Source of the DNA: Oikopleura dioica
Taxonomy: Eukaryota; Animalia; Chordata
Assembly (NCBI GenBank): GCA_907165135.1
Contig: OU015566.1
Coordinates: 8,804,001-8,868,000 of the forward strand
DNA length: 64,000 nucleotides
Direction: 5' to 3'
This document shows, in pieces, positions 1 to 64,000 of this stretch (positions are counted from its first letter, which is position 1; each line of letters opens with the position of its first letter). The notes under the pieces were generated by a model. It was not told the DNA's origin. It saw only the letters and a program-made list of their open reading frames with translations, and did not search any database. The position numbers and the translations under genes are program-made.

Positions 1-454
1 TAATAGACTTAGTATACCCTTCTCTCTTGAGAAATCCTCCTCCACAGCTGGGTACCTGGGATACCCAGCAAAGTGCCCAGTGATGTCGTAGGCCTAGACT
101 CACTGGGACTTCTGGCTAAGATGGAATGTCGAGGGAAAATGGGAAATCTCCTCGATATAAAAAAACCGCAAATGACGATGAGTCTCACCAGCTCGGGAGG
201 TTCTTTCGGGTCCCCAAGAAGGAGGATGAAGGATCTTGACACTGCCTGGACAACAGTGAAAAGTCCGATGAATCTTCCGCCGCTCGAAAGTTTTGTATTA
301 ATTTTCAATAGAAGCAACAATCGTTTCAATTAATTTTAACATGAAAAAAGTTTTCGTGACGGGCCGCTATTAACAGCACGATGCTTCCTGTCTTCTAAGC
401 ATCAAATATTATTACTTAGTCAGCACTCTCTTTTTACGAAACATGACTGTTCAG

Positions 455-2257
455 GAGATTTACGAATCTGGGAAACGGAAAAGAAACGGCGTCTTCTTGC
501 CAGCAAAACGAGTATACATGACAAGTCCTTTTCCGGATGCGGGACATTGGCGCTTGACACAAATCCAAATAAAAGTCACATCGTTACAGTCGGAGCAGAC
601 AATCTTGGCCACATTTGGTGGCTCAATGAGTCAGGTGAGTTTTGCCTCTTTCTTAGGGAGGATTAGAATCGCATGCTTTCGGCAAATGGAATGATATTTT
701 CGAGTGTTACAAAGCTAAATAACTAAATACGGCTCTTAACTATCATGCGTAAGCGTGACTTTTGTCAAGTGCTTTTAGAAAACTATGAGATCATTCGTTT
801 GCAAAGTGTTTGCAAAAAGTTATTTTATTAATGTCTTTTTTGAGCCAATGAGTTATTAAAGAGCGTTCTAAAGCTCCGTGCCGAAATACGCAATAAATAT
901 GAAATAGGCGTAATCCTGCTCTCCTTTGTTAGCTGAGTCCATCTAAGATTAACTGTAGATATGATTATCCATTTCCAAAATAACGATTGATGTAGGACGT
1001 CGGCCATGTATCGATCTGGTGCTAAACCTGCGAAGCCACACTGCGCCCGTGAATTGCGTGAAATATTCACATGATCACTGTCTTATTGCTACCGGCTCAA
1101 TCGACAAGGTGCCTTATTACACAATACATAATATATATTATGAAGAGAATATGAAATGATAAACAAAAGTAACATCGCTCCTAGAATATTTGCATTTGGA
1201 CAGCAGCAGATGGAGCCCTTATCCGACAGATTGAGCAGCACACAGGCTCCGTTTTGTCACTTTGCTGGAATAGAGAGTCGACATCGGTCATTTCAGGTAC
1301 AATTTGAATAGGTGAAATAACGGGTCAAGCTGTTTCATACCAAGTTCACGTTTTTCTTGCATAACTTGAAAACGCGTTACCTGGAGTTATGTATATCTTG
1401 AAATCAGCTCGGGAATACCTCTGTCGATTCTCGTGGATTTTTATAAAATTCACATGTTGAATGAAATTATTATTCCTGGGCTTATCTTAGGATTTCTTCA
1501 GAAATACAAATCCATTTTTCTCGATATCAGCAAACCAGACGCGGTTTCATTTTGGAACCTAGAGTCACTACGGCCTGTCAAAATTATTTGATAACATGCT
1601 ACCCGGCACCTTGTTGAGCCACCTTTGCTTAGAGCTCTTCGGCATTTGAGAGTTGCGCCTAATATAGAAATTTACAAACTCTTGAATTAGCTCATCAATT
1701 TCTCAGGTGGTGCTGACAAGACGGTGCGGCGGCTGTACATCCAGAGTGAAAACGTGGCCGAGCCGCCGGAATTATGCTGCCCGATCACACATTCGCTCAT
1801 GCTAGACTGTGTCACTGCTGATGACGGGAACAACTACTCCAGAGCCGGCATCGAAGAGTGGTTTTCAAAAGGTAAAGAAAGAGTGGAATAGATTCATTAG
1901 AGCGGAAAGCCGGGACTTAGCTACGTAGCCCACTGATTCTCACTGATTATTTAGCCCAGGTTTCGGTCAGATACGAAACTCTTATCTGTGCTAAGCCAGT
2001 GTGTCTTTCAACTACGTGCCCAGATATACCTATTTCTGTGGCTTTTTAAGCTCCTTGCGTTCCATTGAACAAACGCAGCCCCTCATGAGGCCACTGCCTT
2101 TGTTCAGTGAAAAGGCATTTAATTGGAGTAATTAGATTTATTATTCTTAGGCTCCCAAACTTCGCCACTTACCGGACTGCCGATTAAAAGAGATCTGACG
2201 GCGAACTCGGAGATTTCCCAACGGGCGTGGGATTTCGTTAACCAGCAGCAGATATAA
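455..2257 (+). CDS. WDSUB1: WD40-repeat + C-terminal U-box protein (WDSUB1-like), multi-exon; 5' end unresolved
   Basis: Manually translated exons give WD40 repeats: GDLRIWET...HIVTVGADNLGHIWWL (455-633), HTAPVNCVKYSHDHCLIATGSIDK-NICIW and QHTGSVLSLCWNRESTSVISG-GADKTVR. They are followed by a U-box, PPELCCPITHSLMLDCVTADDGNNYSRAGIEEWFSK...TSPLTGLPI, with a stop at 2255-2257. A SAM domain was not clearly recognised. Confidence 0.72.
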
Positions 2258-2419
2258 AAGTAGTGCGAAGAAAAGAGAAGAAGAAGCAAGAGAACAACTT
2301 CTATGTCCTTCCATAGAAATGATCACTTTCTGTTACGTGTTTATCTATCATTTAATTATTGTATATTCGACCATTGTTACTTATCCTTTATTCTGAGTCC
2401 CGTTGCCTCAAGACTTCAA

Positions 2420-3421
2420 ACTCCATCTTTTACTTCATTCTCCTTCAAGCGCCCCATTCCTTCCCAAGTCCTTCTTTAGCGATCACATTCCTCGTATGCA
2501 AATCCTTTGTTCTACAGAAAATCCCTGCTTCATAAAAAATTCTCGAGTCAGCCTCAGAATCCTTTGCTTTCAGATTGAAGGACTTGAATTCTCATTTCAA
2601 TTACGAGTTGATTAATGCACACGCCGGAGAGTGGTAACGTGACGAAACATCTTTTGCATATCGCGCGCCCAGACTTTTGTCAAAAAGAGCAACGAAAACG
2701 AAAGAGACGGCTAATCGGCTCTCTTCGAGCTCCAACCGGTGCCAAAATGATAAGATACAACTTGAGAGTGCTCCAAGAGCTTCGTTCCAGATTTTCGCCG
2801 AATACCATTTTGCAAGTATTACGCTTTATTTTACATGAAATTAACCTGACAGATGCTACCTTATCTTATATTATTCGAAGAGAAATCCTCTTTCAGTGTT
2901 AGGCGCATCCATTCAACATCAATTGGTTGATCCCCTTGATGTATCTTTCGCAGTCATTTTCCTTGAAAAACCTAACAATAGGATTTTATCAATTAGCTAC
3001 TCAAGTCGGAGAAAAGCACGAAAAATCATCATTTTCTCAATAATTCACTTGTTAAAAATGGGTATTTGAACAAACCACATCCGCTAGCCTTGCCCGGGAA
3101 CTCTGCTCCAGTCCAATTAATCGAATGCGTTATCATTTTTCCGCCGCGAATGTAGCCGTTTTTCGTAATAATCGAGCCACAGGCGCTGGATAACGGCCCT
3201 GATTAGCGAAATTCTTCATTAGTGAGGAATCCTTCGGGAATAGTGAACTGGAGAATAATTCTTGCTGATCGTAACCATCATCAAAGAGGTTCCCAGGTTC
3301 ACGGATATAACCCGCACAGGAGCAGCGAAAATTGCGGAGCAATGCACTTTCGCCACCTGCAATTTATTTAGATGTCCAGCAAAAAGGTTTATTTACCCTC
3401 CGAATGCTCGTTAATTGACAT
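2420..3421 (-). CDS. Possible uncharacterised multi-exon gene
   Basis: Exon-like open segments with splice-like ends on the minus strand: MSINEHSE|GGESALLRNFRC..., VILAKWYSAKIWNEALGALSS...ACALIN and LKAKDSEADSRIFYEAG...GKEWGA*. They could not be joined into one consistent frame and no family was recognised. Confidence 0.3.
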
Positions 3422-4130
3422 CAAGTGTCAAGCTCTCTTTGATTCTTGACAAGTTGCGTAAATCGAAAAATGTTTATCTCGTCAAGTTGCTGAAGAAACT
3501 GCTGTTTTTATGCAGATTTCTTTTCAGGGAAGCAAAAAGAGTTATAACCTGCTCTTCTGGTAAAAGGGATTGGTGACTTGTTAGATAAGATTTGACGAAA
3601 ATATTATGAAGCGTTTAAAGCGTCTTCGAGACTGAATTTATTCTTTTCTATCCGTTTTAGGTTCCACATCATTTTACCACATTTTGAAGGAAGCCATTTG
3701 AATATTTGATAGTTGTCCATAAAACACTACCCCTAGTAAAAATCAATCCAAATTTATCCCTTCGCACTAACCATTGAGCCCCTTATTCACCATACAATCA
3801 CTTGCTCGTTTCACAAACCATTTAGACCACATTCACCAAGCAATTCGTTCCACAATAAGTTGCCATCCAGTTTTTTCCTTCATAACTACATGATTCAGCG
3901 AATCTCAATCATGCCGGACAGTCATAGAGCGCGCGTTGCTCGCGCAACGCATGCGCTAACCACTTGGTTATGGTCGCTCATGATTACGCTGAGAGCGCCA
4001 CCTGCCCGCTCTAGCGCCGTTTCTTTGCGCTATTTATTGCGGACGATTTGAGCATTTCGACATCAAATTTTGAGAATACCGATAAGGTACAAACAACAGA
4101 AAACAACAAATTAGAAAAAATAACCCGACG

Positions 4131-4658
4131 ATGAAGTTGAGTATTTTTGCCACTGTTGCCGCCGTTGCCACCGCTGAAGAGGGACGAAAAGTTCCCCCAC
4201 GAACACCGGAACAGCGATTGAACAAACTGAAGAAATTCACCGCCGAGTGGACTAGCACCAACTTGAAAGAGCATCAGGCCAAACACTGGGCCGGTAAATT
4301 CGAGAACAACATCGCTAAGATCCAAAAGCGATTCAAGCACTGCGGATTCTTCGACCCCAATGTTCCCAACGGCGGCCCACGACCAGTCGAATCAGCCCGT
4401 CGACGACGAAACGCTGAAGACGATGATCTCGGCTTTGATGAGCTCCTCGATGGTGACGATGAAGTTATTGACACCCGATACGACAAGAACAACCCAATCC
4501 GAGGCATCAAACAAATCACCAAGGCCTTCGAAAAGTGGTCCAAGCGATACATCGCCGACTGCAAAAAGCAGCCAGCGACACAGGTCGGCAGAAACAAGCT
4601 CTGGTATTCTAAGCTTGTCGCTTTGCTCCAACGAAACATGGAACGAAGCCGCCAATAA
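4131..4658 (+). CDS. Intronless secreted orphan protein, 175 aa
   Basis: ATG ORF with signal peptide MKLSIFATVAAVATA, a basic helical N-half, an RRRR site, an acidic linker and a second basic helical half. AT-rich UTR-like flanks. Confidence 0.8.
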   Translation: MKLSIFATVAAVATAEEGRKVPPRTPEQRLNKLKKFTAEWTSTNLKEHQAKHWAGKFENNIAKIQKRFKHCGFFDPNVPNGGPRPVESARRRRNAEDDDLGFDELLDGDDEVIDTRYDKNNPIRGIKQITKAFEKWSKRYIADCKKQPATQVGRNKLWYSKLVALLQRNMERSRQ

Positions 4659-4914
4659 CCTCTTGTCAATACTGTAATTATCAATCTTCCCTGGGTGTGA
4701 CGTCAACTAAAAATTCAAATAAAACAAAAAAATTAAACATCTTCTTGTCTTTCTTTGCATTTTTGGCAGCACTGTTTTCAGCCTTTCAACGCATTCTTAT
4801 TCACAATTGTTGTCTTTCAAATGGAGAAGTATTATCTCTCATAACTTGTGTTATTCCAATGCAAGCACTTAGTTCTTACCGAAAGTATTAAGAATGAGGT
4901 AGTTTTCGGTGAAC

Positions 4915-7900
4915 ATGGCTCCTAATAAGGAGGAAAAGAAAGCCGCTAAGCGTGAGCGCATTGAAATCGAACGAGTTAAAAATCTCCCAACAGGTAACTT
5001 TCCACCTAAGTAGAGAAAACTTGACACCTTTTAGTCTTTTTGAGTAAAACGAATGAAGATTTTATTGTTTTACTGTGGCCAGCAAAGAAAGGAGAGGGAG
5101 AAAAACGACTCCGCGATGTTATTCGTAAGTTTGACAAGCGGAACTCGATTGATCTGTTATTAGATTACTCAAACATCTGGGAGATCCAAGCGATAGATGA
5201 TGGACTTACTGTATTTGTTCGATTCGGCAATGAGCTTGCTCATCCGACGAAGATCAACGCTGTTTGTGAAACGATCGAAGAAAAGAAGCGCCTGTTAGAT
5301 AGCATAAATTTCCGACGCGACAAGGATATTTGTCTTAGTTACTATGACATGATGCGCGTTTCCTATGATCAACTGAATGAATACGCTGAAGATATCAATG
5401 TGGAAGAAGTTGGCAAGTCCTTCCGTCTCAACTCGCGTCGCAAATATCAAACTGCTTTCAGAGCATGTACGCCTAACGTCGAGCAATATCTCCATTCAAA
5501 AACGTGGGAATCGTGGCGGCAACTTGCAGAAACTCTTTGTCCCCGAGAAGATATTAAGAAAGTCTGGCAAGAGGTCCTTGACGAATACAAGGTCGAGCAG
5601 GGAAAAGATCTTCCTCTCGTGAGCTTCGTAAACTGGCTCAACGAAACGATGCGGGACGAAAGGCTCAACGAAATTCTTTCGCCACCATTTACGATTGACG
5701 CTGATGTGAATCCGGAAAAGAACGGCGTTCCACAGATCCTTCAGAACATAGCAGACATTCACGGGTTCAAAATCGAGGACTTGAGCAGAGTCGACTACCG
5801 AACCTTCAAGGCGTTTATCGAATGGGAAACTGCTGTAAAATCAGATACATGGCTCAAAGTTAAAATCGAAACGATGGACTTTCCTCTTTCTCACTACTGG
5901 ATCGCCTCATCCCACAATACGTACTTAACGGGAAGGCAGCTAGGTGGAGAAAGTACGGTTGAAATATATCGCCAGGTGCTGCTTTCAGGATGTCGATGCA
6001 TCGAACTTGACTGCTGGGATGGGAAAAATGCGAACAAGGTAATTCAAAATTGGATAGAATAACTCAACCCCAGCGTTGCTCGAACGTTGCATTCTGAATC
6101 TGAACTTTTCTTTCTAGGGCGAGCCGATTATCACTCACGGAAATGCATTTTGCACAGAAGTAATGTTCATCGATGTAATTAAGGAAAGCCGATAGAAATG
6201 ATAAAACAACCGGGCTACTGGAGATCGAAGTATCTCTAAAAGAGATGAGACTGTTTTTTGTAGAAACTTCCTCTTGAATTCGAAGAAGAAAAGCACTTAA
6301 TCAAACCATGATGTAATCTTTACTGACTTCGAAACTTAGAAGCAACTTGGATAACAACAGTTAAAAATAATTTCGAATCGGTAATTAGGCAATTAACGAG
6401 ACGGCGTTTATGGCATCTGATTATCCAGTTATCCTATCGTTCGAAAACCACTGCTCGAAACCGAATCAACTTAAAATGGCCAACTACTGCGCTGGTGAAT
6501 AATGCTTTTGCAATGGAAATGAAATTATGACACTTGAAGTTGAAAATATTTTTAGAAATTTTTGGCGATGCTTTGCTTTCGCAGCCCCTGCTAAATCATC
6601 AGCTCGAGCCTGGGATAGACCTTCCTAGTCCAGCAATGCTGAAGGAATGGGTTTAATATTGGAAACAGTTTGTCTATCTTACTAAATTCTAGCGCGTCTT
6701 TTAGTAGCGACGAAATATGTTTCTTCATTGAATTTGGACAGTAAAAGCCTCCTTGCGTGTCATTTTGTAAACCCAACGTCCAGGGCCGGATCATCATCAA
6801 AAACAAAAAGCTCAGCCAGGCCGAAGAAACCACGATGTTGAACGCTTATTACGACGGACAGACGGATATCGTCCTGGCAGACGATCATAACGAAGAAAAT
6901 ACAGCAGATTACGATCAAATGAAAAACATGAACAAGAATCAGAAAAAGAATGAAACGGGCTCTGGCGAACAAAACTCGGAAAATACCGATAACACGTCTG
7001 AAACGGAAAAGTCTGTCGTCTACGATCTTCAAGGAGGGTTTTCACATAAACTAAGCAAGATCAAATTTGAGAATAGAAAAGTGGAGAGGATATTTCTATG
7101 CTTCGTTTACTTTTGTCGATTTTTTCACGAGGTATTACGGAATATGATCGATGTGGAATCCCCGTTTTAGTCAAGCACACGTCCTCGACGACAAAATCCA
7201 CCCGGTTCTATCAGCAATGATTAATTACTGCACCTCCGTGCGCTTTCCCGGCTTCGAGGAATCCTGGAATAACAACAAGCGCTACCAAATGTCGAGTTTT
7301 TCCGAAACGCAGGGTCTGAGCCACCTGGGTTCACGATCGCAGGAGTTGGTGTTATACAATGCCCGGCAGCTATCGCGTATCTACCCCAAAGGTCAACGTA
7401 TAGATTCATCGAACTACAACCCAACTGTCTTCTGGTCAGCCGGTTGTCAATTGGTGTCGCTCAATTATCAAACGCCAGACGAGCACTTTCAACTAAATCA
7501 AGGACGCTTTATGTCCAACGGAAGATGCGGCTATGTTAAGGGCTTTTAATCGCGACTTTATCTTTTCTTCTCGCACTTTTTGCCAGGAAATTGGCTCATG
7601 ATTTCGCTTATCTAATATAAGAGCCCTTGTCCAGTGCTCAAGCCGAAATTCATGGTAGAAACGCTCAAGAACCAGTACGACCCCTTTGGTGAGCGTTTGA
7701 TTCATCAAGTGCTCGCTGCTAGTTACGAGATTACTGTCATCTCGGGAATGTGGCTCGGCACCACCGATAATGTATACATTTCGATGGATTTACACGGTCT
7801 TCCGGCCGATTGCGTTACAAAGTTTAAAACGAAGAAGTCTAAAGGAACGAGTTCATAAACGCGGCGACACTTCGTCAACTTTCGCAATTGAAAAATGTAA

Positions 7901-9661
7901 TTGAACTCTAAAATAGGCCCGAATCCTTATTGGGGCTTCAGTCAGACATTTGTTTTGAAAAAAGTGATAGCACCGGATCTAGCGCTACTCAGAATCGCGG
8001 TCAACGATGAAACTTCTAACAAAGGTTTGCCTTGGAACAATCCTCTTCCGGTCATGGTAGCCACTGTGTTTATTCTTGTTTCTAGTGCTGGCGCAGCGAT
8101 GTTTGCCCATTGAGGATTTGCAATGTGGATATAGACATCTTCCGCTGACTTCAACATCTTGTGTTCCTCTCCGGATGAGCGCGTTGTTTATTAAGGCATG
8201 TTACGATTCTATCCTGTCCAAATTTGAATTTCTTACAGGTCAAAGCGTCGTGTTTTACGAAAAGTGAACACTCAGAATTTCTGGAGTGCTTGACTAATCC
8301 GACAACTGTCGCTTCCCGCTTCGATAAACGCATGGACATCCTATCTAACATCGGGATGGACACGGAAGGCGTTGAAAATGAGTGCCCAGATGCTCCTTTA
8401 GCCAAACCAAAACAAAGACAGAAGCCTTCTCCTTGGCTAGCAAATGATCATACAGAGAGTTTGCACCGTTCTGGCCCGGCGATGAAATCAGCTGTCCTCG
8501 AAAAACTAAAGGAGAAAGTAACAAAAGAAACAATCCTCTTCGAACCAATCGACATGCAATTCTGCGATGTGAAGCTTGAAATCTGTATTTACAAGCAGAA
8601 AAAGAAGTTCGGCCAGGTTTCTCAACGATACAAAAAGAAACTCATGAAAGAAAGCGAAAGAACAGCAAGTAGACTTCAAAAGATGAGAGCTTCTGGCGTT
8701 CAGGACGGAACTGATGAGATGAAGGAATTCTTGAGCTCCCGAGACAAAATCAAACAGGTCTGCTGATAGCTACTGAGGGATCGTTATTAATCCGAATTTC
8801 AAGATCGTCAATAAAAATGAATCCACGGAGAAGGGGGAGCTCTGGAGAGAGCTGGATCAAGAGCGAGTTAAAATTCTCAAAAAAGCGATCAACAAAAAAT
8901 GGCTAGAAGGTGAGCTCTCTTCTAAATTCATCATGAATTCTTTTATGATCGATTCTAATGGCGATTCTAATGATTCTATTTAAACGGTTATAAATTCAGA
9001 TCATAAACGCTTGAGTAAGCTCGTCAAAACGAATGAATCAGCACTTTCCGCTGAACAAGAGAAGATGAACTTCTGTAAGTACCCCTCAATACTAAAGTGT
9101 TAATCAAAGGAAATGCTCGATGCAACGTCTTCTGGCAAGAGTAAATTCATTATCGAACCTCGGAGAATTCACTCCGATGCCGATTTGATTGGACAGGGTG
9201 CGCCCACGTCCCTAGGCGAATTCAGGGCCGTTAGTTTCGATTTTCTATCAGTAGAAAACTGAAACGCCGATCTTTTTTATCTACTCTCATCTTCACCTCC
9301 TAATGCCCCTTTTCTTTCAGCGAAAACGCAAGAAGTGCTCGAGAAGAGCGAGGACAAAAGCAAAAAGGTCAAGGCCAAGATAATGAGAGAAGTAGCTGCT
9401 TCCAACGCTGAATACTTTGCTCATAACATCATTGCGATGGAGACAATTCACAAAAAATATGTAAATAGAAACACTTTCCGACGGCTTTCTATCAACAACT
9501 TTCAGTGGGATGTTTTTGCAGAGTCGAAAAAGGGAGACCTTCAAATCCTAACTGCGATCAGAAGACGCGAAGCCGAGCGCTTCAACGAAGAACTCTCGAT
9601 TGACTCAAATACAGTAACATCCGACCTAGCAGAACTTGAAGACATCGTGATAGAAGATTAG
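4915..9661 (+). CDS. PLCB: Phosphoinositide phospholipase C, beta type
   Basis: X domain [20 protein letters not shown]...[19 protein letters not shown] and [13 protein letters not shown] domain [18 protein letters not shown]...[12 protein letters not shown]2 domain ([19 protein letters not shown]) and a long basic coiled-coil C-terminus typical of the beta class. Confidence 0.93.
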
Positions 9662-10206
9662 CCATTTGTAGATTTTAACATGTTCATCCGTCCTCCATAC
9701 TGACCTTTTTCTCTTCGCACAACATTTGTTCTTTTATTTGACATTCTTTCTTCCTGCCTATCAACTTCAAAAAGACTTCTTTATTTTAAAGATAATTTAG
9801 AACGATTTTATTTTCAAATTTGACTCTCGTTTAAACTCAAAGCTTTTACCTTTTCCAAACGCCGTCCGAGTACCAAAACATCAGCAATTACCATTTAAAG
9901 AATTTGAAATCAATTGCCTCATTCATTCATTTTCTGTCCCGTGCAATGTATTAGCCAGATACCTTTAAATTTTCTGCGACCCAACTCACCAAAAATTTCC
10001 ATATTTCTTCAAACGTCGATCCAGCAAAAGTCAAAGAAAATCAATAGCGGCGAAACGCAGCTTGTTTGCGCTTCGCACTATTTTCATCGCGAATAAATAA
10101 AAAAATAGATCTACCTATTTCGTTTTTTTTTCTTCTAAAGAAAAATATTTGATAAGCGTTTGTTAGAGAAGTTTAAATTTAGAAAAATCCCTTTACACTC
10201 TTCAAT

Positions 10207-11840
10207 ATGGATGAAGAATACGATGTTGTCATTCTCGGAACTGGCCTTACCGAGTGCATTCTTTCTGGTGTCCTTTCCGTTCAGGGCAAAAAGGTCCTTC
10301 ACATGGACCGAAACTCGTACTACGGCGCTGAAGCTACTTCCATGACTCCTCTTGATCAACTTTACCAAAAGTTCGGCGAGGAAAAAGCTCCCGAGACCAT
10401 GGGCCGTGGTCGAGATTGGAACGTCGACATCATCCCAAAGGTTATTAATCACCATTCATCCCGCTTCTTATCGAATTTCTCAGTTTCTGATGGCCGATGG
10501 AAAGCTCGTCCAGATGCTCATCTTCACCGACGTCACTCGATACCTCGAATTCAAAGTCTGCGAGGGCTCTTACGTCCTTCAAGGAAGCAAGGTCCACAAA
10601 GTCCCTGCTTCTGAGACTGAAGCTCTCTCATCCGGCCTCATGGGCATGTTCGAAAAGCGACGATTCCGAAAGTTCCTGATCTTCACCAATGAATTCGATG
10701 AGAACAATCCTTCTTCATGGCAGGGCGTTGACCCACGAAGCACTCCCATGAGCGCTGTTTATCAAAAGTTTGGCCTCGACGCAAACACTCAGGTTCGCTT
10801 CTTACTTATCAATAAAACATTTTAATTCCATTCAGGACTTTGTTGGACACGCCATGTGCTTGTACAGAACTGATGACTACCTTCTCAAGCCATGCGGGGA
10901 AGCCATCAAAAAAGTCAAGCTCTACGCCTCTTCTTTGAGCAGATATGGCAAATCCCCATACTTGTACCCACTCTACGGTCTTGGCGAACTTCCCCAGGTG
11001 GGATAAATTTTAGAGCCTTGTTTTCAGTATTTTAGGGCTTCGCTCGTCTCTCTGCAATCTACGGAGGAACTTACATGCTTCACAAGCCTGTTGAAAAAGT
11101 CGAAGCCAAGGATGGTGCTGTCTTCGTCACTTCTGAGGGAGAGACGGTCAAGGCCAAGCAGGTTATTGGCGACCCAAGCTACTTTACCGACCGGTAAGAC
11201 AAGCATGTTCTTCAGTTGCTTACGTCAATCTAGAGTCGAGAAGAAAGGCGTTCTCGTTCGAGCCATCTGTATCCTAAACCACCCTATCCCCGGTACCAAT
11301 GACTCCGCTTCCTGCCAATTCATCCTTCCCCAAAAGCAAATCGGTCGAAGACACGGTAACACTTCCATCAAAGTACCTTTCCAGCAATTTAATTATTCAA
11401 GATATTTACATCTGCTCCGTGTCATCTGCTCATAACGTCGCCCCCAAGGGCAAATGGCTTGCCTTCATCTCCACAACTGCTGAGACGGCGAATCCACAAG
11501 GCGAATTGGAAGCTGCGTTCGCTAAATTGGGACCAATCGAGAAGAAATTCGTCTACACCCAAGATGTCTTCCATCCTAAGGCTGATCTTCCCGCTGATAA
11601 TGTAAATTTTCTTCATCTTGTCTCTGGTTAAACGTCTCTTTCTTCAGATCTTCGTTACAAAATCGTATGATGCTACTACACACTTTGAAACTACGTCTGA
11701 AGATATTATGAGAGTGTACAAGGAAGTTACCGGAAAAGACTTCGATTTTTCCGCCTGTAAAGTGAGTTAAACAGTCAACGTTTATTGGCAGCTCGTAATT
11801 CTCTATTTAGCGAACTATTGAAGACACCATTGAAGGATAA
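10207..11840 (+). CDS. GDI1: Rab GDP-dissociation inhibitor
   Basis: [21 protein letters not shown]...[20 protein letters not shown]|FLMADG and [17 protein letters not shown]|[11 protein letters not shown]. Short GT-AG introns. Confidence 0.97.
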
Positions 11841-12420
11841 ACTCGACTTATCAGCACACTTCATGCCCATATGAATATATGACACTACACTAGAATTTGA
11901 AAGAACCGGACACACTTTATTCTGCCTGATAAAAATCAAACGGGAACAGATCTTCTGGTCCTTTCTCAACTGTTTAACCATTATTTGCTTGTTCGTATCA
12001 CGTTCAAAAAAACAACAAACACATAAACCCCAGCTTGTCCCATTCATTATTTTCTACATGTGACATTTCATACTCAGATACTAACCGACTACCACGGCTG
12101 AGAGTCTCAGACGACAGTCGTTCTTCATACAAAACCCGTTTTTGTTCACTCATTTTTTCTGAATTTCTTCTAATGTTCCTATTTTTGTTCAAATCAGAGA
12201 AGGCAATTTCAATTTTCACTCTTCATTCTTTACTTTTTATTTAATATTTTGCGGCATATTTCATATTCCTTGAACAGAATTCAAATCCCCTTCGATATCG
12301 TGCAATTTCTCGTCTTGATTTAATAACGGACGTTCTAAGTTACTGTAATCAAACATTAATTAGGACTTTCATAAATAAATTTATTGATTTGAATCGCATT
12401 CAGGCAGTACGGTAGCAGAG

Positions 12421-13512
12421 ATGTCTGATGTTGATGAAGTTCTGTTGGAAGAGTCTGGAGCTGAGAACGACTTAGACGTAATTTAGCTTGACAATTTACT
12501 GGCAAATTATTCATTACTTCTTTTTAGGCATCGCTGGAGAACGACGACGCTGAAGATGACCCCGTAAGTTGGGGGTCGATACCCCAACCAATGATGCTCG
12601 AAATCTAGTCCCAGTTTTCTGTAGTCCTTGATTTCCGATAATTTTCATACCAAAAGAGCCATTGGATCGAAAAAAAACAAATTCAAAAAAATAAAGCTTT
12701 AGCAATTTTCATCAGATCCAAAAGATGCCACTTTATAGGCGCAAAAGAGCCATTCCCTCGCCTTTTCACGAAATTATATTTTGATGAATAAAAGATGCCA
12801 AAATCAGTTGAAATAATGTGATCAATCAATAGGAATTGGAAGCCATCAAGGAAAGAGTCAAGGCCATGGAAGCTGAGGCGGAGAAACTCAAGGAGCTACA
12901 GTCAGAGGTCGAAAGCCAGATGAGCATGGGCGACGGTAAGAAATATTCGATTTCTTTTATTTCATGAATATTTATACAAGCTGGTTCAGCGCCTATGGGA
13001 TCTGCAAACTTCCCTACGTTAGAGGAAAAGGTCGACGCTGACAACAGATCGATTTACATCGGACAGGTTGGCTTTCTATTGTGAAAATCCTGAAGGCCAA
13101 TTTTAAACATATCTTAGGTCGATTACTCGGCAACCGCAGAAGAACTTGAGCAACACTTTCACGGTTGCGGCGCGCTCAATCGAGTGACCATCCTCTGCGA
13201 CAAGTACTCTGGGCATCCGAAGGGCTTTGCTTACATTGAATTCACGGAGAAGGAGTCAGTTGACGCGGCGATCGCTCTTGATGGATCGATGTTCAGGGGC
13301 AGGCAGATTAAAGTCATGCCCAAGAGAACGAACAAGCCGGGCGTCAGGTAATTTTGATGTACTGAATGCATCATCAATTCGTTTTTTCTAGCTCAACCGA
13401 TAGAGGAGGCTTCCGCGGACGTGGAAGAGGCCGTGGCCGAGGCTTTTATGGTCGTGGTCGAGGACGAGCAATGTATAGAGGACGCGGTCGCGGTGGCTAT
13501 GCACCTTATTGA
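12421..13512 (+). CDS. PABPN1: Nuclear poly(A)-binding protein 1
   Basis: Acidic N-terminus, DP|[23 protein letters not shown] coiled coil, RRM (RSIYIGQ|[18 protein letters not shown]...[10 protein letters not shown]) and an RG-rich tail ending YAPY*. Confidence 0.96.
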
Positions 13513-13941
13513 GCATTACTGCTGAAGACTAAACTGTAAAAATGAACAGTTTCTGTGCTTTCAACTGATCCAAAATTTCCAAAAAGTTAGTTTAAATTTT
13601 CAATTTTAATGTCCTCAATCTCTGTCCTGCCACTTCTCTATTCTAATTTTACTTTTTACTTGTTTTCTGAACTTTTAAGCCAATTTCATAATTAGATATC
13701 ATATTCTACTGTGAAAAAAGTTCGAACTTAGAAAGTATTGGTTCGAACTTGAAGGTGTTTTCTATTGCAGGTCGATATCTTTTTTCTAGCAGGTCAATCT
13801 TCACGCACCAAATCTTAACCGCCTTATCAGTAGCCTTGATCTCTTACTATTTCTGTGGCGCATTCTAGCAGCATACAATTTATAAAGCACCGTTGAGAGA
13901 CTTTAGAAAGACATATTCTAAAGAACAGTCTGAGAATCGAA

Positions 13942-14786
13942 ATGAGGATTTTAGGTTTTTTCTTCGCATTTGCAGCTGCAATTGATGAAATGCTGCTTAT
14001 GATGATGCTGCAGCACCAGCAAGGAGTGATGAACCCTTCCCAGGCTAGCCAAATCAATCACATTCTCCCACTTCTTCTCATGGAAGAAACAAGTGCGAGC
14101 TCGGAGAACTCAGAGCTGATGCTCATGTTGATGATCCAGGGAATGGGAAGTGATGTGAACAATGCTCTTCCTTTCTTGCTTCTTGGCGACTCGGGTGATG
14201 ATGGCTACGATTTTACAACGTTCTTCTTGTTTTCGTCGATGGCACAACGAGACTGCTCCGTTTCTACTTCAAATCAATTTAATTCGCTTCTGCCAATGAT
14301 GCTTATGGATAGAGACCAGGATACCAGTGACTTGATGCTCATGATGATGATGCAGGTTAAATAAGTCAATTTTCAATATTTTTTCATTTCTTAATTTAGA
14401 CAATGGGAGGAGAAGGGTCGGTTCCTATTCAGCAACTTATGCCATACATAATCATGTTTGGCGATAATGAGGACTCTGAAGACCCAAACACTCTTCTGCT
14501 CATGGTTTTGATGAGTTCGATGACGGGTGGAATGTCCAACCCGCAAGGATTCAACAACAACTTCAATATTCTCCTTCCCCTCCTTCTCTTACAAGATGAC
14601 GAGGGCAGCTCTCTAGACAATAACATGCTCGTACTCTTGCTCAGTTTGCAAAGCCAGGCTCCCGGAACTGCAATGGGACCCGATAAAATGCTCCCTCTCT
14701 TGCTGATGGAAGATGGCGATGACAACCAAAATGTTATTCTGCTCATGATGATGCTCGGCAACAAACAACCCTGTGAGCCTTATTGA
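13942..14786 (+). CDS. Secreted Met/Leu-rich repeat protein (2 exons, intron 14356-14399)
   Basis: Signal peptide MRILGFFFAFAAA. Two ORFs are joined in frame by a 44-nt GT-AG intron. Repeated LLPxLLM and LMLMMM blocks are separated by D/G/S-rich linkers. Confidence 0.8.
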
Positions 14787-14984
14787 TTCGCGTCATACCT
14801 GCCTTCGTAATAATATTTCTTTACTTTTCTTCCTTCAATAAAATTCAAACAAGATTTTTTGTGACCTTTATTTCTATGAAAATATAGCTTGGATTTTATG
14901 TACAAGGAGACTTTAACCAATCGTGGAAAGACGTGAGTTTTTTCTTATAAAAATAGATTCTTTTTAAGACACTCGGTGAGATTG

Positions 14985-15830
14985 TTATTCTAGCTTCGGT
15001 TGGGAGACGTAGACTTTTTCTTCTTTCTTTTGCTTGACTCGTCTATTTTGGAACCATATTTTTACCTTAAAAATGTAAGTAAACAAAGAGATGTATAATT
15101 TGTACCTGTTTCTCGGACAATCCAAGAGATTGCGCTATTCTTACACGCCGCAGTCGAGTCAAATATGAATCCGTGAGAAATTCATTCTCTAATTCGAGCA
15201 ATTGCCGACCAGAAAACGCTGTTCGGCTCCGTTTTCGATCATCTGACAGTAGATCCCCGGCTGCCTCCAAAGAAGTTGATGTTGACGGTATTTCATGGCC
15301 GCGCACGGATTCACGGTGATATGGTGTATTTTGGCTTCTTTGGCCGACTTCTGAAAGAAACGTTTGTATCAGAAAAATTAAAAGTTTATTACCTTTGATT
15401 TTTGTCATGTTGTTATATGCGGCGGAGGGAATTTGAATACCAGCAGGTCGATGAGGTCCAAGGAGAGCAGAAGTTTGCTGCTGCTGATGGATCAAAAAGA
15501 GGAAGTTTGAAATCGCCTGCGATTGAATCCGCTGATAAAAATCAGTGGTGGAGGAAGGCTGGTAAAGAGTCGTTGTTGTTGCCGGTTGCGTAAGAGAAAA
15601 TGGCGCGGCAACTGTTGCTGGGCTCCCTTCTGAAGCATCAGATGGCTCTAGCTGTTCCGTTGAGGTGTCAAGTGGCTCAGGATCTAGAATAAATTGTTCA
15701 GGAAATATCTTTCGAACATAAACTTACCAGTCTCGGTCTTGACGGCCGATTCTTTGACCAGATTTTCGATCAAAAAGCGTTTTTCAACATTTTTGAGATG
15801 TTGCTCTTCTATGGAACTGATACTCAAACA
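14985..15830 (-). CDS. GSX: Gsx (ParaHox) homeobox gene; start codon unresolved
   Basis: Homeodomain [44 protein letters not shown]|[14 protein letters not shown]. The [26 protein letters not shown] pattern is Gsx-type. An N-terminal RFLIENLV resembles the FxIxxL repression motif. Confidence 0.82.
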
Positions 15831-16374
15831 CTACTGAAATTTAAATGTCTCTTCCGATAAAATAAGTGGCTCTCAAATTAAACACGAGATGTCGCAATCG
15901 CCAACAAGTCAGAACCTAGCAACAGCGCCCTTTCAATCCATTCAATATCGATTAGCCTGATGTCCTCTCTACAGGTAAATAAGTACACAAATAATGCCTT
16001 CCATCTTATCTTTTTAAAAATTTAATTTTTATTTGTCTTTTCATTCACATTTCTCTTATTATCCTCTTTGAGTCTTCTGTTTTAAAAAGGATATTTTGAG
16101 AATTATAATCTTCAAAACTGGACAATGTTCAACAAATAAAGAATTTTATTCTATATTTATGAAAATAATGATACTTATATTATGGAAATAAGCGCTTATT
16201 TGTTTCCTTGGACGAAATCCAAACATACATATATTTACGTTAATTTTATTAATTCCTCAACGTTTTCATTAAATTCATCATTTTCAAGGATTCCCTCAAA
16301 TCGTCGGTAGCTGCCTAAGAGAAGTTTGTCCTCCATTCTTATCACCGAAGATTGCAGCTGTTTGTCACATTTCC

Positions 16375-17253
16375 TAATCCTCTTAAAGTCTCACCAACTA
16401 GTGGCATATTGTGGCTTACAGTGAAATTACAGTCTAATCTCCCAAGGACTCGTCCACTTTTTGTGCTCGAAAATCGGCTTTGACAGTTTCCCTTGATCGA
16501 TTCACAGTATCGAGCACATTACCTTTAGCACAACGAATATTAATCCACAAGCTTGTCTGGGAAAGTATTGAAATTTGTATTCAACGACCCCTGCAGGTTA
16601 GGGGATATTAAACAGTGAATAAGTGATATACAGCCTCCGAGTGCGCGTGATATTTTTATGGGCCATATAATCAGATGGGAACTTATACTGTAATGGATAT
16701 TAAAATTGATCTCGAATTGGTAATTTTCTTCAACGGCATCTTAAAACTGAAGCTACAGATCTCAGGAAAACACATTAAGACTAATCAAAATTAAATCTAC
16801 TTGCGAATAAATTATCTGAAAAGCTGCCATGCTTTCAGTAGGCCGCACTTTCAGTAATCCTCATTTATCGCTGAATCAATGTAGCTTAATTGAGTGAAAA
16901 TGTGAAATCTTTTGAATCTATTAAAGTATTACCGCTCGAATGTATCTCTCTTAGAGATTAATCCCATGTACGTGCTCTGGCTTAGTGATGATCATGAGCG
17001 GCAGAACAGCTGCGCGCAGTGCCGTTCAACTACTGTCGGATTAGGCACACAGTGCTTGACAGTAAGAAGGCGGTGCTTGAGAAATATTACAACGTCGGGG
17101 AGTGATACTTTCAAAAGTAAACACATATGTTGATTATCGGAGAGTGAACGAGTTTTAACTGATCAAAAACAGTTCTTACATAATAAAATTGTCTTGTTTT
17201 TGAAGGACAAGCGCAAATTCTAGAGTACGTTTGCACTGGCACACGTCTAATCC
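16375..17253. promoter_or_regulatory. Cluster of TAATCC (K50 homeodomain) sites upstream of Gsx; candidate enhancer
   Basis: TAATCC at 16375, 16541, 16855, 16959 and 17248, GGATTA at 17038 and TAATCT at 16435, all in non-coding DNA. Confidence 0.45.
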
Positions 17254-17399
17254 AATTCTCTCATCTCCGCCAGGAATCACGCGCGTGACCATTTGGTCGA
17301 CCGGATCAGTCAGACTTCACCCGATTATCGTAAAGGCCACAGGCCCTGCCTTCTCCCACAGCTTCTATTAAATTTTTTACTTTTAGTTTTTGTAAGAAA

Positions 17400-20300
17400 A
17401 TGCTTTATATTTATTGTTTGCTTCTTTTTGACTATTCAATTGCTGATGGATGCTCGAGAGAAGAAGACTTTGAATGCTTTGCTTCGACGATTTCAGAGCT
17501 TGACGAAATTCAATTGAAAAATGGAAGGCTTACGGGGCAGAGAAAAAGAGAAACTGAGTACTGGAAAGAGAAAGCCTTTGTCGATGGCGGAGAAAAAGTT
17601 ATCATCCCGTTTATGTTCTCCAAATATTTTCCAGAAGATCAAATCGAAAAATATCGAAACTGGATTTCGGTTCTTGGCAATAAAGATTTAGGCTGTCTGA
17701 GATTTCATGAAGTTCCCAGAGAGCAAATGACAATTTACAGGGCCCCGTTTGAAAATGGAATTGTTATTGCATACAACGTCAATTATTACACGGTTCAGTG
17801 TTTTTCGAATATTGGGGTTCAAGCTGGATTTCTTGAGCCAGAGCTTTACGGGGCATATGCGAATTGGCAGCTTCTCAGCATAGAAATGGCTTTCAAACTA
17901 CCTCGATGAGAATTATCGATAGAGCGCATTTTTGAAAGCCAAATATAAGCGAAAACTGTTCCATGGGCTCCAAGAACTCCAAAATCATCCACCACGAGCT
18001 TATGCATGCGCTTGGTTATCAGCACATGAATCCTATAATCGGTCAGAACTCGGTTATGGTTAGACAGCCGAATGTCACTGGAGACATGTATTATTCTACT
18101 GGCGACATTATTCGAATCCAGGAGAGATATTGCAATAAAACTATTCAACGAATAAATGAAGATTACAAACGAGTTCTTCAGGAACTGCTTCTTCAATTTT
18201 CAAAGCTAATTTAGACTCCAATATCGAGTTTTTATTTTCTTAGAAACATTTAAAAGCAGCAAAAAGTGTCAATCCTCATACTTTGACGGGACCCGGCTTA
18301 ACTTTTATGACAGGTTCTGCGACGGAAACATTGATTGTGAAGGAGGAGAAGATGAAATCTCACAAGACCAGGAGCTGATCAAAATCGTTGAGGGCAACAA
18401 GCTTTACGAAGTGAAGTCTGTGCTCGAAAATTGGGCGATTACTTTTGAAGTGAGGCCTACTGGCATAAATAGGCTCTCCGATTCCAGTCTCTTTGTTTTC
18501 AAATCTGATGCCGGGAGAATCTCCCCTCAAATCACAGTTAAACAAGGAACAAATATTTACGAAATATGCCTTGATGCAGACAACTTTTCGCATTGCTCAG
18601 AAGTTGAAATTCCACTCCACGTCTGGACAAGAGTTACGCTTGGTGTGATACCGATGAGTTCTTATCCTTATGATAGGGTTCTCAATTTAATTAATTAAAA
18701 TTTGCATCTATTTATGGTAGATTTTGAGCCCTTCGAAGATCAGAAATTTCAAATATTTCTAAATCAAACGAAAGCTGTGGAAACCAAAATTGTCAACCGA
18801 GCTCACCAAAGATCTTTGTACGGGTTCTTTTCCGCTGATGACGGGCTAAACCCGGCTCTCGCTGAGCTACGTCGATTTCAGCACACTTCTCATGCGGAAC
18901 AAATCGGGCTTAACTACGTATGGACATGTGGTGAATTTGGGAAACGGATCTTGTTCAGTTTTTATTTTGAAATTAATTGTTTTTTAATATTTTACTAAAA
19001 ATAGACACTACCACAAACGCCGAGAAGAATCCGATTTTAGTGTTGATTTTGGCGATGGTGATCAATGCGAAGGAGTTGACTGCGGGGAGCATGCGAAATG
19101 CATCGATCGACTACTCGGATATGAGTGCATTTGTGAAGAAGGTTATTTCCTCGTTGATGGCTACTGCCACTTGGAATACTACACTGATCTTTGTCAATAT
19201 CCTGGAGTTTGTCCGCCCAATTCAAAGTGCCACACGTACGACTTGAAGGACGATTTTGCCTGTATCTGCGATGATGGCTATTTTGAGACTGATTATGGAT
19301 GCGAAAAACCGATCGAAAGGACGTTCAGTAATGGAGTGACGAAAAGATACATCAGCTCTCCAAAGAAGATGTCGTATTTTGCCGCGAAGGTTTACTGTAA
19401 AAACTTTGGAGAAGAAATCGCAAGAATTTCTGGAAATCTTTACAAGCCTTGGAATCTCGCCTGCCCAGAAAACTTGGAAGAGAATATGTGGCTAACAAAC
19501 TATACTCTAGTCGATTTCGACGAGGTGTTTCTTGGGATGAGCGCAAAGCCTACCGGTTGGTATAGATTCGATGGCAAGCCTTCTGAGTTCATGAAGATGA
19601 GGCGGATCTTTCCAACAACAGATTACAAAGTAAAATTGGATAGAGAAGGCGTCTGGCGAACATACACCTCTGCTGAAATCGACGAAAGCTTCGTCATTTG
19701 CGAAGAATCAACCGAGCAGAATGTCATGATTTTTCAATCCAGAGAAATTTTTTATCTTGAGGAGCTTCCAAAAGTCTGGACGATGACTTTCGACATGTAT
19801 CTGGACAGACCAAGAGCGCAAGCATCGGTGGAAAACGGGGCAAATGTGTTTTATGTCACAAATTCGAAGACCTCACAACGAATAGGCATTCCTTCAATTT
19901 TTGTCGAAGATAAAAAGGACTTAAAATTTTGCTACGGAGAAAAGTGTATCTTTACTGAATTGGTTATTGAAAAGCTGTTTTCGGTAGAGATGTTCACGGA
20001 TGCAAATGGATACTTTGGGGTTATGCTTGACGATGAGCTGCTTGAAATAATACCGGTTGATTTGCGCGAAACAAAAAATGTAACCGGATTCGCAAGTGCT
20101 CCCTGGTACCGTCAACAGCACGGATGGATAAATAATATGAAGATCATCCCGAAAAAAAGTCGTTCAATTGCTATTGATGAAGGCAACTCAGAATTACAAT
20201 CTTACATGGACAAGTATTGCGGCAAGTTTTGCCAAAATAGTTTTGCGCGGCGTGTCAATTCAATATGGTCTTGCTACTCGGATATTAATTCAGAAAGCTT

Positions 20301-21834
20301 AGGATTATACTGCGTCGATAAGAGTAAGTTTAGAACGCGTTCTTCTTTAAAATTATCTGTATTCAGATATGAAGCCAACAATTTGCGAGAAACCAAGCGG
20401 AACAAGATGTAATCTGTCGGCAGAGCAAAATTTGTCCAAACTTCTCAAGCTTAGCTATGAGATCATCAAAAGCTTCGGTGTTTGGTCCGACTGCGAAGGC
20501 CAAGAAGGATCGATCGGATACCAAGCTCAAAATACACGAACTGGGTACTATGGAAGATTGTGCAATGTTCCCATGGAAGAAAGTACAAGAAAGTGCCTCG
20601 GAACTTGGGAAGCGATGAACGGGCAGACATGCGATGGATTCAATAGTGCTTTTTGTAACGTAAATGGAATGAATCTTACTACTCTTGGACTCGATGTTCT
20701 TCTTCCACTAGATAACAAAGATGACATGCGAAAACGTATGGGTCCGCTGATTAATGCTCTCAATTCGCGATGGCGATCAAAAGATGGTGCAACTGGTCTT
20801 GTGTGCGAAGAATGCGGCTGCACGGGGTGGACAGAATGGAGCGTCTGGTCTACTTGCTATCCTTCTTGCGGGATAAGTTCCTCCCAAAAGCGATCACGAC
20901 GGTGCTTCGGAGATGAAGCATGTGAGGGAGCTAGCGAAGAAACTCAATACTGCGATGTTCCTTTATGTGATTATTTCAACACATTGTGTAATGAAACTGC
21001 TATGCTTCATAGGAGTTCCATGGAGTACTGGGAGAAATCTGTTATTTACGGAGACACTTATGAGTTTGCATCTGCTCGAACAATTGAGACCTGCTTTGAC
21101 AAGTGCCTCAAACAGCAGAAATGTGTAGCCGCACACTTTGTAACACAAGAAATTGTTTCTTAAAATAATCTTTAGAAATCAGTATTTATATTGAAACAAT
21201 TTTAGCTTCAGGAACACGACAATGTCACTTGAAAGACAAAACAACGAACTGGTACTTTTCCCATCGTCATCCAACTACAATTGTTGGGGTCAAGTGTGGC
21301 CATAAAGTAGAAGCGAAGAAATTCGCGACGAAGTTTTCTGATGGTGTTTATGACGGAGTGCATTCGATAGATGAGTTCAAGCAGGGCAGCTTGAAGAATT
21401 TCACAATTGGTAAGTACGAACTCATTGAACTAGTTTAGGCCAGTTCGATCGCTGAAGCTTAGCTCCGACTAGTTCTTCTTTAGCATAGGATTTAAATTAT
21501 CAAATAATTCAGAACCGAACATTGAATGTGCGGCCGAAATCACTCGGGCATGTCAGGAGCTTTTCAATATCTCTCCAACAGAGTGTGTAGAATACTGCTC
21601 TGGAGATCGGGACCTTCCTCAGAGCTGTATCAAGAATTCAGCCTTGCACAATCAACAAAAATGTAACTTTGCTCAATTCGCTATTCTGAAGGCAAGTTTT
21701 GAAAAAACGATCACTCAAACTGTGTTTCTTCCATGATTTCAAAACTCAAAAAAAAGGATAAGAAAACAAGATGTCGCTGCAGCATCGACTGTACTCGCCA
21801 GCAAAAAGATCTTGCACTTTTGATACTTATGTGA
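17400..21834 (+). CDS. Secreted mosaic metzincin: astacin-like protease + LDLa + LamG-like + 2xEGF + C-type lectin + LamG-like + TSP1 + PAN-like + Cys-rich tail
   Basis: Signal peptide, RKR site and HELMHALGYQH zinc motif. FCDGNIDCEGGEDE (LDLa); CEGVDCGEHAKCID...YECICEEGY and a second EGF; MSYFAAKVYCK (CTL); WTEWSVWSTCYPSCG...RSRRC (TSP1); CFDKCLKQQKCVAAHF (PAN). The ORF break at ~20323-20366 is a GT-AG intron. Some junctions are uncertain and it could be two genes. Confidence 0.72.
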
Positions 21835-22039
21835 TAAAAAATCACAACATTAGACTTTGTAAATAAATATATTAAAAGAATTAATTATTGACCCGGATTA
21901 TAATCAAATAAATTTATATTTCCTGTCTATAAAATCTGATTATGGATGGCCATCAGATTTTTACTTCCTTTTGGAGAAAACTTCAAAGAGAGACCGTTCG
22001 TATACTTTTCAATATATCGAGTCTCTTCACTTTGGTTTC

Positions 22040-25000
22040 ATGGTGAAAGTTCTAGCGCCGCCGGTTCAGGCGGTCGGCGATCAAAATAAGTACAGAGCGA
22101 TTGAACTTGACAATGGAATGCAATGTCTTCTTATATCAGTTGGGGATGAGACCAAGTAAATGTTAAATGTGTAAAATCAATAACACTAAATAGCCGTGAA
22201 GCCGACTACTGCTGCGCGGCGGTAAATGTAGGAATCGGAAGTAATGATGAACCGCACGAAATTCCCGGTCTTGCTCATTTTTGTGAGCATATGCATGCTC
22301 TTGGTAGTGGAAAGTACCCCGGCGAGGCGTATTTCAAAAGTTTTGCAGGAGAGAATGGAGGAAAAACAAATGCTTTTACGGCTTCTGAAGGGAAAGTCTC
22401 AAAAGTTATTCTCGTTTCAGAGATATCGCATTTTATGACGAACAATATTGACTTCTATAAAGCTACTTGCTACCAGCTTGCAATTATGGGCCAACAGAAT
22501 TATGAAAAACTACTGGATATATTCTCAAATCTATTTATTGATGCACAATTCGAAGAATCGGGAACAGAACGTCAACTTGCTGCTGTCGATTCAGAGTACG
22601 ATCTCCGAAAAGAATCTTTTGCTGTAGGAATGTTATTCACATCAAATGTCCCAATGCTGGATATTTTGGTTTTATTTACGATTGATATAACGAGTTGAAT
22701 AATTTGAAAATAGAACTCGTTTTGAAAGAAGCTTTGATGACAGAAGATCACCCCATGCAACATTTTGGCGCTGGAAACCGATATTCTATCTGGGAGTATC
22801 CCCGCGAAGAATTCGGCCTTGATCCACTGGAAGTTTTACATAAGTGGTATCGAAGAAACTACTGCTCTCCTTGGATGAAGCTTGTTCTTCAAGCAAACTT
22901 GTCTATCTCAACGCTTCAAGATTATGCCGAAAGGTACTTTGGTCAGATCCCCACTCGTGGTCAGGCTAAACCTGATCTCCACAAAGAACGACACGGCCCG
23001 CATCATTCAATTTCACTTGAAAAGATCGTCAAAATCATCCCTGTAAGCTTTGTTTTCATAAATTTTATTATCATTTCTCAGCCTGGAAACGGACCAGACG
23101 CGATGCAAATGTACTTTCCTTTACCGAGCTATTTGAACAACATCTCCTGCGATCCCATTCGATTCCTAGAATATGTGCTTACATACGAAGGCCCTGGTTC
23201 GCTCAATAGTTACCTTCAGCAACACAATCTTGGCATGCTTCAAGCTTACCAATGGGTAAGTTAAAACAAAGTCATAAATTTACCTTTCTTCAAGTTCGGC
23301 GCAACCCGATATCAAAGCGACCTGACAATAATGGTCCAAGGAATAAATATTCAGCAGTGGAAGACAATTTACGATATTGTCTGGAGCTATTTCGATATGG
23401 TTCTCAATTTATTTACTTGATTGAAATAATTTGATAAATGATAAAATTGAAATGAGAATCCGCCTGAAGATTTCATCAAATCAACGAGTTCTTCCCAGCG
23501 CGAAAAAGTGTTCGACCAAATGTCGAGTAAGTACGAAGAATAACATACTCATCCATTGAATCGTTAGCGATCGCAAACGAGCGTTGGCAGACCAAACAGC
23601 CTGAGAATCCTTACCACAACGTTGGCGATACTGCTTACCAAATGCATCAGCGTCGATTTTTCGGAACTAAATGTTGGCTTGGATACACGCCGTTTCAATT
23701 CAATAATGATACCATCAACAAGTGTTTGAGAGAAATAAAACCGAGCAACTGCGCTGTTCTTCTCCGAAGTCAGAGTTTCGCTGGAGAAGGCGGTTTCGAG
23801 GAACCGGTCATATATTTTAATGCATAAGTAAGCTTTCAGTTATCATATTGAGTAACTGATGGTGACCAAGATGTCGAGGAAGAATACTGGGTGGGAACCA
23901 AGTATAAGGTCGTCGACAACAATAATCTTTATAAACCTAAGGATAGTTTTTCGATCATCAACAATATCAATTACGATGAACATATTGAAAAATTTGTCAA
24001 GGCTCATCCTTGGCCACGTGAATTCAGTCTGCCAGAAGAAAATAAGTACGTCATCAAAAATCTTCCTCAAAAAGTTGATGAATCGCAATCCTGGCCCTCG
24101 CCCAAACGAATTCTCAAATCGACTACTTCCGAACTTTGGTTCAAGACTGATTCTAAATTCAATATTCCGAGGGCCTATATTTGCGTCAATTTCTTGACCA
24201 ATTTGGCTTCGAAGAGTATCAAAAATCAAGTAATGATGGATATGCTTCTTTTTGCAACTGCGGGTCAGTGTCAGAATAGGTACTCCTCCTTGATTTCAAG
24301 GATCTCGATTGATGAATTCTTAGTCATGATTTCACTCTTGCTGCCGAAGCTGGAATAGATTGCAGAGTTTTGGGAATCTTCGCGGACGCGGCTCAAGACA
24401 ATCGTGTGACGAACAATACTCGTCCTGTTGGAATCATTGTCTCTGGATATGATCCGAAACTTCCTGAAATAATTCTTCGTGCGATGGACATGCTCTTGAA
24501 ATTCAGACTACACAATATGGATGTCCTTGGGCAGCTAATAAATCAATTGCAGGGGGCTTACCAAGGTTACTTCTAACGACAAACATCGCGTTTTAGTTTT
24601 TTAGGGACAATGATAAGCGATCCTCTTCGAGTTTGCTCTGAGCTTGGCACCCGACTTCTCATCAACAATTATTATTCGCTTCCAGAAAGACTCGAATTCA
24701 CTCGAAATATTTTGCGATCTGATTTTGGGTAACATATAAATTCTTCCCATTTTCATTATGAATGATTCAGGCTTCTTCAGCAATTCATTCACGAGTTCCA
24801 TCAGTTCCAAAATCAGCTGATCACCAAGTCTTACTATCAAGTTCATATCGAAGGAAACATGACCCAAAAGAAGCTACGAGTGTTTTCCGACAAATAACGA
24901 AGCTTGCTCAAGCAAAGGGACCTGGTTCTTTCAAAGGTATAAGATCTTCAAGATTGCCCATTCATGGTTCAAAGTGAAATCTGCCACTTCAACTCCGAAA

Positions 25001-25888
25001 ATCCGCCACCATGCGAGCCCAGTCGCGTGTAAAGTAGCGGGTATGGATCCGAACTCTGAAATGACTTTCTGTTCCCTCACATGGGTCCTTGGCAAACTTC
25101 AGTCCTCCAGAAAACTTTCGGCACTTTCTACTTTTGTTGAAAGTATGATGCACCAGCCGGCATTTGATTATTTGAGGACGAAGAAAGCGCTTGGTTACAT
25201 TGCTGGTTCAAGAGAATGGTCGAGAAGTGGCGTCAAGGAACGGATGGAAAAGCCTGAACTTAATCATTTGCGAGGCGTAATATTTATATCCGATTAAGGC
25301 AATCGCTATTGAATGCAACACAAATGTCAATAGAGTCTCTGTCGAAGAAGTAGAAGCTCTCATGACCAAGTGCGCCGTCTTGATGTTGAAGCAGTTCGAA
25401 GCGCTTTCTGATGAGCAGTACAAGGTAGGGCGATTATTATTTGAGCATGCTAGTTAACTAAATTTCAAGACTTCAAAGGCTGCTTATGTGAAACTTCTTG
25501 CAAAACCAGCGGATAGCATGGATCATTACTTTGGAACAAACCAGATTGAAATTTACGATGGTACTCAACGTTTCAGGTACGGAATAAAAAGTCAAATCTA
25601 GGATCAACTGTTTTTAGCCGGAAAGAAGAAGAGTCTGCTGAGCTGATGAAAGTAACAAAGCAAGAGTTTGTCGACTTTTTCAAAGGTGAGTGAAATCTAT
25701 TGGATGATCAAACCAATGTTAAATCCCTCATAGAATACATCATCAACAACAAACGACGAATGTTCGTTGCCGTTGAGGGATGTTCCCAGCACACCCGACC
25801 TGATGGGCTTTTCAAGCACTTACCTCTTGAAAATGCAGACTACACTCAAATATCAGACTTTGCATCGATGTCTTCTTCCTTCTACTAG
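22040..25888 (+). CDS. M16A zinc peptidase (insulysin/nardilysin-like), tandem copy 1
   Basis: KYRAIELDNGMQCLLIS, inverted zinc motif PGLAHFCEHM, AVDSEY third ligand, LWFKTDSKFNIPRA and FDYLRTKKALGYI. Confidence 0.9.
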
Positions 25889-26157
25889 TGAAGACTTTTC
25901 TTTTGTACTTATTACTGTAGATTTTTATACTGTGAAAATACTGTAAATGCTTTTTGAGGTGTAAATATTGACGATGAAAATAAATTTATATGTTTTTGAT
26001 TTCCATGTGGTCATTTCTTCTGAAAAAGATTTCTATTTCCTGTCTCTTTAATAAAATGTCGAATACTCTTCTGTTTCATTTCCTTTCGGAAAGAAAACTT
26101 GTAAGAGAAGCTCATATTGAAAATATTCTTTTACTCTTGAAGATCTCATAACGCTCT

Positions 26158-29100
26158 ATGGTGAAAATTCTGGCACCACCAGTTCAGGCGACTGGTGATC
26201 AAAACAAGTACAGAGCGATTGAATTGGACAATGGCATGCAATGTCTTCTCATATCTGTCGGCGATGAAACCAAGTAACTCTTAATTGATAATTATTCTTA
26301 CATAAAAAAAGTCGCGAAGCTGATTACTGCTGCGCGGCGGTAAGTGTAGGCATTGGTAGCATTGATGAACCACATGAAATCCCCGGTCTGGCTCATTTCT
26401 GCGAGCATATGCATGCCCTTGGTAGTGGAAAGTACCCCGGAGAGGCTTATTATAAAACCTTTGTTGGAAAGAATGGCGGGAAAACGAACGCTATGACTGC
26501 TGAAGAAGGAAATTTTTCAAAAAAAAAAGAATTTCTATTGAAAAGAAACTGTTTTGAAAGGTAGTATGACCTCAAAATTCGGCCAAGTATAATTTGATTT
26601 TTTTTATTTTTCCTAACACTACTCCTAACCCGGGGGCTTCGCCCCCCGGGACCCCCCTAGGTAAAAGAACACAGTTCCTAGCCCTAAGGCCTAACCTAGG
26701 GGCTTCGCCCCCTTCGAACCCCCCCCTAACACTAACCTAAAATAGGGGTGGCCGAATTTTGAGATCAAACTACGTTTTGAAATGATTATAGCAACTTGTT
26801 ATCAAATGGCGATCATGGGACAGCAAAACTATGAAAAACTCCTGGATATATTTTCGAATCTTTTTATCGACGCCCGAATGGAAGAATCCGGGACAGAACG
26901 ACAATTGAGTGCGGTCGATTCTGAGTATGATCTTCGCAAGGCAGGTATGACAGGAAGACTTGTATTGCAAGAAGCTTTGATGACGGAAAACCATCCGATG
27001 CGACATTTTTGCGCTGGAAACCGATATTCTATCTGGGAGTATCCACGAGAAGAGTTCGGACTTGATCCTTTGAAAATTCTCGACGAATGGTATCAGAGAA
27101 ATTATTGTTCTCCTTGGATGAAGCTTGTTCTTCAAGCCAACTTGCCTATGTCAAAACTTCAAGAATATGCGGTTAAATTCTTTGGCCAAATACCTACCCG
27201 TGGACAGACCGAGCCTGGACTTCACAAGGAACCTAACGGACCACATCATTCTATCTCGCTAGAAAAAATTGTGAAAATCGTCCCTGTAAGATACTTTTCT
27301 TATTAAGTTTATCTCAATATTTATAAGTTTGGAGCCGAGAAAGACGCGATGAAAATGTATTTTCCACTGCAAAGCTACTTGGAGAAGATCTCCTGCGATC
27401 CAGTTCAATTTTTAGAGTATGTGCTCTGTGATCAAGGGCCTGGTTCGCTCAGTCGTTACCTCGAAGAGCGCGATCTGGGCAAAGTGGAAGCTTTCAAATG
27501 GGTACTGTAAGCTCAATGAGAAGGGTTTAAATTCATTTCAGATTGGTGCAACTCGGTATCAAACCGATCTGACAATAATGGTCACAAGAATTGATATTCA
27601 ACAGTGGAGAATAGTGTACAACATCATTTGGAGCTATTTAGATATGGTTTTCATTTTACTTCGTAATTAATATGATATTAATAATATCCCCGTAAAAACA
27701 CATGAGAATCAATTGCAACATTTTATTAAATCGACGAGCTCGTCTCAGCGCGAAAAAGTATTCAATCAACTGGCTAGTGAGTAAAAATACCTGAGAATTG
27801 CTATTTTGAATTTTCTAGCAATCACGAACGAGAAATGGCACACCAAACAGCCTTCGAATCCGTATAACAGAGTTGTAGACACTGCTTATCAAATGCATCA
27901 GCGTCGATTCTTCGGAACAAAATGTTGGCTTGGTTACACGCCCTTTGAGTTCAACAACGATACCATCAACGAGTGTTTGAGAGAAGTCAAACCGAGTAAC
28001 TGCGCTATTCTTCTACGAAGTTCGACTTTTGCAACAGAAGAAGGTCTTCAGGAAGAAAAATGGGTTGGAACCAAATACAAAGTCGTGGAAAATAAAGAGC
28101 TCTATGTACCAAAGGAAAGTTTTTTTTATTTCCTTATTATTATTAAATCATTATAACTTGGATAAACTTATTGAGTCGAAGCCATGGCCTTCTGAATTTC
28201 GTTTGCCAGAAGAAAATAACTACATCACTAAAAATCTCCCTCTAAAAGTCGATGGCTCACAATCATGGAGATCGCCGAAGCGCATTCAAAAATCTGCAGA
28301 TTCCGAACTTTGGTTCAAAACAGACTCAAAATTCAAAATCCCCAGGGCATATATTTGTGTCAGCTTTCTGAACAAATTGGCTTCAAAGAATCTCAAGAAT
28401 CAAGTTATGATGGATATGCTTCTGTTCGGAATTAGAGATCTGTATCAGAGCAGGTACTCTATTATTGACTTCCAATAGCAGTGATCTTCATTTTTAGCCG
28501 GGATTTCACTCTTGCTTCTGAAGTGGGAATAGATTGCCAAATCCTGGGAACAATTTTTGATGTAACGAAGAACAACGATCACGATAGCTCTATCGTTAAA
28601 AAGCCCCATGTCACCAACGATACTCGACCTGCCGGAATACTCGTTTCTGGTTATGATTCCAAACTTCCGGAAATAATTCTTCGAGCTGTTAATATGCTCT
28701 TAAATTTCAAAATCGAAAACAACGATGGTCTTGAAGAACTTGTCGATCAATTGCAAAGAGCTTACCAGAGTATTTTTTTCCTGAAAAAAAACTTTCTATA
28801 ATTTCTTTAGGTACAATGATATGCGATCCGATCCGAGTTTGCAATGAGCTAGGCACTCGTCTTCTGGTCAACAATTATTACTCGCTCCCAGAAAGACTTG
28901 AATTTATACAAGAAGTTGTGCTCTCAAATCCCTCGTAATATTTTTTCTTTTAATTGATTTTTATGACAATCTAAGCCCAAGCGAGTTTATGGAAGAGTTC
29001 CATCATTTCCAGAAAGAATTTATTAGAAAATCGTTCTATCAGGTTCATATCGAAGGAAACATGACCGAAAAAGAAGCAACTAGTGTTTTTCGGCAAATAA

Positions 29101-30082
29101 AAGATCTTACAAAAGCAAAGGGACCGGGCTCTTTCAGAGGTAAGAATTTTTGCGCCTAGGAAATTAGTAAAATCATCCAGTTAAATCGACTATATCACCT
29201 CCGAAAATCCGCCATCATCCAACTCCCATCGCTTGTAAAGTAGCGGGCATGAATCCAAACTCTGAAATGACTTTCTGCTCCCTCGCATGGGTTCTTGGCA
29301 AACTTCAATCATCAAGAAAACTGTCAGCGCTTTCCACTTTCGTCCAAAGCATGATGCACCAGCCAACGTTTGACTGGTTGAGAACTAAAAATGCTCTTGG
29401 TTATATCGCCGCTACGAGGGAGTGGTCAAGAAATGGAATCAAGGTCGATAAACAGAAATTGTATTCGCCGAGATATATTTATTTATTAAGGCAATTGCAA
29501 TCGAATGCAACACAAATATTAACCGGGTCACTGTTGAAGAAGTAGAAGCACTAATGACCAAGTGCACAACATTGATATTGAAGCAGTTCGAAGCACTCAC
29601 TGAAGAGCAGTACAAAGTAGCGCAATAATAATTTAAGCAAACCGGAAAATTTTATTTCAGTCATCAAAAGAAGCTTATGTGAAACTTCTTGCTAAGCCAG
29701 CCGAAAGTATGGACAGCTACTTTGGAGCAAATCAGGTCGAGATATTTGATGGAACTCAGCGTTTCAGGTAAAAATGCAAGTTTTAAGAATGAAAGTCGTC
29801 TAAAAGCAAATTTAGACGGAAAGAAGAGGAATCATCTGAGCTGCTGAAAGTGACAAAAGAAGAATTTGTTCGGTTCTATAAAGGTACGCCACATCAATTT
29901 TATCATTTCACGAGTTTACAGAATATATCATCAAAAATGAACGGCGAATATTTGTCGCTGTCGAGGGTTGCTCCAAGCATACACAAGCGAATGGACTCTT
30001 CAAACACTTGCCTCTCGAAAACACAATCAAAGACTACGAGCAAATCTCAGACTTCGGAGCAATGCCATCAGCGTTTTATTGA
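26158..30082 (+). CDS. M16A zinc peptidase (insulysin/nardilysin-like), tandem copy 2
   Basis: Colinear paralog of copy 1 with the same motifs (PGLAHFCEHM, AVDSEY, LWFKTDSKFKIPRA, FDWLRTKNALGYI). One junction near 28115-28175 is unresolved. Confidence 0.86.
26560..26774. mobile_element. Non-autonomous DNA transposon (MITE) in intron 2 of M16 copy 2
   Basis: 25-nt TIRs GTAGTATGACCTCAAAATTCGGCCA (26561-26585) and TGGCCGAATTTTGAGATCAAACTAC (26749-26773) match at 23/25. A flanking direct repeat (G)TTTTGAAA on both sides gives an 8-9 nt TSD. Two internal GGGGCTTCGCCCC hairpins. Absent from the equivalent intron of copy 1. Confidence 0.88.
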
Positions 30083-30363
30083 TCGTCAATTTATTAACAT
30101 TTTTTTACAAGATAAAAATTATACACGAGTCGAATGTACATGAGTTCAATTACATATTTACAAAGCAGAAAACATTATTCTTTGACCAGTTTTTCCACGA
30201 GGTCATCTACGTTTTCATCCGTTGCTCCCCAGACGATGATCTCCGTCAGAATCGGCTGTCATGTGGTCAATTATCTTGTCTCAAAATTTTTTTAGCCGTT
30301 ATGTCTGCGGATTAATCATTTTAGAAATATGAAGACCGTTCCAAAAATCTATATTCTTCTTCG

Positions 30364-32809
30364 TTATTTATCGTCGCCAAAACCTTCGATCCAACGCCGA
30401 TGGTCTAGGAACATTTTAACCTTTTTTGAAGTTTTTGAAATCTACCTTTCTAGCATTTTGATTCTGCCCGAAGATAAGTGAAAGTAACAGATGTAAGTCT
30501 AAAATACAATCAAACATAGAATAGAAGTATTAGCAACCTGATAAGGATCCTTGATTTTTGAGATGATGAGCGCCTTCTAGTGGAAGATATTCAAGCATGG
30601 TATAGTTTTTCTTCCATGAGCGGATATTCGAAACAAAGAAGCCAGCTTGAAACACGAAAACTTGGTTTGGTTAGATTTTATCTCAGTTTGAGAATAAATC
30701 ATTTTCGCGTTTTTCTAACTCTGTCCTGCACAGAAAACTGTAAATTGGACCATAGTCATCAGGTGCCAGACTGTGACCGACTTGTAATAACAATTCGTCG
30801 TCTGCCATCGATTTCCCTCGTGGTGGTAATTGTAGCTAGAATGCGCACGTGTGAGGTGTTTTTATAAAGAACGTGGCTTTAACCTGGGCGGCAAGAGGCA
30901 ATTGTAACCATCTCTCTCCTTCAGTCCGATAACAAACCATTTAAAAGTAATAAATGCGCAGATGGCTGTGAGAATAAGACCCTGGATTCGGTTCATAAAC
31001 ACAACTTAAAATTAGAAGATTAGTGATGCCCAAAGTAACCTTATAATAACGTACTTCGTACCAAGTCTTTAGAATGACTCTGCAAGTCCATGACTTCTTT
31101 CAACTCGACAAACTTTTCCTGCAATTCAATATTTATACTGCATTGTAAGCAAAATTAAAAGGACCTGGGTCTTATTTTTGGACCAGATAACTTCGGCTTC
31201 CTTTTTTAGATTCCATGCGTATTCGCGAGTCTGGTTTTCAGCGTAAGCTTCCTTTTATTGAGTTCGATCTTTTCCGATTTTTAAAAAGAATTATTTTATA
31301 TACGCGCGTTTCTTTTATTACACAGCGGAGATGACAGCAGCCGTGATTAGGGAAGATATTTTCATTAATAAAAAATGGAGCATTTTAGAGAATACAAATA
31401 TATTTTGCTCAGTCTGCCTTTTTATATTTTCAATATTTGCCTCTCCAAACAATCAAATATTGGTTATCAAACTCAATCCTTTGCGATGCGGGAGCCGATT
31501 CTTCCCGAAGGCTGGTTCATTCCCACAATAAAACCATTTTCAGAAGTTCCATCATCGCTCATGTCGGTCTTTCCCATCGATTCGAGTCTATCGATTCTTC
31601 GTCGTCGTATTGAATCAAGATTTCTTGAGTCTCTCACACATCTTCCGTTTCCGAGCTTTGGGCTCAATCTCGGCGATGACACAGGTGTAATGGGCCCTTG
31701 TATTCCGCCTGCTTTGATGGTCATCATTGAAGTTTTGCGAGCTTCTTCTTCAGCCTTCCGCAGCTGCTTCTCTTCTTTTTCAGCACAATCGTTCAAAAAT
31801 TTTGAGATCTTTCGTAGGGTCGAAATCAGCTCGCCTAAAGCTTCGTCGATTCCATCGATGAGATATTCTGCTTGAGAAGCTCGTTTCGCAGCGGAAATCT
31901 CCCAGCAGATTTTGATCCACAAGCCAACGAGTGAAAATGAAAAAAGAATGTAAGGAAACAGCTTTCAAAGGGATGAGAAAAAAGAAACTCAATACTCGAT
32001 CCAGTCTATTGAGTTATTGACAACGTCCGACAATGGACTATCTCCAGATTTTCTGGCAATCTCAACCCTGACTTGAAATAAGACATGTCTTTTTTATCTA
32101 GAACCAATTCGTCCCCCTTCTGGACGTAAAGAAGTTCTCCTGATGTTTCATTGACATTGTAATGCGTCATATGCGCGTAGCAGTACCCATTTATAAAGTT
32201 GTAATCGGCCAGTTTATACGTGTCGCATTGCTCCGGTCGATTTCCTGATCTTTACAGAGTTCTCTTTGATTTAATTATAAGATAACGTGATATTCTTGAG
32301 AATTCAAAAGAATCCTGGACCAGTTTGATCAAGTACTGCTTGTCAAAACTGGTTCCAGCTCGGAAATTCGAAGTGTTGCAAATTTGACATGTGTGATAAT
32401 CAACAATTCATCGAGAACCCTTGTCCTTCCTCTATCAACAGAATGCAAAGAGCAGGTAATGAGCTCAGGAGAGAAGTTACTCCCTGAGAGAAGAAACAAA
32501 ATCGACAAGATCGCCGCCGGGGCAGCAGTCATCAGCGATGCAGCAACATTGTCACCCCGAAAAGTTGCCTATTTACGAGTTCGAATGTATTTCAGTTTTA
32601 ATTGAATTCGCTAAATTATTTAGGCGCTATTTCCCGCAGCGTGTCGGAGGCCAAAATATGCACCCGATCGCTTGTTTTTGTGGTACATTTACTTCCTTAT
32701 TGAGCTTACTGTATTTCGAACTCCTTCGCATGATCGAGATCTTTGCTCCACCGGTGATGTCATCGGAGACGGCAGATGCGGCATTGGCGACGAATCCAGG
32801 CAAACTCAT
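30364..32809 (-). CDS. Pannexin/innexin-family large-pore channel; 3' end may extend to 30175
   Basis: Assembled exons give TM1 (DNVAASLMTAAPAAILSILFLL), EL1 (ITCS...YNFINGYCY), TM2 (VQK|LFPYILFSFSLVGLWIKICWEISAAK...YLIDGIDEAL, resembling pannexin HKFFPYILL...FIMEELDK), TM3/EL2 (LILTAICAFITFKWF...YNCLLP; TNCYYKSVTVWHLM) and the post-TM4 segment (MLEYLP...S|DLHLLLSLIFGQN). Confidence 0.75.
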
Positions 32810-34286
32810 TGTTACTTTTCGATGTACTACGTTATCCGATGTCGGCCTAGAAAAATAAATTCATTTGTGAAATCAATGAAAATAAAAATTATAACTATTT
32901 TTTAAAGCAAACTTTTAAGAATTATTATCATTCTCTAACCCCACTCCTTCTACTGTCATCTAACAATTAAAAAATGACATCGACGATTTCTCTTTTGAAT
33001 ACTTTTTGAATGCAGTTTTCTCTGACTCGAAATTCTCTTTTTCTCGTATCAAGTGATCCTCCTCTAGTGATCAATACTAGCCAGAGTATCGCCCTGGTGT
33101 ATTCCAAAATTAAGCAACTGTATTTAATTGCCCCAAAAGTTACAATCAGTCTTTCACGGCTTATCCACTTACTGACCGCTTAGTTATGTCCATTCCCTCT
33201 GCGGAATAAATCTAAGGACCGCAAAGCGCTCCCTCGAAACGAACGCCAAGAAGAATTGTATATTCAAGGGTGAATTATTTAAACGGATTGAGCTCTAGAC
33301 TTTTAGAAGAAACTACATACAACATACAAGACTTGTATTACAAGTGAAAGTACACAGCCAAACATGCTTAACCTTGAAGTTGTTTTTAATTAATAAATCT
33401 GTTTAATTTGTTAGGACAAAAAATTAAATAATATCTATGATTCACAGACTATGATTGAATACCGTTATGCTTCCATTTGAATATCTCTAAATATGTGACA
33501 TATTATATGTCTTTGACAAATATCTTTCGCAAGGCTACCATTTTTATCTATCAACCTCAATTGATAAATATTGATTGGATCAGTGGTGTATTATAATACA
33601 GTATCAATAGACAATTAGTAGCTGACAATCCAAGTGAACGGTCAAAATCTAGTACGATTGAGCTAACCTCATTAGTAGTTCTTCGTTCATGAGATTTTAG
33701 TTTAGCTGTCATATGTTTTCTTCGATAATGGATACTAATGAAAAACTCATTCAGCCAGACTTCTCAATATCATATTGGAAATATGCAGTTTACTTGCAGA
33801 TCAACTGAATCACAGTATGTGACAGACTGTGTCCGATTGTATATTTGGCATATAAAATGTCTATTTATCCAACAATCTATGAGATGCCCCTTCATGGACG
33901 ATTGATGATCTTTATCGATAAAATCAACTTACATTAGGCTCTATTGTGGGTCATCCTATGGTTCAGCTAATACACTACTATCCTCGGTATAAATCCTCTC
34001 TATCCAGAAATGGGAATATGCTTGGACTACCTGTATTTCTGGCACTTACCGGGACCACGGTCGGTGAATGCATTAAAATGAAACTTGTTCAATTATCTAC
34101 GGGGCACTCTCTCCGAGCAAAATGGAACTCAGGTCATGGCACTTTCCGAAATGAGTTTAATCAACAAGATAATATGGCATGCTGGCTATAAAATTTTATA
34201 CGGTCTTGGCGTCTATAAAATAAACATGAAACATTTAAATAATCCGGGTAGTGTGAAAACTTTTACTAGTAGTTAGTGATTTATTA

Positions 34287-34630
34287 CCGTTCAGTCCTTT
34301 TCTTGTGTCTCACAGATTCCTTCTTTTCAAATCTTCTCAATCTAGTTGTCTGAAGAGACTCATCCCACTCTTGAAACACTGTAGCTCTCTCTGCAATTTT
34401 ACCATGCAAAACCATGCGATTTTTCAGTCGGCAAAATGGGACGAACGATGGTTTACAACCGACATCGATAATTATCCAATTTAAAGATAATGTAGATGTA
34501 AATAATCTAATTTAAATGCAGAACGGACCCTGTTTTTATAGCGGTTTTCTCCGTAGATGACGAGCGAGATCCAAAATCCAGAGAAGAAAGATGATCATAT
34601 TTGATCGTCTTTATATCGAGTTTCAGGTAG
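34287..34630 (-). other. Exon-like fragments of an unidentified gene in an AT-rich interval
   Basis: ttgcag|..RATVFQEWDESLQTTRLRRFEKKESVRHKKRTE|gtaata (34287-34390) and a nearby open segment PETRYKTIKYDHLSSLDFGSR. No full gene could be assembled. Confidence 0.3.
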
Positions 34631-35599
34631 AATATATTTATTTATAGAAAGAAGCATTCTTTATTCTGAGAAACTACTGCAGCCGGAGGCACCCTGACAT
34701 CGTTTTGATGAAATATTTAAAAATAAGTGAGGACATTAAAGAATCCCCAGTTACTAGCTGCTTCAAATTTTCATACAGGCTGTTCTAATTGAAAGTGTTA
34801 CAACAGGCATGGTTCCAACCAAAGGAATTCAAGCCTTTCTGATACATTTTTGTTGCATTAAAAGTTTATTCGTCGAATACAGTTTAATATTATTATCAGA
34901 CATGGAGAAGTGTGTTTTAGCCTCATTTTCCTCGAGTGTCGCATCAGCCATTCGAGTGTTTCCGAGTTCTCTCTAAAAATTGTGTTTAATAAAAAGTCGA
35001 AGGTGATTTTTTTGAATTAATATTCGAATGGGCTAGTATTCTCGGCAAGTGAATCATTAGCCTTATAAAATAAAGGGGAAAGCAATAAAGACTAGGGTGT
35101 TGCCAACACCTAAAGTATTATTTTGATAGCATTTCGAACAGTTAAAGCTTTTTCCCAGTAAAGTTGAACTTGATCGTCTTCTTTTGAAAAGCAAGACCAT
35201 TTGGGCATGTAATTTCTTGGGGAGTTGTAGCAAAACGGAAAACAAAGAAACGAAATGTTACGCAGACTGTTGTTAGAGGTTAAAGTTTTTGTTTGAAAGT
35301 TGAAAAGTTGGTAGAAGGAACGGATTGAATGAAAAACTTTTTCAGCTAACGACAAGGTAAGATTTCGCACACCATGATTTCAGGGAGAAAATATTAGAAA
35401 TAAGTTGGATAAGATAGTGATAAAGAGAAAAGTAATTTACATATTCAAAATATTAAGCAAGAAGCAAAATATAATTTAAACAGAGAAAACAAAGCATAAT
35501 CTTTCTGATCAGAAAACGGCAGCAGTTGAGCAACAATTCAAGAAAATATTAGAAATAAAAATAAGTTGGCGCTATTATAAATTATTTATAAAACAATCG

Positions 35600-38500
35600 C
35601 TACGAATCATCCCACCACGGGTCTGTGTACTTGACGGCAGATGCTCCTTTTCTGGGTGTCGTCCTGAGGCCAGATGGGGGAGGAGGCATACTCAACAAAC
35701 CAGCACTCTGGTTGTTGTTAATTTTTGGAACTCGTAGGGTAATTTTGATAGGCTTCTTCTCCAATTCATCTGCTTGTTTACTATCAACTAGATCATCGGG
35801 GGCCTTCTTGATTTCGAATCGCAAGTTTGTTGCTCCTGGGGCTCGTTGGAGGGGAGGAGGTGCCACGGAAGACCTTCTTTTTGACAGTTTGTCAAGCAAA
35901 GCGGTGCAGTCGATTTCAGACTCGGGAACGCTGCAAACGAAGACAGGCTCGATCCTCCACTTTCCGTCTGCCTCGCCTTTTTGATTTCTTGCAATTTTTA
36001 TCTTTGGCAGTTTATAGGGGCTCTTGGAAGGGCTTTCTCCGCCTTTACGAGGACTGCGACTACGACGACTAGGTGACTTTGTTCGAGCTCGTTTAGGCGC
36101 GATACCAGGACGGTAAGCCTCGTCGGAGATCTTTCGAGCCTGCTTTTTCTTGGACTCGGAGAATTTCTCATTCTCTGGTTTGATAGTAATCACTTCCGTT
36201 GGCGTTTCAAAAACTTGAACCGAGCTAGCAGTCGGCGAGTAGATGATCTTTTGCTGCTTCTTTGGGGGATTGAACCGAGGAAGGTCAGTGAGCTTTTTGC
36301 GAACTTGCTCCGAACGAGTTGTGCTGTTCTTTCTCTTCGCTGGCGGTTTTGGATTTGTCACGATATTCGGATGAGCTGCCTTTGGTACCTGCGGCATCTT
36401 AGGTGCTGCGGCAACCTGAGCTGGAGAGGGAAGCGAAGAAGGAAAGGGAGCTTTTGACTCAGCTGATGACGATGGCGGGGACTTCAGCGAGTTTAAAAGA
36501 TGAAGACCGCCAAATGGATTGACTTTGTTCTGCGGAAAAGGCTCAATCGGACTGGCTAAAAGCGCTTGAAGCTTGCTCATTGAAGATGAGCTGGGCTGTG
36601 GCATCGAAACAGGCATTGATTGCGCTTGAGCTCTAGCGAGCATCTCTTGGGGAGACGGTTGAGCTTGCTGGATGAGCATAGACACGTGTCGGGCAAGTGT
36701 TTCTTTGTCATTGAGCGTGTGGACGCCTTGAACCATTGATTTGATGATATCCTGAAAGGAGGAGTTGTCGGTGTTTAACGCTGGAACTGGATCGATAGGT
36801 TTCTTTAGTAAGGAGGATATGAGCCCCGTTGAGTTGCTTGGTGTAATATGCGGAGTGGTGGTAGTAGTCCTTACGGACGGATTTGTGAGCGCGGATGATT
36901 CGGATAATAAAGAATTTGGAGGAGCACTCGCAGGTAAAGAACCCGGGATCGCACTGGGCGACAGAATTGGTGGAACAGCGGGAGCTGCCTTGCTGGAAGG
37001 CGGGCAAGTCTCAGATGAAGGGCGTCTAAGAGGAGCAGGTGTTGGAACTGGAGGTGGAGCAGAGGCCGCTGGCTGACTGAAGTAGTTAGGATCGATGGGC
37101 TCGGATTTGATATTTGCCAGCATTGCGTGCGTTTTCTGAAAAAAAATAATTTGTTTGAAAAAAAAAATTGAATACTTACCATCATATCCTGCTCTGACAG
37201 AACTTTTGGAGGCGGCAAAGGTTGATCCAAGTCGATAAAGTCAGTGATATTGAATTCAGTGCTCGGTCCAGTCGATTTTGCTGCTGTTGAGGGCTCGCTA
37301 CTTCCAAAGATGTCATCTAATGGGTTGAATGAGTCGCAGATTGAGTCCTTCGATGATGTTGATGGCGCTGTTGCACCTGTACCGAAAAGCTCATCAAGGG
37401 GATTGAATTCAGAAGATGCGGCGGACGAAACTGGGATAGCAGGTTCAGTCGCGGGCAAGATAGGAGCACTAGACGATGTTACTGTCAAAGGTGCGCTGAT
37501 GGGAGTTGAAACGGGCGGCATAGAAGAGAATAAAGCTTCGTTCGGGAAGATCGAGGGCGCTTTATCTGCAGCTGTACTTGCCTTAGCAAGTGGATTGGTT
37601 GGCTTGTCGAAAACAGGCGTTTCTATGGCTGGCTGGAAAAGATCATCAAGAGGATCAACGTCTTTTTTCTTCGATGAGTCCCGCCGTACCAAAGAATCTA
37701 ATGGTAAATCGTCGTCTTCATTTTCAGGAGAAGATGGAAGTTTTTCCTGAACTTTCGGAGCTGCTATTTCTGGCTTTTTCGCCTTATCATCTGGATGCTT
37801 TTCGGTTAACGTTGGCCCAAAACCACTGTTCTCCTCAGAAACATGCTTCTTCTCGATACCGAGAGTTTTAACTATTTCAGAACTATTTTCCTTGCCATCC
37901 GACGGAGGAACAGATTGGGAAACTTCAGGAATAGCGATCTTTTGCTGGTCTGGTTCATCTGGAGGAGAGAGTGGTAATTTGTTTGAAGAGATGACCGGCT
38001 GTTCATTCGTCTTTATTTCGACGTCTTTGACTGCTTGTCTAGCCGTCAGATCAACCTTCTTGGGACTACCATTTAATAATCCTTCCACGAGAGAACCGCG
38101 CTTTGGCTCGTCAGCAGCCTGAGGCGGAGTCAATGTTGATACTGGTTCTGCCATAATCGGACAAGCATCAATTTTGGGTGCCTCGAGCTCTTTCTTTGTA
38201 GGCATTTCGGCAGCTTTGTTGATAGCAACATCATCGAGCGCGTTCGTCTCTTTCTTCGATTGCTTTGATGGTGGACCTTGGTGATCTAAAGAGTGCTTTC
38301 GTTTAGGCGATAGACATGCTGAACGATTGATGATATCTGCTGCCTTTTCTGAATCATTCGGAAGGCGATCAACCAAAACTTTCAGCGGCTGGCAGAGCTT
38401 GATTTGCTCTTCCGGTGGTATTTCATTCAATGCGTTTACGTCGTTAACGGGAACAGGTGGCTTTTCAGGCACAAGAGGAACATCGATCTTTTTAGAATCA

Positions 38501-41500
38501 TTAACGTCCAGTTTTGGCGCTGGTTCTTGCTTTTTCGCTTCTATTGGAAGACCATTTTCTTTTGGAACTTCTTGGATCTTCTCTTGGACAGTTCCATTTA
38601 CCGTTACTTTCGCATCATCGGCAGGATTGTTGACTTCAGTTGATGGCTTCCGCGCCCGAATTTCTGCCTTAGCTTGCTCTGTTTTAGTAATTGACTTCGC
38701 CTTCTTGACTTCCTGGGGAATTCGGGTAGGTTTCAACGGCAAAACTGTTGTAGATTGCTTCTGTTTCGCTTTTTGGTAGGGCGTGAGCTTTTTCTTACTA
38801 TCCTGCTTTGATTTTGTAGAGTTGAAGATGTTTTTGAACTTGTTCATCATGTTCCCGGTCTCACTCTTACTGTCTTTTTTGAATAAGTTTCCGAATGAAA
38901 TGCCTAAAATGAAAATGTAAATACATGCCGATTTTCTCATGATAAAACCTCTATTGCTCGATTTCTTCTTGTCAGCGGGTTTTGGAGATGGTTTATTCTC
39001 GCTGTCGAGCTTTTTGAACTTGTCGAATATTTCTTTCGTGGCGTTGTTCATAGCCGGAGCCTTATCATCACTCTTTCCAAGACTCCTTCGTCGTGGATCA
39101 ACCTTTAGAAGCTGTTCAGTAAGTTGACGAGTGGAAATTTCCTCTGGTGCAGCTTCTTTAGGCTCTTGAGCGGACATTGCTGGCTTTGCTCCCTTCGCAA
39201 ATGCTCCAAGCTTGATAAGGCCTGGTTTGACGTTGGCTTTGGAGACAGGTGGAGTATTCGGCGCTTTGCTCGCGTCTCCGCGAACTGGAGTTCGAGCTTG
39301 AAAGCTTGGACCTTGTTGCTGATGAGCAGGGTGTTGAGATGAATGTTGAACTGGCGGTGGAGTAGCCTGAGCAGGTAATGATGCCTAGAAAATGCTATAA
39401 GAGAAAATAGGGAGACAAAAATGTACCGGTGGTGTATTTCGAACTTGAGGAGTCTGAGCGTCTGGTCGGTTTGATTGAGGTCTGACTTCTGGTCTAACGA
39501 GTCTAGCACGGCTTAATTTGGTATATTTAGTCCCTGATTGATGATCATTGACTTACCTTCCAGGCTTAGGTTTTGGGAAACTAGGCGTAACAAGGCGAAC
39601 CTCTTTCCCTCCAACCATTTTCGGAGTAATCATTATATTGGGCGGTGTAGATCGCATACGGATCTGGCTGGGCACTGAAACCACTGGCGGTCGCGTCATG
39701 CGGAATCCTGGGGACGATTCCATGATGACAGGTTGGTTTTGACCACCGACAACTTTGGTCCCGATCACTGTCTTGCCGTCCATGCTCGGGCCATTCATTC
39801 TCGGACTGTTCAACTGAGCCTAAATCAAACCATTTCGACGCATGTTTGAAATGATTAGTTTACCTGTGAGACTGAGGGATTAGTAGGTCTGATAAATCCT
39901 TTGAGCGGTCGAGCGTTGCCACTCAGGATCTTGGATTTCCCCTGCACGACTTTGAATTGGCCAACCGAAACCGCGTTTTTCATATTGAATCCCTTGATAG
40001 GCGTGCCTTTTACTGGCTGAGGGATAACTTCGGGTGTTGTTTCTTTCTTTAATTGAACAGGTACAGGTTCAGTTTTAGACTCAAGCGGCTTTGACTCTTT
40101 TGCTTCTTCAACTTGTTCAGCTGATTTTGATTCAACTTTGACTTGAGGTGGTGGGCGATTAGTAATGATTGCGTTAGCAGATGGTGCAGGCTTTGGCGAA
40201 GGCTTTGGAGGCTGCGTTGGGATAGGGACTTTTTTCACTGGCTCAGGAGGTGCGTCAAGATCTTCCAAGAAAGCAGCAGCATCATCCGCCTCCGTCTTTG
40301 GCTTCTCTCCGGCCTTACTGAACTCCATGTCCATACGTTTAAGGTCTGATTTGGTGGATTCAGATAGTTCAACTTTGGAACCAAGGAACTTCATCTCCTT
40401 GAGCTTGATTTCTCGATCGCATCGTAGAACTTGCTTTTTGATCTTTTCCCGGCGTATAATCAGGCAAAGCAGGTTTCTAGAGCGCTCAAGATCGGATCGG
40501 AGCTGCGTAATGCGTCTGTAACGCTGCTCAGCAGTGGCTGCTTCTGGTTCAACATCGTTGTCATTGAAAAGCTGCTGGTTGCCGCCTGCGCGTCTTCGCA
40601 ATCGCCAGTATTCGAATACCCAGTCAAGAGTATCCATGGAATAACTCGTGAGGCGATTCTTCGCATGTTCGAGTGATACAAGAGTGAAGAAGTTCTCTTC
40701 AAGAAAACGGCTAAAATGGTGTCTGAAAAATCTTAATAATGGGAAGAGTTTACCGTTCTTCGTCGACTTGTTGATCGATTGAAGTCCTACGTTTTCTAAC
40801 TTCGTCCAATTTCGTTTCCGAGTGCTTGTCGCAGTGAAGAAAAAGATTGACGCGTCCTCCCTTCGTCTCCATTTTTACTGAAAGACCAGAACGCACAGCG
40901 CAAGTGACGTGGTAGCTTTTGTAGCACTTCTTTATGTTACACTAAATGAGGCACATGAGGCACTTTATCGTAACTCTTAGAAGTTACCTGGACACACCCG
41001 ACGGTGTTGGAGCAAACTGTGCATTTTAGCGATTTCCTGGACTCAGGCAATTGCGAAATGTCAGGTTTTTCCATCCGTGCTGGATCAGTCATTGTGATCT
41101 CCGGGATCCACAGCGCACACTGGATGTGGACCCATGGAGCTGAAGTTGCAACCCGCTCCCAGCCGATCGCCCTTTTCATCGTTCCGCCGTGCTGAGAGCA
41201 CAAGTAGCATTTCGGCTTCAGGTTTTCCTAAACAAATGGATAACTGCAATAAACGAAGAGAAGGGGCTTACCTTGCATGGTTGACAAAACCAATCCTCCC
41301 CATCGTCAATCTTAAGGATTCCGTAACAATGCTGATGGACGCAGATATCGCAGCCGTCACAGAACACGAGCTCGTTGCCGTCTTCACCATTCGGACTTCG
41401 GCACACATCGCAGACCGAGTTGTCCTCCATGGATTTGACAGTTTTGTTTGAGCATTTTTGCCGAATGGTGGAATTCGCCTGCGTTTCAAACTCGTCGATA

Positions 41501-41871
41501 ATCGTCTCGAGATCGTCCTCAGTAAGTGTTGGCAAACTGGCGGCGACACGATGTTGATTAGCCCGCTCGAGCCAAGCCACATCCAAGTTATCTAGGGAAT
41601 ACCTTGGCCGTGACTTTGGCGGCTTTATCGGCGGTTGAGGGGCGGATTCCAGCTCAACAACCTACAAAAGAAGGATTAGATCGCTGAATAATGAAAGAGT
41701 TGATCTTACATGAGCTTTCTTTTGTTTGGCTTTGGCAGGTACTTGGACCCCCCTTTCCCATTCAGTCTTCCAGTTGTCGGCTAAGTAGAAAAACTGATGG
41801 CAATCAGGGAGGTCTGTGACCGTCATGGCCGAGACCAAATCTTTCCGATACACCTCATTAGGCGTACTCAT
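35600..41871 (-). CDS. JADE: JADE-family PHD finger protein (EPC-N + PZP) with very long low-complexity C-terminus
   Basis: STPNEVYRKDLVSAM...LADNWKTEWERGVQVP, PHD1 CDVCRSPNGEDGNELVFCDGCDICVHQHCYG, WVHIQCALWIPE and LDWVFEYWRLRR...ITQLRSDLERSRNLLCLIIRREKIKK. Long P/S/K/E-rich exons follow. Confidence 0.9.
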
Positions 41872-43047
41872 TTAGTGTATCAAATCACGCTTTTTCTCAT
41901 CACTAAAAAGATAAACATTAGAAGAAAGATATGAAGTGAATGTTTTAAAGGAATATGAATGCAGTATGTCAACATTTCTATGAATTTTATGGTCAGTTTC
42001 AAGGTGATTTGTAAGCTCTTCTCTGCTGGTTTTGGTTACAGAGCACACGGGGCAATAAATCAAAGTTTTTCTATGCTTGATTGGTTCTCTTTCGTGACGC
42101 GATTTACGCTTTCTTGGGATAGTTTTTCGACCAGGCTTGTTTGCCTCATTGGCCGTCCACGACAGACATTTGAGATAAACATCTTCTGCAGTGTGAAATT
42201 CAGTGAGGTGGTCAGTCAGTTTTGAGAACAGTGGAGAACGATAGATGCAGAAGTCGCATTTATTTAGCCTCGTCAGTGGACGGCAAGCGAGATCTTTCAG
42301 AATATAATCTATAATCTGATGATCTTCGAAGCAGTGAATCCTCAGGACGTCAGTCGAAGAGAACGTTACCCCGGGACAAAGGTAGCAGGTGACTTTGTTT
42401 TCCGTTGACACTGGTGGTGGGACGGATCCTCTGGCTGACTTTTTCGCGACAAGAGCGCCGCTTCTGTTTGTTTTGGCAACGGGCGTTCTAGAGCTTGATT
42501 AATACATTTGCCGTCTAGTGCATTTCTTACGCAGGCGGCAGCTGTACGAATTCAAACTCCGATTGCTCTTGTTCCACTGTCTCAGACCGCCCAACTAATG
42601 CTTCCGGAGGTAAATCTATGTTGTACACGTCCTGTTCTGGTACAACTTGCTCTTCAACCCTGGCTAAGATGTAGCTATTGTGATAGCGCGCTTCATCTTC
42701 TGCTTGTTCTGCATGGAGCAAAGTATGGGTTCGCATATCTCAATACAGCCCTGATTTCGCCCCGGAAGACGAACCCCTGCCGATCTATAGTGACGCTTCC
42801 AGAAGTCGTCGACATCTTTGTCAGCGATAAGCATCTCGCAGAGCTGGCATTTCAGCAGGACCGTACCGGGAGAAAGGTCTTCGGTTGATATCATTTCACA
42901 AGTTCTATCAGCATTTGACTGGTGCGTCTGCATATGTTCGTCGAAATCTGGCTTTTGCTTGGCGGCGAAAGAACACTCGTCTTCGGCGCGACATTTGAAA
43001 AGCGTCAAGTCAGCAAAACAACTCAATACCGCTACATCATCAGCCAT
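41872..43047 (-). CDS. Multi-C2H2 zinc-finger protein
   Basis: Several CxxC...HxxxH units (CYLCPG...HCFEDH; CDFCIY...HLTEFH; CPVCSV...HLETDH) across three ORFs joined by short introns. Confidence 0.8.
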
Positions 43048-43295
43048 ATTTGTTTTCTAAAAGCATAAAAATGATGAATAAAAATCTTTGAACCTGGCGG
43101 AAGAGCGACCATTATTTTAAATTCCCCTAGTTGGATTTTTACCAAAATCAACCTAGCACGGCGTATTTCCCAGCGAAATACGAAAAACAGAATATCAGTA
43201 TTAAAAATACTAAACCCAGTCACGGACAGAGTACGGACAGAATAATAGATAGTTATAATTTTACAGAATGTCAAATGACAAAGGAAAATTCCTTT

Positions 43296-45991
43296 TTACA
43301 GGAATGGCTCGAGATTAATCTCAAAAGCACTGACAGGATTGGGCAATTCGAAAGCCTTCAAAGTGTTGGGATGGATAACACCCATTTGTCCAATTTTTTC
43401 GTTCCACAAGTAAATATCTGCACAGACTTGAAAGTAAGTCGGCGACGATCCCTCTGAAAAGAACAAATGTCAATCTCGGTAATTATAATTTTGTGACGTA
43501 CTTTTAATATAATAACCATCTGCAGAGCCTGGTTCGCAAGGAGGAGCTTCCAGGAGTTCCATCACTCGATCCAGCAATCCATGAATAACTTCAAACCCGC
43601 TAGAATTTGAGTAGCACAGTGCTGACATGTGTCGTTCGTTTCTACAGCCGGTATGCGTCGAGTCGTCTATCAGTTAATTTTCACACAGTTTTCATTTGAT
43701 CCCAAACCTTTCAAAACTACATCAGAAATTTCAAAGAGTTTCAACGGTAGCGGGAGTTTTCTGTTGGCTTGTGTCGTTTTCAGAAGCCCAGGGAGAAGAC
43801 CTGTTCGGCAAACTTGGAACTCCGCGGTTTTAGGATTGGATACGGTGACCGCCTCAGCTGGAAGCTTGTCGAAGCCCATTTTCTCGCCGAGATCAGCGCG
43901 TGAAACAAGCGCGAATGTAAGCGCCTCGCAGAAGCCGGCAGCAGCAACGTCTACGCGCAACAAATCGCACAATTTATTGATGGGCAGCTGCTTTGCTACT
44001 GTGTTTGTTGGCGGCATGGTCATTACAAGCTATAAAATTTCATTTTATGACGAATTAATAATTAACCAGATATGTTCTTTGAAACGTACTTTTCTCAAGA
44101 CAAAATCTTTTCAAAGAAAAATCCGTTGGAAAGCGCACAATTTCCCAGAAGAATTACCCCGAGGATTATAATTGCTCAACATTCGCTATCATCATCAATC
44201 ATAAAAATCGTACCTTGTTGAAATCATAAGCCACGGCAACATCTTCCATGATATCACAGGGGTGCAAAATGTCGTGTCTCGTTGGCGGAATTCGTGAGAT
44301 AATCTTTTCGTTTTCATATCTTTAATCGAGTTGATAGAGCGCTCTCCCACTACTGCTAGATGAGGACAATTTATAAGTGATAAAAAATTAGATTGTTATT
44401 GTTTACTTTCCAGCGAGTTTCAGACTTGAAGCCATAAAGTGCGCAATTATGTGTTTGACCAAAATTACTAAGTATGAAATTGATACCTGTTATTATTAAA
44501 GTTAATTAGTTTATTATTAAAATTCTACAGATAACCTCCAAAATTACATTTTTCAACCCTTCCTTGAAACAAGCCCCATTCTGGACAACAGCTTCGCCAT
44601 AGTTTCTGCAGTAACATCTTGCGGCAGTCCAATTTGTCTTCTGATATATTCCGGGTCAACAGATTCTTCCCAGTACTTGAGCGTCGGAGTAATTTCTTTC
44701 TTTCCGTTGAAATATTCGATCTCGACGGGCTCGATTTTGAAGGGCGCAGCGCAGTATTCGGAGAACATGGTAACGATTGTATCCAAAACGATGTTTGTCT
44801 TTGCCCAGTCGGTTCCAGTTACTTCAATGAAAACGTTCTTTGTGGAAAGCGTGATTTTCGAGTGCTCGCCATTGATAATTGGAGGTAACGAGCAAATAGT
44901 TGAGTTGCTATCTAAAATCAAATATTTGCAGAAAGCCCCAATTTCCATTATTTTCCGAAGTCAAACAATCTTACCCAAAATGAGTGGGTATCGCTCCTTA
45001 TTCTTGATAATCGGCACATATTGCTTCATAAACGAGTCCTTTTCGTACATTTCCAACAATTCCGGCGCGCTCATTTCTTTCTCCTGCTTCAACGCCACGA
45101 ATTTGATTTCTTCTGGTTTTCTAGCGACGTATCTGAAAGGCCCCTTCACCGTATCTGAACAAGCATTAGTTGATATTGAATTATATTCAATTAGGTATCA
45201 CTACTAACCTAAATCGTGGGTGCCAATGGAGGAGAGTGTGCGCTGACGTGCCAAGTTCTGGTGCAATTTGTCTTGCAGGTCGATAAATGATTCATAGCTA
45301 GCCTCCGTGAAAGTAACATTTCGCAGGACTGCACCCATTACGACAGGTCGCACCGAAGCGGTCGATTCTTCGACGATGATCTTTTTTGGGTCGATCAAAT
45401 TTCATCTTTCAATTAAAAAAAATCACTTGTAGCAAATTTATGATCGCGTTCCTTCTCGACGGGGGATCCTTCGAGAGTGTACTGATCAGGAGCTTTTCCG
45501 TCGAAAATATTGATCGCCCGGCAAAGTCCTTCGATGCAAAGAATATCGTAACGGTTCGCTGGAATGTCAACTTTGAAGATCGTCTAAATTAATTATTCAG
45601 TAAAGAAAATTATTATTCTCATGAAAATTTTCATTCAATAATAGATTCGGCGTAATTAAATTTTAAAATCCACTGTGCACTACTTTTTCAAACCCTAGAA
45701 ACTTATTACATACCAGGAGAATATCCTTTATTCTGTCAGTCAGTCAGTACGAATCCCTAGGGGTTCAGATCGAACACCGATTGTCCGACTGTCTCGTTTC
45801 TTTCCCGCAGAATCTCTCGAATTCAAAAAAGAAGGAAAGAATCGAATTCTCACCTTTCCATTTTCTTCCTCGATATCGTCGAGTTCAAGTCCCAAATCGA
45901 AGAACAAGTTCTCCAGTTCTTCCTGCGTTATGCTCTTCGCTCGACCAGTTCGACGGAGAAAATCTTCTTTTTCAACTCCAATCGTCGGCAT
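43296..45991 (-). CDS. FARSB: Phenylalanyl-tRNA synthetase beta subunit
   Basis: MPTIGVEK...[24 protein letters not shown]...[64 protein letters not shown] and C-terminal GVIHP...FEINLEPFL*. Confidence 0.97.
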
Positions 45992-46369
45992 TCTGAAAAT
46001 TCATTCCTATTTACAAAACTTATAAAGCAAAGAAAAACGTCTTCGCAAGTGATAATTTCATATAAAATTACAAATATTAGACGATTTCATTTTCACTCAA
46101 ACTCAAAATAAGCCGTAAAGGAAAAGACTAAATCAGAAAAAGTATTTTTTTTTTGTTCAAAAGAAAACGCTCATATTATCAATTATCTAAGTAGTCTACG
46201 AATAATTAAAAACACATTAAGTTTAAATGAATCATATTTAAAAGTTAACTGGTCAATGGAAAGATATCTTTCCATTTCTAAAATTATAATGGCTTCTTTT
46301 TCAATCTTCTTTCAAAATCTCTAAAAAAAGTAAACCCAAAAAGACCTCAGATAGTTTTTTTCTCTAGCG

Positions 46370-46810
46370 CTTGCGCTTTTAGTGAATATCGCGCGCGATC
46401 GCCATAAAAGTTCAGCGTTGACGCTCAACTCGCGCGCGGAGCCAGCGACGTTTCGCGTGGGCGCTGGCCATTTTTAGCGTGGGCTCCTTCAGCTTTTCCC
46501 GAAAAAAAGAAAAGTTTTCACTTTGCTACTGTAAGGAAGGGGGTTGCTTTTTTGAGTCGAGCACGCGCGCACTCCTGCTTGAGCCACCAATTCATTCTTT
46601 GGGATCAGCCAATGAGAGCGCCGCGGGCAGGAGTGATGACGTCATCGCGCTGGGCGCGGCGCCGACGCGAGCCCAAAGGCACCTGATTGGCGGTTTAGGG
46701 AATAACACGCGCGCGCCCAATAGCAATTTTCTTCCCTTTCAGAAGAACTTATCATCAAATCAGAGAAATCGAAACAGCGCCTGGTTGGTGCACCAGGCGG
46801 GATTAACACG
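46370..46810. promoter_or_regulatory. CpG/GC-rich putative bidirectional promoter between divergent FARSB and BTF3
   Basis: Local GC/CpG island in AT-rich flanks. It contains CCAAT boxes (AGCCAATGA ~46608, TGATTGG ~46685, CCCAATAG ~46717), a TGACGTCA CRE (~46637) and a pyrimidine TCT-like tract TTTTCTTCCCTTTC (~46727-46740). Confidence 0.6.
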
Positions 46811-47139
46811 CGATTAAGGGGATTATAAGGGACAAGGAGGCGTTAGCTTTCAATCAGGACGCTTATAATTAGCTAAAGATCTCTGTTTTTACCGATTAAA
46901 TTATTGAAAACTCTGTGATTTATCATTTAGTTGTAGTATCCTTATTTTATAATCAAAAATATATATTTTTTCAAATCATTTTCTTGGTAAATTTAGTCTT
47001 TTTTTTCTTGAGAAAATAGCATCTGTTCCCTATCTTAAAACGAGAGCAAAAATTAGAGTGTATCTGAAAACATCATCTTAAAAAATGCATTTCTAATAAT
47101 GATTGTTGTTTTTTTTAGACTCCGGTCGGCCATCATACC

Positions 47140-47737
47140 ATGAACCCCGAGAAGCTGAAGCAGCTACAGGCCTCTGTCCGCGTCGGCGGCAAAGGAACTG
47201 CTCGAAGAAAGAAGAAGATCGTCCACAAGGCGTCTTCGACCGACGACAAGAAGCTTCAGAGCCAGCTCAAGAAACTCTCCATCAACCCCATCCCAGGAAT
47301 CGAAGAAGTTAACATGTTCAAGGAAGACGGATCCGTCCTTCACTTCCAGAACCCCAAGGTAAATTGAAACACCTTTTTACTCAAAATTAAAAATTACTTG
47401 ATTAGGTTCAAGCATCCCCCAACGCCAACACCTTCGCCATCTCCGGCAGCGCCCAGACCAAGCAGATCTCCGAGATGCTTCCCCAGATCGTGAGCCAGAT
47501 GGGCCCCGAAGGTTTCGCCTCCCTCCGCAAAATGGCGATGAAGGGCGCCGAAGCTGAAGCCGCCAAGAACGACGATGTCCCCGAACTCGAAGGCGACTTT
47601 GAGGAAGAAAGCAAAAAGGATCGGAGCTAACTTTTATTCATTATCATCAAGGGTAACAACCGACATCCTAAGTATCTAAACTCGAGATTCATTTTTAACT
47701 CCGCTGACAGGAAGAAGAAGCTGCCAAGGCTAACTAA
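47140..47737 (+). CDS. BTF3: Nascent polypeptide-associated complex beta / BTF3
   Basis: [30 protein letters not shown]...[14 protein letters not shown]...HFQNPK|[14 protein letters not shown]...[12 protein letters not shown]. The last exon EEEAAKAN* joins via a GA-AG intron (47619-47710). Confidence 0.96.
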
Positions 47738-48666
47738 GAGACTGACCGTTGAGTTGAATTCGTAACAGGCGCCGTTCAAAACTGTTCCGTTCTCTCTATC
47801 CACGCCATGTACATTATTACAGTTACCTTAGTTCAGTTCTATTTGTATCATGATGTACATCCAATGATCGTTTTTTATTGGAAATAAATGAACATCCTTT
47901 TAATGAAATTTTATATTTTAAAACTGGATTTCTGAACGGACAACAGGCAGGAGAGATTGGACTCACGTTTGTTTATTTTCGATATTATTTTCTATTTCTA
48001 ATTTGTAAAACCACCACCTGATTGCAATTGAAATAAATCGGAAACGACAATTTATTATTATCGCCGTTATCATGTCAGACTATGTTCTTGTTGATGTTCT
48101 TGCCTTATCTCTTCTGAAAGTGAGTATCACCAACGCTCGGTAAATATTTAGGTTTTTTAAAAACCGAACAACCGGTTATTAAGACTTTGAATGCCGAATT
48201 TCCGGTTTCAATAGGGGATTCAAATAAAAGTCCACTTGGGCCATCATCAGAATTTCGATCATCAAATAAAAGGCCTTCATAACAAATAATGTCGTAAACG
48301 AGCCGTATTTTTATTGAAGACATCAACCAGCTCAGGCTTTTATCTCGGCGATAGTTATCGAATGCCGTCTGAGAAACGCGTGCCTCGACCACATACGCCC
48401 TGTTTTCTCATCCCAGACTCTTTCACTTTCAGAATATTACACTCAGAGTAGGCGGCCGGCCCGGAAGGCAAATATTATTTTCAACATAGAAACCGGCGAC
48501 ATTAAGATCCGAGACTGCTTCTCCGGTGCCATTTACTGTTTTTGTCCATATTTTTAACGGCTGGTTCATTTTAACAACAACTGTTTTTAGATGTGTTAGG
48601 GAAAGTCGTTTTCGGAAGGTTTAATTTAACGAAAATACTTCGAAAAATAGATTGGGATTCCAAACG

Positions 48667-51600
48667 ATGTCACAACAAGAACAAGCCGCCGCTGAGGCCT
48701 CGGTTAACCAGCACTTTAATAACCAGACTCAGCAACAGCGAATAGCCGCGCTGCTCGAAGCCGCAGGTATTCCACCTCATGGCGTGGACGGAGCCCTGCT
48801 TCGGAATCCGGCCGTTCTAGATCATCTATCCTCGTCGGTGAACAAAGCACTGATTGATGCGAAGTTGGCGATGAACAAAGCGGACTTCGATGATAACATC
48901 CGTGGCCTTTCGTTCCCCGAGAAGTCTGACAACTCGTACACGAGTCTCAAGAAGGCCCTGCGCGCGTTAAACGCCGAGGACTACCAGGAGTACCTTGTCG
49001 AGTCGTGCACCAACGGATCCTTCGAGCTTGTCCAGCTATTGTTAGATCTGGACAACATTCCCGAGCGAATGTGCGCGGAGAAGGTCAAGGTGGTTTATCA
49101 TCAATACCACAAGGTCAACTTCCAGCGCTTCCAAGCGAACGGCGACGAGCGTGCAGCAAAGGGTGAGATGACGCCTCTGATGGAGGCCGCCTACAACGGG
49201 CACGAGGACATTGTCACGCTGCTGATCAACCACAGCGTCGACATCAACGCCAAGAGCTCGACAGGCAACACTGCGCTCATGTACGCCTGCTGCCGGGGGC
49301 ACGAGACGATCGTCCATAACTTGCTCTGCGCTGGAGCGAACACCGAAATCTTCAACGAAAATGGCCATACACCGCTGATGGAAGCAGCCTCTGGAGCCCA
49401 TGTTAACTGTGCCAAGCTTCTTGTCTGTCATGGAGCCGAGATCAACTGCGCTTCGAACGAGTTCAAGGAGTCCGCGCTTACGCTCGCCTGCTACAAGGGA
49501 AATTACGACATGGTCCGATTCCTGCTCTCTGCTGGTGCCGATCGCGAGCATAAGACCGATGAGATGCATACTGCGCTGATGGAAGCTTCGATGGATGGTC
49601 ACACTGACGTCGCCCGGCTCCTTCTCGACTCAGGATGCAATGTCAACATGCCACCGGAGTCTTTTGAATCGCCATTGACGCTCGCCGCATGTGGTGGCCA
49701 TACCGATCTCGCGAGACTGCTCATTGAACGCGGAGCGAACTTGGAGGAGGTTAACGACGAGGGCTACACAGCGCTGATGGAGGCTGCTCGAGAGGGACAC
49801 GAGAAAGTGGTGCAAGTTCTGATTGAACATGGCGCGAATGTCAACCAGCAAACGGAGGAGACACAGGAAACAGCTCTTACCTTGGCTTGCTGCGCTGGAT
49901 TCAACGAGTGCGCTCGTCTGCTTATTGAAGCCGGAGGGGACATCGAAAAAGGCGCAAGCACGCCTCTCATGGAAGCATGTCAGGAGGGCTACGACGACTT
50001 GGTTGACTTTTTGATAAGATCGGGAGCAAAGGTCACTTCTGTTGCAAACAATGGTGACACTGCTCTCGACTTGGCTGCAGAAAATGGACATAAGAAGATC
50101 TGTGAAGCATTGTTGCGCGCTGGTGCCAAGCTTGAACATCGCTCTGAAGGCGGAAGAACTCCGTTGATGAGAGCTGCTCGACAGGGGCACGAGTCCACTG
50201 TGGATTATTTGATCGAGGTCGGCGCTAATGTGAATCTGTACTCTGAAAACAACGAGCACACTGTCCTCTCGTTCGCTTGCTCTCACGGGCAACTCGGCGT
50301 TGTTCAACGATTGCTACAATCGGGTGCCAATCCGAACGCAAAACTCAAGGACAACTCTACGATGTTGATTGAGGCAGCCAAGGGTGGCCATACCCAGGTT
50401 GTTCAGCTCTTGCTTGATCCCAATCGAGCGGGAGCGCGTTATGTGTTGAATGAATACCCGATTCAGGAACAGAGGTCGGAAGAGATTAACTTCGAAGAAG
50501 TTGTCGATGTCCTGAACTCTGTGAAGGATATGATTAGTCAGCCTGGTGAAGGGGTTCTCCCACCATCGCCAATCGGTGCGGGTGATGCATCGCTTGATCA
50601 GCTTGCTGCGAATGCCAAAGGAAAGGGTCGAAAGGAGATCATTCTGATCTTATTACAGTCGATTTAAAATTGTAGAGGAACTCTTCAGGATAATTAATCA
50701 AACGAAATAGTGCTTAAAATTAATCGGAGAGATAATATTGGATATTATATGTCTGGCTATCCAAAGGTTTTCCTTTGCAATTGTAATCGTTTGCCTGTCA
50801 GTGATTGACAGTCGCAAGCTTTATATCCTTTGTAGAAGCCCAAAAGCGCCTTGAGGCACTGGAGCTCAAAATAAAAAGTGCGTTCGACCAACGTGTAGAT
50901 GGTTCGGCTACTAACCAGGAACTCCTCGCCAAGGAGATAGCGCAGGTAACTTGCGATGTTTAACTTGAATTATGTGTCGCGTCATAATACCGTAATTGTC
51001 ACGCTTTTATTAGATTTAACGCACATACAAGATATTCTCGAACAAAATAATTATATGCCAGCAGATTATTATTTTGGTACGCATGAATGGGTATTCGAAA
51101 ATAATTCTACTGGCGCCTTGTTGTGCTTAATTCAACATTTAGATTCAGAAGGAGAAGAAGCACAAGCAAAATCTCATGCGGGAGCTTCAGGACGTTGAGC
51201 GACAGATCCACCAGAAAATGCTCGACAAAGTCTCCAAGACGATTCCTAAGAGCGCCATGGAGCGACCTGCTGATGTGATCTACCCACCAGGGGATCTTCC
51301 CTCTGCGGGGATCAGCGCGATGCCCAACTGGCCTGCGACGCACCCGGACAATGTCTTCGAGGAGCACCTAAGACCTGAGGATATCCCGGTGAGCTATTAT
51401 GTAAACAAACGTGTGATTAAATTTCAATCATAGGATCTCCTCAACATCAAGGAAGAATCGGAACGGCTAAAAATTCTGTTAACTTAGGCTTTAGCGTCGA
51501 ATAAACTTTAGGCGATTTAGTAAACTTAGCCAGAATGAGTGGGGTTTCAGTCCAGAGGAGTTGAACGAGATAATGAAGCATATCCAAGTTCTGGGCCCGG

Positions 51601-54600
51601 CGATTCAAAAGGTAACGGGATCAATTCTATTTGTATAATTAATTATTCAAGGCTATCCAACGACATCTCCAAAACCCAACTCCAGTGGCGGAGCTAACGG
51701 GCACTGAATCATCACAATCTGTTGTGAGAAGCGTTCAAGGGAACAAACAAACAACAACCACCAGCGCCGTGAAGACAACAACGAAGACAACCGTGGAGAC
51801 CCATCAGCAGCCAGTCACTGCCGATCAGCCTTCTGCTGTTCGAAGTAAGTACTCACCTGGATTCTTTATCCTTGAATATTTTATTTATTAAAATTTAGTT
51901 GGTATTCAATCTGGCCAGGAGACACCGCCGATTGACGAGAATTCCATCGCAGATGGTATCAACGACAAGACGGACTCCAATCATGATACTCCTCTATCTC
52001 TTGCTTGCCAAGGTAAAACCATGTTACAAAATTATTTTCTTACTTTGTTCTCTTAGGAGGACATACTGAACTCGTGCAGCTCCTTGTATCAAAAGGCGCT
52101 GAGCTGGAACATCGCGACAAGAAAGGCTTCACGCCTTTGATCCTCGCCGCTACTGGTGGATTTTCCGAAATCTGTGAGCTACTCATCGAAGCTGGAGCTG
52201 ATGTCGAGGCGCAATCCGATCGCACTAAAGATACTCCTCTCTCGCTTGCTTGCTCCGGTGGCAAGAAAGAGGTCGTCGAACTTCTTCTCGATCGCGGCGC
52301 CAAGAAAGAGCACCGAAACGTATCTGACTACACGCCACTTTCACTTGCTGCATCTGGCGGATACATCGAGATCATTAAGATTCTTCTCGACGCCGGTGCT
52401 GAAATTAACTCTCGAACCGCTTCGAAGCTTGGCATTTCTCCTCTCATGCTTGCAGCTATGAATGGGCACCTTGAAGCTGTCACACTTCTTCTCGACCGCG
52501 GAGCAGACATCAACGCACAGATCGAAACTAACAAGAATACAGCTCTTACACTTGCCTGTTTCCAGGGGCGTGCTGAAGTTGTCGAAAAACTTCTTGACCG
52601 ACGGGCTAACGTAGAACATAGAGCCAAGACTGGCCTCACACCACTGATGGAAGCCGCTTCAGGTGGGTATGTCGATGTCGGCCGAGTCCTCCTCGAAAAA
52701 GGAGCTGAGGTCAACGCTCTTCCTGTGCCAACATCTCGTGATACCGCCCTTACTATCGCTTCTGACAAGGGCCACAAGCTCTTTGTCGATTTACTCCTCA
52801 AGTACAACGCTCACGTTGACATCAAGAACAAAAAGGGAGACACCCCAATTTGGCTTGCGAGTCACTCTGGCCATCTGGATGTGGTTCAAAAGCTCATCGA
52901 GCACAAAGCTGATCCATCTCTTTGTGATACGCGAAATGTCTCTCCACTAATGGCTGCTTTCAAAAAGGGCCACTTTAAAGTGGTTAAATACCTTGTGAAG
53001 AAAGTGACCCAGTTTCCAAGTGATACTGAATGCTACAATTACATACAGAGCATTAAGGTAAGCAAATAACTATTTTGATTTTTGCTAACTTGAAACTTTA
53101 GGACAAAGACCAAGATCTCAAAATGAAATGCGCCAACTGTGTTGAGATAATCATTCAGGTAATATTTGCGAACCCATATTTTCTCTAAACCATCGTGATT
53201 TTGCCTAACTAAGAATTCTCGGGAATCCGAAAATCCAAAAGGGAAACGAGCCATTAAAATATTTTAATTTCGATATGACAAATTTCCCTTTCTCGACTCA
53301 TAAATTGTTTACCTATTCATGAAGTGAAAGACCTTGCATCAACTTAATTTAGGCGAAAGTAAAGCAAGAGAAGGAAGCTGAGAGACACGCACAAGAGCTG
53401 CTTGAGAAGATCGACCAAGAGCACATGGTTAACGAGACAAAGCGTAAGAAAAAGGAGAAGCAAAAGCATAAGAAAGCGGAAAAGATCAAAAAAGAGAAGG
53501 AGATCAAGGCTGAGGAAGAACAGAGAGCCTTGGAGGCCCTTGCCGCTTCAGCTCCAACAACTCCTCCAAAACCAGCTGAGCCAACTCCAGTTGTTGAGTC
53601 AACTCCACCATCGCCGCAGAAGACAAAGAACAGAAAACAAGCTCGACAGCCGCAGAAGGAGCCTGAGCCAGAGCCAAAAACTGATTCCTCTCCTAAGGTA
53701 GAAGCTCAAGTTGACCGCGTTCCTACCATTGAATCCAACGAGCCTGCTAAGCCCGCTGAGCCCGTACAGACTAAATCTGAGAAGAAGGGCAAGAAAGAAC
53801 GAAAAAAGCAGCAGCAAGCGGAGGCAGCTCAAGTGGATGGTGTCAAAGGCGCTGCCGTTGAGCAGCAGCCCGATGTGTGGAAGGATGTGAAGCCCGTTCG
53901 AAAGAAGGAGTTCCAGAAGATGAGCCTTGGTTCTAACTACATTGCCAGAGTTATTGGCAGAAGTGGTTGTAACGTGAATGCAATTCGCGATGTCACTGGC
54001 ACTCATATCGACATCGAAAAACCCAAGAAAGGCGGTGGAGATAGAACCATCACGATCCGAGGTACACCTGAACAGACATGCCTGGCGAAGAAACTAATGG
54101 ACGAGCTCATCAAGAATCCAGACATGGAGATCGATGACATCATCCACAAGTATATTCCAAATGCCAAGAGCCGCTCCCGAGAGCGAGTGAGCGAAGTAGA
54201 AGAGGAAGAGCCTGAGCCCAAGAGCCTCAACTTTGAGAAGATCCTCGCTGCTGTTCAACAAACCGAAAAGGATCAGCGAGAAAAGGAGAAGAAAGTGGAA
54301 GCCAGAAAGAAGAAACAAGCTGAGGAAGCGAAGGCACGGCAAGAAGCCCAACTGAAGGCTCAACAAGAGAAAGAAAAGCAACAAGCTCCGATAGTGCCCC
54401 AGGCACCTAAACCCGTTGCAGTCAGTACTTCTCTGCCTCCTACCCCAAGACCAAAGAAAGTTGTAGAACCTATCCCTCCTGCTGTTCCAAAGACTGTGTC
54501 AACTCCTGTCGAAGATGCTGTCTCCCAGCACTTGCGAAACCTGCGAAAGCGTGATGAAATGGAACGCAAGCGAACAAAGGATGATGACATGAAAATCAAG

Positions 54601-55822
54601 GTCGAAGTCGTCCAAAAACAGGTCGCCGACCTGGTCATCGACCCCATTCAAGTGCCGCTTCCACCTGCTGTGAGCGTCGCTCCTCTCTCTACATCCATGT
54701 CACATTCTCTGCCGGCTCCCGACTGGAGTGATGTTCAAAATCCAAATGTCGAGATCATCAACGGCCCGCGTACTCATCCTGGTCCCATCGGCCCCCCAAA
54801 ATCGCGACAAGATATTCCTGGATCGATTTCCCCTTACGCCAACCAACCAGTTCAGCCTCCGTCCAACTCCTTCCAGCCCTCCCAGCACTACCAGATGGAC
54901 TCGTCGTTTAGATCACCCGTGCAAGGCATGCCACAACAAGTGGTTCACTCACCTGGTCACGTTAATCGCCCACTCTTCCCAGATTCTGATGATCGCTTCG
55001 CCACAAAGCCGATCCAGCGCGTCCCGCCAATTATGGCTCCCCAGCCACAAGACGATTACCCTCTCCCGAAGACAAGTATCTCTTCAAAATGGGAACAAGA
55101 AGAGCACCACATCACCCCCTTCCATCATTCCTTTGGCCCCCTGGGCGGAGGCTTCCCCTCCGAGCCCTTCAATGAGAGCAGTCACTTCCGAGAACGCCCC
55201 AATCCTCAAGTTCAACCTCCAGATTTCCCAAGACATCCTAACCTGCCCCTCTTCGACGCCCCATTCGAGCGACGGAACCCTGGTGCAACTGGAGCGATTG
55301 GAGAAGGTCGACCAAGCTCCTCGTTCCGACCAGTAAGACATCATGCGCTATTTCAGTTATAAATACATTCTTAGGCTTCCAACATGCCCGACTTCATTTC
55401 TCACTCGAATATAACCCGCCCCATGCAAAAGCATGACTGGGATCCCCCACCAAGACGTAAGGAGAGATTGTAGATTCACAATTTATCATAGTTTTAGTAA
55501 TGCCTTCAAGTGATTTGGGTGGGTTCCAAGCACCACGATGGAGCCAACCAACAAGCCAGCCATCCCATCCAAACCTATCACTTGGCTCGTCCAGCTACAT
55601 GCCAAGCAGCGGAGCAGGTGACCCAGCTCTTCAGCTGCGACAGGACTACATGAGTTCCCATCAACGTCAGTATAGATAACACTTTCTCGAATAACGAATT
55701 ACTCAGAAATGCGAATGGATGGTCCCTCTCTGCTGGACAGAAATGGTTACTCCTACCATGGATTCCAAACCAATCCAACCTCGCAATCCGCTTATAATCA
55801 CCAACAGCATTGGAACAATTAA
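48667..55822 (+). CDS. ANKHD1: Multiple ankyrin repeats + single KH domain (MASK/ANKHD1/ANKRD17); possible upstream exons from 48072
   Basis: Two ankyrin blocks (EFKESALTLACYKG, KTDEMHTALMEASMDGH; NVSDYTPLSLAASGGY, SKLGISPLMLAAMNGH), a Lys-rich coiled coil and a KH domain IARVIGRSGCNVNAIRDVTGTHIDIEK. Confidence 0.94.
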
Positions 55823-56317
55823 CATTTAGTCCAACTCATTCATTACTTACGTGCTATTCCTCATTTAATTATGAATAGACGCTGCTTGATAACAACAACA
55901 ATGACCCATTGAAATTTCATTTACTTGTCCAAATATATTATATCTAATGCAGACATTCACATTTTTGCTCTTGAAAAACTCTTTTCAATTGCTAAAATGA
56001 CTATTGATCATTCCTGCAGGTACATGATAAGGCATCCCAAATAGATTCAAAAGAATAGAATCGATTTTCGCAGGAGGCTTGGTGAACTTTTTCATGTTTT
56101 TTGTTGGAACAGAGATGAATTTGTTAGTGAAGAGCTGGATTTGCAAAAAAATATGTATAGAAAAAAGAAAAAGTTGAATAAGAAGAATTGAAATTGCAGA
56201 AAGATGTTGAAATTTTTATGGCGACAGATCGAAGTTCTGATACAAGTATTGTATTTTTGGCCGAGCGAATCAGCCGATGAATAGAAAATAGGGGAGCTCA
56301 ATTGAAGGGAAAAGGGT

Positions 56318-57751
56318 TTAGGAGTCAACGGTGTGAATCATCGGAGGAAGGTCGGACTCTTCGGAGCTGATTTCAGGCACGCGTGGAAGGCATAACTAAA
56401 AGTTGGTTAGTCTTCGTCGCAAAAGAATCAGGGTACCTTATGTTGCTTGATAAGATTACATTCGCCACCGGATGGGTCAATCTCGTAAACATACAGGTAT
56501 CCATCGGAACAGGCGACGAAAAGATAGATTTTTCTTCCAATTTCATGGATAGTACTAAAATGACTCGAATGCAATTCTTGCACCAAACCAAACCTTATGT
56601 TTTTGAGTCCACAAGAGTGCAACTTCGCCGTAGCAAAGTCTCTTCCTTGTTGAAGAACCTCACTCACGCCAGAAGGAAGATAACTAGCCGCAGACTGGAG
56701 ACCTCTAGTAAGGTAACTCCCCCAGTCATTTTGCGGCTCTTCATTTGAAGTCTAGCAGAGAAGGGTAAGATGGTTAATATCGAAGAGGTTTACCTGTTCT
56801 TGGACATTAGTGAGCTTAAAAATATGAATTGTCTGGGTGTTCGAGCTAACTGATAAGAAATTGGCCTCAGGAGAAAAGTTCAGGGATGAAATTGTTGCAC
56901 AGCGGGCGACACCACGTCGGAATTCGAAAAGTCTTTTGCCTTCTGGGATCGAGAAAACTCGGATGACAGTTCCTTTTTCGGATGCAGTGGCGACTTTTTT
57001 ACCCGTTCGATCCATTGCGACAGCAGCTTATTATGGAAAAAAATTCAAATGGCAAGACAAGTTCTTGAGTACCTATTGGATTGTCATGGGCTGTAAGAGA
57101 CGTAACTGCTCGTAGATCAACAGTGTCGAAGATGTTTAATTCTCCGACGTGAGTTGCACCAGGATAAGCTTTTTGAAAAGATCAAAAGAAAGCCTATGGG
57201 AATGAAATTACCTAGATAACCACAGGTGTCGTCGGCGTCCGTTGCTGCAAGAGCACAGACGCCTCTTGGATTCGGTGGTGTTTCTCGGATTGTGTGCAGG
57301 ATTGACATATCGCGGATGTTGTGAATATACAGACTTTCTTTAGAAATAGTTTTACTCCGAGAATACTCGGTTTCTGATTACCTTCAAGTGTAACGACTAA
57401 TCTAGATCGGTTCATCTTAACAGCAAGTACAGCAGATGGATAAGTATGTTGGAGGATGAGAGACCCCTTTCGAAAATGATAGACACGGATCTTTCTGGCA
57501 TTCGTCTGTGAAACCGTAACGACGAGAGATGAATTGAAAAGGCGCTCGACAAGAATAACATCTTGTGCTGACTGGTCAAAGTGTTCCTGGAAGATTTTAT
57601 GAGGGGAAAAGAAATAGAGACTTACATCAAGCTTCTCTGTTCCATTAGCAAGGCCATACAAGTAAAATCCTGCTTTAGATCCAGCCGATAAACTCGACCC
57701 ATCTTGGTTGAAATTCATCCACATAATGTCGCTTTCTCCCTCACAATTCAT
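56318..57751 (-). CDS. WIPI2: WIPI1/2 (Atg18) PI3P-binding beta-propeller
   Basis: [47 protein letters not shown] and [14 protein letters not shown]...FEFRRG (FRRG motif). Confidence 0.92.
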
Positions 57752-57868
57752 CTTGTCCGAAATCTGAAAATACTTGAGCTTAGTCTCTATTTTTTATGAA
57801 AGATAAAGTGTGAATTAGGTAATTATAAAAATAGAACTCTGCCCAGATTGAAATCTCAAAATCGAAAA

Positions 57869-58559
57869 TCATGCTGTTATGAATGTTGATTGCTTCTTCA
57901 TCCTTCTTATTTGCCGCTGGATATCCACTAAATCTGATTAATTGTAATTCTAGGATAAAATTTAAACCTTTATTTGAGAAGAAGATCTTTTTGAATCCAA
58001 TCTCGAGGCCTAATAAACGGACGTTTTCATCAATGGTGATTCCATTTTGCTCACACATCTTCTCCCACAGCTCATTTGAGGCACAGAGTTTTGCATACTC
58101 CTTGTTCAGAAGTCCCATCTTCGGTAGTTCCTCTAAGGGTAGCCTTGTCAAAAGCGCAATCTTTGCTTCTTTAGGGAGTCGATTGAGGAAATCAATGTTC
58201 CCCTTGGCGCGTTCGCGGACGATCTCCAGCGTTGACTCTCCGAAAAAATCGACAATTTTGTTCTCAAGATCGCCATAATTTAAAAAATCGGACATGCTGG
58301 CTTTATGTGTTTTGTTCATTGATCCGGCCATTTGAGGATGTCGTAGGCTCGCGGCGCAGATTCGTATGTGATGGATCACTGAATGAATTAAGATGAAACC
58401 CTACACAGTCGTTATTGGCGAGGCACGAGATATCAAGGAGCAAAACAGCAATTTCATACCGATTTCATTCTGCGTTACATTCAGCGTTACATAATCTTTC
58501 AGCGGTGGCGGGAGCTGCTTTTGTTCTGTGTACAATAATTTTGGCGAATGAAAAGACAT
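57869..58559 (-). CDS. FBXO36: F-box only protein 36-like
   Basis: PPPLKDYVTLNVTQ, IVDFFGESTLEIV...GNIDFLNRLPKEAKIALLTRLPLEEL...LCASNELWEK (F-box) and KKIFFSNK|DLVDIQRQIRR. Confidence 0.8.
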
Positions 58560-58762
58560 GTGAGGTAGTCTCTAAAATATTGCTGTTTAATTTTAATCAA
58601 CGTTTTGCACCAGACAGGCCGTCTCAGACCACCAAAACAAGGAAAAAGTCTTTTGAAGCTTGAATTTTTGCAAAGTTTTATTGAAAGGGAATATTTATAA
58701 GCTGGTTAGAGTTGAATAGAATGGAACAGTTGGAGACAATGACGGATTGAATAGGGGTTGGA

Positions 58763-60390
58763 TTAGTCAAGCGGGGTTTGATCTCCGTCGAACTCGCTGA
58801 AATGAAAAATTGTAAGGAAAATCTCATAAAAGGTTGCTTACCTAAAGCTCTCAGAAGCAGAATCGTCTATTTCATTGATAAGGCAACGTTGGTCTTCAGC
58901 AAATCTGATCTTTTCGACATAAACAAAATGGGCACATATGGCAAAAACGAAGCCAACAACGCCGATGGCAGAAGATAGAAGCCACCAAAGCCAGCTTGTG
59001 TCTACAGGGAACTCGTGGTAAAGATAAGAGTAGAGAAGGCCACCAGCGGTTATGCAGTTTGCTACAGAATTGGGCTAAAAATCACAGGAGAAACAAAAAT
59101 CTTACCTTCCAAAGCAGCTAAGAAAGCAAAAACAGCACCATGATTATGTTTTTCTGTATTCATAGCGAGCAAGTTTCTGATGACGGGGATGTAGCTTCCG
59201 GTTAGCACGTTGAAACCGAGAGTGCACATAATCATAACGGTCGTAGTAGCTTTCCCGAACATGATGTTGCTCCCGATGTTCATCAATAATGAGAGGTAGA
59301 TAATGGTGAAGTGTGAAATTCCAAAGTGGCGGAAAACGCCAGGTAAAATAAAGGATAAAATACCCTAAAAACATCTTTAATTTCAATCACTTGAGTATTT
59401 CTTTTACCAGAAGGCTTGAAGCAGAAATATACATCGATAATTGTTCAGGATCCCATGCAAATGGAGCCGATTGAAGATATAGATTCGTAATCGAGCTCGT
59501 ACCAAAAGAAACGAGCTTGTCCAGAGCAGGAACAAGAACTATTGACCAGAGGAACTTGTTTAAATGTGAACGTCGGAACCAGATTTCTTTGATGTCAGTA
59601 AAGCACTTCTTTAGCTTGTCAAAAGCAGCGATTTCTGGAGGTAAGACATTTTCTTTCATTCCGAAAATTGCGAGGAGGACGGGAACTGCCATGACACCGA
59701 TGCCGACGGCTGTGACCATCCAGTAATTTTCCGTGGGGAGGGTATTTATTAGATAACCAATTCCAGTGACAGTAAGTCCTGCAATGGAAATTCCGACATC
59801 AGCAGCAACTAAATATTATTTTTCATCGTTACTTTTGTAATAAACTTACCAATGTACCAGAATCGTTTCTCATCAGGACTGTAGCTTGTCACTGTTGCAA
59901 AAGTCACCCCAAGCATAACACTGTACCCACCAACAAGATTCCATATAGTACTAGGAATCAAGAAGAAGAATGGATGAAGATGATAGTAGGTTATGAAAGT
60001 TGTGACTACTATTGAAACGAAGTATCCAATCTTATTAGCAACCAGAACTTTCTTTCGTCCGATGACATCGCTGACAGTTCCAATGATAGTTCCTATCATG
60101 CCAGTGCCGAAGCTGCACATGGCGTTGTACTCGCCATATCGCGCGAGGACTAGCAGGGTAACATGAATGAAAGCAAACTTCAAAGTGAAAATACCTTGAA
60201 CAACATCTTTTGTATATACATCGCACTCCGGCAAGGTCGCATTTGCAGAGCAAGTTACAGAAATATTCGATGGCAAACCAGCATCGCTAATGAGCCAGTA
60301 GAAAGAGTATTCGGACTGGATAAATCCGCCACAAAAGACGAGTGCGAAAACAACGAAGAGATTAAAGATCGCAACGTGGACGATATTCAT
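58763..60390 (-). CDS. MFS transporter, SLC46 (PCFT/SLC46A3)-like
   Basis: Multiple TM segments, MFS motif GTVSDVIGRKKVL, LVGGYSVMLGVTFATVTSYSPDEKRFW and LYLQSAPFAWDPEQLSMY. Confidence 0.75.
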
Positions 60391-60480
60391 CACATCATTT
60401 CATTCTGAAGGAGTTACTAAGAATCTGACCGTAGATTGTAGCGTGGCAGTGCTTTATACAAATAGATAGAAGAGATTGAA

Positions 60481-62382
60481 CTATTTTCGTTTTTTAGCTT
60501 TTTGGGTTTGCTGTTTAATTTGACTAAATTTTTCTCTATCAAGGCTTCTCATCATGAAAAAAATAAAATATAATAATTTCAATAGATATGAACGTCTAAA
60601 GCCTTTCCTACAGGCATTCACCATCTCTCTCATTTGTCCAGGCTCGCTTCTCTCCCGGTAATCGTCCTCCATCACGTCGAGTTTGTTCTCGAATTCTTTG
60701 ATATTGTTCATCATTCGTTCAAGCTTCTCTTCCAACTATAAAACAAAAACGCTAAAATCAAATCTTGTCTCTAAGACGGACCTCTGGTTTATATGGAAAA
60801 CAACTCCAAAACTGTCGTATGATCTCTTTCAACAGCTCTAGCGCATCAACGAGATCATCTGGCGGAAGCTCTGTCGAAAACTCCGACTTATTTGCGCGGC
60901 GCTGTTCCTGCATCAAGGTCAGAAGAACTTTAGGGAACCTAGAAAACAGTCTTTATCGCCAAAATAAGGTCGGGTAGACATTACTCATTTTGGGCATTTC
61001 GTATTGTGTTGTGAATGTCTGACTTGTAATCGTCAGTTGATCGTTGAAAATGTTTGAGGCAGCTTCTTCGCTGAAAGTTTTATGATCATATGACAAATGT
61101 TATTTACGAGTGATGGCTACCTGTCGCTCATCCATTCGATTGAGCGTCGATTTCTTATCGTCATCAGCGCCCCAGTTGAAGAAGCTATCTTTGTCGACAA
61201 TTGTACAGGGAACCGCGGTGGTTTCAGATTGCTTGACTAAATCAACATTTTCAGATAGGTGGGCTCGGACGTCGTCGGCCATTCGTTTCGCGGGGACACC
61301 ATTGGTAACTTCGGATGCTTCTCGTCTGAAAGAAATAAATGGAAAGTTAAGAAGGGCAGGTTACTTTTGGCAAGATTGAAGGACTTGAGTAGCGTGGTTA
61401 TTAATCCTCTTCACTAACAACTTCTTCGCCTCCTTTTTGCTGAGTGCAGCTTTTTGCTTCTTATCATTAAGCTTTTGCGTGATTTCGTTTTCCGCGTACT
61501 CGTTCATATAATCCATGTCAAAGATCCTCTCCAAGTTGACCAGTGAATTGCGAGCTTGATTACTGAGCTCCTTATCTTCCAGCGAGTCACAATTTGCGAA
61601 AATAGAAGTTTCATTCTCTCCAACCAGTTTTTCTCTGTGGAAGTATTGCGATTGGAAAAACTATACTGGAGGTTCGTGAAAGTGATAAAAAGAAGACGAT
61701 AAAAGTGCAGATCAATCAAATTCGCAATTTTGACCTTTTCCTGAGTCCAAAAGTCTTTCTCCGACAACTCTGCTGGGCAAACTTCTAAGTATCTCTTTTT
61801 CACCGCCGGATAAGTTCTGAAAATGACCTTGACGATTTCTGGCGTCAAGTTGTATCTGATAGAGTTCGTTCCATCCGACTGTGGCTTTACTTCTGAAAGG
61901 AAATCAGCTGTGATGCCAATATCTTGCTCGTGGCTTGAATCGAGCATATGCGCCCTTGAGCTCCAGAATTCTTCGGCAGTCACTTGTCCAGTTGTGACGA
62001 GCTGTTTATATAATTTGACGAGGTTGGGGTTGTTTTGAAGCACTCTCTTCCGCTCCTCAAGGTTTTTGTCGACCTTCTTCGCCAAAACTTTTCCCATGAG
62101 CTTTCCAAGGTGCGTCTTGACCTTGTTTCTGGACGCTTTCGGATCATCATCGGCAAAATGAAAAGTCAACGCGCGGCCATCGGTCAATTCTAGCTGAATT
62201 TGAACCTTTGACTTTCCCTCGGGAGATATTTTCTGTCTTTTGACTTTTTGAATTTCGACGAGGACGACTTCGCCTATCATATCTGGCGACCATTTCAAAT
62301 GTGTCATGCTGAGTTCGATCGTCCCCGGCTGTTTCTGATGGTTAACCTGTGGCAGCGTGATTTGCACATCGCCAGCCGACAT
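60481..62382 (-). CDS. GTF2H1: TFIIH p62 subunit
   Basis: N-terminal PH domain (QKISPEGKSKVQIQL) and BSD domains (LQNNPNLVKLYKQLV...AEEFWS; YNLTPEIVKVIFRTYPAVKKRY...SEKDFWTQ|FFQSQYFHRE). Confidence 0.93.
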
Positions 62383-62519
62383 TCTATATCGTAAAATACA
62401 GAAGATAGATTTAAGGAATGGGTTTTATTATTTCATAAATGATATTGAAGGCTACAATTTGAAGCTACAAAAGTGAGATGTGAAATGACAGTGAAACAAG
62501 TTCGTCGAGATTTTTTGCA

Positions 62520-63968
62520 CTAGCCCCAGTCAGAAGAGCCACCAGCCTTTTTCTCCTTGCCCGCAACTTTATCCTGCTTTGCGTAAACTCCCTTTGAGCG
62601 AATTTTCGAGATGTAATCGTCTGGATCCGGCACCTCTTCTTGCGCAGGCGCCTCTTCTACTGGAGCTGGAACAGGCACTGGCATGGACAGATCTTCCATG
62701 ACACGGAATGTTCCAACTTGCGGTCCTTGAAGTTGGGCAGGGGAGAGAATATCGTGTCGGTCGCAAATTGTTTTTCGCCGATCCGCAATATGGGCTTTGA
62801 TTATTTCGGCGTATATTTTTCTATCCAGCAGTTCGTATGCCATCGGTAATACCTTCAATATCATCTTATGAAAATACTTCGATCCATGGGAAAAGAGCGA
62901 AATCCCGAATTCAAGGCCCATTCCAAAATCGCACTCATCGTTTGCCAAATTAACGCGCTGCATAATCTCCTGTAGTGGCGCAAATTTCTTGAGGCGAACA
63001 GCATCATTTGGAGCTTTTTCAATCTGGTCGCAGATTGATCGCAACTCCGCGTCTTCGACTTCTAGCGGCCGGTAGCCAATTTCGTTCCCCTTCGCATCTT
63101 CGACGACTGGAACGCAGATGCCAACTGAAAATGATAAGAATTAATGAATGAAAAGGCCTTCTTACTTGTATTCAATGTTCTAGCGTTGCAGCGGGTCTCT
63201 CTTTCTCGCAACTCGTAGGTTACTCTTTCGATGATAATATTCCACTTGATGGCAATATCGGTAACTGTCGCGAAGCATTTACGTGTGTGAAGATTAGATG
63301 ACCCGATTCTTCGATAAAGCCAGAGCTTGACAGCAGCGAGTAAATTCGGTCCAACTGCGTAAAGTCGACCTTCATCTTGGTTGTTCATAGCGACAAAAGG
63401 CGGCAATTCCATCGGTCTTAAAATGTTGTTGAATTAGTGTCAGAAGTTCTGACTCTGAACATGTAACTACTAACTCATCTCTCCAGTAACCCAGTGATGA
63501 TTTGTCTTTCACATTCATGAGGCAGACTTGAAATTCCGGAGGAGCAAAGTAGAAGCGATTTTTCATGTGTCGATGGATCATATTCGCCGCTGGGGGACTG
63601 TAGCCTTTCGCCTGCATCATTTTGTGCCACTCTTCGAAGGGACCGGTCATGACCATACCGAGTTTTGTCATGCAATGAAGTGGATCCTAGAAATTTTTTG
63701 TCTATTTCAATTCATCTGTAGATCTTTCTTTCCGTACCATTGGATCGCATTCAACAGCAAATTCATAAAGAGCAAAAAAGCAAGCAGGGAATCGCAAGCC
63801 ATACGCGTTCTCTAACTCGGCGTGTCGGACATGGTGATATCTTCTCTTGCGCGTCGGGTCTTTCGGCCGCATCATCATATTTTTATACTCCGAGTAAGTG
63901 AGTCCGCAGTCGTCGTTGCAGCCTGGTGCTTTTCGTTTCTTTTCAATGATGGCTTTTCCTTGAAGCAT
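62520..63968 (-). CDS. HPF1: Histone PARylation factor 1; 5' end may lie beyond the window
   Basis: RFYFAPPEFQ, IGYRPL and VNLANDECDFGMGLEFGISLFSHGSKYFHK...LPMAYELLDRKIYAEIIKAH, with the catalytic NDE Glu retained. Confidence 0.9.
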
Positions 63969-64000
63969 AGAAACAGGCCCTTCGGAAGGGATAGATTGGT

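Follow-up and report, generated by a model that had tools for sequence, protein, structure and literature searches.

GA-AG introns of Oikopleura dioica are reportedly a subject of Denoeud et al. 2010. Their published donor consensus is AG|GAA, which has genome-wide RNA-seq support, and they do not in general have a GT close by (Frey and Pucker 2020, PMC7072748); the human FGFR GA 5' splice site requires a canonical GT at a distance of six bases, in the account of Brackenridge et al. 2003 that is cited in PMC7072748. Introns with unusual edges are also known among those derived from transposons, which carry target duplications and inverted ends in Fritillaria borealis, Micromonas and dinoflagellates (PMC11282704). 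As to the disappearance of introns, a microhomology model of intron loss has been published (van Schendel and Tijsterman 2013, PMC3698931), and classical end joining is reportedly missing from O. dioica (Deng et al. 2018, as cited in PMC11067885), so that the microhomology route should be more likely in this animal.

Here we present a non-GT intron that interrupts one of two tandem M16 peptidase genes of Okinawa-lineage O. dioica. The window, namely the whole stretch of DNA that was analyzed, comprises 64,000 nucleotides of contig OU015566.1; positions refer to it unless another sequence is named, and all features described lie on its forward strand. Our analysis indicates that the interruption is probably an old spliceosomal intron of the M16 peptidase gene, which the second copy lost by a clean deletion. 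What was suspected to be the birth of an intron becomes its probable death.

The Tandem Genes and the Interrupted Site

Copy 1 extends from start to stop codon over 22040-25888 and has 17 introns by our reading, while its tandem paralogue lacking the focal intron, copy 2, occupies 26158-30082. Both genes were delineated from the map of open reading frames, the paralogue alignment and Pfam, and protein and Pfam searches run with single exons as queries found PF00675, PF05193 and PF16187 in both, which makes them M16 peptidases. An apparent 1-nt frameshift is present in copy 1 downstream of the focal intron, and an A-run near 24863-24867 may reflect an assembly error or a null allele. The paralogue alignment also displays an insertion in one intron of copy 2 relative to copy 1.

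The focal intron separates an exon at 23568-23800 from a 21-codon exon at 23879-23941. Along all 77 whole codons at 23570-23800 the protein of copy 1 equals that of L016, a diverged copy-1-type orthologue from marine metagenomes, with about 13% of the nucleotides being different. Around the intron, exon identity between copy 1 and L016 is 95.8% at codon positions 1 and 2 and 54.5% at position 3; since the third position has diverged and the first two have been kept, the downstream and upstream exons are under purifying selection.

Under the GA...AG model the intron measures 78 nt (23801-23878), with orthologous introns of 80, 75 and 68 nt, and splicing it out yields ...GFE|EEYW..., which aligns without gaps to the ...GLQEEKW... 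of copy 2. The sequence-only reading had claimed that copy 1 is interrupted by 78 nt with an in-frame TAA where copy 2 is continuous, and that the intron edges lie within a perfect direct repeat; both observations were reproduced. The interruption was seen again in sequence and alignment, the homologous site of copy 2 (28041-28060, junction 28051|28052) being uninterrupted, and the exact 8-nt repeat, TCGAGGAA, is found at 23796-23803, spanning the GA donor, and at 23874-23881, spanning the AG acceptor. Removal of the interval is needed because of the in-frame TAA (23825-23827) and because the orthologous intervals of 80 and 68 nt are not multiples of 3, while selection preserves the protein encoded downstream. 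Directly after this TAA comes a canonical-looking donor hexamer, GTAAGC, and the whole segment 23825-23833 is kept in three copy-1 lineages. The intron has GA at +1,+2 and AG at its 3' end, with flanks that match the AG|GAA consensus; it is from the gapless homology that we infer a GA donor at 23801. Per-exon protein searches for junction-spanning fragments derived from transcripts returned matches only to genomic metagenome ORFs. A canonical GT-AG model of 60 nt, at 23793-23852, was discarded, none of L016, L017 and L005 having it. Known RNA families gave a single match of chance level in and around the focal intron, to a miRNA (E 4.7), so a snoRNA or mirtron reading of the intron was not adopted.

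Age of the Intron and Its Probable Loss from Copy 2

A metagenome locus search, with a three-sequence alignment as the query, recovered the intron at the same site in two orthologues of diverged copy-1 type from marine metagenomes, L016 (80 nt) and L017 (75 nt). It is present as well in a copy-2-type orthologue, L005 (68 nt), a 669-bp metagenome scaffold without flanks. Being common to copy-1 types and to the copy-2-type L005, the intron is probably older than the paralogue split, and would therefore have been lost from copy 2 of this genome. The quartet (copy 1, L016)|(copy 2, L005) is supported by 34 informative sites versus 3 and 4 for the other arrangements, and the AU test rejects the alternative in which copy 1 pairs with copy 2 and L016 with L005 (p 2e-6). 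Third-position differences amount to 0.27 between copy 2 and L005, 0.40 between copy 1 and copy 2, 0.41 between copy 1 and L005, and 0.46-0.53 for pairs with L016; they are clock-like, hence copy 2 and L005 are taken as sisters, the paralogue split being ordered by these distances and not by outgroup rooting. The AU test does not reject placing the root on the copy-2 branch (p 0.50), and a single gain is possible under that root. Scoring orthologues had been proposed for telling gain from loss: the presence of the intron in L016, L017 and L005, all from metagenomes, contradicts a recent gain in copy 1, sharing among orthologues having been named beforehand as grounds for refuting it. The empty site of copy 2 is best read as derived.

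In evolutionary terms, the intron would have been present before the two tandem copies diverged, and then kept by copy 1 as well as by the copy-2-type gene of another lineage. Its loss from copy 2 would correspond to the clean deletion of one copy of the repeat together with the 70 nt between the repeats, most likely through genomic end-joining with the 8-nt boundary repeat as microhomology, perhaps a joining of the repeats at the very edges of the intron. This route had already been envisaged from the sequence, and what stands of it is that copy 2 is missing exactly one repeat plus the interval, that the adjacent introns are kept and that the sister gene carries an 8-nt repeat; these features argue for the route without amounting to proof.

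Terminal Stems in Non-GT Introns

Between the focal intron and its counterparts in L016 and L017, identity is 79-81%, on par with the exons (about 80%), whereas other introns reach 32-73%. Independent folds predict a terminal stem with a 5' arm at 23806-23811, which includes the GT at +7, and a 3' arm at 23862-23867, ending 11 nt before the acceptor. Fold and inverted repeat further indicate an internal hairpin (23836-23859; arms 23836-23842 and 23853-23859), the loop of which varies among lineages. CTGAT at 23856-23860, which lies between this hairpin and the 3' arm at a distance of 19 nt from the acceptor, is a likely branch site, invariant in L016 and L017. The terminal stem is invariant within copy-1 lineages and the 3' half of L005 is unalignable (MAFFT, RNAalifold), so that stems are reported here from independent folds and not from column-wise covariation. 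With the terminal duplex defined as the first ~16 nt of an intron against its last ~24 nt, its energy comes to -9.4 kcal/mol for the copy-1 types (z -2.3) and to -9.3 kcal/mol for L005 (z -3.5).

Such pairing is not restricted to the focal intron, for the ends of all other non-GT introns in these genes also pair in a short stem, and no such stem closes any of the 27 GT-AG introns. The terminal duplex ranges from -3.7 to -11.0 kcal/mol in the non-GT introns measured (12 of 12), and its mean is -7.7 kcal/mol in 11 non-GT introns versus -3.1 in the 27 GT-AG introns (MWU p 6e-6), a non-GT sample that is small and partly non-independent, since the focal intron enters it four times and a second intron three times. 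Moreover, GA and GT donors replace each other at two other positions. At position A, introns of 60-65 nt have GA and a stem in copy 1 (23942-24001), copy 2 (28115-28175) and L005 (402-466 of the scaffold), while those of L016 (6375-6414) and L017 (233-271), of 39-40 nt, have GT and no stem. At position B, GA and a stem are found in copy 1 (25238-25298) and L017 (1511-1568), GT without a stem in copy 2 (29444-29490).

The focal intron thus appears to belong among the stem-closed non-GT introns of this genome. Its 6-bp stem, pairing +6..+11 with -17..-12, would draw weak splice sites together, and the internal hairpin would be placed beside the likely branch site. A bolder proposition is that non-GT introns constitute a distinct selected device, in which the terminal stem presents weak GA...AG sites to the spliceosome and hides GT decoys in their vicinity, with matching bases at exon and intron ends being maintained, as an animal counterpart of the stem-closed introns of euglenids; we regard this as unlikely. 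If it were true, the M16 pair would offer a ready test set, in which the same position may carry a stemless GT intron, a GA intron closed by a stem, or no intron.

The Boundary Repeat and Alternative Explanations

The boundary repeat measures 8 nt in L005 and copy 1, whereas the 27 GT-AG introns average 1.6 nt, and yet it exceeds chance only modestly. The AG|GAA consensus of GA donors, the AG acceptor and a conserved Glu codon dictate five of its eight bases; the other 3 nt are free, and their chance match is ~0.02-0.05 per intron. An ordinary GT-AG intron of copy 1 (24937-24974) has a boundary repeat of 7 nt, and another exact 8-mer direct repeat, unrelated, occurs within the same 400 nt as the focal one. 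The three remaining bases may reflect chance or the relic of an older event, the rest being presumably a by-product of donor consensus, acceptor and Glu codon. The proposal that exonic AG|G duplications are a source of ready-made non-GT introns finds no support here, for the repeat is mostly consensus and coding sequence, and GA and GT donors alternate as simple point variants at positions A and B.

How could one copy have the intron and the other not? The sequence-only reading had considered that copy 1 gained the intron once the genes had duplicated, a transposon, an introner or break-repair filler having been inserted, with the 8-nt repeat as target duplication and copy 2 as the empty site. 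Such an event would leave an exact repeat at both edges, as is seen; moreover, the intron ends pair like short inverted repeats, and two outgroup contigs have no intron at this site. The sharing of the intron with L016, L017 and the copy-2-type L005 contradicts it, as do the five bases forced by consensus and coding and the offset of the pairing arms, which do not adjoin the repeat (2-5 nt on the left, 6-11 nt on the right). The dispersed copies that the claim invited one to look for did not appear either: in the 64 Mb genome (64,281,565 bases, 19 contigs) the 78 nt matched only themselves at E up to 10, and their local similarity to 150 nt of flank was not above that of shuffles. We hold this gain to be highly improbable, and a transposon-derived intron of introner or MITE type was rejected on the same lines, having no related copies and no abutting terminal inverted repeats and being neither recent nor lineage-specific. 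An origin by tandem exon duplication was discarded as well, with in-register identity outside the repeat of 0.19-0.33. If instead the intron was lost, recombination with reverse-transcribed spliced mRNA could have removed it, and the precision of the loss, which the GA model makes exact to a single base, would be expected, as would the absence from copy 2 of a second copy-1 intron, 22628-22713. A clean deletion leaves no scar, and its outcome is therefore the same as that of a very short cDNA-templated conversion. However, copy 2 retains both introns that flank the focal site (27777-27818, 233 nt upstream, and 28115-28175, only 63 nt downstream), for which reason we favor a genomic deletion; it also retains the four introns lying between the two missing ones, where a cDNA tract would give contiguous loss, and the study behind the microhomology model found reverse transcriptase to have no prominent role in metazoan intron loss (PMC3698931). 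Loss through cDNA consequently seems unlikely to us, and deletion by end-joining remains the preferred account.

The choice of the donor bears on the same deletion. GT is far preferred over GA in most eukaryotes, and a canonical model of 72 nt can be drawn from the GT at 23807, the +7 position, to the AG at 23878; this GT is in frame and conserved in four of four lineages. Copy 1 would then encode two extra residues, the repeat would be unrelated to the splice sites, and copy 2 would have lost the intron along with 6 exonic bases, in frame, a sequence that deletion between the 8-nt repeats would likewise yield. Against this model, the conserved F and W would be 12 residues apart, compared with 10 in copy 2 and in three outgroup proteins, and the donor would have C at +3, unlike all 27 GT donors of these genes; the +7 GT falls, furthermore, within the predicted terminal stem, and it is the GA site that agrees with the AG|GAA consensus (PMC7072748). 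The canonical donor is accordingly a doubtful candidate, though one with a real chance of being correct. With the GA donor retained, one may still ask if selection or some copying process maintains the boundary repeat because it contributes to intron recognition, beyond consensus and chance. The free bases match at both edges while being different in the two types, TCG in copy-1 type and TAA in L005, whose 3' intron halves cannot be aligned, and the joint chance of both matches would be roughly 1e-3 if they were independent. One repeat base has, nevertheless, already been lost in L017 without visible consequence, and the boundary repeat is only 2-4 nt in the other seven non-GT introns scored; the 7-nt chance repeat of the GT-AG intron mentioned above also tells against selection. 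We know of no spliceosome contact which needs the end of the exon to equal the end of the intron. A selected repeat is, all considered, distinctly improbable.

Comparison with Described Intron Systems

The locus would provide one clean example of microhomology intron loss in which the retained sister intron is known, from a chordate in which classical end joining is reportedly missing. It also serves as a small natural experiment on the splicing, in O. dioica, of introns that depart from the GT rule. Like the GA-AG introns described for this species (Frey and Pucker 2020, PMC7072748), the focal one has an exonic AG before the donor and A at +3, and is short and located in a compact gene. It differs from them in its in-frame GT at +7, and its terminal stem and exon-level conservation are unmentioned in the literature that we found on them. 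With the microhomology model (PMC3698931) it shares the exact loss of a small intron, the retention of neighbours and the raised microhomology in the retaining relative (8 nt, in L005); here it is a single case between tandem paralogues, there a genome-wide statistic.

Transposon-derived introns (PMC11282704) resemble the focal intron in the direct repeat at both junctions, the pairing ends and the occurrence of non-canonical borders in a tunicate, but ours has no family of copies, is old and conserved, and its arms do not adjoin the repeat. The new introns of Daphnia (Li et al. 2009, as summarized in PMC3443670) likewise have short direct repeats at their edges, which that summary presents as repair scars; they are described there as recent and polymorphic, whereas the focal intron is common to diverged lineages. 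Conserved introns of Drosophila carry such edge repeats equally often, a warning given in PMC3443670. In human FGFR genes, the GA donor described by Brackenridge et al. 2003 (cited in PMC7072748) also has a GT 6 nt away, and since the GT of the focal intron is in frame at this distance from the GA donor, two in-frame products are possible; a point of difference is that folding places the GT of the focal intron inside a predicted stem.

The nonconventional introns of euglenids, as outlined in PMC11282704, are similar in that pairing near +4..+6 with about -8..-6 joins their ends, in having no clear pyrimidine tract, and in junction repeats resembling duplications, which blur the borders. According to the same outline, the dinucleotides at their ends are not fixed, and an unknown machinery releases them as circles; the G...AG ends of the focal intron and its branch-site-like motif point instead to the ordinary spliceosome.

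The M16 Intron and Its Boundary Repeat

The two genes for insulinase-type M16 peptidases, copy 1 (22040-25888) and copy 2 (26158-30082), lie in tandem on the plus strand, with Pfam PF00675, PF05193 and PF16187 matched by single exons of both. In copy 1, the 78 nt of 23801-23878 start with GA, finish with AG and contain a TAA in frame at 23825; once they are excised, copy 1 aligns gaplessly across the homologous point of copy 2 (28051|28052), where no interruption occurs. The 8-nt sequence TCGAGGAA is found twice, at the intron edges (23796-23803 and 23874-23881). The 78-nt interval, its edge repeats and the uninterrupted copy 2 had been described in the sequence-only reading and are indeed seen.

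How much should be made of the repeat itself? Introns of the GA-AG type with RNA-seq support in Oikopleura dioica have a conserved AG ahead of the donor and an A behind it (PMC7072748), so that AG|GAA is to be expected at the donor; on the acceptor side, the AG is required, and the GAA after it is a codon for Glu shared by all relatives. That leaves three free bases, which would match by chance with a probability of about 0.02 judging by composition, or up to 0.05 if the introns of both genes are the guide. They agree across both edges in copy-1-type genes and in L005, a metagenome contig of copy-2 type, with a sequence that differs between the types; if one of the two matches is a relic, as it may be, a chance of 0.02-0.05 applies to the other. 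Since one base of the repeat is gone in L017, a copy-1-type metagenome contig, and the seven remaining scored non-GT introns share just 2-4 nt at their edges, the free-base match is not taken as a rule. How long boundary repeats can be by background alone is illustrated by the ordinary GT-AG intron of copy 1 at 24937-24974, with a 7-nt repeat (TTCAAAG) that is not kept in L017 or copy 2, and one more exact 8-mer repeat, unrelated, occurs within the same 400 nt as the focal intron.

Relatives Carrying the Intron

Per-exon searches and one metagenome scan gave three contigs of O. dioica-like lineages. L016 spans 10 kb and shares synteny, at 70-75% identity, with the sequence lying upstream of copy 1; at the focal site it has an 80-nt intron with the same 8-nt repeat as copy 1. 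In L017 the intron measures 75 nt and the repeat 7 nt, and L005 (669 bp) has a 68-nt intron edged by another 8-mer, TAAAGGAA. Lengths of 80 and 68 nt mean that the intron has to be removed. The 77 residues encoded by the exon 5' of the intron are the same in L016 and copy 1 despite a nucleotide difference of about 13%, and over 495 coding positions the two are identical at 95.8% of codon positions 1+2 and 54.5% of position 3, indicating purifying selection on the gene either side of the intron.

More distant metagenome contigs, probably of other appendicularians (L006-L015), give a mixed picture that does not fix the ultimate age of the intron: five (L006-L008, L014-L015) are uninterrupted at the focal site, and L009-L013 have, by our reading, an intron of some 90 nt that is non-GT and offset by one base. 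In L009 this would be an AG...AG intron (560-655), with two other outgroup contigs intronless; the offset could be due to intron sliding or to parallel gain at a favoured site.

Other features of these genes deserve mention. A second GA-AG intron present only in copy 1 of the pair (22628-22713) is also old, occurring in L016 (about 4166-5147) with unchanged donor context and a length of about 1 kb. Past its match to position 24806, L016 (7232-9624) is homologous instead to 13423-15794 of the window, which would come from a within-gene rearrangement in the L016 lineage or else from chimeric assembly of the metagenome. In copy 2, intron 2 (GA-AG, 26509-26791) measures 283 nt owing to an inserted GC-rich, repeat-bearing element, its copy 1 counterpart being GG-AG and 72 nt long. 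Copy 1 is one base short in an A-run (24863-24867) relative to L017 and copy 2, shifting the frame between ...HIEGNMTQ and KEATSVF...; elsewhere copy 1 is intact and conserved. Either the allele is genuinely null or the Nanopore-based assembly has an error in this homopolymer.

Donor Choice

When all in-frame G...AG combinations around the site were enumerated in four lineages, only two donors were common to all, GA at 23801 and GT at 23807, both with the acceptor at 23878. A GT-AG model of 60 nt (23793-23852), attractive in the window genome alone, is missing from the other three lineages. The GT, at +7, sits within the 5' arm of a predicted terminal stem; its use leaves a spacing of 12 residues from a conserved F to a conserved W, compared with 10 in copy 2 and three outgroup proteins, and it has a C at +3, found in none of the 27 GT donors of these genes. 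GA at 23801 is favoured as the probable donor. Were GT 23807 used instead, copy 2 would still be a deletion product between the repeats.

Three GA donors have an in-frame GT 6-9 nt away, namely at 23807 (+7, focal), 25232 (-6 of 25238) and 28106 (-9 of 28115), and these canonical alternatives could possibly change the product by 2-3 codons. Within the focal intron, 23825-23839 comprises the in-frame TAA, then a donor-like GTAAGC and an acceptor-like pyrimidine-CAG, invariant in three copy-1 lineages. Splicing from this GTAAGC would truncate the protein after the second domain, and the motif may serve an alternative isoform or as a U1 landing site.

Gain in Copy 1 or Loss from Copy 2

The difference between the paralogues had been read either as a gain in copy 1, by insertion with target duplication, or as a microhomology-mediated loss from copy 2. 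A gain is at odds with the presence of the intron in L016, L017 and even the copy-2-type L005; the stem arms of the intron, moreover, are set back from the repeat. The proposed search for dispersed copies of the 78 nt across the genome (64,281,565 bases, 19 contigs) returned only the self-match; neither in-register nor local similarity to the flanking exons was found, and a search for RNA families matched none. Informative sites number 34 for grouping copy 1 with L016 and copy 2 with L005, against 3 and 4 for the other splits, and a grouping of the two window copies with each other is rejected by the AU test (p 2e-6). None of the five rootings, not even that on the copy 2 branch, is eliminated by the distant outgroups. 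Clock-like third-position differences (copy 2-L005 0.27, copy 1-copy 2 0.40, copy 1-L005 0.41, L016 pairs 0.46-0.53) make sisters of copy 2 and L005, copy 1 branching outside that pair and L016 outside all three, and a root on the copy 2 branch would need extreme differences in silent-site rate. With any other root, the intron would have been in the common ancestor and lost from copy 2. Over its first 25 nt, the L005 intron matches copy 1 at about 76% identity, near the 78% of the paralogous exons of the window, which argues for common descent over recent transfer. Judged on these comparisons, copy 2 very likely lost the intron.

How, then, was it lost? Copy 2 retains the introns 63 nt downstream (28115-28175) and 233 nt upstream (27777-27818), as well as four introns separating the focal site from the second missing one, which is not the contiguous pattern of cDNA-mediated loss. 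Deletion between the repeat copies would excise precisely the GA...AG unit; in the gene sister to copy 2, 8 nt of junction microhomology remain. The loss route thus fits the exact unit, the kept neighbours and the sister gene; the deletion step is what we infer, a scarless deletion being beyond proof by sequence. A microhomology model of intron loss is already published (PMC3698931), and, according to Deng et al. 2018 (as cited in PMC11067885), O. dioica depends on microhomology-mediated end joining. The difference between copy 1 and copy 2 is a new instance of a known process.

Conservation and Folding of Non-GT Introns

The focal intron is 79-81% identical to those of L016 and L017, as are the exons (79%), eleven other introns compared reaching 32-73%. 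Its conserved blocks are the first 12 nt, the stop codon with the donor-like hexamer 27 nt in, both arms of an internal hairpin (the loop being variable), a CTGAT that probably serves as branch site, and the final 27 nt. The four orthologous introns share one predicted folding plan of terminal stem and internal hairpin, which L005 reaches with other sequences in both helices; the z-scores of whole introns stay modest, between -1.0 and -2.2, so that any single fold is weak as proof. Pairing of intron ends was scored for 38 introns from both genes and their orthologues, taking the 16 nt at the 5' end against the 24 nt at the 3' end: mean energy was -7.7 kcal/mol in 11 non-GT introns versus -3.1 in 27 GT-AG introns (MWU p 6e-6, in a partly non-independent sample), and with one added, the 12 non-GT introns range from -3.7 to -11.0.

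Introns at the same position offer the cleanest contrasts. One position has GA with a stem in copy 1 (23942-24001), copy 2 (28115-28175) and L005 (402-466), at 60-65 nt, and GT without a stem in L016 (6375-6414) and L017 (233-271), at 39-40 nt; another has GA with a stem in copy 1 (25238-25298) and L017 (1511-1568) and GT without one in copy 2 (29444-29490). Because homologous positions can have GA in one gene and GT in another, no special event is required to give rise to a GA donor, and such two-state positions form a natural test set for non-GT splicing. At both, the GA state is about 20 nt longer. The 60 nt of 23942-24001 are in frame and stop-free, so a plain ORF reading calls them exon, yet they are an intron in every relative; removing them, with their GA...AG ends, brings back the outgroup spacing, and their terminal stem is the strongest of the set (-10.4 kcal/mol).

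Comparison with Known Intron Systems

In layout, the focal intron is like transposon-derived introns and like the stem-closed introns of euglenids (PMC11282704). Membership of a transposon family was rejected, given the lack of copies, arms set apart from the repeat, and an origin that is not recent. By its sequence, the focal intron fits the definition of the GA-AG introns published for O. dioica, and it would work as they do.
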